Assembly: GCA_965655535.1 (NCBI GenBank)
Contig: CBFHGZ010000003.1
Span: 680-42,611 of the forward strand
Direction of reading: 5' to 3'
DNA length: 41,932 nt
Origin: Candidatus Actinomarina sp.
GTDB taxonomy: Bacteria; Actinomycetota; Acidimicrobiia; Actinomarinales; Actinomarinaceae
Under the pieces are notes generated by a model, which made no database searches, was not told where the DNA came from, and saw nothing but the letters and a program-made list of their open reading frames with translations. Both the position numbers and the translations under genes were made by a program. Position 1 is the stretch's first letter. The number at the start of each line of letters is the position of its first letter. Shown one piece after another: positions 1-41,932 of this stretch.

Positions 1-1824
1 GCTGCAGGATTGATGCATTCATTAATATATGTAGGATTTCTAGGATTGTTTGCTGGAACAATTACATTGGAAATCCACCATTTGATGCCTCCTTCATTGA
101 AATTCCTACAAGGCACAACTTATATGGTTTACTCTTTTACTTTAGAGTTAGCAACTATTGCATATTTATTTGGATTATTTTGGGCATTAGCCAGAAGAGT
201 TGTTGGTACAGAGTACAGAATTCAAACCAAAACAACTATTGATGATTATTTAACCCTTTCTCTTCTTATTTTTATTGGCATTTCTGGTGTCACCACTGAA
301 GCGGGTCGTATTGCTGTAGAAAATTTTCCTGAATATGAAAAATGGTCATTTATAGGATATTTTGTTGCGAGCACTTTTGAAATTTCTAATCCTGTTGATT
401 TTCATCGAGTTTCATGGGTTTTACATGTAGTCTCCTTTTTTGTTTTTCTCATAGCAATGCCGCTTTCAAAATTGCGTCACATTATTACATCACCAATAAA
501 TATGTTTATGTCACCTAAAGACAGACCTAAAGGTGCGATGAGGGACATTGGAAATCTAATGGAAGCAGAGGATATCGATTCAGTAGGTGCTGAAATTATT
601 GATCACTTTACGTGGAAGCAACTTATGGACTTAGATGCCTGTACTGTATGTGGTAGGTGTACATCTGTATGTCCAGCAAATCAAACTGGAAAATCTCTTG
701 ATCCAAGAGAAATAATATTAAAAGTTGGACAAGTCATGTCTGAATCTGGAGACCCATCAGTAACTACAACGATTTCTACTCCGAAGGTTTTAAAAGTAAA
801 TTCTGATAATGTATTTGAACGTATTACCTCTGAAGAGCTATGGGCTTGTACTTCATGTAAGGCCTGTGATGAGATTTGTCCTGTAAATATTGAAATTTTA
901 GACAAGATTCTAGATATGAGACGACACTTGGCCTTAATGGCATCTGATTTTCCTTCTGAGCTAGGAAAAGCATATGTAGCCATGGAAAACTCATCAAATC
1001 CATGGGGTGCTTCTCAAAACGATAGGTTGAATTGGACTAAAGATCTAGATTTTGAAGTACCTGTCATTGATGAATCAAACCATGAAGAGTACGACTATCT
1101 ATATTGGGTTGGTTGCGCTGGTGCATTTGATGACAGAAACGCTCCAGTCACGAAAGCCGTGGCTACTTTATTAAATAGAGCAAATGTTTCTTTTGCGGTC
1201 TTAGGTCCAAAAGAGGTTTGTACTGGCGATTCAGCAAGAAGAACTGGTAATGAATTTGTTTTTCAACAATTGGCTATTCAAAATATTGAAAACATGAACA
1301 ATTTAAAAGTGGACAAAATTATAACCCAATGCCCACACTGCTTTAACACTATTGCTAATGAATATCCTCAGCTTGGTGGAAACTATCAAGTAATTCACCA
1401 TAGCCAATTACTAACTGAACTAGTTCAATCAGGAAGGATAGAAGTTGGTACAAGTGATAAGCCTTATAAGATTACATACCATGATTCATGCTATCTAGGA
1501 AGACATAATGATATTTATACAGCACCAAGAGAAATTGTTGGTTCTATTGGTGGTATAGAAATAAGAGAAATGAAAAGACAAGGAACCCAAAGCTTTTGTT
1601 GTGGTGCTGGTGGTGGAAGAATGTGGATGGAAGAATCTGTTGGTAAAAAAGTAAATATTGAACGATCCCAGGAAGCTATTGATACTGGAGCAGATGAAGT
1701 AGCTGTTGCTTGCCCATTTTGTTACATAATGATGGATGATGGCGTCAAAGAGCTAGGGTATGGAGATAATGTAAAGGTTCGAGACGTCTCTTTAATTTTG
1801 TTAGATAATCTTAAAAAAGATTAA
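1..1824 (+). CDS. Membrane-anchored Fe-S oxidoreductase, HdrD/GlpC-like (Rv0338c/EtfD type), 5' partial
   Basis: The frame is open to the window edge (GCT GCA GGA precede the first TTG/ATG). It has N-terminal TM helices, two ferredoxin-type motifs (CTVCGRCTSVCP, CTSCKACDEICP) and two Cys-rich CCG-type domains (CAGAFD..CPHCFNT and CCGAGGG..CPFCYIM). Confidence 0.8.
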   Translation, partial: AAGLMHSLIYVGFLGLFAGTITLEIHHLMPPSLKFLQGTTYMVYSFTLELATIAYLFGLFWALARRVVGTEYRIQTKTTIDDYLTLSLLIFIGISGVTTEAGRIAVENFPEYEKWSFIGYFVASTFEISNPVDFHRVSWVLHVVSFFVFLIAMPLSKLRHIITSPINMFMSPKDRPKGAMRDIGNLMEAEDIDSVGAEIIDHFTWKQLMDLDACTVCGRCTSVCPANQTGKSLDPREIILKVGQVMSESGDPSVTTTISTPKVLKVNSDNVFERITSEELWACTSCKACDEICPVNIEILDKILDMRRHLALMASDFPSELGKAYVAMENSSNPWGASQNDRLNWTKDLDFEVPVIDESNHEEYDYLYWVGCAGAFDDRNAPVTKAVATLLNRANVSFAVLGPKEVCTGDSARRTGNEFVFQQLAIQNIENMNNLKVDKIITQCPHCFNTIANEYPQLGGNYQVIHHSQLLTELVQSGRIEVGTSDKPYKITYHDSCYLGRHNDIYTAPREIVGSIGGIEIREMKRQGTQSFCCGAGGGRMWMEESVGKKVNIERSQEAIDTGADEVAVACPFCYIMMDDGVKELGYGDNVKVRDVSLILLDNLKKD

Positions 1825-2138
1825 CTATTTTTCCCCATAAAGAATTTTTTCATATCTCCTTTAGAGGTATTTAAGCTATATAAAACATAAATTGCTGTTG
1901 TAAGGTTTCCGAGCACCATCATAAAAATTGACCAAACTATTGCATTAATAGTTTTCTCTTTGTAGAAAATCCATAAACATACAAAGATAAATCCTGTATA
2001 CAGGTCAACCAAGGATACAGTTCCCCAAGGCAAATCTGGAATAGGTGATTCAAGAATGGGAACTTGTGATTGAGCCCAAAATATCACTACAGTCATTGCT
2101 ATTGCTGAAATATATGAAAATATTTTTGTTATAGTCAT
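1821..2138 (-). CDS. Small integral membrane protein, DUF1475-like
   Basis: 105 aa with 3-4 TM segments. The pattern W..VSLVDLYTGF...W..YKE...W...M.LGN...YVLY recalls DUF1475 proteins. Its stop shares a TTAA with the convergent upstream gene. Confidence 0.5.
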   Translation of the reverse strand: MTITKIFSYISAIAMTVVIFWAQSQVPILESPIPDLPWGTVSLVDLYTGFIFVCLWIFYKEKTINAIVWSIFMMVLGNLTTAIYVLYSLNTSKGDMKKFFMGKNS

Positions 2139-2168
2139 AATGTAGATTTTAAAGGGAAATGAATTAAA

Positions 2169-2780
2169 TTGACTGAAAATACAATTATTACAAAAGTACT
2201 AAGACTAGATAAACAAGTTTATAACGAAATAATTACTTACCCTTCTTCATTACAAAAGGGCTTAGCTATTTGGACTACAGCTACAATTCTTATTACTTTA
2301 AGCGCTGTACGATTCTTTGCTGGGGTAATTGACTTTTTAGAAGTTAATCTCTATTTATTTAGCGAAGAAGCAACATCAGAAGAGCTTTTAATGCTGCAAA
2401 CATTAATTGATCAATTACAAGTTGAATTTCAACAATCTACTTTTACATCTATTTTTTCATCCTTAATAGGATCTGTATCAGCATCTGTTGTTGGTCTTAT
2501 CATTGTCTTTCTTGTTTTAAAGTATTTGTTAAGAAAAGATCCTCAACCAAAAGATCTTGCAATTATTTATTTGTATTCAAGTATTCCAGGGTTACTAACT
2601 ATTCCTGCAATCTTTGTTTCCAGTTTATTAATCCAGGGGCTTTTACTATTTGTCACTGCAATTTACTCCTTTACCACTCTTGGTTCTGGGTTAAAACAAG
2701 TTTATTTTTTAAGAAATATAGAAGTAATCCTATTGCTAGTATCTATTACCTTTGGGTCAACAATATTGTCTTACTCTTAA
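2169..2780 (+). CDS. Hypothetical polytopic membrane protein (possibly Yip1-like)
   Basis: 203-aa ORF with a TTG start and several hydrophobic helices. It fills the gap between flanking genes. No diagnostic motif was recognised. Confidence 0.45.
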   Translation: MTENTIITKVLRLDKQVYNEIITYPSSLQKGLAIWTTATILITLSAVRFFAGVIDFLEVNLYLFSEEATSEELLMLQTLIDQLQVEFQQSTFTSIFSSLIGSVSASVVGLIIVFLVLKYLLRKDPQPKDLAIIYLYSSIPGLLTIPAIFVSSLLIQGLLLFVTAIYSFTTLGSGLKQVYFLRNIEVILLLVSITFGSTILSYS

Positions 2781-2781
2781 T

Positions 2782-3378
2782 ATGAATGCTGGAGTTATTC
2801 TTGCTGCTGGTGATTCCTCTAGAATGGGTTTCCCAAAACAATTAGCACAAGTTAAAGACAAACCACTTTTAGAGCAAGTTGTTGAAAAAGTTAATCAGCA
2901 CTTCGAACATTCTTCTGTTGTTTTAGGCTCAGATAATGAAACTATCGCTGAAAAAATAAATTTTTCTAATTCAGATATCTTAATAAATGAAAATTGGTCG
3001 GAAGGGATAATTTCATCAATAAGAACATCTTTATTTTTTTATCAAAGTCAAAAAGATATAGAAAATATAGTTTTTTTCTTAGGTGATCAACCTGAAGTTA
3101 AAGATTCCGTAATTGACTCTATTACGTCTTTTGAAACAGAGGGAGATGAAATATTGATAAGTCAATATAGGTATAAACACAATTTTCCAATTTTAGTTCC
3201 TAGAATGTTCTGGAGTAAATTAGAACTTCTTACCCAGGACGATTCACCAGAGTTTGAAAATTCAGTCTTTCAAGATTTTGATCTGATTGATTATTTTTTG
3301 TCATCAGAAATTAAAGTTAAGAATATTAATTTTAACTTTTTGGGACCAAAAGATTACGATGAAGAAAAAGACTTTTAA
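2782..3378 (+). CDS. MobA-like NTP transferase family protein (nucleotidyltransferase)
   Basis: The N-terminal motif MNAGVILAAGDSSRMG..PKQL is typical of MobA/MocA-type nucleotidyltransferases. I prefer the ATG at 2782, 2 nt after the upstream stop, over the track start at 2752, which overlaps the preceding gene by 29 nt. Confidence 0.7.
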   Translation: MNAGVILAAGDSSRMGFPKQLAQVKDKPLLEQVVEKVNQHFEHSSVVLGSDNETIAEKINFSNSDILINENWSEGIISSIRTSLFFYQSQKDIENIVFFLGDQPEVKDSVIDSITSFETEGDEILISQYRYKHNFPILVPRMFWSKLELLTQDDSPEFENSVFQDFDLIDYFLSSEIKVKNINFNFLGPKDYDEEKDF

Positions 3379-3443
3379 TAAAGTGGGAAAATCTTAACAA
3401 AAAATTTCTGTATTTTTTTTCGAAGCTTTGTACAATCTATAGA

Positions 3444-3848
3444 ATGAACTCTATTGATTCTATAAATGGCATGACACATACTGAAGCAACAAAACTTAGA
3501 AGAGCAAGAGTTAGAACAACCACTACATTTTTACAAATAGCATCTACCCGTTCTGGACGTGCTCTATTAACTAAAGAAACGGGAATCAATTCTCCGAAGT
3601 TATTACATTGGGCTAGAAGAGCTGAGCTAATGCAGATAAAGAATCTTGGAAGAGATTACGCAGATCTTTTAGAAGCTGCTGGTGTGGAAAGTGTTTCAGA
3701 GCTTAAAAGGCGTAATCCAGAATCTTTACATGAAATGATGCAAAAGATAAATGACAAAAAGAATATTGTCGACAGAATGCCTTCATTGAAAAGAGTTAGT
3801 AAATGGGTAGCAGACTCAACTGATATGGAAATTAAGGTATCTTCATAA
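3444..3848 (+). CDS. DUF4332-like helix-hairpin-helix domain protein
   Basis: 134 aa. The segment IKNLGRDYADLLEAAGVESVSELKRRNPESL resembles the DUF4332 repeat. The start could instead be the internal Met at 3471. Confidence 0.5.
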   Translation: MNSIDSINGMTHTEATKLRRARVRTTTTFLQIASTRSGRALLTKETGINSPKLLHWARRAELMQIKNLGRDYADLLEAAGVESVSELKRRNPESLHEMMQKINDKKNIVDRMPSLKRVSKWVADSTDMEIKVSS

Positions 3849-3874
3849 GCCCTATTTCAATCTAAAATTAGCTT

Positions 3875-5581
3875 GTGGTTAGTAAAAAAATACGAATAAC
3901 TGGTGCTCAGTTGTCATTTCCAGTGGGCGCAATTCAACAAAATAAGCAAACTATTTTAGATGCAATTGAAGTAGGCGAACAAAACCAGTCAGATATTGTA
4001 GTTTTTCCAGAACTTGCTCTAACCGGTTATCCTCCTGAGGATTTGCTGCTCAGAGAAAGCTTCGTAGGTAAAAATTTTGCAGTTTTAGAGGAAATATCTG
4101 AATTTACAACATCCACTAGTGCAATCATAGGGTTTGTTGACAGAACAATGTCTAAACACAAAATAGACATGACTACTAGGAGTATCGCTAATGCTGCAGC
4201 AATTGTTCAAAATGGTGATGTTAAAGGTATTTATCATAAAAGTTTTCTACCAAACTATTCAGTATTCGATGAAGCACGATATTTCTCAACAGGAAATGAT
4301 GCAGGAAAATTATTTTGGTATGAAGGTATTGGAATAGGAATTAGCATTTGCGAAGATATCTGGATTGAAGATGGTCCAGCAGAACAACAGGCTAAAAATG
4401 GTGCTTCTTTAATAATAAATATTAATGCTTCACCATTTGATACAAGTAAGTCAAAAGCTAGAAAAGAAAATGTAATCGCTAAGGCGAAAAAGTTAAAAAT
4501 TCCAATTCTTTATTTAAATACAGTTGGTGGACAGGATGAGTTAGTTTTTGATGGAGGATCCTTTTTAGTAAATGGAGACGGAGAGTTGCAGCATCAAGCA
4601 AATCAATTTAAGGAAGAAATTTTTCATTTTGATCTTGAATTAAAACCTGTTGAAAATTATCCAACTAGTAGCTTGCAGATAAGAGAAAAGGTGCAAGAAA
4701 TTGATTTTGACACTAACTACATACAGCTAGATAAGTATGAAGAAATTTATGCTGCATTAAAGCTGGGTTTGGGTGATTATGTTCAAAAAAATAAATTTCA
4801 AAAAGTTTTAGTCGGACTTTCTGGCGGAATCGACTCTGCGCTCACAGCTACAATCGCTGTGGATGCGATAGGTGAAAAAAATGTTATTGGTGTTGCAATG
4901 CCATCAAAATTTAATTCTTCAGACTCTTTAGAAGATGCACAAATTTTGGCAGAAAATTTAGGTATAGAATTCAAAATTATTGAGATTGAAGACATCGTTG
5001 AATCTTTACGTAATAAGATTATGGAAAACATTTCTGAGGATCTATCTGCTGTGACAGATGAAAATTTACAATCAAGAGTAAGAGGTAATTTACTAATGGC
5101 ACTCTCAAATCAGACTGGCGCAATGGTTGTATCAACTGGAAATAAATCAGAAATGGCAGTGGGTTATTCAACTCTCTATGGAGATTTAGCTGGAGGCTTT
5201 GCTGTCTTAAAAGACTTATACAAGACAGAGGTGTACAAATTGTCTAAATTTAGAAATTCAATTTCACATGTAATTCCTGAAAATACTATCACCAAAGAAC
5301 CAAGTGCAGAACTCAGACCTGATCAACTGGATACAGATTCTCTTCCAGAATATGAATTGTTAGACAAAATTCTGTATATGTATATTGAACAAGATGCTTC
5401 ATCTGAAAAAATAATTTCATCAGGAATCAACAAGGAAATTGTATATGATGTTTTAGCAAAGGTAGATAGAAATGAATACAAGAGAAAACAAGTATCTCCA
5501 GGGGTAAAATTAACTGGGAAAGCCTTTGGTAAAGATAGAAGAATGCCTATTACAAATACATATATAAGAGATGAGATTTAA
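3875..5581 (+). CDS. nadE: Glutamine-dependent NAD+ synthetase
   Basis: 568 aa with a GTG start. The N-terminal CN-hydrolase domain has the FPELALTGYPPEDL and CEDIW motifs. The C-terminal NAD synthetase domain has the SGGIDS PP-loop. Confidence 0.9.
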   Translation: MVSKKIRITGAQLSFPVGAIQQNKQTILDAIEVGEQNQSDIVVFPELALTGYPPEDLLLRESFVGKNFAVLEEISEFTTSTSAIIGFVDRTMSKHKIDMTTRSIANAAAIVQNGDVKGIYHKSFLPNYSVFDEARYFSTGNDAGKLFWYEGIGIGISICEDIWIEDGPAEQQAKNGASLIININASPFDTSKSKARKENVIAKAKKLKIPILYLNTVGGQDELVFDGGSFLVNGDGELQHQANQFKEEIFHFDLELKPVENYPTSSLQIREKVQEIDFDTNYIQLDKYEEIYAALKLGLGDYVQKNKFQKVLVGLSGGIDSALTATIAVDAIGEKNVIGVAMPSKFNSSDSLEDAQILAENLGIEFKIIEIEDIVESLRNKIMENISEDLSAVTDENLQSRVRGNLLMALSNQTGAMVVSTGNKSEMAVGYSTLYGDLAGGFAVLKDLYKTEVYKLSKFRNSISHVIPENTITKEPSAELRPDQLDTDSLPEYELLDKILYMYIEQDASSEKIISSGINKEIVYDVLAKVDRNEYKRKQVSPGVKLTGKAFGKDRRMPITNTYIRDEI

Positions 5582-5584
5582 TCT

Positions 5585-6412
5585 ATGTATTTAATAAATG
5601 GTTCTGAGGTATCAAAAGAAAAATTCAATTTACCTATAGAAGACCTTTCTGTTTGGAGGGGTGATGGGGTATTTGAAGCAATTAAAATCCATAATGGTTA
5701 TCCATTTGGAATTAAGTTGCATATTGATAGATTAAAAAAATCTTGTCAAGACCAATTATTTTCGGGAATAAATTTTGAGGAAATAAAAGAAAACATTTTC
5801 CAAGTCGCAAAAGAATATGATTCTGGATATGTTCGAACTTTAGTATTAAGAGGGTCTGATGCAGATCAACATAATATTTATATATTTCATCAGAAACCTA
5901 TTACTTTTCCAGAAAATTTTTCATTACAATCTCAGCAAGCTCCATGGCATGCGGGTGGGGATTACAAGGAAGAAAACAGTGTATTGATAGCTAAAACGAC
6001 ATCTTATGCCTATAACGTTCGACATACAAGATATGCAGAATCAAATGGCTTTACAGATGCACTATTGCTTAACAAAGACAATATTGTTTTAGAGGGACCA
6101 ACATGGTCTATAGGATGGATAATTGGTGAAAATGTATTTGTATCAGATTTAGAGCTTGGAATTCTTGATTCAATTACAAGAAAGTATCTTCTCAATTTTG
6201 GTGAAAAAAACTTGTTGAATGTTTCATCAACAAAAATCTCTATTAATGAATTGTATGAAGTTGATTCAGCTTTTGTTATGTCGACAGCAAAGCATGGGGT
6301 GTTTGTAAATAAAATAGATGAAGTTGAATATGAAGAATCACCACTGGTTAAAAAAATTCAAAATTTATTTATTGAAGAAGTAGAAAAAGAAAGAAACAGT
6401 ATTCAAACTTAG
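5585..6412 (+). CDS. Class IV aminotransferase family protein (branched-chain/D-amino-acid aminotransferase or ADC lyase like)
   Basis: 275 aa with fold-type IV features: an N-terminal RGDGVFE motif, then LEG and SITR-type segments. The specific substrate cannot be assigned. Confidence 0.65.
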   Translation: MYLINGSEVSKEKFNLPIEDLSVWRGDGVFEAIKIHNGYPFGIKLHIDRLKKSCQDQLFSGINFEEIKENIFQVAKEYDSGYVRTLVLRGSDADQHNIYIFHQKPITFPENFSLQSQQAPWHAGGDYKEENSVLIAKTTSYAYNVRHTRYAESNGFTDALLLNKDNIVLEGPTWSIGWIIGENVFVSDLELGILDSITRKYLLNFGEKNLLNVSSTKISINELYEVDSAFVMSTAKHGVFVNKIDEVEYEESPLVKKIQNLFIEEVEKERNSIQT

Positions 6413-6420
6413 GAGGTACA

Positions 6421-7449
6421 GTGAGACTGACACAGTATTCACATGGCTCTGGTTGAGCTTGTAAACTCTCTCAAGGAGAGCTTGCTCAAGTTTTGAGTAG
6501 TTTTAGACAAAAAAATAAAGACAACAATGATGTTCTTGTAGGGTTAGATTCTCCCGATGACGGTGGAGTTATTCTGTTACCGAATGGAAGTAAAATTGTC
6601 CAAACTGTTGACTTTTTTACTCCCATTCTTGACGACCCTTATGATTGGGGTCGTGTAGCTGCAACAAATGCATTGTCTGATATCTATGCAATGGGCGGTC
6701 AACCTATTTCAGCTCTACAACTTGTAAGCTGGCCAAGAGATGAAATAGGTTTTGATATCCTTTCTAAGGTCATAGAAGGCGGCGCAGATGTAATGGCTTC
6801 TGCATCCTGTAGTGTTATTGGTGGACACAGCATTGAAGATAAAGAACCAAAATACGGCTTTGCTGTTACAGGCATCATTAATGATAAAATTTACACAAAA
6901 TCAAATGTACAAATCGGAGATAAACTGTACCTTTCAAAACCAATAGGATCAGGCATAATCTCTTCTGCAATAAAAAAAGGTATTGCATCAGATTCTGTGA
7001 TTCAAGAAGTAACGGGGATTATGACAGAATTAAACGATAGAGCACTTGAGTTAGCTAAAAAATTAAATGCTAATGCAATTACAGATATTACTGGCTTCGG
7101 CCTCTTAGGGCATTTGTCAGAAATGATAAAAGATGATTCAATTTCTGCAGAAATATTTTCTGAAAAAGTTCCAGTTTTAGATTCAGCACAGGAATATTTT
7201 GAAAATGGAATATTCTCATCTGGTAGTCAGAGAAATTACGAGTCTATTTCTTCAGATTTGAGTTTTGAAAAAGAATTAATTGATAAAGTAAAGTTGTTTT
7301 CAGATGCCCAAACAAGTGGTGGATTACTAATGTCAGTTCCAGATAATGGCTTGAATGAAATTGAAGAATTTTCAAAGAATTTTAATACCAAAGTCTGGGA
7401 AATAGGGCGTATTACTTCCCGTTATAACGGGAAAATAAATATCATATAG
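6421..7449 (+). CDS. selD: Selenide, water dikinase (selenophosphate synthetase) with in-frame UGA selenocysteine at 6454-6456
   Basis: GTG at 6421 sits 4 nt after AGGAGG (6411-6416). The 5' codons read V-R-L-T-Q-Y-S-H-G-S-G-TGA-A-C-K-L, matching the conserved SelD N-terminus RLTQYSHGxG(C/U)xCK. The frame is the same as track ORF 6493..7449, which aligns to SelD along its whole length (DFFTP, AATNALSDIYAMGG, GGHSI). Confidence 0.85.
6453..6500 (+). promoter_or_regulatory. Candidate bacterial SECIS hairpin overlapping and following the selD UGA
   Basis: Lower stem TTGAGC (6453-6458, includes the TGA) pairs with GCTCAA (6484-6489). Upper stem CTCTC (6466-6470) pairs with GAGAG (6476-6480), with apical loop TCAAG about 15-19 nt after the UGA. 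As an alternative fold, GCTCAA can pair with TTGAG (6493-6497). Confidence 0.45.
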
Positions 7450-7455
7450 ATTGAT

Positions 7456-8376
7456 ATGTTAAAAAATTTAACCAAGTTTGTTGCATTTACAGCATTTGTA
7501 AAAAGTCTTATAGAAACAAAATCTAGTAAGTCCACAGGTGTTACACAACTTCATCCCAGCAAAATACCTGGAAGGACTATCTTCATTAGGGAAAAAGAGT
7601 ACTTTATAAGAGAAAATTATGTGAACGGTACTATTCCAATAGTCTTTTTACATAGTTGGGGTTCAGATTCTCTTGGTAGCTGGTTCAAAGTATTGCCTTC
7701 AATAAAGCAAAAGTATTCTTTTGTTGCAATTGATTTAAGAAATCATGGAAAATCAGACGCTTCATGGGAACGCTGGGATGTAGATGAGAATGCAGATGTT
7801 GTAATCAGTATTTTACAAGAACTCGGTATAGAAGAATGTCATCTTGTAGGATGGTCAATGGGAAGTGCTGTAGCACTTGCCGTATCAAATAAAAAACAAA
7901 ACTTAATTAAGAAACTAATTTTAATAACTCCGTTTAGCTGGTTGGGTGGCGCGGTATATAAAGATAAACTAGCATTTAAGGCTTTTGTAAGTTTTGTAAG
8001 AATAAGAGAAAGGCTATTTCCAAATCTAAATCCACAGTCAAAGTTTTCTTTTCTAAAAAAATCTAATGCAATTAAAGATGAGTACACAGATTGGGCATGG
8101 AATAACTTACATAAACATAAAGATGATTTTATTTATGAAGATGGTGGTCGTTTTGTTGTACCTTATGATGCAAGGCCATGGCTAGAAAATATTAAATCTC
8201 AAACTCTAGTGATAACTGGAGGTAAGGACAGGCTGGTTCCTGAAGAAACTTCAAATGATGTAATTGATAGATTAGAAAATGTTTCAAGTATTGTATTTAA
8301 GGATGCAGGTCACTCTGTACCTTGGACCCATGCAGAAGAATTAATAAACTCAATTGAAGACTTCATAACTTCATGA
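7456..8376 (+). CDS. Alpha/beta-fold hydrolase
   Basis: 306 aa. It has an HSWG oxyanion-type motif, the nucleophile elbow GWSMGS, and a C-terminal GHSVP region carrying the catalytic His. Confidence 0.75.
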   Translation: MLKNLTKFVAFTAFVKSLIETKSSKSTGVTQLHPSKIPGRTIFIREKEYFIRENYVNGTIPIVFLHSWGSDSLGSWFKVLPSIKQKYSFVAIDLRNHGKSDASWERWDVDENADVVISILQELGIEECHLVGWSMGSAVALAVSNKKQNLIKKLILITPFSWLGGAVYKDKLAFKAFVSFVRIRERLFPNLNPQSKFSFLKKSNAIKDEYTDWAWNNLHKHKDDFIYEDGGRFVVPYDARPWLENIKSQTLVITGGKDRLVPEETSNDVIDRLENVSSIVFKDAGHSVPWTHAEELINSIEDFITS

Positions 8377-9503
8377 AAAGGGTACTATTTTTTTCTGCGA
8401 CTTATTACAACCTACCTCTTTCTGACAATTTAAAAAAGAAATTTCAATTTCTTAGTGAAGTATCAGAATGTACAGTTGTTGCTTTTTCTAATAAAAACAT
8501 TGAATTTCAAGAGGAGAACACGAACTTTTATATTTACAAACAAAGCAGCTTTAGAATTCTAAATTATCTAAAAATTTTGAAAAAATCGTATTTCGATCTC
8601 AATAAAATTATTAAAAAACAAAACATCGATATTGTGGCTTTTCAAGATCCAATCACAAGCTTTTTAGGATTCCTTAGAATAAAACAATCTCATCCAAATA
8701 TAAAAATAGTTTTAGAGTCACATGGAGATTTTATAAACACTCTTGGGATGGAAAAAAATGTGTTTCTACCAAGTCTTTACAAAAAAGCCTTTAATTCGAT
8801 TGCACAATACACAATAGACAATGCTGATATAGTTCGAGCTGTATCTTCATCAACAGAAGAGCAAGTTCTGTCATTTAATAAATCAAAAAATGTTGTTAGG
8901 TTTCCCGCTTGGATAGATTTTGAAGTTTATAAGAATGTAGCACCTACAAGAGAAGATAATCAAATATATAAAATATTGTTCATAGGTAGTGTGACTGATA
9001 GAAAAAAGCCTCATATGGTTATTGAAGCACTGCCTAAGTTAAATAATAAAAATGTTGAATTTCATATTGTAGGCCCTACTCCTAATCAACAATATTTAGA
9101 AAGAATTAACAACTTAATTGATGAGTACAATCTAGAAGATAAAGTTTTTATTCACGGTATTAAAGACAGAGACGAAGTTATTGAGTTTTATAAAACTTCA
9201 AATTTAATGATTCTACCTTCTGTTTCCGAAGGTCTTGCCAGAGTAATTTTTGAATCTCAAGTGACATCTTGTCCAGTATTAGTTACTGATGCCCCAGGCA
9301 TGCAAGATATCGTAATTGATGGTCAGACGGGATTTGTTTTCGAAAGTAATAATCTTGAATCTCTTGTATTAAAAATGAATGAAGTCTTTGATGATTACAA
9401 TCAAAGCATTCAAATTGGAAGAAATGCAAAAGATTTTATTCTAGAAAATTTTTCAGAGGAAAAATTTAAATTTAGTTTTAAAAAAATATTTGATCTGGTT
9501 TGA
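8373..9503 (+). CDS. Glycosyltransferase family 4 (GT-B fold)
   Basis: 376 aa with an ATGA overlap onto the upstream gene. The C-terminal EGLARVIFESQVTSCPVLVTD..G matches the E-x7-E GT4 signature region. Confidence 0.8.
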   Translation: MKRVLFFSATYYNLPLSDNLKKKFQFLSEVSECTVVAFSNKNIEFQEENTNFYIYKQSSFRILNYLKILKKSYFDLNKIIKKQNIDIVAFQDPITSFLGFLRIKQSHPNIKIVLESHGDFINTLGMEKNVFLPSLYKKAFNSIAQYTIDNADIVRAVSSSTEEQVLSFNKSKNVVRFPAWIDFEVYKNVAPTREDNQIYKILFIGSVTDRKKPHMVIEALPKLNNKNVEFHIVGPTPNQQYLERINNLIDEYNLEDKVFIHGIKDRDEVIEFYKTSNLMILPSVSEGLARVIFESQVTSCPVLVTDAPGMQDIVIDGQTGFVFESNNLESLVLKMNEVFDDYNQSIQIGRNAKDFILENFSEEKFKFSFKKIFDLV

Positions 9504-9556
9504 AACTTTAAAGCTAGTTATTAGTAATTGTCTCAGTAAAGTTTTAAAATTTAATT

Positions 9557-10630
9557 ATGGAAATGTTTGAATATTTAGCTCTTTTTGCATTGCTTGGATT
9601 CGGGATTTACCAGATCATTCGGACTAATAAATTAAATAATGAGTTTAATAGAGTCAATAACGAGTTAATTAAGTATCAAACATTAGATGAAAACAAAATT
9701 AATTTGGATGATGAAAGTTATCCATTTAATAAAACCTTAAAGGATTTAGAAGAAACAATAGAAAAAATAGATCAGAGTTATGAAGGTTATTTAACCACAA
9801 AAGAGGGTTTTAATAGCAAGCTCGATGATTTGAAAAATGTAACCTCTAGATTAAATCTAACTTTATCAAGCAATCAAAAAAGAGGAAATTGGGGAGAAAT
9901 TCAAGTTGAAAAAATTTTAGAAGACTCAGGTTTAGTTAAAGGTCAAAATTTTGATGCTCAGAAGCCAATGGAATCTGGAAAAATTCCAGATATAACTATT
10001 TATTTGCCAGAGGGTCAAATTTTAAACTTAGATGTTAAATTTCCTTTAAACAACTACATGAGATATCTAGATGTTTTGGAAAAAAGAAGTAATTCTAACG
10101 ATGATTCTGAATATGAATTCTTAGATACAAATGCAAAAAAGTTAAAGAATGATTTTTTGTCAGATGTTAGAAAAAGGGTAGATGAAGTTACTAAAGAAGG
10201 CTACATTGATCCAAAGAACAACACCATAGACTATGCACTGCTATTTGTTCCTGTAGAGGGAATTTTCCAGTTTATAGTTGAAAATGAGCTTGAATTATCC
10301 AATAAAAAAATTGATATTTACAAAGAAGCGATCGAAAAAAATATCATTATGGTCCCTCCATCTTTATTGTTGGTTTATTATTCAACAATTAAAAATGCTG
10401 TAGATACATTTTCTTTACAAGATAAAGCAAAGGATTTAATTGAATTACACAGGATATTTTTAACTCAATGGGAGAAGTACAGACTTCAAATTGAAAGCCT
10501 TCAATCAAACATCACATCTCTTCAGAAGAAATATGATGAATTAACAAATGTAAGAACAAATGAATTATTCAAAGTTGTAGAAAGAATTGATGATCTAAAA
10601 TTTGAAGACTCTGAGAATACCGAAGATTAA
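9557..10630 (+). CDS. rmuC: DNA recombination protein RmuC
   Basis: 357 aa with an N-terminal TM helix, a coiled-coil region, then a RmuC nuclease-like core (RGNWGE..L, PD..I.LP, D.KFPL, VPVEG). Confidence 0.8.
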   Translation: MEMFEYLALFALLGFGIYQIIRTNKLNNEFNRVNNELIKYQTLDENKINLDDESYPFNKTLKDLEETIEKIDQSYEGYLTTKEGFNSKLDDLKNVTSRLNLTLSSNQKRGNWGEIQVEKILEDSGLVKGQNFDAQKPMESGKIPDITIYLPEGQILNLDVKFPLNNYMRYLDVLEKRSNSNDDSEYEFLDTNAKKLKNDFLSDVRKRVDEVTKEGYIDPKNNTIDYALLFVPVEGIFQFIVENELELSNKKIDIYKEAIEKNIIMVPPSLLLVYYSTIKNAVDTFSLQDKAKDLIELHRIFLTQWEKYRLQIESLQSNITSLQKKYDELTNVRTNELFKVVERIDDLKFEDSENTED

Positions 10631-11010
10631 TTAAATTTCGCCTCAACCATGATGCACTTATCATCAATGTAATCTTTATTATTTTCTTTTAATAACAAGG
10701 ATGTGGATTCACTTTCAGCACCAGGTTGATACCAGAAGTTGTTAAATCCTAAAGTTACTAAATCTTTAGTCATTTCGTAACCAATTTGTGGTGGAACAAC
10801 AAAATTTAGAATATCTGGCTTTACACCTATATCTTCAACACTTTTATAACATTTTGTATTTTGAATAAAGTCTTCTTTTTTGTTTACAGGAATTACATTG
10901 AACCCCTTGTTTGTTAAATCAATAAATATTTTGTTTCCGTACTTACTAGGATCATTACTAGCACCAATTAATGCTATGGAAGTATTTTTATCTTTTAAAA
11001 GCTCAATCAA
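10627..11010 (-). CDS. CoA-binding domain protein (YneT/YccU-like)
   Basis: 127 aa with a TTG start directly abutting the upstream stop. The segment IALIGASNDPSKYGNKIF..L...G..V.PVN is typical of the CoA_binding_2 family. Confidence 0.7.
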   Translation of the reverse strand: MIELLKDKNTSIALIGASNDPSKYGNKIFIDLTNKGFNVIPVNKKEDFIQNTKCYKSVEDIGVKPDILNFVVPPQIGYEMTKDLVTLGFNNFWYQPGAESESTSLLLKENNKDYIDDKCIMVEAKFN

Positions 11011-12798
11011 TTAAAAGTTTTCAGCCTTCATTGCGTAGAGCACATCTTTTCCTGCTTTTACAGCTGATGTATAGCCAGAAGCAAGTGGTAACAGTTGTTC
11101 AATATAAAACTTAGATAGAGTTATTTTGTCTAAATAGTACTCGTCGCCAGTTTCTTCATATTTTTTGTTAGCTAGAAGAGCAGCTTTACCCATGTAATAG
11201 CCACCTAATACTTGTCCAAACATTTTCAAATAAGGAGAAGCAGCAGCGCTTGCATCTACAATTTCGCCTTCAAGCATTCTAGATCCTAACCAGAGAGTTA
11301 CTTCAGATAGATTTTGAACCTCGACATCAAGTTTTTCAGCTAAGCCAGCTATTTCTTCAGTACTTGATTTCATTTCTTCTATGACTTTATTTACATCACC
11401 AAGTAATCTCTGCATAGCTTGCCCATTATCAAGAGGAAGCTTTCTAAACATTAAATCTAATGCTTGAATTCCATTTGTACCTTCATAAATTGGCGCAATT
11501 CTTGCATCTCTCATATATTGAGCAATACCAGTTTCTTCAACATAGCCCATTCCACCATAAACTTGAATTGCTATTGAGGTGAGTTCAACACCTAAATCAG
11601 AAACCCAAGCTTTTGTGATTGGAGTTAGTAGACCACAACGCTCTTCACCAAATGCTTTTGTCTCGTCATCACCGAAATATTCCAAATCTAACATCAATTG
11701 GTTATCAAGCATTAAATATCTCATAGCATCTGTATAAGACTTAATGGTCATGAGCATTCTTCTAACATCAGCATGGTCAATAATTGTAGAATTTTTTGCA
11801 TCTTCTTTAGACATACCTACAGGTCTTCCCTGAACTCTATCTCTCGCATACTGTGCAGCACCTTGAAGAGCACCAGAAGCACAGGCTAATCCTTGTCCAC
11901 CAACCCAGATTCTTGCCTCGTTCATCATAGTAAACATATATGAAAGACCTCTATTTGCTTCTCCAACCAAATAACCAGTTGAACCGTCGTATTCCATTAC
12001 ACATGTTGGACTAGCGTGGATACCTAGCTTTTCCTCTATTGATATACAACTAACATTGTTCTTGTCGCCTAAAGTTCCGTCGTCATTAACAATAAATTTT
12101 GGAACTATAAACATCGAAATTCCCTTAGTGCCCTCAGGAGATCCTGGGATTTTAGCGAGAACTAAATGAATAATGTTTTCGGTCATGTCGTGCTCTCCGA
12201 ATGTTATCCACACTTTGGTTCCAGAAATTTTGTAAGTACCATCATCTTGAGGTTCTGCTTTTGTGGTAATCGTGCCTAAGTCAGATCCTGACTGTGGTTC
12301 ACTTAGATTCATTGTTCCTGTCCACTTACCAGATACAAGGTTAGGTAAAAATTTATCTTTTTGTTCTTGGCTTCCATGAAAGTTGATTGCTGAAATAGCT
12401 CCAGCACTTAATCCAGGTGCTAACCCAAAAGCTAAGTTTGCAGTACTTAAAATTTCTAAAGTTCCTCCAGATAAAACAATTGGCATACCACCACCACCAA
12501 TTTCTGTTGGTAGAGAAATTGATGCCCAGCCAGCTTCTGCAAATTTTTGATAAGCTTCTACAAATTCCTCTGGCATAGATACAATTCCATCACTGATGGT
12601 TGCACCTTGTTGATCTCCTAATGCATTAATAGGAGCTAATACTTCTTCAGCAAATTTTCCACATTCTTCCATAGTTGGAATAACAATATCTTCTGAGAAA
12701 TCACTGAACGTTGAAATTTTTGAGATTACGTCATATGAGTCAATGACCTCATAACCAAAAACAATGTCTTTGACGGGAGCTTTAAAATCTACTGCCAT
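11011..12798 (-). CDS. Large acyl-CoA dehydrogenase (FadE-type, about 600 aa with extra C-terminal domain)
   Basis: 595 aa. ACAD motifs include TEPQSGSDL-like (SEPQSGSDLG), YEGTNGIQALDL, and an extended C-terminal helical domain. Confidence 0.85.
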   Translation of the reverse strand: MAVDFKAPVKDIVFGYEVIDSYDVISKISTFSDFSEDIVIPTMEECGKFAEEVLAPINALGDQQGATISDGIVSMPEEFVEAYQKFAEAGWASISLPTEIGGGGMPIVLSGGTLEILSTANLAFGLAPGLSAGAISAINFHGSQEQKDKFLPNLVSGKWTGTMNLSEPQSGSDLGTITTKAEPQDDGTYKISGTKVWITFGEHDMTENIIHLVLAKIPGSPEGTKGISMFIVPKFIVNDDGTLGDKNNVSCISIEEKLGIHASPTCVMEYDGSTGYLVGEANRGLSYMFTMMNEARIWVGGQGLACASGALQGAAQYARDRVQGRPVGMSKEDAKNSTIIDHADVRRMLMTIKSYTDAMRYLMLDNQLMLDLEYFGDDETKAFGEERCGLLTPITKAWVSDLGVELTSIAIQVYGGMGYVEETGIAQYMRDARIAPIYEGTNGIQALDLMFRKLPLDNGQAMQRLLGDVNKVIEEMKSSTEEIAGLAEKLDVEVQNLSEVTLWLGSRMLEGEIVDASAAASPYLKMFGQVLGGYYMGKAALLANKKYEETGDEYYLDKITLSKFYIEQLLPLASGYTSAVKAGKDVLYAMKAENF

Positions 12799-12836
12799 GA
12801 ATATATATCATATCACTTTACGCTAAAAATGAAAAA

Positions 12837-13691
12837 TTAGCGGGGCTTAACTTCAACTAGTTTTGCAATATCTTTAATTTTTTCTAAGTTAGGAAAATCA
12901 GTTGTTCCTGCAACAATAGCTCCTGCCGCACAAGCCTCTTTTATAGTATTGAGTAAATCATCAGTACCGAATGCACCTATGTATGCTGCAGTGGTATCTC
13001 CAGCTCCATTTGCATTAATCGTTTTAAATTCAGGAGGAACTATTTCTATTGCACCCTCTTGACTAATTAATCTTGCAGGTAAGTTTGAAGATGTAAGTAA
13101 AATATTTTTTACCAATCCACTATCAATTAATTCTTCAGTTTTTTGAACTGTAATTTCATCTTTACTAACTACAAGAAAATCAATAACATAATTAATTTCT
13201 GTTTCAAACCCTGCCTGCAGAATAAATAGGTTAGGGTTTTCTGATTTAATATTTTTTAACTGATCCCCAATAAATTTTACAGAGTAACGGTCAATTATTA
13301 ATGAATCAAAGCTTTCTAAGTTTTGAAAACTACTCCACTCCAGATTTGAATATCCAGATGAAATTATTGTTCTCTCACCAGTTTCATCCACCAAAATAGA
13401 GCAAGTTGGTGTGTTAATTTTCCTTCTAAGTACGTTGCCTGTAAAAATATTTCTTGAACCAGCATACCCCAAAACATAATCGCCTAAACTATCTTCTCCA
13501 ATACTGTTACCTCGAATTTCTGCATCAAAACCCCACTCAACTATTTTTTCAGCACAATTTATTGCTGTGCCTCCGACTCTTACTTGATAATCTTTGCTTC
13601 GAATATCCCCGCCTGGTTTAGGGATTGAATCTATGAAGTAAATTAAATCTGGGTTAATGGTACCGAAACACAGAATTTTATTTTTTGACAT
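12837..13691 (-). CDS. PfkB-family carbohydrate kinase (ribokinase-like)
   Basis: 284 aa. It has an N-terminal G..N.D motif and the C-terminal NANGAGDTTAAYIGAF ATP-binding/anion-hole motif of PfkB kinases. Confidence 0.8.
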   Translation of the reverse strand: MSKNKILCFGTINPDLIYFIDSIPKPGGDIRSKDYQVRVGGTAINCAEKIVEWGFDAEIRGNSIGEDSLGDYVLGYAGSRNIFTGNVLRRKINTPTCSILVDETGERTIISSGYSNLEWSSFQNLESFDSLIIDRYSVKFIGDQLKNIKSENPNLFILQAGFETEINYVIDFLVVSKDEITVQKTEELIDSGLVKNILLTSSNLPARLISQEGAIEIVPPEFKTINANGAGDTTAAYIGAFGTDDLLNTIKEACAAGAIVAGTTDFPNLEKIKDIAKLVEVKPR

Positions 13692-13709
13692 GGTTTAATA
13701 TTAGTCTTT

Positions 13710-14273
13710 ATGGGAAATCCACTAGCACAATCTCGACTACTAATTATTTTGACGATTGTTTACAACATCGTCGAAGGAATAATTGCATTATATTTTGGAT
13801 ATCAAACCAACAGCACCTCACTTTTAGGATTTGGATTTGATAGCACCATTGAAATTACTGCTTCGATTATTGCTTTATGGGGAATAAGTGGTGGAAAGAA
13901 AAATGAAAAAATTTCAGAAAGGCTAATTGCATACTCTTTTATTTTATTGATAGTATTTATTGCTACAAAGTCAATGTTTGACTTAGTAAATTTAAATAAA
14001 CCAGAAGCAAGTATTTATGGAATCCTAATTGCTATCTTGTCAATATTAGTTGAAGGTCCTCTTGCGTATAAAAAATTAAAAATAGGTAAAGAGCTTCAAA
14101 ACAATGTACTGATTGCAGAAGCAAAAGAAACTTTGTTTTGTTTAAATTTATCGATATTAGTAATTCTTGGTGTCGGAGTTAATTATCTATTTGGAATTTG
14201 GTATTTTGACCCAATAGCTGCTTTGCTAATGATACCGTGGCTTTTTTACGAGTTTAAAAACCACATTAACTAA
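13710..14273 (+). CDS. Cation-efflux-like membrane protein (CDF transmembrane domain only)
   Basis: 187 aa with about 5-6 TM helices. The N-terminal pattern NIVEGIIALYFGYQTNSTSLLGFGFDS resembles CDF TM1-TM2. It lacks the cytoplasmic C-terminal domain. Confidence 0.5.
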   Translation: MGNPLAQSRLLIILTIVYNIVEGIIALYFGYQTNSTSLLGFGFDSTIEITASIIALWGISGGKKNEKISERLIAYSFILLIVFIATKSMFDLVNLNKPEASIYGILIAILSILVEGPLAYKKLKIGKELQNNVLIAEAKETLFCLNLSILVILGVGVNYLFGIWYFDPIAALLMIPWLFYEFKNHIN

Positions 14274-16237
14274 ACAAGACCACTAATAATTGCTCCCAAT
14301 GCTAGAACTATAATGTAGCTAATTAGTCCACCAAAAATTGCCCCGAGCTTTAATCCTCTAGAAATCTTGCTTGGTCCAGCTAAATGGTAAATTAGAACTC
14401 CTAAAAATGGAACCAAATACACAATTGCTAACCAAATATATTTCATAGACCCCTGGGTTTTTTCATTTATATCAATATCTTTGATTGCCAAGGCTGCCCA
14501 TGCAGCATATAGAACAAATGGCATTAGGTATCCATAAAGTTGGAATAGTAATTGCCATATAGTTGGACTTGAAATTGGTACACCACTCATAATTATCTCC
14601 TTATCTGCTTTGTAGTATGTATCTAAATTTTCGTCTAAAAGTTGGTATGGAAGTTCAATACTCTCTAGGTCAGGGACATAAAATAAATTAACAGCTGGTG
14701 ACGGTTGATTTATATTCTCAAAAGGCATGTTGGTTTGCTCTTTTGGCCAAGGATATTCTTTATATCTATTCTTATCTAGTTCTGAAGTTTGTGCATCAGC
14801 AAAAAAACCTGCAAGAAGCATCAAACCTGATGGATCCCCTTGTAATGGAAATCTAGCAAATAGACCAGATGAGTTAATGTCTGAACACTTATGAACTTGT
14901 TCTAGGAGAGGAGGGGTACTAGTTTGATACACGTTACCTTCAAAACAATTTCCTGGACCCCAAGGTCCTGCAAGTGCAAGATCTGTATACCCTGAGTCAA
15001 GTACAACATTATCTTTTATTTGTACATGTTGTGAAAAATATAAGTTTGCATCCAACATTGGGCTTGCAACAATTCCGTATCTATCATGATTAACTACTAT
15101 ATTTTTTTCAATTATGTCACCAACTCTTCCTGGCGCAACTATTCCCATACCTTTTGCAACAAGACCAAATCTATTTGTAGGTGCTTCATAATTATTATTA
15201 TCAATAACAAGATTGCCAATTATTGTAGTTTCTCTTCCTGGGGGATTAAGTTCTGAATCTAGAGTATTTGGAACAATTCCTGACATATTATCTCTCCAAA
15301 TGTTGTTATAAAGATAAAGATGACCACCAGCATTTGTGCCTGAATAGCCAAGAGCATTTCCCTCAATTACATTGTCATATATGAGTGAGTTACAGGGGTA
15401 ACACTGACCTATGTAGATTCCACTATCTGGATGTCCTGAAGCGTAAATATTGTCAAAAATACCATCTGTGGAGTTAAAAGCATAAACTCCATAATCACCA
15501 TTGTTATAAACTGTTAAATAAGAACCCTTGAAGCCTTTTGAGGTGTTCCAATAAACTCCATTTAGTGAAAAATTTCTTACGGATAAGTTTTCAACCGAAA
15601 CTCCATCTGTGTCGTATATTTGAATTCCGTTCTCTCTCATGAATTCACCATCAATAATTACTTTATTTCTATCTACACCACGTATCGTGAGATAAGAAGT
15701 TGTTACAGTAACGCTTTCGTTATAAACCCCATTTTCAATAAGTATTAAATCACCTTCGATTGCTGCATCAACTGCATCTTGAATTTTTGTAAATTGCTCA
15801 TTTTTACCTACTCGTAAAACGTCTTCGCTTAATTCAACAATAATCTTCTCTTCTGGAGCAGAATATTCAACATCTCCTACGATTACTGTTCCGACCATTC
15901 CTTTGTTATTTGTTCCGTGGTATGGGCAATAATATTCATAAACACCTGGTTCGTTAAAAGTATGTTCATACTGATCTCCCTTAGTGATAATTCCATATTC
16001 AAAGTAGTCAGAAGATATAGCTTGCCAAGTTCCATCACTAGCAATTACGTTATGATTATTTGCTCCTCCTGATTCCCAAATTACAGTAGTGCCAGGTTCT
16101 ACCCTTATGACTTTTGGAGAAAATTCATCATCTACAACTTTAACAATTTGAGGGTCAAGACTAGTAGCCTCTTGGGAACCACATGCAGCTATAAAAATCA
16201 TTAGAAGAAAAATTGAATAGTAACGAATTTTTTCCAT
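14270..16237 (-). CDS. Lipoprotein with N-terminal type-1 copper (cupredoxin) domain, central right-handed parallel beta-helix (NosD-like) region and C-terminal TM/PLDc_N-like segment
   Basis: The signal peptide carries the lipobox IAAC (Cys19). Cupredoxin ligand spacing is H62...C104-P-Y-H107...M114 (YYCPYHGTNNKGM). Repetitive N/G/I-rich beta-helix repeats follow (about aa 140-440). The C-terminus WAALAIKDI...KYIWLAIVYLVPFLGVLIYHLAG matches the PLDc_N two-helix motif. Confidence 0.7.
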   Translation of the reverse strand: MEKIRYYSIFLLMIFIAACGSQEATSLDPQIVKVVDDEFSPKVIRVEPGTTVIWESGGANNHNVIASDGTWQAISSDYFEYGIITKGDQYEHTFNEPGVYEYYCPYHGTNNKGMVGTVIVGDVEYSAPEEKIIVELSEDVLRVGKNEQFTKIQDAVDAAIEGDLILIENGVYNESVTVTTSYLTIRGVDRNKVIIDGEFMRENGIQIYDTDGVSVENLSVRNFSLNGVYWNTSKGFKGSYLTVYNNGDYGVYAFNSTDGIFDNIYASGHPDSGIYIGQCYPCNSLIYDNVIEGNALGYSGTNAGGHLYLYNNIWRDNMSGIVPNTLDSELNPPGRETTIIGNLVIDNNNYEAPTNRFGLVAKGMGIVAPGRVGDIIEKNIVVNHDRYGIVASPMLDANLYFSQHVQIKDNVVLDSGYTDLALAGPWGPGNCFEGNVYQTSTPPLLEQVHKCSDINSSGLFARFPLQGDPSGLMLLAGFFADAQTSELDKNRYKEYPWPKEQTNMPFENINQPSPAVNLFYVPDLESIELPYQLLDENLDTYYKADKEIIMSGVPISSPTIWQLLFQLYGYLMPFVLYAAWAALAIKDIDINEKTQGSMKYIWLAIVYLVPFLGVLIYHLAGPSKISRGLKLGAIFGGLISYIIVLALGAIISGLV

Positions 16238-16299
16238 AACAAATTTTACCTTTCAGATGTTAGGGCGTCCATTTTTGTAGATTCTATTATTATGTAGTT

Positions 16300-16530
16300 A
16301 TGGACAATGAAAGATATCCAACTCAAAAAAAACAATGGGTTTGTCCCAAGTGTGATAGTTCTTCTTTCACAGAAGATGTAGTCACAATGACAGGCAAATC
16401 ATTTTCAAGATTCATGAATATTCAGAATCGTAAATTTTCTGCAATTACCTGTAATGAATGTTCATTTACAGAGTTTTACAAAGGTGAATCTAAAGGTTGG
16501 GAAAGCGTAATCGACTTTTTAGGTAATTAA
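16300..16530 (+). CDS. Small zinc-ribbon protein
   Basis: 76 aa with two CxxC pairs (CPKC ... CNEC), of the DUF2082-like Zn-ribbon type. It shares a TTAA stop overlap with the convergent SDR gene. Confidence 0.5.
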   Translation: MDNERYPTQKKQWVCPKCDSSSFTEDVVTMTGKSFSRFMNIQNRKFSAITCNECSFTEFYKGESKGWESVIDFLGN

Positions 16531-17375
16531 GCTTGTATCCAGTCTTCTGGATTATCATCAACAAAAAAATCAGAAACCAATGTAGCTTCTGGATCTATTG
16601 CATATTGATCAAAGTCAGTAACACCTTCTTCTTCAAGAACATCTTGATCAAGAAAGAAATTTCCTGTACATTCTTTTGAATCTCTTTTTAGAACTGCATA
16701 TGCAGCATCAGCATATATTGATGGTTTTCTGGAACCTTTTATCAATTCAGCACCAATAACATTTCTTACAGCTGCAGTATCTAAAGATGTTCTTGGCCAC
16801 AAACAGTTAGATGCAATACCATATTTACCTAGTTCTTCAGCTAGACCATGTGCTACAAGAGACATGCCATACTTTGCTGTTGTATATGCAAGAGTGATTC
16901 CAAACCATTTCCTCGCTATGTCAATAGGTGGAGATAAGGTCAATATGTGTGGGTTATTTCCATTTTTAAGATAAGGGATGCATTTTTGACTAAACATAAA
17001 TGTACCTCTTACGTTTATGTTGTGCATAAGATCGTATCTCTTCATGGGAGTATTTTCAGTATCTGTTAAATGTATAGCACTAGCATTATTAATGCAGATA
17101 TCAATACCACCAAACTCGTTTGCTGCTTGGTCTACAGCATTTTGGACTTGATCTTCAAATCTAATATCACAAACTATAGGTAACGCTTTACCTCCCACAG
17201 CTTCAATTTCTTCAGCAGCTGTATAAATAGTTCCGGGTAATGTAGGATGCGGTTCAGTTGTTTTTGCAAGAATGGCAATATTTGCGCCATCTTTTCCAAG
17301 TGCTTTAGCTATTTCTAAACCAACACCTCTTGAGCCACCACTTATAATTACTGTTTTATCTTTAAAATTTGTCAT
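16527..17375 (-). CDS. SDR-family NAD(P)-dependent oxidoreductase
   Basis: 282 aa with the Rossmann motif SGGSRGVG, NNAS, and the catalytic YTTAK (YxxxK). Confidence 0.85.
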   Translation of the reverse strand: MTNFKDKTVIISGGSRGVGLEIAKALGKDGANIAILAKTTEPHPTLPGTIYTAAEEIEAVGGKALPIVCDIRFEDQVQNAVDQAANEFGGIDICINNASAIHLTDTENTPMKRYDLMHNINVRGTFMFSQKCIPYLKNGNNPHILTLSPPIDIARKWFGITLAYTTAKYGMSLVAHGLAEELGKYGIASNCLWPRTSLDTAAVRNVIGAELIKGSRKPSIYADAAYAVLKRDSKECTGNFFLDQDVLEEEGVTDFDQYAIDPEATLVSDFFVDDNPEDWIQA

Positions 17376-17387
17376 GAAGTAATTTTA

Positions 17388-18647
17388 TTAAAATTGTTCA
17401 GTTTCTGTAGAGTCTTTTGTGGATAATAAGTTTGAGTTTTCACCTAATAAAATTTCACCAATTGTTTCATAGTAATTTCCACCAACTTCTTGTTGATGTT
17501 TTATTGCAGTGTAACCTTCCTCGCTTAATTTAAAACCTAATTCTTGTAACTTAACGATCGCACTCATGTCTCCACCTTTAAATTCTTTACCTAGTTGGTA
17601 CATTGAGCTTGATAATGAATGAAATCCTGCCAACGAGACAAATTGCAATTTATATCCATAAGAGGATAGTTTTTCTTGAAAGGTTTTAATTTCTTCGTCT
17701 GTAAATTTATCAACCCAATTGAAAGAAGGTGAGCAGTTGTATGCTAATATTTTTTGAGGATATTTTGATTTTATTTCATCAGCAAATTCTTTTGCAAACC
17801 CTAAGTCAGGATTATTGGTTTCACACCAAATTACGTCTGCAATTTCTGCATAAGCCAAAGATTTTGTTATCGCTAACTCTTGATTGTTTTCGATTAAATA
17901 GTAACCATCTTCGGTTCGTTTATTCGAAATAAATGGTTTGTCTCTTTCGTCAAAATCAGAAGTTATTAATTTAGCAGTTAAAGCATCTGTCCTAGCAATT
18001 ATTACTAAAGGAACTCCAGCTACATCTGCACTCAATCTTGAAGCAGCAAGTTTTTTAAGATATTCCCCAGTTGGAATGACAACCTTTCCACCCATATGCC
18101 CACATTTTTTTTCTGCAGCTAGTTGATCTTCAAAATGAATTCCCGCCAGTCCTGAAGCGATAAATTGTTGAGTTAGATTGTAAACATTATAAATTCCGCC
18201 AAACCCCGACTCAGCATCTGCAACAACCGGTGGTAGATAGGAAACTTTTTTCTCCGTCATGATTCTTAATAGAGTGTTGTTAATTTTTTGGACAAAATCT
18301 GGCCCACTGTTTGACGGGTATAAAGACAGGTCAGGATAGGTATTTACACCGTTATTACTTTCAGCTGCTACTTGCCATCCGCTCACATAAATCATTTCAT
18401 AATTTAAGTTGTATAGCTGAGCTGCTTGTTGAGCAGTAGCTACACCTAAACTTGATACCCATTGATCATCTCTGTTTAATAGATCCCAAAGATTTTTTGA
18501 ACCAAATTCAGAAAGTGTATAGGAAACTTGTATTGGAGGCCTTAGTTTACTGATGTCTTCTGGGCTGTAAGTTCTTTTAACATCACTCCATCTGTTGTTG
18601 GAAAGAAAGTCTTGAATATTTTTTAAAGAATTGAACTCAAGATTCAT
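17388..18647 (-). CDS. aceA: Isocitrate lyase
   Basis: 419 aa with the ICL signature KKCGHMGGK. The overall length and motifs (EDQ, ARTDA) fit bacterial AceA. Confidence 0.9.
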   Translation of the reverse strand: MNLEFNSLKNIQDFLSNNRWSDVKRTYSPEDISKLRPPIQVSYTLSEFGSKNLWDLLNRDDQWVSSLGVATAQQAAQLYNLNYEMIYVSGWQVAAESNNGVNTYPDLSLYPSNSGPDFVQKINNTLLRIMTEKKVSYLPPVVADAESGFGGIYNVYNLTQQFIASGLAGIHFEDQLAAEKKCGHMGGKVVIPTGEYLKKLAASRLSADVAGVPLVIIARTDALTAKLITSDFDERDKPFISNKRTEDGYYLIENNQELAITKSLAYAEIADVIWCETNNPDLGFAKEFADEIKSKYPQKILAYNCSPSFNWVDKFTDEEIKTFQEKLSSYGYKLQFVSLAGFHSLSSSMYQLGKEFKGGDMSAIVKLQELGFKLSEEGYTAIKHQQEVGGNYYETIGEILLGENSNLLSTKDSTETEQF

Positions 18648-18650
18648 TTA

Positions 18651-19775
18651 CTAATGCTGGCTAGCAGCAACGCTAGCAATGATTATTATCAAAACTAGTA
18701 CACCTGCACTCGCAATCAAGACTTCAGTTCTTGTAATTTTAATTTTAGGTGCTGAGCTCATGACGCTAGCAAAAATTAAAATTGCTGAAGAAATAATAAG
18801 TGCAAATAATGGGGCGTATTCATGAAAGTTTAAAAATACTTGTGCTATTGCAAAGGCAATTATTCCACCTACAATTATCGACACAACTGGTATGAGTAGA
18901 GATCCAACAACTCTCTCTCTAATTTTTTTAGTTTCACTCATTTCAAATTCTTCAAGACCTTTAGGTATACCAAGTAGCATTGATAACATTGAAACCAAAC
19001 TTTGAGTTACAGCCGATAAAATGACAATTCTCCAGAAAGCTCCTCCAACAGAAATTAAGTTAATAACTGGATCCTCAGGTAAAATACCTTCAATTGTCTG
19101 ACCAACACTGTTGATTACATAAAATGATGTTATAGATCCAAAAACAAGTCCTAATCCTAAACCTGTAAAAATAGATTCTCTGTCTGAGGTGTGAATACCA
19201 TATCCCTCATAATTAGATTCAAGAAACTTTTTAATATTTAAAGAATTAATTATTGAAAATAAAGAAGTGGTTGCTGTAATGATGAACAGGAATGAAATTG
19301 TATTGTATTCAGAGATTAATTTTTGAGTCTCTGCCTCAAGAATCAATCCATCATATAGGTAAGAGCTTGCTAAAAGACCTTGAACAAGGCCACTTAATAT
19401 TCCAAAACTTAAACCATACTTTAATGATTTAAATATTTTTTCATACATAGGCACTGGTGGGGCAACGTCTTCTTGAATTGTTTGTGTCACTACTGTTGCA
19501 ACTTCGGTCTCAACTTCTGGTGCATCTTCTATAATTTCTTCTTCTTGAGAAGTTGTTTGTACAGAATTTTCTTCTTGAGTTGTACTTTCAGCTGTTGGAG
19601 CTTCTTGTGTTTGTACAGGGGCTTCGCTAGGTGTTACACTCTCTCCGCCAGCCCATGAACTTAATACCTCTTCGGTAGAGTTGCCAGATGCTTGAGCTCT
19701 TGCTTCTGCTGACCTTTGAACTAGATCAACGGGAGCATTTAACAATTCAGCTACTTTATTTGCTAAATCACTCAC
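18651..19775 (-). CDS. Hypothetical polytopic membrane protein with N-terminal soluble helix and acidic T/Q/E-rich linker
   Basis: 374-aa ORF whose stop lies 3 nt from the aceA start. The N-terminus is MSDLANKVAELLNAPVDLVQRSAEARAQASG, followed by about 70 aa of E/Q/T low complexity and then about 6-7 TM helices. No family was recognised. Confidence 0.6.
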   Translation of the reverse strand: MSDLANKVAELLNAPVDLVQRSAEARAQASGNSTEEVLSSWAGGESVTPSEAPVQTQEAPTAESTTQEENSVQTTSQEEEIIEDAPEVETEVATVVTQTIQEDVAPPVPMYEKIFKSLKYGLSFGILSGLVQGLLASSYLYDGLILEAETQKLISEYNTISFLFIITATTSLFSIINSLNIKKFLESNYEGYGIHTSDRESIFTGLGLGLVFGSITSFYVINSVGQTIEGILPEDPVINLISVGGAFWRIVILSAVTQSLVSMLSMLLGIPKGLEEFEMSETKKIRERVVGSLLIPVVSIIVGGIIAFAIAQVFLNFHEYAPLFALIISSAILIFASVMSSAPKIKITRTEVLIASAGVLVLIIIIASVAASQH

Positions 19776-19857
19776 TAGTTGTTATCTCCATACGTTTTCC
19801 AGATTTTATGTTTAGATTTTTGTACAAGTACTTCAAACATAGTAAATCCATATAATT

Positions 19858-20637
19858 CTAGTCACTTGTACTATTTCTAACTACATCGTCAAATGTTTTT
19901 TCTTCTTGATACCACCTCATCCAAATTACCAATATAGTAATCCATAAAATGATTCCACCACCTAATTTAAGTATTAAACCAGCTAGGGTTTGGTCATCAA
20001 TAATTGAAATGCTAAAAATATTGTTATCCATTACATAGGCTGAGTAGAGAGGTTCTGTACCAAATGCTAAAAAACTTGCAGGTATCGTTGGCAATAAAGA
20101 TTGTAAAAATAAATAAGCAATTCTTACTGGAGATGACATTGCTGTAATTTCATCATTAAACCCAATGACAGGTATCCACATATTCAAAGCAACTAAAAGC
20201 ATTACCGCATGCAGTAAAAAGTGTACAAGTGTATTTGTTACCATTAAATTTACAATATTTGTCCAGTGCATCCCAACCATCACGAGATTAAATAAGAAAA
20301 ATGCTACAACAGGTTTGGTTGTAATTTTTAGTAATTTCACTAAAGGTTCAACAGATACAAGCTTTTTCATGTCTTTGTGCATTCCAAGAAGCAAAAGTGG
20401 AGGTGAAACAAGTGCTAGAACAAGGTGTTCTGAAGAATGAACTGAAAAAAGATATTTTTCACCAATATCATGGATTGGATAATCAGTAAATAACCATAAA
20501 AAAACGACACCGGAATACCACACTTTTCTTTTTTCTTGTTTAATAGTTTTATTGTTTGTTGAATATTCAAAAAATATTATTAGAGAAAATATAAGTGCCC
20601 AAACATCATAATGAGGGTGAAAGGGGAGATTCTGCAT
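19858..20637 (-). CDS. Cytochrome c oxidase assembly factor, caa3 CtaG-like membrane protein
   Basis: 259 aa with about 7 TM helices and conserved His residues. Its position immediately downstream of ctaF matches Bacillus-type ctaG (Caa3_CtaG family). Confidence 0.6.
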   Translation of the reverse strand: MQNLPFHPHYDVWALIFSLIIFFEYSTNNKTIKQEKRKVWYSGVVFLWLFTDYPIHDIGEKYLFSVHSSEHLVLALVSPPLLLLGMHKDMKKLVSVEPLVKLLKITTKPVVAFFLFNLVMVGMHWTNIVNLMVTNTLVHFLLHAVMLLVALNMWIPVIGFNDEITAMSSPVRIAYLFLQSLLPTIPASFLAFGTEPLYSAYVMDNNIFSISIIDDQTLAGLILKLGGGIILWITILVIWMRWYQEEKTFDDVVRNSTSD

Positions 20638-20651
20638 TTGTTTTTTAATTC

Positions 20652-20951
20652 CTAAAAATAATTTGCTGCTGCACGTTCAAACATCACGATTGCAAATAAT
20701 ATTAAGGCAAGAATCATTCCACCTACAAAAAACCTATTAACGGTTTTGTTTTCGTATCTAAGATGCATGAACCACCCAACAACAATTACAAACTTTCCTA
20801 TTGCAAGAATTATTAATAAAGGATCTGCCAAAGCACCAACAATATCTTCTGTGTAATATAAAGCAATTTCAATTGCTGTAAGAATGCCAAGAACGATTGC
20901 TATTTGGACATATTTCTTTGGCGTTGGATGTTCTACGTGTGCTTCAGACAT
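20652..20951 (-). CDS. ctaF: Cytochrome c oxidase subunit IV (prokaryotic COX4_pro type)
   Basis: 99 aa with 3 TM helices. The N-terminus HPTPKKYVQIAIVLGILTAIEI is typical of Bacillus/caa3 subunit IV. It starts 1 nt after the ctaE stop. Confidence 0.7.
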   Translation of the reverse strand: MSEAHVEHPTPKKYVQIAIVLGILTAIEIALYYTEDIVGALADPLLIILAIGKFVIVVGWFMHLRYENKTVNRFFVGGMILALILFAIVMFERAAANYF

Positions 20952-20952
20952 A

Positions 20953-21537
20953 TCAAATCAAATAAACTACCGTAAATAATACAATCCAGACAATATCAAC
21001 AAAGTGCCAATATAGTGCAACGAACTCAAGATTCATACCACTGTCTAGTGTTAGACCATTTTGTCTTTGTCCAATTCCCCAAAGGGCAAGCAATAAAACG
21101 ACACCTATAAAAACATGTAGCCCATGAAATCCAGTTAAAACATAAAAACTTGAACTAAAAATATTTGTTCCTAATTCGAACCCTTTATGGTAGAACTCTG
21201 TAAATTCATAGATTTGACCGGCAAGAAAAACTGCACCTAACATAGCTGTGGCTAAGAGCCAGACTCTTGTTTTTTCTTGATCATTTGCTTCTAAGGCATT
21301 GTGTGCAAGAACCATTGTTAATGAGCTCATTAAAAGAATAAAAGAGCTGATAGAAGTGAAAGGAATATCATAAACATCTGTTAATTTGATTCCTGGAAAG
21401 CTTCTACCTTTGAAAATCATAAATGTTGTTATAAGGGTGCCAAAGAAGAGAATTTCAGTGGACAAAAACACCCACATTCCTAGTTTTCTAGTTTCTACTC
21501 CAGTTTCTTCATGAGGATATGCGTGAGAATTACTCAT
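20953..21537 (-). CDS. ctaE: Cytochrome c oxidase subunit III
   Basis: 194 aa. It has heme-copper oxidase subunit III motifs (GFHGLHVFIGV, YWHFVD.VW) and overlaps ctaD by 8 nt. Confidence 0.85.
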   Translation of the reverse strand: MSNSHAYPHEETGVETRKLGMWVFLSTEILFFGTLITTFMIFKGRSFPGIKLTDVYDIPFTSISSFILLMSSLTMVLAHNALEANDQEKTRVWLLATAMLGAVFLAGQIYEFTEFYHKGFELGTNIFSSSFYVLTGFHGLHVFIGVVLLLALWGIGQRQNGLTLDSGMNLEFVALYWHFVDIVWIVLFTVVYLI

Positions 21538-23482
21538 CTATTTCAACTTCTTCCTCAAGCGGTTCAATTCCCCAACCAAACCCACCAATCAGCAACAACA
21601 CAACGCCAACGAGTGTGAGAGGGATAGATTTGTATATTACTGCGTATCCTAAAAACGGTAGTCCACTAGCTAGTACGAATGGGAAGTAAGAAGGACTTGG
21701 TAGTTCAATATGTTCTGTTGGGTTCAATCCTTCTTCTTCTAAATCAAGAAGTAGTTGATCGGCAGTATCTCTTCTTACTGCTCTTCCTTCTTCATCTTCT
21801 GAATATTTTGCATGCCAAAAGTCATCTAACGCTTTTACTTCTGGTGCCTTAGAAAAGTTCCATACTGGAGTAGGTGAAGGAATAGTCCATTCAATTGTTC
21901 TTGCATCCCAAGGATCAAATGGAGCTTTTTCACCATTTCTTTTTGAGTAAATCCAGTTAATCATGAAAACTATTATTGAGAGTGCAATGATAAAAGCTCC
22001 TATAGTCACTACGACATTCCAGAATTGCAAATTTGTTTCCTCAGCATAAACCCAAGTTCTTCTAACTTGTCCTTGAAGACCTAACCAGTGCATCGGACCA
22101 AAAGTGAGGTTGAAACCAATAAGCATTAACCAAAAGTGAATTTTTCCAAGAGACTCGTTGTACATTTTTCCCCATACTTTAGGAAACCAATAGTAAAGTC
22201 CTGAGAATATTCCAAACATTGCACCACCAAATAGCACATAGTGAAAGTGTGCAACAATATAATATGTGTCAGTTTGTTGTGTATCTGCAGGAACAATTGA
22301 GTGAGTTACACCGCTTAATCCTCCAATAACAAACATTCCAATAAAACCTAAAGAGAAGAGCATAGGGGTGTTGAGTTTTAATTTTCCTCCCCATATTGTT
22401 CCCAGCCAATTAAATATTTTTACCCCTGTAGGAACTGCAATTACCATTGTTGAAAGGCCAAATCCAGCTTGTGCTACAGTGCTTATTGAAGATGCAAACA
22501 TATGGTGTGCCCATACACCAAAACCTATAAACGCAATTCCAAAACCAGCAAAGACTATTGCAGCATAACCAAAAAGTGGTTTTCTTGAAAATGTAGGAAG
22601 TACCTCAGAAACAATTCCAAAAGCAGGAAGTATTAAAATATAGACTTCTGGGTGACCGAATAGCCAAAATAGGTGTTGCCATAATATAGGATCTCCACCA
22701 CCTTCAGTAAGGAAGAAAGTTGTTCCAAACTTTCTATCAAAAGTTACGTAGAAAAGAGCAATTGCAATAATTGGAAGAGAGAAAGCTAACAAGAACGAAA
22801 CTGCAAAAGTCATCCATGTAAATACCGGCATTCTCATAAATCTCATGCCTTTAGTTCTCATATTGATAATTGTGGTAATGAAATTAAATGCTGACACTAA
22901 AGATGCAATACCTAATATTTGTAAACCTATTGCCCAAAAGTCCATTGCAGTTCCTGGTGAATATTTCATTCCAGCATTTGGTTGATAACCAAACCAGCCA
23001 CCATTTGGAGCAGAACCAAGCCACCCGACTTCTTCTGCTAAATAACCACCTTCAGGCGCACCAGCTGTACCAAATATGAATGTAGAGTACAAAAACGCTC
23101 CACCAAATATGAATATCCAGAAAGAAAGTGCATTCAAACGAGGAAACGCAACATCTCTAGCCCCAATTTGTAAAGGTAATAAATAGTTGAAGAAGGCCGC
23201 ACTAATAGGCATAATGGCAAGGAATATCATTGTTGTGCCGTGCATTGTAAACATTGCATTGTATTCAGCAGCTGATAAAAAGTTATTGTCTGGCTGAGAT
23301 AGCTGAATTCTTAAAACTAATGCCTCAAGCCCACCGACTAGCAAAAAGAAAAACGCAGCATAACCATACATAATACCTATTCGTTTATGATCTACTGTTG
23401 TGATCCAGCTCCATATACCAGTTTCAGAAGAAGGTCTTCTAAATATACTTGATTGTTTGTTCGGTTCTATAATTTTTGTCAT
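21530..23482 (-). CDS. ctaD: Cytochrome c oxidase subunit I with about 100-aa C-terminal two-helix extension
   Basis: 650 aa with canonical motifs (GHPEVYILILPAFG, HHMF, VAHFHYVL). It has an ATGA overlap with ctaC. Confidence 0.95.
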   Translation of the reverse strand: MTKIIEPNKQSSIFRRPSSETGIWSWITTVDHKRIGIMYGYAAFFFLLVGGLEALVLRIQLSQPDNNFLSAAEYNAMFTMHGTTMIFLAIMPISAAFFNYLLPLQIGARDVAFPRLNALSFWIFIFGGAFLYSTFIFGTAGAPEGGYLAEEVGWLGSAPNGGWFGYQPNAGMKYSPGTAMDFWAIGLQILGIASLVSAFNFITTIINMRTKGMRFMRMPVFTWMTFAVSFLLAFSLPIIAIALFYVTFDRKFGTTFFLTEGGGDPILWQHLFWLFGHPEVYILILPAFGIVSEVLPTFSRKPLFGYAAIVFAGFGIAFIGFGVWAHHMFASSISTVAQAGFGLSTMVIAVPTGVKIFNWLGTIWGGKLKLNTPMLFSLGFIGMFVIGGLSGVTHSIVPADTQQTDTYYIVAHFHYVLFGGAMFGIFSGLYYWFPKVWGKMYNESLGKIHFWLMLIGFNLTFGPMHWLGLQGQVRRTWVYAEETNLQFWNVVVTIGAFIIALSIIVFMINWIYSKRNGEKAPFDPWDARTIEWTIPSPTPVWNFSKAPEVKALDDFWHAKYSEDEEGRAVRRDTADQLLLDLEEEGLNPTEHIELPSPSYFPFVLASGLPFLGYAVIYKSIPLTLVGVVLLLIGGFGWGIEPLEEEVEIDE

Positions 23483-24492
23483 TTAAGTGTCTCCAAATAC
23501 GCAATTAAAGCATTTATTTCATTTTCAGTCAATTCTAAGTTAGGCATAAATGTTCCAGGTTTTATCTCAGCAGGGTTTGCTAGCCACTTTGTAAGATTTT
23601 CTTTATTGTTTTCAAGTGCAGCACCAGCAAATACATTTCTATTAGCAAAGTGAGTTAAGTTAGGAGCTATTCTGTCACCTTGTACATCCCAAACTCCATC
23701 AATTACATGACACTGTGTACATCCTGCATTTAGATAAACTTCTTGTCCTTCAGCAGCAAGAGAATCTCCTTCGAGTTTGGTAGCTTTTTGCTGCTCATTT
23801 TTGACCCAAGCCTCAAAGTCAGATGCTGATAGTGACAACACCCTTCCTCTCATTTTTGAGTGACTTAAACCACAATACTCACCGCACTGAGCCCAAAATT
23901 CGTTTGGAGAATCAGCATGAAGATTTAAGTACGTTGTTTGCCCAGGAACAAGATATCTTTTACCATTTAATTTTGGTACCCAGTAATTATGTAATACATC
24001 ATTTGACCACATTTCTAATCTGACTGGCTTATCAGCTGGTATTACCAAAACATTTGCAGTAGTAATTCCATATTCTGGGTACTTATATTCGAACCACCAC
24101 TGATGACCAATTACCTCAACCTTCATTGCGTTTTCAGGTTCTCTAGCTAAATCAAAAATAGTACGTACGGTTGGGACAGCTATTGCTGCAAGAATAAGAA
24201 CTGGGATTACAGTCCACAGAATTTCTAGTTTTGTATTCCCATGTATTTGTTTTGGTTCAGGACTATCTTCTTTTTCTTTAAAAACAAAAATAGAAATTAA
24301 AAGGGCACCTTGAACAATCGCAAAAATACCTACAGCAATCCAGAATGTGATCCAAAATAATTCATCTATTGATCTTGCATAAGGACCTTCAGGACTTAGA
24401 GAATCTAGCGGTGCATTTTCTATGCACGAAACTAGAAAGACAAATGGTCCGTATCTTAAATTCTTTAATCTAAAAACTTTTTTCACAAGCAT
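23479..24492 (-). CDS. ctaC: Cytochrome c oxidase subunit II fused to a C-terminal cytochrome c domain (caa3 type)
   Basis: 337 aa. The CuA site is HNYWVP...CGEYCGLSHSKM and the C-terminal heme c motif is CTQCH. There is a possible lipobox, LVSC, near the N-terminus. Confidence 0.9.
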   Translation of the reverse strand: MLVKKVFRLKNLRYGPFVFLVSCIENAPLDSLSPEGPYARSIDELFWITFWIAVGIFAIVQGALLISIFVFKEKEDSPEPKQIHGNTKLEILWTVIPVLILAAIAVPTVRTIFDLAREPENAMKVEVIGHQWWFEYKYPEYGITTANVLVIPADKPVRLEMWSNDVLHNYWVPKLNGKRYLVPGQTTYLNLHADSPNEFWAQCGEYCGLSHSKMRGRVLSLSASDFEAWVKNEQQKATKLEGDSLAAEGQEVYLNAGCTQCHVIDGVWDVQGDRIAPNLTHFANRNVFAGAALENNKENLTKWLANPAEIKPGTFMPNLELTENEINALIAYLETLK

Positions 24493-24564
24493 TTTTATAT
24501 TATCAACAATAATTAAGGATAGCGTTGAAACTATATATAGTGTAATTATAAGTACTATGTCGTT

Positions 24565-25446
24565 ATGGTTTTAGAAGTAAAAAATACAATATATTCTTAC
24601 TATAAATTATCAAAATTACGAGTTGTTGAACTTCTTTTAATAACAACTGTCCCTGCAATGATTGTTTCTATATATGGATTCCCTCCAATAAGTCTAGTTT
24701 TATATACAGTGATTGGAGGTACTTGTTTAGCTGTTAGTGCAAATGTATTGAATCAAATTTTTGAAATTGAGACAGATAAGCTTATGAAAAGAACTGCCCA
24801 AAGGCCACTTGTAACTGGAGTAATTTCTATTAGGAATGCTTACATTTTTTCTCTAGGGCTAGGCTCTGCTGGATTTTCTTTGCTTTATTTTTTAACCACT
24901 CCTTTGGCTGCATATATTGCTTTAGGAGCAAATATTTTTTACTCATTTATATACACACTTGTTCTTAAGCCACGAACAGATCAAAATATTGTTATTGGAG
25001 GAGCTGCTGGGGCAGCCCCAGTATTAATTGGCTGGACAGCTACAGGAACAGACTTGGATGTCGGGTCATGGTTGTTATTTTTATTGGTATTTTTATGGAC
25101 ACCTGCTCATTTTTGGGCTTTATCTATTGAAAATAATGATGATTATAAAGATGCAAGTTTTCCAATGCTTTCAACTTTAGAAACTAAACAAAGAACATCA
25201 ATTTACATTTCAATATATTCATGTGCAACAGTTCTCACTTCTTTACTTGTGGCACCAATTCTTCAACTTGGTCTTGTTTATTTATCAATAGCTTTATTGG
25301 TTGGAGCTTACTTAATGTACAAATCATTTCAACTTTACAAAAACAAGATTGAAGCAATTTCTTATTTTATTTTTTCAAATACATACCTAGCTATTGTATT
25401 CTTAGCAATGGTTGCTGATATATTTTTTACATTGAGGAGCATATAA
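24565..25446 (+). CDS. ctaB: Protoheme IX farnesyltransferase (heme O synthase)
   Basis: 293 aa UbiA-family protein with the motifs NQ..E...D..M.RT..RPL and PAHFWAL. It is divergent from ctaC. Confidence 0.9.
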   Translation: MVLEVKNTIYSYYKLSKLRVVELLLITTVPAMIVSIYGFPPISLVLYTVIGGTCLAVSANVLNQIFEIETDKLMKRTAQRPLVTGVISIRNAYIFSLGLGSAGFSLLYFLTTPLAAYIALGANIFYSFIYTLVLKPRTDQNIVIGGAAGAAPVLIGWTATGTDLDVGSWLLFLLVFLWTPAHFWALSIENNDDYKDASFPMLSTLETKQRTSIYISIYSCATVLTSLLVAPILQLGLVYLSIALLVGAYLMYKSFQLYKNKIEAISYFIFSNTYLAIVFLAMVADIFFTLRSI

Positions 25447-26279
25447 TGAATGAACTACTTCTTTCAATTACTTACCCACCAATTCCAATAACTCAGGTTG
25501 GGCCGTTTGCTCTATCATTGCATGGAGTTTTTGCAGCAGTAGGCTTTTATTTTGGTGCTTCTCACGCTATAAAACTAGCCGAAAAAGATGGTGCTGATAG
25601 TGAGCTCTTTTCGGAAGCTCTAACTTGGGCTATTTTTGGTGCTATTTTAGGCGCAAGATTTTTTACAATTCCAGCACAGTGGTATAGCAATCCTGGTTAT
25701 GGACTTGATGATGTTTTCACTTTATCGGGAAGTTTCTCAATCATGGGAGGTATGGCAGGCGGTATTATTGCTGCTTATCTTAAGATAAGTATTTTGAGTA
25801 AAGAAAATTTTCGAATATATGGAGATTACGCAGCAACAGGTCTAATTCTGGGTACTGTTATTGGAAGAATTGGAGACTTAGCAATAGTAGAGCATTTAGG
25901 TAGAGCTACAAACTTTTTTCTCGGATACGAAATCAAACCTGGTTATGACGTAGCTCCTCAACACAATGCTCTAGAGTGTGCAGAACCACTTACAACATGT
26001 GGAACTTTTCATCATGTGGCTATGTATGATATGTTTTTTGCTTTAATTGTTTTCTTTATATTTAGAAACTTACAACAGCGTTTTACATTTGGAAGAGGGT
26101 CTTGGATGGGGCTTTGGGCAGTTTGGTATGGAACACAAAGAGCTTTGTTAGATACTTTAAGATTTGGAATGGGAGACGCGACAATAGGAAGTTTTACTTG
26201 GAATCAAATTGGCGGTCTTACTCTTGCCTCTATAGGATTGGTTATGTTTTTAATGAATAAAAAAGCTAAAAAAGACTAA
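25446..26279 (+). CDS. lgt: Prolipoprotein diacylglyceryl transferase
   Basis: 277 aa polytopic protein with Lgt-like motifs (HGVFAAVGF, GRIGDL..VEHLG). It is coupled to the ctaB stop by a TAATG overlap. Confidence 0.7.
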   Translation: MNELLLSITYPPIPITQVGPFALSLHGVFAAVGFYFGASHAIKLAEKDGADSELFSEALTWAIFGAILGARFFTIPAQWYSNPGYGLDDVFTLSGSFSIMGGMAGGIIAAYLKISILSKENFRIYGDYAATGLILGTVIGRIGDLAIVEHLGRATNFFLGYEIKPGYDVAPQHNALECAEPLTTCGTFHHVAMYDMFFALIVFFIFRNLQQRFTFGRGSWMGLWAVWYGTQRALLDTLRFGMGDATIGSFTWNQIGGLTLASIGLVMFLMNKKAKKD

Positions 26280-27183
26280 TTAAAAACAAAATATAAAAAA
26301 CGGTAAAAGCATAACCCAAAATATTGTTTCTTTTAATTAAATTCCTTGAAAGAAAAATTACTAAAAAGCTAACAAAATACATAAGGAACATTTGGTAGTC
26401 AACATCGGATAAAATCCCCCCAGGACTTATTGATATCGCAACACCCCCAACCAATCCTATATTAAAGAGATTGGACCCAAAAATATTTCCAAAAACTATA
26501 TCTGGTTTTCTCATTTTTGCTGCAGAAATTGTCCCAGCAACTTCTGGCAGACTTGTACCTATAGCAATAATTGTTGAACCAATAATCAGAGAAGATACTC
26601 CAAAAAGCTCCGCTAGTTCAATTGCGTTGTTCACCACAAGTTGGCTCCCATATATTGTTGCAATTAAAGACAAAGGTCCTCTAATCAGTAAGTTTCCTGA
26701 ATCTTCATTTATAAATTCTTCTTCATCGACTGCATCTGCACTAACAAGTTTGTAAATTACATAAAGTACAAGAATTAACAATGCAATTCCTAAGAAAAGT
26801 GGAAATTCTTCAGTTAGAACGAAAGTGGATACAAACAACGTTGTTAAAACGGCCATCCAGACAGGGCTAGTTTGATCGAATTTAATTTTTTTTGCGTAAT
26901 CTTTAGGTATTGATAAATAAAGCACAGCAACAACTAAGAGTGAGTTAGCTATATTTGAACCAATTATATTTCCAATTGCTAAATCGAGATCTCCATTTAG
27001 TGCAGCACCTGTACTTGCAAACAATTCTGGAGCTGATGTTCCAAATCCAATAAAAGTAGCACCAATAACAGAACTTGGTAGGTTAAATTTTTGTGCAATT
27101 TTAATTGCAGAACTGACCATTTCGTCAGCACCTTTAATTAGTAAAACTAATCCAGCTAAAAATCCAAGTAATATTAATGACAT
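26266..27183 (-). CDS. Calcium/sodium:cation antiporter (CaCA family, YrbG-like)
   Basis: 305 aa with two alpha-repeat motifs (GTSAPELF..., GTSLPEV...) separated by an acidic loop. Confidence 0.8.
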   Translation of the reverse strand: MSLILLGFLAGLVLLIKGADEMVSSAIKIAQKFNLPSSVIGATFIGFGTSAPELFASTGAALNGDLDLAIGNIIGSNIANSLLVVAVLYLSIPKDYAKKIKFDQTSPVWMAVLTTLFVSTFVLTEEFPLFLGIALLILVLYVIYKLVSADAVDEEEFINEDSGNLLIRGPLSLIATIYGSQLVVNNAIELAELFGVSSLIIGSTIIAIGTSLPEVAGTISAAKMRKPDIVFGNIFGSNLFNIGLVGGVAISISPGGILSDVDYQMFLMYFVSFLVIFLSRNLIKRNNILGYAFTVFYILFLISLF

Positions 27184-27195
27184 TTTGTTAAAAGA

Positions 27196-28014
27196 TTATT
27201 CTTTTGAATCTCTCCAGGCTATCCATTCTTTGACTTGTGTTAAGTCATATCCAGGACCATTGACTGCAAGTGTAATTTCAGTTGCACCAGCCTCAACGAG
27301 TTCATCAGCTTTATCCAGTCTATTAATGTCAATCCCTATAGATTTTTCTATTTCACTTGGATCTCTTCCAACTTTTTCACACCAATCATTTAAAACTGAT
27401 ATTTTGTGGATTACAGTTTCGATGCCACTCCTATCTTCTGTTTTGGTAGCGAAACCATGCCATATATCAGCATATTGAGCAACGAGTCTCAATGTTACTT
27501 TTTCTCCACCACCTCCAATTAGAATAGGTATCTTTCTTTTTGGTTGAGGGTCAAGTTTTGACATTCTTGAAACAATTCTTTCCAGAGATTTTTCTAGTTC
27601 TTTTAATCTCCAAATTGCAGTACCAAATTCATAACCATATTCGTCATAATCTTGTTCAAACCAACCTGAGCCAATTCCTAGAATTAATCTTCCATCTGAA
27701 ATATGATCTACAGTACGTGCCATATCTGCTAAAAGTTCGGGGTTTCTGTAAGAGTTGCAAGTGACTAGGGGACCAATCTGTACTTTTTCAGTGACTTCTG
27801 CCCAGCTTGCAAGCATAGTCCAACACTCGAAGTGCTTACCTTCTCTTCTTTCTCCCTCATTCCACTGAGTACCGTCTTCTTTATAAAGAGGATAAAAATG
27901 ATCCCAGTTATAAATTATGTCTGCACCTATTTCTTCAGATTCTTTTGCAGCTTTTCTAATTTGATCGTACTCGGCATGCTGTGGTTGTAAAAATACGGCT
28001 ATTCTTGGTTTCAT
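27196..28014 (-). CDS. LLM-class (luciferase-like) F420-dependent oxidoreductase
   Basis: 272 aa TIM-barrel LLM pattern (DH.....L..GIG.GW...E....G). It resembles actinobacterial F420-dependent LLM proteins. Cofactor assignment is by family only. Confidence 0.7.
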   Translation of the reverse strand: MKPRIAVFLQPQHAEYDQIRKAAKESEEIGADIIYNWDHFYPLYKEDGTQWNEGERREGKHFECWTMLASWAEVTEKVQIGPLVTCNSYRNPELLADMARTVDHISDGRLILGIGSGWFEQDYDEYGYEFGTAIWRLKELEKSLERIVSRMSKLDPQPKRKIPILIGGGGEKVTLRLVAQYADIWHGFATKTEDRSGIETVIHKISVLNDWCEKVGRDPSEIEKSIGIDINRLDKADELVEAGATEITLAVNGPGYDLTQVKEWIAWRDSKE

Positions 28015-28026
28015 ATTTTTTCCTTT

Positions 28027-30534
28027 CTAGAAATTAAATTCTAAATTTGAGCTCTGCATTCTGTCTTTAAATGCAATATTAGCTTTAAGTCTTTCCAATT
28101 TTTGTTTAGAAATTTTTTCTGCAGATGGCAATGGATTGTCTTTTAGAAACTCTTCAATATCCTTTGCTAAAGTTTTGTTGTAGATTGATGGTAGCGCATC
28201 AAGAATTCTTGATGCTGTCCATTCAGGCATAACTTTCAAAAGATCTTCCCAGTTTTCTTTGACTAAATTCCATGCTTTATCAGCATTGTCAGAGTTAGAG
28301 AGTAAAACTGCAATTACATATGGTGCGTCAGCACCTCTTATAGTCTGATCCAAGATAGCACTAATTATTGTGTTTGGCGCATCAGGTTCAGAAACAGAAC
28401 CAATCATACCTCTGTAGCGACCTTGAATTTGAGGTGTTTGTGAATTTTTAAATTTTTCCATATAAACATTTGCAGAATTAGTTTTATCAAGTGAAGAAAT
28501 ATTTAATACAAGATTGTAATAATTTCCATCTTTGTAATCTTCATATTCATTTGATTTAAATTGAGTAGAAAATGACTCAATAAACTCATCATTTTTTACA
28601 ATTCTTGCGTACAAACCACAAACAAGAGACTTTAATTGTGATACTTCTGGATCTAAACCTTCTTCATAATCTGAGCCAAGCTTTTGCAGTAATGTAGAAC
28701 AAAAACCCTCAACATAAGTTTTAAATTCTTGATTATCATATATTTCACTTAGAGTTCCTAAGATTCCTCCAATTAAAGACCAAATATTTTTTTCGTTTTC
28801 ATTTACATATAGATTCAATATATTGAGAAACTCTTCTAGTTCAAGCTTCCCAACTCTAAGTGACATCCAAACATCTTCAAGAAATCGATATTTTTCATTT
28901 AGATCTAAACTTAAAAAGTTGTCTGAAATTGAAGATAAAATGTCTGAACTGTAGTTTGAGTGGAAGAATGACCATCCTCCATTGTTTATAAATGGTACTG
29001 TACCCTCAAACTCAATTTCTTGAGACTCGCTATCCAATATGAATTTTTGAGATACACCAGTTTCTAAACATTTTATATTCAAGGGAACTTTCCAAACAGT
29101 TTCATCAGTCTCTCCATCAATTAAAAAACGATTTTGAGAAATCTTATATTTATTGTCAGATTTAGAAATAGAGATAAGAGGATAACCTTCTTGTTTAATC
29201 CAAGTAGGGAGTATTTCACTAAGGTTGTACTCGCTTGATTTAGTAAGTTCATCCCACAAATCAGATGAATGTGTGTTTTTGTATTCAAATTTTTTCAAAT
29301 AATTTTGAACTCCTTGCTTGAATTCATCTTCACCAATGAAGGTTTCAAACATTCGTAATACAGTAGAGCCTTTTTGATATGTTAAGACATCAAACATTTC
29401 TTCAGCTTCTTCTGGAGTTTTAACCTCAAACTCAACCGGTCTAGAGGCTCTAAGGGAATCTACACTAAACCCCTGAGATCTTGCAAGGTTTAATTCATTC
29501 CATAATTTGAATTCAGGATATGTTGCTTCTGAAGCAATTACTTCCATCAAACTTGCAAATGCTTCATTTAACCAGATACCGTCCCACCACTTCATTGTTA
29601 CTAGGTCACCAAACCACATATGTGCTAGTTCATGAGCGACAACCTCAACAGATCGAGAAAGTTCCGCTCTAGTTGCTTTTTCTGTGTCAATTAACAAAAG
29701 AGTTTCTCTAAAAGTTACAGCTCCAACGTTTTCCATAGCACCCATAGCAAAATCAGGGATTGCAATTAGGTCTAGTTTTGATCCTGGATAATTGATTCCA
29801 TAGTAAGTTTCAAAAAAATCAAGAATTTTAATTGCTGCCTCACCAGCAAATTTAGTTTGATGTCCAAATCCAGGTCTGTGAACAATACTGACGTCAGTAG
29901 TTTTTGAAGATCCAATATTTGTAATCTCTAAACCACCAACTACAAAAGCTACTAAATATGTAGACATTCTCATTGAGTCAACAAATTTAGAAGTAGTCCT
30001 CCCATTGTTTGTTGTTTCTTCTGCAAGCTTTTCATTGCTTACCCTTACTAAGTTTTCATCAGATGTAAGAGTTATTGAAAAAATAGATTTATATTCAGGT
30101 TCATCCCAACAAGGAAAAGCCATACGCGCAGCTGTTGGTTCGAATTGAGTTGTTGCTATCCAAACATCTTCATTATCTTCATTTTTAAAACTGCTTCTAT
30201 AAAACCCTCTAAGATCATCGACAATAGTTGCATTGAAGTTTATATAAAGCTTCCAATCTCCTGCCTTAACAACTTCTTCAAAAGATAGTGCGATTTTCTC
30301 TTCTTCATTTATATAGTTAACAGATGCATCAATATGGATTCCTTCGTCATTTTCAACAAAGGCATTAACTATATCTATGCCAAGTGAATTTAATTGTATT
30401 TCAGTAGAATCATCAACAACCTCTATATAGATTGTTTCTTTCCCTGCATATTTAAAATTTTCTAGGTCTATATCCAGATCTATTTCGTATCTGTTTGGAA
30501 TTGCATTTTTGGGTAATTTTATATTTTGACTCAT
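28027..30534 (-). CDS. pepN: M1-family aminopeptidase N
   Basis: 835 aa with the GAMEN exopeptidase motif and the zinc site HELAHMWFGD...WLNEAFA (HExxH-x18-E). Confidence 0.9.
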   Translation of the reverse strand: MSQNIKLPKNAIPNRYEIDLDIDLENFKYAGKETIYIEVVDDSTEIQLNSLGIDIVNAFVENDEGIHIDASVNYINEEEKIALSFEEVVKAGDWKLYINFNATIVDDLRGFYRSSFKNEDNEDVWIATTQFEPTAARMAFPCWDEPEYKSIFSITLTSDENLVRVSNEKLAEETTNNGRTTSKFVDSMRMSTYLVAFVVGGLEITNIGSSKTTDVSIVHRPGFGHQTKFAGEAAIKILDFFETYYGINYPGSKLDLIAIPDFAMGAMENVGAVTFRETLLLIDTEKATRAELSRSVEVVAHELAHMWFGDLVTMKWWDGIWLNEAFASLMEVIASEATYPEFKLWNELNLARSQGFSVDSLRASRPVEFEVKTPEEAEEMFDVLTYQKGSTVLRMFETFIGEDEFKQGVQNYLKKFEYKNTHSSDLWDELTKSSEYNLSEILPTWIKQEGYPLISISKSDNKYKISQNRFLIDGETDETVWKVPLNIKCLETGVSQKFILDSESQEIEFEGTVPFINNGGWSFFHSNYSSDILSSISDNFLSLDLNEKYRFLEDVWMSLRVGKLELEEFLNILNLYVNENEKNIWSLIGGILGTLSEIYDNQEFKTYVEGFCSTLLQKLGSDYEEGLDPEVSQLKSLVCGLYARIVKNDEFIESFSTQFKSNEYEDYKDGNYYNLVLNISSLDKTNSANVYMEKFKNSQTPQIQGRYRGMIGSVSEPDAPNTIISAILDQTIRGADAPYVIAVLLSNSDNADKAWNLVKENWEDLLKVMPEWTASRILDALPSIYNKTLAKDIEEFLKDNPLPSAEKISKQKLERLKANIAFKDRMQSSNLEFNF

Positions 30535-30559
30535 TTACAAATTGTAGTTGTAAATAAAT

Positions 30560-31912
30560 TCAATCCCATTGCAAGTGTAAAAATTCTTCAGAATCTAGCA
30601 ACTGCACTGTGTGAGCACCAAAGAAATCTCTCTGTGCTTGAATTAGATTTGAAGGGTTGTGTTCAGCGCTCATATTTAGATACCAATTTAATGTTGAGCT
30701 CATGACAGGTGTTGAAATATTATTTCTTATACAACCAGTGATTATAGTCTTTGCATCTTCGACAAGATTAGATAATCTATTTTGGATTTGAATAATCTCA
30801 AGTTTTGAATCACTATTTAAAAAGTCAGTCAACTCACTCAATAGATCTGAACGTATAATGCAACCGCCCATCCAATTTTTTAAAACTTCTGAAATTTTTA
30901 TATTTAGATTATGTTCAGTGCTAAAAAATTGTATAAACAATAAACCTTGAATTAAAGTTGCGAATCTTGAAAAATATACTGCTTTTTGCAGTTTATTCAA
31001 GTCAAGGCTTTCAGACATTTTTAACTCTTCTTGTTGCCAGTCATTCTTAAAATTGCTTTCAATCCTTGCATTTAAAGATTCATAAATAGCCGAGAGTGGG
31101 TAGCCGTAATCTAAGCTTGTTTGAACTGTCAACTTTCCAGTACCTTTATGATTAGCCAAGGGCTTTATTTGATCAATTAAGAAACCATCGTTGTTCTTTT
31201 TTTGAAATATTTCTGCAGTGATCTCTATTAAATAGGATGATTGTCCAATTTCTTTAAAACTTTCAAAAAAGTTACTTATTTTTATATTATCGAAGCCACT
31301 TGATCGCAAAACACTGTATGCTTCTGCAATAATTTGCATTTCTGCATATTCAATTCCATTGTGAAGCATTTTGATGAAGTGTCCGGTACCGAATCCTTCA
31401 TATATTCCAACACATGGAACGCCATCTTTTTTAGCGGCAATACTTGATAATATTTTTTGTAAGGTTTCATTTATTGGATCCTTTGAACCGATCATTAAGG
31501 CCGGACCATTTCTTGCACCCTCTTCACCACCTGATACGCCCATGCCAATAAACTTAACTCCTTTTTTTTCACAGAGATTTCCCATTTCATTGCTATCTAA
31601 AAAGTAAGAATTTCCGGCATCAATTATTAGGTCATCTTTATCTAGTAAATTAGTTAGGTCATCTATTACAGTTTTTGTAGCTTCTCCAGATGGCACTAAT
31701 AACATTACTGTTCTGGGCTTTTCTAAGTTTTCAACTAGAGTTTTTAAGCTTGTACAACCTTCAATGTTATTGTTTAAATCTTTATTAATTAGAGTATTAA
31801 TTTTCTCATCTGACTTGTTATAAACTTTTACGTTTATTGAATTATCTGACATATTTAATGCAAGGTTGGAGCCCATAACTCCAATTCCAACTAATCCAAT
31901 ATTTAGACTCAT
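30560..31912 (-). CDS. gnd: 6-phosphogluconate dehydrogenase (decarboxylating)
   Basis: 450 aa with the Rossmann motif GLVGIGVMGSNLA and the signature GMGVSGGEEGARNGPALM. It has an ATGA overlap with the hflX stop. Confidence 0.85.
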   Translation of the reverse strand: MSLNIGLVGIGVMGSNLALNMSDNSINVKVYNKSDEKINTLINKDLNNNIEGCTSLKTLVENLEKPRTVMLLVPSGEATKTVIDDLTNLLDKDDLIIDAGNSYFLDSNEMGNLCEKKGVKFIGMGVSGGEEGARNGPALMIGSKDPINETLQKILSSIAAKKDGVPCVGIYEGFGTGHFIKMLHNGIEYAEMQIIAEAYSVLRSSGFDNIKISNFFESFKEIGQSSYLIEITAEIFQKKNNDGFLIDQIKPLANHKGTGKLTVQTSLDYGYPLSAIYESLNARIESNFKNDWQQEELKMSESLDLNKLQKAVYFSRFATLIQGLLFIQFFSTEHNLNIKISEVLKNWMGGCIIRSDLLSELTDFLNSDSKLEIIQIQNRLSNLVEDAKTIITGCIRNNISTPVMSSTLNWYLNMSAEHNPSNLIQAQRDFFGAHTVQLLDSEEFLHLQWD

Positions 31913-33228
31913 ATTGAAATTTTAACAATATCTTTGTCGATCAAATTATTTAAATATTGTTTTCTTATATCTATCTCTACTAATAATTGTGAATCTATAT
32001 TTTCTACATTATGAATTGTTGATAATTTATGAAGGATATCTAAATCTTTAGCTGAAATTATAACTTGCTCTTTTACTATTTCTCCGAGCACTTTTTCAAA
32101 TATTCTTTTTATAAGATTTGAAATATTAGTACCAACAGTGGAGGAAATAAATTCAGCATCAGGATATTTTTCTTTTAAGTAATTTAGAGAAGCTCTATCT
32201 ATTCGGTCAATTTTATTAAACACCAAGAGCTCAGGTATCTTTGCTTCAATTTGCTCTAGAATTTCATGAACTGTATTGATATGCATTTGAGGCATAGCTG
32301 CGGCAGCATCTACGACATGGATAAGTAGTTCAGCTTCTTTAACTACAGTAAGTGTTGACTTAAAAGAGTCAATGAGTGTTGTTGGTAGATTTTGGATAAA
32401 TCCGACTGTATCAGAGAGTATTAAATGTTCGTTTGTTTCATCAATTTTTAACTCTCTCTGGAGAGAATCAACAGTTGCAAATAATTCATTAGCCACGTAT
32501 GTTTTTGAAGATGTAATTTTTTCTAGCAGTGTTGATTTACCTGCATTTGTATAACCAACTATTGACACCAAAGGTGTGTTGCTTTTTCTTCGTGAACTTG
32601 ACTGAACAGCTCTTTGCTTGCTTACTTTGGATATTTCTTTTTTGAGTTTATTTATTCTATTGTCAATCAACCTACTATCTGTTTCAAGTTTGGTTTCTCC
32701 AGGACCTCTTGTGCCGATCCCACCTCCTTGTTGATTTAAAGTTTTACCTAGACCGGCAAGTCTTGGCTTGAGATAAATGGAAAGAGCTAATTCAACTTGT
32801 AACCTTGCTTCTTTAGACTGAGCATGAAGTGCAAAAATATCTAGAATCAATCCTGTTCTATCTACAACGTCACATTTAAAAAGTGCTCTGAGTTCTTTCT
32901 GTTGGTTTGGAGTAAGTTCACAGTCGAAAATGACAACATCAATATCATTAGCATCAGAGATGTCAACGAGCTCTGCAATAGACCCTTTTCCAATAAAAGT
33001 TTTTGGATCAATTTTTTCTACTCTTTTTGTTTGAATAATTTTGGGACTCGAACCAGCTGTATTAACTAAGTTTGTTAGTTCTTTCAAGGACTCTTCTTTA
33101 TCTGCCCGAATTTCATTTTTTAAAATTATTCCAATTAATAAAGCATTTTGAGTTGTAACAAAGATATCCCTATCAGATACCGTAAGTAGTCTACGATCAG
33201 ATTGATTGGGATTATTTCGTTGATTCAA
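31909..33228 (-). CDS. hflX: GTPase HflX
   Basis: 439 aa with the HflX N-terminal domain, then the G1 motif GYTNAGKSTLL, G3 DTVGF and G4 NKID. The track ORF has a TTG start. Confidence 0.9.
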   Translation of the reverse strand: MNQRNNPNQSDRRLLTVSDRDIFVTTQNALLIGIILKNEIRADKEESLKELTNLVNTAGSSPKIIQTKRVEKIDPKTFIGKGSIAELVDISDANDIDVVIFDCELTPNQQKELRALFKCDVVDRTGLILDIFALHAQSKEARLQVELALSIYLKPRLAGLGKTLNQQGGGIGTRGPGETKLETDSRLIDNRINKLKKEISKVSKQRAVQSSSRRKSNTPLVSIVGYTNAGKSTLLEKITSSKTYVANELFATVDSLQRELKIDETNEHLILSDTVGFIQNLPTTLIDSFKSTLTVVKEAELLIHVVDAAAAMPQMHINTVHEILEQIEAKIPELLVFNKIDRIDRASLNYLKEKYPDAEFISSTVGTNISNLIKRIFEKVLGEIVKEQVIISAKDLDILHKLSTIHNVENIDSQLLVEIDIRKQYLNNLIDKDIVKISI

Positions 33229-33232
33229 TTAT

Positions 33233-33553
33233 TTATAAATATGTGCCACTGTCAGTTGTAGTAGAATTTTCTTCTTCTGCAATAATTTGAGATTCCCTTA
33301 CAGCTAAAACAACTTTTCCAGTTGGGGGCCAAATAAATTTCCACGCACCACTTGCTACTGCCCAAAACTGCTTTCCAGTGTCTATATCAATTAATGGCAG
33401 GGCTTCTGAAGTTTTTTCGCTACCTGCTGGTACAAGTAATCCAGATTTTGTAATAGTTTCGTCTTTTAAGTGACCTACGCGCCAACCAGGTGAGACTTTA
33501 AATCCTTCTGGTGCGAAATTCACTGAATCAATTAAATTCTGCTCTTGTTCCAT
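33233..33553 (-). CDS. Hypothetical protein (106 aa), no recognised family
   Basis: ATG-initiated ORF filling the gap between tRNA-Sec and hflX on the same strand. It has ordinary composition and no opposing gene. Confidence 0.5.
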   Translation of the reverse strand: MEQEQNLIDSVNFAPEGFKVSPGWRVGHLKDETITKSGLLVPAGSEKTSEALPLIDIDTGKQFWAVASGAWKFIWPPTGKVVLAVRESQIIAEEENSTTTDSGTYL

Positions 33554-33587
33554 GACATTATGATAAACGACTTTAATCTATAATTAG

Positions 33588-33679
33588 CGGAGGTGGACAG
33601 GAATCGAACCTGCCAAAGACTTTTACACCTTTCAACAGTTTTGAAGACTGTGGAGCCCACCAGGCGCTCATTCACCTCC
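33588..33679 (-). tRNA. selC: tRNA-Sec (anticodon UCA), CCA not encoded
   Basis: The reverse complement reads GGAGGTGAATGAGCGCCTGGTGGGCTCCACAGTCTTCAAAACTGTTGAAAGGTGTAAAAGTCTTTGGCAGGTTCGATTCCTGTCCACCTCCG. The long acceptor stem is GGAGGTG(A)/(C)CACCTCC with discriminator G. The anticodon stem ACAGT/ACTGT carries loop CUUCAAA, identical to the E. coli selC loop, with the anticodon at 33642-33644. There is a long variable arm, and the T-arm GCAGG-TTCGATT-CCTGT abuts the acceptor strand directly, the 8/5-type geometry. Confidence 0.85.
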
Positions 33680-33729
33680 AAGATGTAGACTAATTATATA
33701 AAAATAATTTTTTAGAATAGAATTACATT

Positions 33730-34326
33730 ATGAAAAATTTTCAAACTGTTTTTAATAAGTTAAAAAATGAAAGAAACCTTACTAATAAACAGATAGCGTC
33801 TTTTACTGGTGCAAAAATAAAAGAAGTCAAGCAATGGGAGTCGGGAGTATCCTTTCCAACTGATTCAAAAACAATTAATGCATTAGAGGGTTTATTAGGT
33901 GCAGAGATAGTTAATTCTTTAAAGGCTTTTCAAAATGAAAACAATACCTCTAAAAGCAGCTTAACAACTACTGACGATTCACTATTTAGAGTGGAACCTT
34001 CTTCATTAGAAATAAAAGAAACATCTTTTGATAAATTTAGAGGTACTTTTCAGAGGAAGTCTGCAAAACCAAAAACATTTAATGAAGACGAAAGCTACGG
34101 TGCAGAATTAACAAACCATACAGCAACTCAAGATCAAAAGGCCGAAAATAGTTTATTAGTTGAAACAGATGAAAGTCCATATATTTTAGATCAAAATCAA
34201 TTGAGTTTTTACTTTTCAAGAAATGTAAAAACTGTATTAGCTATTGGGTTGCTTTTATTGGTTTCAGTTAACTTTGCTTCACTTCTTTGGGATTCTTTAA
34301 TTCAAGTTATTGAAAATTTGACATGA
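33730..34326 (+). CDS. XRE-type helix-turn-helix protein with C-terminal membrane anchor
   Basis: 198 aa. The N-terminal HTH is LKNERNLTNKQIASFTGAKIKEVKQWESGVSFP. A low-complexity linker is followed by a single C-terminal TM helix (VLAIGLLLLVSVNFASLLW). It has an ATGA overlap with ctaA. Confidence 0.65.
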   Translation: MKNFQTVFNKLKNERNLTNKQIASFTGAKIKEVKQWESGVSFPTDSKTINALEGLLGAEIVNSLKAFQNENNTSKSSLTTTDDSLFRVEPSSLEIKETSFDKFRGTFQRKSAKPKTFNEDESYGAELTNHTATQDQKAENSLLVETDESPYILDQNQLSFYFSRNVKTVLAIGLLLLVSVNFASLLWDSLIQVIENLT

Positions 34327-35213
34327 GCTTTTTAAATTCTGTTCGTGCAGGATTATTCCTCGCAATTTCTTCAATATTAGCTGGTGCAATTGTTAGAGCT
34401 ACTGGATCTGGAGATGGCTGTGGATCTACATGGCCAACATGCAAAGGTAAGGTTATTCCTGAGCTCTCTGATATACCTGAGTTAATAGAGTTTTCCCATA
34501 GAGCGGTCAGTGGAATTTTATTGGTTGTGACATTAATGATTTTTTTAAAAACTAGAATCCTAGAAAAAAATAATTTGAAAAAAGTAATTTCAAATTATTT
34601 AACATTTTTTGTTGTTCTAGAAGCTGTAATTGGGGCAGTAATTGTTTTATTTGAGTGGGTTGGTTTAAATAGTTCTCTTCCAAGAATTGTTGCTGTGCCA
34701 ATTCACCTTGTTAATACTTTTGGACTACTTGCTTGTTTCATTGCTCTTTATAAAGTTGTTAAAGATGATCTACAAAGCATTAAAGGTATAGTTGATAATC
34801 AATTTTTAGTAGTTTTGTGCTTATTTTTATTTAGTGGCGCAACAGGATCTATAACTGCTTTAGCGGACGTTCTTTTCCCGTCAGAATCTTTTATTCAAGG
34901 GTTTTTGGAAGATTTTGATGAAACATCTGAATTGCTTACAAGATTGAGAATTCTACACCCGATTGTCGCATCTTTGCTTTCTATTTCTTTGTTTTTTGAA
35001 TCAAATAGGTTAAAGAAAACATATAAATTAAACACAAAATCTTTAAAGTTAATGGTTTTGGTTGCTGTGACACTAGGTGTAGTGAATGTCCTGTCTAATA
35101 TTTGGTTACCTTTAAGCGTTTTACACCTTGCAATAGCTGATTTTTTGTGGATTACATATATATATGTAAGTATCGAAAAAACTAGAAATAATCTTTCTAT
35201 CAATTCGCTTTAA
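34323..35213 (+). CDS. ctaA: Heme A synthase (COX15/CtaA family)
   Basis: 296 aa with 8 predicted TM helices, the N-terminal motif GSGDGCGSTWPTCKG, and conserved His residues in helices (EFSHR, PIHLVN, ILHP). Confidence 0.8.
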   Translation: MSFLNSVRAGLFLAISSILAGAIVRATGSGDGCGSTWPTCKGKVIPELSDIPELIEFSHRAVSGILLVVTLMIFLKTRILEKNNLKKVISNYLTFFVVLEAVIGAVIVLFEWVGLNSSLPRIVAVPIHLVNTFGLLACFIALYKVVKDDLQSIKGIVDNQFLVVLCLFLFSGATGSITALADVLFPSESFIQGFLEDFDETSELLTRLRILHPIVASLLSISLFFESNRLKKTYKLNTKSLKLMVLVAVTLGVVNVLSNIWLPLSVLHLAIADFLWITYIYVSIEKTRNNLSINSL

Positions 35214-35276
35214 ATTAAGACTACGTATATCATTCATCTTTGTAACTAGATGGTAAAAAATTAGGTCAAAACACTG

Positions 35277-36332
35277 ATGGTAACTAAAACAATTCCTTCA
35301 AAACCAAAGCCTGAAGTAAAAGAGGCTGATTTTTCTAATGAAGATACAACTCTTACTCCTGAACAGGAAAAAGCTGCAAGAGAAAAAGCCAAATCTTTAA
35401 CAAAAAAACTAGCAGATGACAAAGGCAAGTTAACAACAGATCTCGTTAGTCAATATTTGACTGCAATTGGAAATTTTGACCTACTTACAGCTGAGCAGGA
35501 AGTTGAATTAGCTCAAAGAATAGAGTCTGGTGAAAAAGCAGCAGTAAAACTTCAAAAAAAACAATTTAAAGATAAAAAAGGTGAGATTCGCCTCAAGAGA
35601 GATAGAAAAAAAGGTGCCGAAGCAAAAGATGCATTCTTGACAGCTAACTTAAGATTGGTTGTTGCAAACGCAAGAAGATATGCAAACACATCCGGAATTG
35701 ACTTTTTAGACTTAATTCAAGAAGGTAATCTTGGTTTAATTAGAGCAGTCGAAAAATTCGACTGGAGAAAAGGATTTAAATTTTCAACTTACGCTACTTG
35801 GTGGATAAGACAAGCAATCACAAGAGCGATTGCTGATAAGTCAAGAACTGTAAGAATACCTGTTCACCTCCATGACACAATGGCTGCAGTAAGAGCAGCA
35901 CAAGCTCAACTTAAGGCTGAATTAGGTAGAGATCCTAAACCACAAGAGATTGCTAAGGAAGCTGGTGTAGGAGTCGATAAAGTAGAGCTAGCTCTAAGTG
36001 TTGCAGATACAGTTTCACTTGAGCAACCTGTAGGTGAAGATGGAGCTCAACTAGGTGACTTTATTCAAGACGAAGACGCTAGTGATCCATCTCTAATTGT
36101 TCAGGATTTAGATGTTGCTGAAAGCCTTAGAGGTAGCATTAGTAGATTGCCTGAAAGAGAAGGAAGAATTTTAGCTTTAAGATATGGCTTTTATGACGGG
36201 GTTCCTAGGACCTTAGAAGAAATCGGTGAAGAATTTGATTTAACTAGAGAGAGAATTAGGCAATTAGAAAAACTTGCTCTTTGCAGGTTACGTCACCCAT
36301 CTTTTGGTATTCGAGAACAAGACCTCGTTTAA
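35277..36332 (+). CDS. RNA polymerase sigma-70 family factor, group 1/2 (principal-like)
   Basis: 351 aa. Region 1.2 is [22 protein letters not shown]. Region 2 is the RpoD box [42 protein letters not shown]. Region 4 is the [22 protein letters not shown]. Confidence 0.9.
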
Positions 36333-36381
36333 AGACCCTTACTAAACTATCTTTGATTTATTAAGTTGTTAATCTATTTAT

Positions 36382-37818
36382 ATGTTTGATTATTTAGAAA
36401 TTGCAATTGATTCAGCAATTGAAAGTGGAGCTAAATATTCTGATGCAAGGATACTTATTTCAAAGTCTCGAAACATTGCTGCGAAAAATGGTGAAATAGA
36501 AAATTTCAATGAAAACGAAAAAGTTGGTATTGGAATAAGGGCATTAGTCGGTTCTTCTTGGGGATTTTATTCAACTTATGACTTATCAAATAACTCTTTA
36601 AAATTAGCTGGAAAAAAAGCTTTTAATATAGCCAAAGCTTCTGCCATGGTAGCGGGTAATGATATGCCTTTTGCAGATGTCCCAGTTGTTGAAGATTCTT
36701 ATACAACCCCTCATGAGGAAAATCCATTTTCTGTTTCAAGTTCAGATCAAATTAATTTATTAATTGAGTCGACTGAAAAAATGAAAAAATATGGAAGTTC
36801 AAGAGCTTTTGGACGTTTAGATTTTTGGGATACCGAAAAGTGGTTTGCATCAAGCCAAGGTCATAAAATTTATCAGAATATTATTGAATCTGGTGGGGGA
36901 ATCTCGTCCTTATCAGTGGGAGATGGTGAAACGCAAATAAGATCTTATCCTCAATCATTTGGTGAATACAGAACTGGTGGTTGGGAAGTAGTTAAATCAT
37001 TTAAGTTTGAAGACCATTTAGAAAGACTTTCTGAGGAATCTCAAAGACTTCTTGTCGCACCACAGTGTCCAGAGGGAACAATGGATTTAATCTTAGAAGG
37101 CAGTCAGTTAGCTTTGCAGATACATGAATCAGTTGGTCACGCTATTGAGTTAGATAGAATTTTGGGTTGGGAAGCAGCTTATGCTGGTACTTCTCATTTA
37201 GATCTTAAAAAATTAAATGAACACAAATACGGCTCACCTTTAATGAATATAGTTGCCGATGCAACTTTACCAGGTGCGTTGGCAACTTTTAAATATGATG
37301 ATGAAGGAACTCCTGCACAAAGAGTTGATATTGTAAAGGAAGGAATTTGGACTGGAGTTTTGTCAGGTAGAGACAGCGCAGCTGTCGCAGGAGTTTCGCC
37401 CGGAGGAATGGTTAGGGCAGATGGTTTTGGCAGATTGCCTATGGTAAGAATGACTAATGTTGGTTTGTTACCAGGAGACTCTTCTTTAGATGAAATAATT
37501 TCTTCAACTGAAGATGGTATATATATGGAAACAAATAGGTCTTGGTCTATCGATGATTTGAGATTAAATTTTCAGTTTGGTTGTGAAGTGGGTTGGGTTG
37601 TAAAGAATGGCAAAATAATTGATATGGTTAAAAACCCTACCTATACAGGAATCACTCCTTTGTTTTGGGGAAATATGGACATGCTAGCAGGTGAAGAAGA
37701 ATGGGTTTTTTGGGGAACTCCAAATTGTGGTAAAGGACAACCTAGTCAGATTGGCCATACTGGACATCCAGCATCTCCAGCTAGATTTAAGGATACTCGC
37801 ATAGGGGTAAGAGGATGA
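36382..37818 (+). CDS. tldD: TldD-family metalloprotease
   Basis: 478 aa with the HESVGHAIELDR (HExxxH) motif and a GxC...G C-terminal region characteristic of TldD. Confidence 0.85.
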   Translation: MFDYLEIAIDSAIESGAKYSDARILISKSRNIAAKNGEIENFNENEKVGIGIRALVGSSWGFYSTYDLSNNSLKLAGKKAFNIAKASAMVAGNDMPFADVPVVEDSYTTPHEENPFSVSSSDQINLLIESTEKMKKYGSSRAFGRLDFWDTEKWFASSQGHKIYQNIIESGGGISSLSVGDGETQIRSYPQSFGEYRTGGWEVVKSFKFEDHLERLSEESQRLLVAPQCPEGTMDLILEGSQLALQIHESVGHAIELDRILGWEAAYAGTSHLDLKKLNEHKYGSPLMNIVADATLPGALATFKYDDEGTPAQRVDIVKEGIWTGVLSGRDSAAVAGVSPGGMVRADGFGRLPMVRMTNVGLLPGDSSLDEIISSTEDGIYMETNRSWSIDDLRLNFQFGCEVGWVVKNGKIIDMVKNPTYTGITPLFWGNMDMLAGEEEWVFWGTPNCGKGQPSQIGHTGHPASPARFKDTRIGVRG

Positions 37819-39140
37819 AAATTTGGGAAGATTTATCTGAAGATATAAAATCAAAGCTACCAGCAGATGCTGAGTGCGAATTAAAAATGATGCATTCTAA
37901 GAGTGCTTTGACACGATTTGCTAACTCAAATATTCATCAAAATGTCGATGAGGAGTCCGCGGACATTTATCTTACTATTCATAAAGACTCAAAAACAGCA
38001 ACTGTTTCTACAAACATAACAGCACTTAAAAATACTGAAACTTTTGTAAAGAAAGCACTAGAGTCATTGGAAAATAGTCCTATAGATAAAGGGTGGTCTG
38101 GTTTGCCAGATGAAGAATCATCCTATTTGGGCTTAATTGAAATTGAAGAGTCTACACCTGATGAGAGAGCGTTAAAAGTTAAAGAGTTTATTTCTCAAGG
38201 AAAAGAAATGAACGCAGCAGGTTATTGCTCTTCGTACGTAAATAATTTTTTTGTTTGGAATTCAAATGGGCTTGAGTCTTCAGATTCTTCAAGCAGTGCT
38301 TTTATAGACGGAATTTTTAGAACTGACTCTTCTGCAGGCTCATCACACAGAGGTGGAATTAATCTAAGTGAGATTGATGCAGAGATTGCAGGTTCTGAAG
38401 CGGCACAGTTAGCACAAGATAGTATCGACCCTCAAGATATTGAACCTGGAAAATATGAAGTAATACTTGGTCATGAAGCTGTAAGCACAATCCTTGTTTT
38501 TCTCGGAGTTTATGGATTTAATGCAAAAAGCAAAGTTGATGGGATGAGTCCAATTCTGCTTGATGAAAAACAATTTGATGAAAAAATTACCTTAGTTGAC
38601 TCACCTGAAGAGGCCTCTTCAATAGGTTTTAAAATAGATGCTTCAGGATCTCTTAAAAAAAATCTTGTAGTGGTAGACAAAGGTGTTTCTTCATCATATT
38701 TCCATACAAGAAGAACGGCTAAAGAATTAAATGCAGATAATACTTTTCATGAATTATTCGGTTGGGGTGATAACTTTGGAGGTATTGGAACCAATGTTGA
38801 ATTACAAAATGGTGATGTTTCCAAGTCTGAAATGATTTCCAATGTTAAAAAAGGAATCTACATTAATGAATTTTGGTATTGCAGAGTTTTAGATCCCATC
38901 ACACAAGTAGTTACAGGGCTGAATAGAAATGGCTCATTCTTAATAGAAGATGGAAAAATTACTAAACCAGTAGGTAGGCTTCGATTTACTCAGAGTTTTA
39001 TGTCATCCTTATCTCAAGGCAATGTTTTATCTGTGGGTGATAGCGTTAGGTATGCAGACTCAGAATTCGGAGAGGGAATGTTAAAAGTACCGATGCTTCA
39101 TCTTAAAGAATTTAATTTTACTGGTGGTGTCTCTGGATAA
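37815..39140 (+). CDS. pmbA: TldE/PmbA-family protein (partner of TldD)
   Basis: 441 aa from the TldD/PmbA superfamily. It lacks the HExxxH motif and has an ATGA overlap with tldD. Confidence 0.8.
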   Translation: MKIWEDLSEDIKSKLPADAECELKMMHSKSALTRFANSNIHQNVDEESADIYLTIHKDSKTATVSTNITALKNTETFVKKALESLENSPIDKGWSGLPDEESSYLGLIEIEESTPDERALKVKEFISQGKEMNAAGYCSSYVNNFFVWNSNGLESSDSSSSAFIDGIFRTDSSAGSSHRGGINLSEIDAEIAGSEAAQLAQDSIDPQDIEPGKYEVILGHEAVSTILVFLGVYGFNAKSKVDGMSPILLDEKQFDEKITLVDSPEEASSIGFKIDASGSLKKNLVVVDKGVSSSYFHTRRTAKELNADNTFHELFGWGDNFGGIGTNVELQNGDVSKSEMISNVKKGIYINEFWYCRVLDPITQVVTGLNRNGSFLIEDGKITKPVGRLRFTQSFMSSLSQGNVLSVGDSVRYADSEFGEGMLKVPMLHLKEFNFTGGVSG

Positions 39141-39903
39141 GCCTACATATTTTGAAGGGTCAAGTCCAATAATCATTCCACATCGAGGTGGGTCCAACAT
39201 TGTTCCTGAGAATACTTTGCATGGTTTTCAGATGGTCCTTGATGAAGGTTTTAGTCATTACGAAACAGATTTAAGAATGACAAAAGACGGCGAAATAGTA
39301 TTGCATCATGACGAGACTCTCAATAGAACTACAAATGCATCAGGTTTAGTAAAAGATTATTCGTGGAGTGATATTCAAAAAATTAATGCGGGATATAAAT
39401 TTTATAAAAAAAACAATATGCCAAATCGAACTACAAAGCTCATTAGATTAGTTGATGCTTTAGAAATGAATGATGAAATTAAATTAAATCTAGATTTAAA
39501 AGAGTCAGGATTAGCAAAAAAAGTAGTTGAAATAGTCAATACATTTAAAGCTGAAAAAAGAGTTTTAGTGTCTTCCTTTAGTGCAAAAAGACTAGACGAA
39601 TTTATTAAAGTATCAAAAGGGAAAATATTAACCTCAGGATCTTTCAGAGAGAATGCTAAAGCAAAATTTCTTCCAAACAAAAATAGAAATTTTAAAGTAC
39701 AAGCTCTACAAGCACCTTTTAGATGGAAAGGATTGAAAATACTCTCAAAAAAATTAGTAGATTTTTGTAAGATCAACAAGCTTCAACTTCATATTTGGAC
39801 TGTTAATAGTCTTGAAGATTTTCAAGAATGTATAGATTTAGGTTGTAACGGTGTAATTACCGATGAACCAATAATGTTTAGAGATTATATAAAAAATATT
39901 TAA
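39124..39903 (+). CDS. Glycerophosphodiester phosphodiesterase family protein
   Basis: 259 aa with a GTG start. GDPD motifs are present: HRGG...PENT, E.D...TKDGE.V..HD..L.RTT, and a C-terminal W.VN...G..GVITD. Confidence 0.8.
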   Translation: MVSLDKPTYFEGSSPIIIPHRGGSNIVPENTLHGFQMVLDEGFSHYETDLRMTKDGEIVLHHDETLNRTTNASGLVKDYSWSDIQKINAGYKFYKKNNMPNRTTKLIRLVDALEMNDEIKLNLDLKESGLAKKVVEIVNTFKAEKRVLVSSFSAKRLDEFIKVSKGKILTSGSFRENAKAKFLPNKNRNFKVQALQAPFRWKGLKILSKKLVDFCKINKLQLHIWTVNSLEDFQECIDLGCNGVITDEPIMFRDYIKNI

Positions 39904-41393
39904 ACGGTATTTTCGTTAATAAATTCTTTTGCAGCTTTAAAGATTCTTTTTTTTCTTTCTGGGTCTAATTTATCTAGAGATCTAGTTAGCAGTGATAATC
40001 TAGGATTACCTTCATAAAATTTACGATTTTTTTCTGTAAAGCTCCAATAAATTCCGTCGAGTTTATCACACCATTCACCCTTTTTATAGTTACTCATTTT
40101 GAGAACATAATTGGAACCACATGTGTATGGTTTTGTTGACATTAATCCACCATCTGAGTAGGTCGCCATTCCAAAAACATTTGGAACCATAACCCATTCT
40201 GATGAATCAATATACATTTCCATAAACCATTTATATATTTCTTTCGGATGCACTCCACACATATTCATGATGTTACTTATTATCATTAATCTGGGAATGT
40301 GATGAATATATCCATCTTTCAAGGTGGTTTTTATACAATCATCAAGTGGTTCAATCCCAGTACTACCGTCGTACCATGATGAGGTGAGTTTTTTTGTGTT
40401 ATTCCAATAATTACTATTTGATTGGTTAACGCCTTCTGCATGATAAATTCCTCTTATAAACTCTCTCCAACCAATAATTTGCCTTATGAATCCTTCAAGA
40501 GAATTTAAAGGAGTTGAGTTTTTTTCTGAAAATTTCAAGGTTTCAGCAATGACCTCATCTGGAGTTACTAATCCAATGTTTAGTAAAGCACTTAAGCAGC
40601 TGTGATATAAAAAATTTCCACCCTCAATCATTGCATCTTCATAAGTGCCAAAATCTTTAAATCTATTTTTTAAAAAATTTCTAAGTTGTTTCTTAGCCTC
40701 AAGTCTTTGTACCGGAAACCAAATATTGTCTAAACTTCCAGGATGATTTTTGAAGTGTTGATTAATGGTCTCAACTAATTGATGATGGTTTTTAGATAAT
40801 ACAGATTTAATTTCTAATGGTGGTTCAACATTTTTTGGTATTTTTTTTCTGTTATCTTCGTCAAAAGACCATTTACCACCAACTGGATTTCCAGTTTCAT
40901 CAACAAGAATATTGAGTTTTTTTCTAGCTTTTTGATAAAAAGAAGCCATACGATAAGTCTTTTTGCCCTTTGCCATTTCAATAAACTCTTCTCTTGAAAA
41001 TAAGAACATAGGGGATTTAGTAATTTTGACTTCAATTTGGTTCTGAGCTAATTTATTTAAAAATTTTAATTCAAAAGGCTTGTCCTCGATTTCGTAAATA
41101 TTGACTTCTTTAATTTTTTTGTTTTTTAAAAAATCTACTAAAAAATCAATATACGACAACTTATCGATTCTCTGATCTAATTCAAAGTAGTTGACTTTTA
41201 TCGAATTTTTTAACAGCTCATCTCTATACTCACGCATTGCTGCTAGGAATAAATAAATTTTTGATTTGTGATATTTAAATTCTCTACAAAGTCCAAAATC
41301 TTCTGCCATAAAAACTTCATTACAGTTGTTTTTTTTGAGAAGTTTCGGATCAAATAATTGATTTCCTAAAATAATATAAAAATTTTTGCCCAT
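39900..41393 (-). CDS. Cryptochrome/photolyase family protein, FeS-BCP (CryB/PhrB, (6-4) photolyase-like) type
   Basis: The sequence is of the COG3046 type. The N-terminus is MGKNFYIILGNQLF. The C-terminal Cys pattern (DDCIK...YTCGSNYVLKMSNYKKGEWCD) fits the 4Fe-4S cluster ligands of this class. I prefer the ATG at 41391-41393 over the track TTG start at 41432. Confidence 0.8.
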   Translation of the reverse strand: MGKNFYIILGNQLFDPKLLKKNNCNEVFMAEDFGLCREFKYHKSKIYLFLAAMREYRDELLKNSIKVNYFELDQRIDKLSYIDFLVDFLKNKKIKEVNIYEIEDKPFELKFLNKLAQNQIEVKITKSPMFLFSREEFIEMAKGKKTYRMASFYQKARKKLNILVDETGNPVGGKWSFDEDNRKKIPKNVEPPLEIKSVLSKNHHQLVETINQHFKNHPGSLDNIWFPVQRLEAKKQLRNFLKNRFKDFGTYEDAMIEGGNFLYHSCLSALLNIGLVTPDEVIAETLKFSEKNSTPLNSLEGFIRQIIGWREFIRGIYHAEGVNQSNSNYWNNTKKLTSSWYDGSTGIEPLDDCIKTTLKDGYIHHIPRLMIISNIMNMCGVHPKEIYKWFMEMYIDSSEWVMVPNVFGMATYSDGGLMSTKPYTCGSNYVLKMSNYKKGEWCDKLDGIYWSFTEKNRKFYEGNPRLSLLTRSLDKLDPERKKRIFKAAKEFINENTV

Positions 41394-41453
41394 GATATTA
41401 ATTCTTTGTTTACCATTGTAATGGGTGTTCAAGTATTAATACCTAGGGGGAAC

Positions 41454-41932
41454 ATGGATATTAAAGTACTAGATAATGGATTTATTCCAGAATCAATTTC
41501 TGAAAGTCTCTCAAGTGATTTTCAAGATGTAGAAGATGTAGCAAACCAACTTCCAAAGATACTGGCCAACGAACATATTGAATTAAGTGTCAAGGGTATT
41601 AATCCCAATAAAGATATATCAAATCTTTCAGATAGCGAACTGGAAAGAGCAATGCTACTTTATTCGTATATCGGGCATGCTTATATGTGGGGTAAAAAAG
41701 AGGTTCAAAATGTTATACCTAAAGAATTAGCTATCACTTGGCACAGCATTGCAAAAAAATTAGATAGACCTCCAATTCTCTCCTACGCATCATATGCTTT
41801 GAACAACTGGAAAATTCATGATCCCAATAAACCATTTGATGTCGAAAATATAGATATCTTACAAAATTTTCTTGGTGGAGTCGATGAAGACTGGTTTATT
41901 ATGATTCACGTTGCAATTGAATATGAGGCAAA
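41454..41932 (+). CDS. Indoleamine 2,3-dioxygenase (IDO) family protein, 3' partial (runs off window)
   Basis: It is not in the ORF track because there is no stop in the window. ATG at 41454 is preceded by AGGGGG. My translation includes YIGHAYMWGKKEVQNVIPKELAITWHSIAKKLDRPPILSYASYALNNWKIHDPNKPFDVENIDILQNFLGGVDEDWFIMIHVAIE. This parallels the eukaryotic IDO1 segment MAYVWGKG...[30 protein letters not shown]...GFFLVSLLVEI. Confidence 0.8.
   Translation, partial: MDIKVLDNGFIPESISESLSSDFQDVEDVANQLPKILANEHIELSVKGINPNKDISNLSDSELERAMLLYSYIGHAYMWGKKEVQNVIPKELAITWHSIAKKLDRPPILSYASYALNNWKIHDPNKPFDVENIDILQNFLGGVDEDWFIMIHVAIEYEA

Follow-up and report, generated by a model that had tools for sequence, protein, structure and literature searches.

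SelD, the selenophosphate synthetase, belongs with one other protein to the most widely distributed selenoproteins of bacteria, and that a SelD with Sec closes a self-dependent loop has stood in the textbooks since 1996. The first description of a bacterial Sec-containing SelD is reportedly that of Guimaraes et al. in 1996, from Haemophilus influenzae. In characterised SelD enzymes the Gly-rich loop that carries the equivalents of Cys17/Sec and Lys20 is essential. The Sec-type SelD of bacteria was surveyed by Zhang et al. 2006 (PMC1794560) and Mariotti et al. 2015 (PMC4561486). The earlier survey reported that all Sec-decoding organisms without FdhA have a Sec-SelD (PMC1794560), and in the later one the bacterial SECIS of Sec-type SelD genes was recovered with RNAz (PMC4561486).

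For the genus Actinomarina, Nielsen & Lui (bioRxiv, April 2026; 10.64898/2026.04.03.716425) reported selA, selC and selD in 84 of 84 complete genomes, together with a divergent selB-like gene below the KofamScan threshold (268 vs 306) and no selU. A Sec-SelD of 342-346 aa with an MRLT prefix was predicted with deep-Sep in about half of the genomes, the remainder being 'presumably' Cys, and no SECIS was found using eukaryote-type Rfam models (10.64898/2026.04.03.716425). Sec-containing SelD is already known, in kind as well as for this genus. What we add is a probable location of the SECIS region with comparative support, which is a minor addition, and the observation that public databases show Actinomarina SelD either truncated or with a spurious Trp.

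We analysed a stretch of 41,932 nucleotides (the window, with a GC content of 33.7%) from Candidatus Actinomarina sp. A mechanical ORF lister opens selD in this window at TTG 6493 and returns a product of 318 aa. A first-pass annotation, made from the sequence letters, had proposed that this start cuts off the catalytic N-terminal loop and that the gene begins at GTG 6421, with AGGAGG 4 nt upstream, and continues through an in-frame TGA; the sequence agrees with it. Reading in frame from GTG 6421 gives VRLTQYSHGSG-TGA(6454-6456)-ACKLSQGELAQVL and stays open to the TAG at 7447-7449, which makes 342 codons, and starting at the TTG removes 24 residues including the SelD catalytic loop. The features referred to below are the following.

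6411..6416, plus strand: Shine-Dalgarno sequence AGGAGG, from the sequence, with a 4-nt spacer to the GTG and a GGAGG core in 7/7 Actinomarina variants.
6421..6423, plus strand: GTG, the true start codon of selD, from the sequence, the relatives and the SelD equivalog models, which align from profile position 1 at residue 2.
6421..7449, plus strand: the coding sequence of selD in full, 342 codons (that for Sec among them) and the stop TAG at 7447-7449, from profiles and the alignment with E. coli SelD (3u0o).
6454..6456, plus strand: in-frame TGA, predicted to encode Sec as residue 12, at the position of Cys17 in E. coli SelD, from alignment and conservation.
6463-6465, plus strand: AAA, the codon equivalent to Lys20, from the E. 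coli SelD alignment.
6466..6480, plus strand: candidate SECIS-region hairpin 1, CUCUCU-CAA-GGAGAG, 6 bp, from folding and the comparison of Sec-type with Cys-type genes.
6482..6500, plus strand: candidate SECIS-region hairpin 2, UUGCUCAA-GUU-UUGAGUAG, 8 bp, from folding, covariation and the same comparison.
6493..6495, plus strand: TTG, the false start of ORF callers, within the 3' arm of hairpin 2, from the ORF list and 19 public clusters of 318 aa.
33587..33679, minus strand: selC, tRNA-Sec with anticodon UCA, from ARAGORN and Rfam RF01852 (75.4 bits, gathering score 47).

The 342-residue product was searched against profiles with Cys placed at the TGA. It scored 367 bits with TIGR00476 (cutoff 125) and 343 bits with NF002098 (cutoff 299), and matched PF00586 and PF02769, the AIRS N- and C-terminal domains. 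The best match among solved structures was E. coli SelD (3u0o, E = 7.6e-77), in which query residues 1-338 aligned with residues 6-341. In this alignment SHGSG-U-ACK of the window stands against SHGAG-C-GCK of E. coli SelD, with the TGA opposite Cys17 and the next Lys, three residues on, opposite Lys20, where the first-pass annotation had placed them. The Asp/Asn motifs of the ATP and metal ligands (DD, T(T/V)DFF, NA(I/L)SD and TD(V/I)TGFG) are identical. The selD of the window is an intact SelD. Its AGGAGG overlaps the TAG stop (6410-6412) of the upstream gene, which encodes a class-IV aminotransferase.

The locus has the features of bacterial Sec-SelD of the H. influenzae type, namely a UGA at the Cys17 equivalent in the Gly-rich loop with Lys three residues on, a predicted stem-loop directly 3' of the UGA inside the coding sequence, a tRNA-Sec in the genome and the dependence of the enzyme on its own product. 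Nothing fundamental differs; the host is an aerobic, photoheterotrophic, streamlined marine actinobacterium of about 1.1 Mb with 34% GC. The window and the Actinomarina Sec-SelD of the preprint have in common the genus, the gene, the length of 342 aa, the N-terminal prefix and a selD-selC spacing of about 27 kb. In contrast to the preprint, candidate hairpins were located here and the TGA was seen in every Actinomarina variant examined, with 0 Cys among the best 120 clusters.

Relatives that lack the 11 codons upstream of the TGA would have spoken for the shorter gene, and we found that close relatives keep them. The SelD of the window is 98% identical at the protein level to that of a Candidatus Actinomarina MAG (L001), and seven close loci (L001 and L081-L086; 86-99% aa identity) have retained the TGA along with the 11 codons before it, the GTG and the RBS. 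In 7/7 distinct Actinomarina variants, which span 64-99% aa identity, the TGA and GGAGG were found with an ATG or GTG start; the codon homologous to GTG 6421 is ATG in L161, L165 and L167 and GTG in L168. Across the seven variants, most changes in codons 2-11 are synonymous and fall on the third position; the amino acid is altered only by Q to E and S to A. The conserved RBS and start, together with these mostly synonymous changes, show that the segment upstream of the TGA is translated and under purifying selection. In L085 (86%), two synonymous changes and no others separate the segment upstream of the TGA from that of the window. There are 0 substitutions between the two in 6430-6521, and gene-wide 141 of 1029 positions differ (13.7%). 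As 74 of the differences in selD are synonymous and 67 non-synonymous, the gene outside its N-terminal segment is also under purifying selection. A local hypervariable patch was seen near the C-terminus of SelD, at 7321-7380, where the window has 31 differences from L085; the other 60-nt bins have 2-16.

Among 159 SelD loci taken from genomes and metagenomes, 134 have TGA at this codon; the sample is enriched for relatives of the Sec-type query, so that the 84% is not a family-wide frequency. Peptide-pattern scans of genome and metagenome contigs returned the Actinomarina clade at 86-99% identity and then sequences at 49% or less, and missed a group at 63-66%. As this group of Actinomarina was recovered by protein search, the apparent narrow distribution of SelD in the genus is a search artefact.

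TGA is used as an ordinary stop elsewhere in the window. The stops of the 38 other ORFs are 8 TGA, 23 TAA and 7 TAG, and the TGA stops, including the three that had been named before (8374-8376, 9501-9503 and 30560-30562), fall at family-consistent C-termini, for example in Gnd, which reaches profile position 465/467; ATGA overlaps of start and stop also occur. This usage argues for site-specific recoding at the TGA of selD. The tRNA-Sec gene lies 27 kb downstream of selD. Profile searches found none of selA, selB and selU among the ORFs of the window. The first-pass annotation had reckoned with a decaying gene if a complete genome were without selA and selB, and complete genomes of the genus are reported with selA, selC and a sub-threshold selB (10.64898/2026.04.03.716425); selA and selB elsewhere in the genome are taken from this preprint or presumed.

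The neighbours of selC are hflX, a 106-aa ORF that matched no family (33233-33553) and an HTH protein (33730-34326), and selA and selB are not adjacent to it. In Table 8 of the preprint, about 2.1-2.7% of the chromosome lies between selD and selC, except in three genomes (0.044-0.048), and selA lies about 0.16 of the genome from selD (10.64898/2026.04.03.716425). In Supplementary Table 8 all genomes marked 'selC in HVR = Y' have selA/selC/selD at about 0.09/0.89/0.91, which is the mirror (1-x) of about 0.92/0.10/0.08 in those marked 'N'. The varying position reported for selC, which falls inside the hypervariable region in 32 genomes, appears to be an artefact of orientation, with an essentially constant spacing of selD and selC.

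We searched the segment 3' of the TGA for a SECIS, a check that the first-pass annotation had proposed. A first fold of 76 nt around the UGA gave a weak z of -0.94, and segment-wise folding and comparative data alone were informative. The two predicted hairpins follow each other within the coding sequence. In hairpin 1 the loop, a CAA that holds no G, is located 16-18 nt 3' of the UGA, and the hairpin folds at -6.3 kcal/mol (z = -4.2 vs shuffles); it has 6 bp in 5/7 Actinomarina variants and 4 bp in 2/7. Hairpin 2 forms 8/8 pairs in the window at -6.0 kcal/mol (z = -3.4 vs shuffles), and its apical loop, a GUU (6490-6492) located 33 nt beyond the UGA, coincides with the Val codon of a conserved AQVL motif. 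Compared with other bacterial Sec-SelD genes, for which the family mean is about -7 kcal/mol for hairpin 2, the Actinomarina hairpins are A/U-rich and weak, at about -6 kcal/mol each, which follows from the streamlined host with its 34% GC.

For the comparison of Sec-type with Cys-type genes we used a codon-registered segment of 113 unique Sec-type SelD genes from outside Actinomarina and 25 Cys-type genes, with phylogeny ignored in the statistics. At least 7/8 of the hairpin-2 pairs were found in 64/113 Sec-type genes vs 0/25 Cys-type genes (Fisher p = 2.7e-8, phylogeny ignored), and about 43% of Sec-type genes are without hairpin 2 in the register of the window. The loop of hairpin 2 reads GUN in 92 of 117 unique Sec-type genes (79%) vs 8 of 25 Cys-type genes (32%). 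Register-free folding energies also differed between the two types, being -5.3 vs -1.9 kcal/mol in the region of hairpin 1 (p = 1e-7) and -7.3 vs -2.3 kcal/mol in that of hairpin 2 (p ~4e-6), while two downstream control segments showed no Sec-vs-Cys difference in stability. On these comparisons, both hairpins appear to be Sec-specific across the SelD family.

In a gap-free family alignment, 68.7% of the cells of the two-helix structure were paired vs 58.3% after shuffling (reached in 0/500), and controls in which the structure was slid along the alignment gave 28-48%. The covariation score in the same alignment was 0.243 vs 0.135 shuffled (0/500) and 0.09-0.13 slid. Helix 2 had 74% of its cells paired, and 6/8 of its pairs were changed on both sides. 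Within Actinomarina, the pair that closes the loop of hairpin 2 changes from A-U to G-C, which is compensatory, and in L082-L084 an A replaces the G at 6484, which is nonsynonymous and gives an A-U pair in place of G·U. The 3' arm of hairpin 2 encodes LSS, LKQ or LTH and yet the pairing is kept, with a 1-nt bulge in the divergent Actinomarina species. In two loci from unrelated lineages with about 44% aa identity (L098:5990-6009 and L047:525-545), hairpin 2 is near-identical to that of Actinomarina (CTTACTCAAGTTTTGAGTAA and TTGACTCAAGTTTTGAGTCAG); this likeness could be low-GC convergence or could mean that the Sec trait has a common origin.

Run on all 115 Sec-type sequences, RNAalifold returned an empty consensus, which indicates that the Sec-type family is heterogeneous. 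With Rfam at gathering thresholds over the whole window, the tRNA-Sec was matched and no SECIS family was. A covariance model trained without Actinomarina found its best match in the window at 6470-6503 (16.3 bits, E ~0.1; runner-up 10.3 bits), and Cys-type SelD loci scored 16-26 bits at the homologous site. As several Cys-type genes score as high as the window, we dropped this model as a discriminator of Sec and Cys; it mostly reads coding conservation or fossil SECIS. Four Cys-type sites scored 20-26 bits with it (L073:2953-2990, L009:2947-2984, L033:2227-2264 and L040:2968-3005), and they could be fossil SECIS from recent Sec-to-Cys conversions, or just coding conservation. Agreeing with these scores, some Cys-form SelD genes are known to retain remnant SECIS-like structures (PMC1794560).

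We also considered a long-range stem of UGAGC (6454-6458), in which the Sec codon lies, with GCUCA (6484-6488) of the 5' arm of hairpin 2. Such a stem forms a long hairpin capped by hairpin 1, excludes hairpin 2 and is present in the minimum-free-energy folds of several Actinomarina variants. This stem was not adopted; at its middle, A stands against G in the consensus of the family, a mismatch, and it would have to melt with the UGA in the ribosomal A site.

The bSECISearch consensus attributed to Zhang and Gladyshev (2005) is said to ask for a G (GU) in the apical loop and for a loop 16-37 nt from the UGA. Hairpin 2, with its GUU loop at 33 nt, fits this consensus. The GU loop of E. coli fdhF lies about 19 nt after the UGA, compared with 33 nt in the window. 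The window shares with the fdhF SECIS, to which SelB binds and which serves as the bacterial reference, a predicted hairpin less than about 50 nt 3' of the UGA and a G-U in the apical loop, here that of hairpin 2. Hairpin 1 has its loop at an E. coli-like distance (about +20), whereas hairpin 2 has the GU loop and the better-conserved register. The fdhF SECIS is one hairpin of 40 nt, while the window would have two consecutive short ones, and no bulged U is evident in the window, the divergent Actinomarina variants having the 1-nt bulge in the 3' arm.

Taken together, the alignment with Cys17, the conserved TGA and upstream codons, the Sec-specific hairpins, the tRNA-Sec and the use of TGA as a stop elsewhere support site-specific recoding of UGA to Sec in a full-length SelD, as opposed to the codon reassignment that the first-pass annotation had also set aside. 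We consider it very probable, from the sequence comparisons, that this selD of Candidatus Actinomarina encodes a 342-residue selenophosphate synthetase with Sec as its catalytic residue 12.

Public records of the gene give a different picture. All of the 19 public clusters at 85-99% identity were called at 318 aa, from the TTG. Among the best 120 database clusters, 20 are N-terminally truncated (these 19 and one fragment of 263 aa) and 100 are full-length calls with W at the Sec position; a large group at 63-66% identity was called at 344-350 aa, with W at the critical position. The DNA of the W-type records that we examined (L161-L168) shows TGA, and the database protein was not reproduced under table 11, so the W is an artefact of gene calling with code 4. 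In their gene order the contigs of the W type match the window, and their GC is about 31%, so that they belong to other Actinomarina species. Cys at the Sec position was found in 0 of the best 120 database clusters, and no Cys-type Actinomarina SelD was found; that none was present among the sequences reached calls into question the presumption of the preprint that half of the genomes carry Cys. In the databases an abundant marine gene is recorded as a 318-aa fragment without its catalytic loop, or with Trp for Sec, and automated surveys would misjudge it.

These W-type records speak for a reading of the UGA as a standard amino acid, either as Trp under code 4 or by non-Sec read-through with Cys or Trp. 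W stands at the site in 100 of the best 120 database homologues, and the metagenome gene callers picked a code with sense TGA for these contigs. However, TGA closes 8/38 ORFs of the window at family C-termini and with ATGA overlaps, Trp in place of the catalytic Cys/Sec would probably leave SelD inactive, and a dedicated tRNA-Sec and apparently Sec-specific hairpins are present. We regard a standard amino acid at this position as very unlikely. When selenium is scarce, the Sec machinery could occasionally insert Cys, but this would be a by-product of one and the same mechanism.

That the TGA is a genuine stop, with selD decaying or with only a truncated SelD made from TTG 6493, is extremely unlikely. 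Mechanical ORF calling and the 19 public clusters do begin at the TTG, and selA and selB are not among the ORFs of the window. But the truncated product would be without the Gly-rich loop and with it the equivalents of Cys17/Sec and Lys20, and the TTG has no RBS of its own and lies inside the conserved hairpin. Down to 64% identity, relatives share the TGA, the RBS, the start codon and, with mostly synonymous changes, the 11 codons upstream; the remainder of the gene is under purifying selection (74 synonymous vs 67 non-synonymous differences against L085), and a tRNA-Sec is present. A sequencing or assembly error, with TGT or TGC as the true codon, has a negligible probability, as it has in its favour only that TGA is one base from TGY, and the same TGA recurs in over ten assemblies made independently by different projects on different sequencing platforms (L001, L081-L086 and L161-L168).

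The model that the evidence favours for recoding to Sec in the full-length enzyme is the standard bacterial route of Sec insertion, as follows. Initiation would take place at GTG 6421 and the ribosome would arrive at the UGA (6454-6456) with the mRNA just 3' of it folded as the predicted tandem hairpin (6466-6480 and 6482-6500). As in the bacterial systems that have been characterised, SelB with the Sec-tRNA(Sec) made from selC (33587-33679) would be tethered to the apical loop of a hairpin, and Sec would be delivered in competition with termination by release factor 2, which would be outcompeted. SelB binding and the incorporation of Sec at the UGA are thus modelled on those systems. The full-length enzyme would then carry Sec in its selenide-handling loop, and SelD would depend on its own product.

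The first-pass annotation had read the gene as such a self-dependent loop kept in a streamlined genome. Our results support this; the principle has been known since 1996, and the Actinomarina case was described in the April 2026 preprint (10.64898/2026.04.03.716425). If a streamlined photoheterotroph of about 1.1 Mb keeps a Sec apparatus in which SelD is self-dependent, selenium supply may be a hard requirement for an abundant ocean bacterium. More tentatively, and in our judgement unlikely as a whole, Sec-SelD could be fixed genus-wide in Actinomarina and decoded through the tandem hairpin, with the divergent SelB contacting the GU loop of hairpin 2 at 33 nt from the UGA. If true, one of the smallest genomes of a free-living organism would have a SECIS whose geometry is somewhat atypical.

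A scan for TGA codons that join two coding segments in frame and an inspection of all gaps longer than 60 nt, which held ordinary small ORFs, revealed no other selenoprotein genes in the window. The HdrD/GlpC-like family has selenoprotein members. A gene for a CCG/4Fe-4S protein of this kind, with a nitrate-reductase-gamma-like membrane domain, occupies 1-1824 on the plus strand and runs off the left edge of the window; the part that is present has no in-frame TGA. Of the gaps left by ORFs of at least 100 aa, the two widest, 16300-16530 on the plus strand and 20652-20951 on the minus strand, both hold small ordinary ORFs with no in-frame TGA. The first of these encodes a zinc-ribbon-like protein of 76 aa with two CxxC pairs, and the second a membrane protein of 99 aa, located between the gene for cytochrome oxidase subunit III and a ctaG-like gene.
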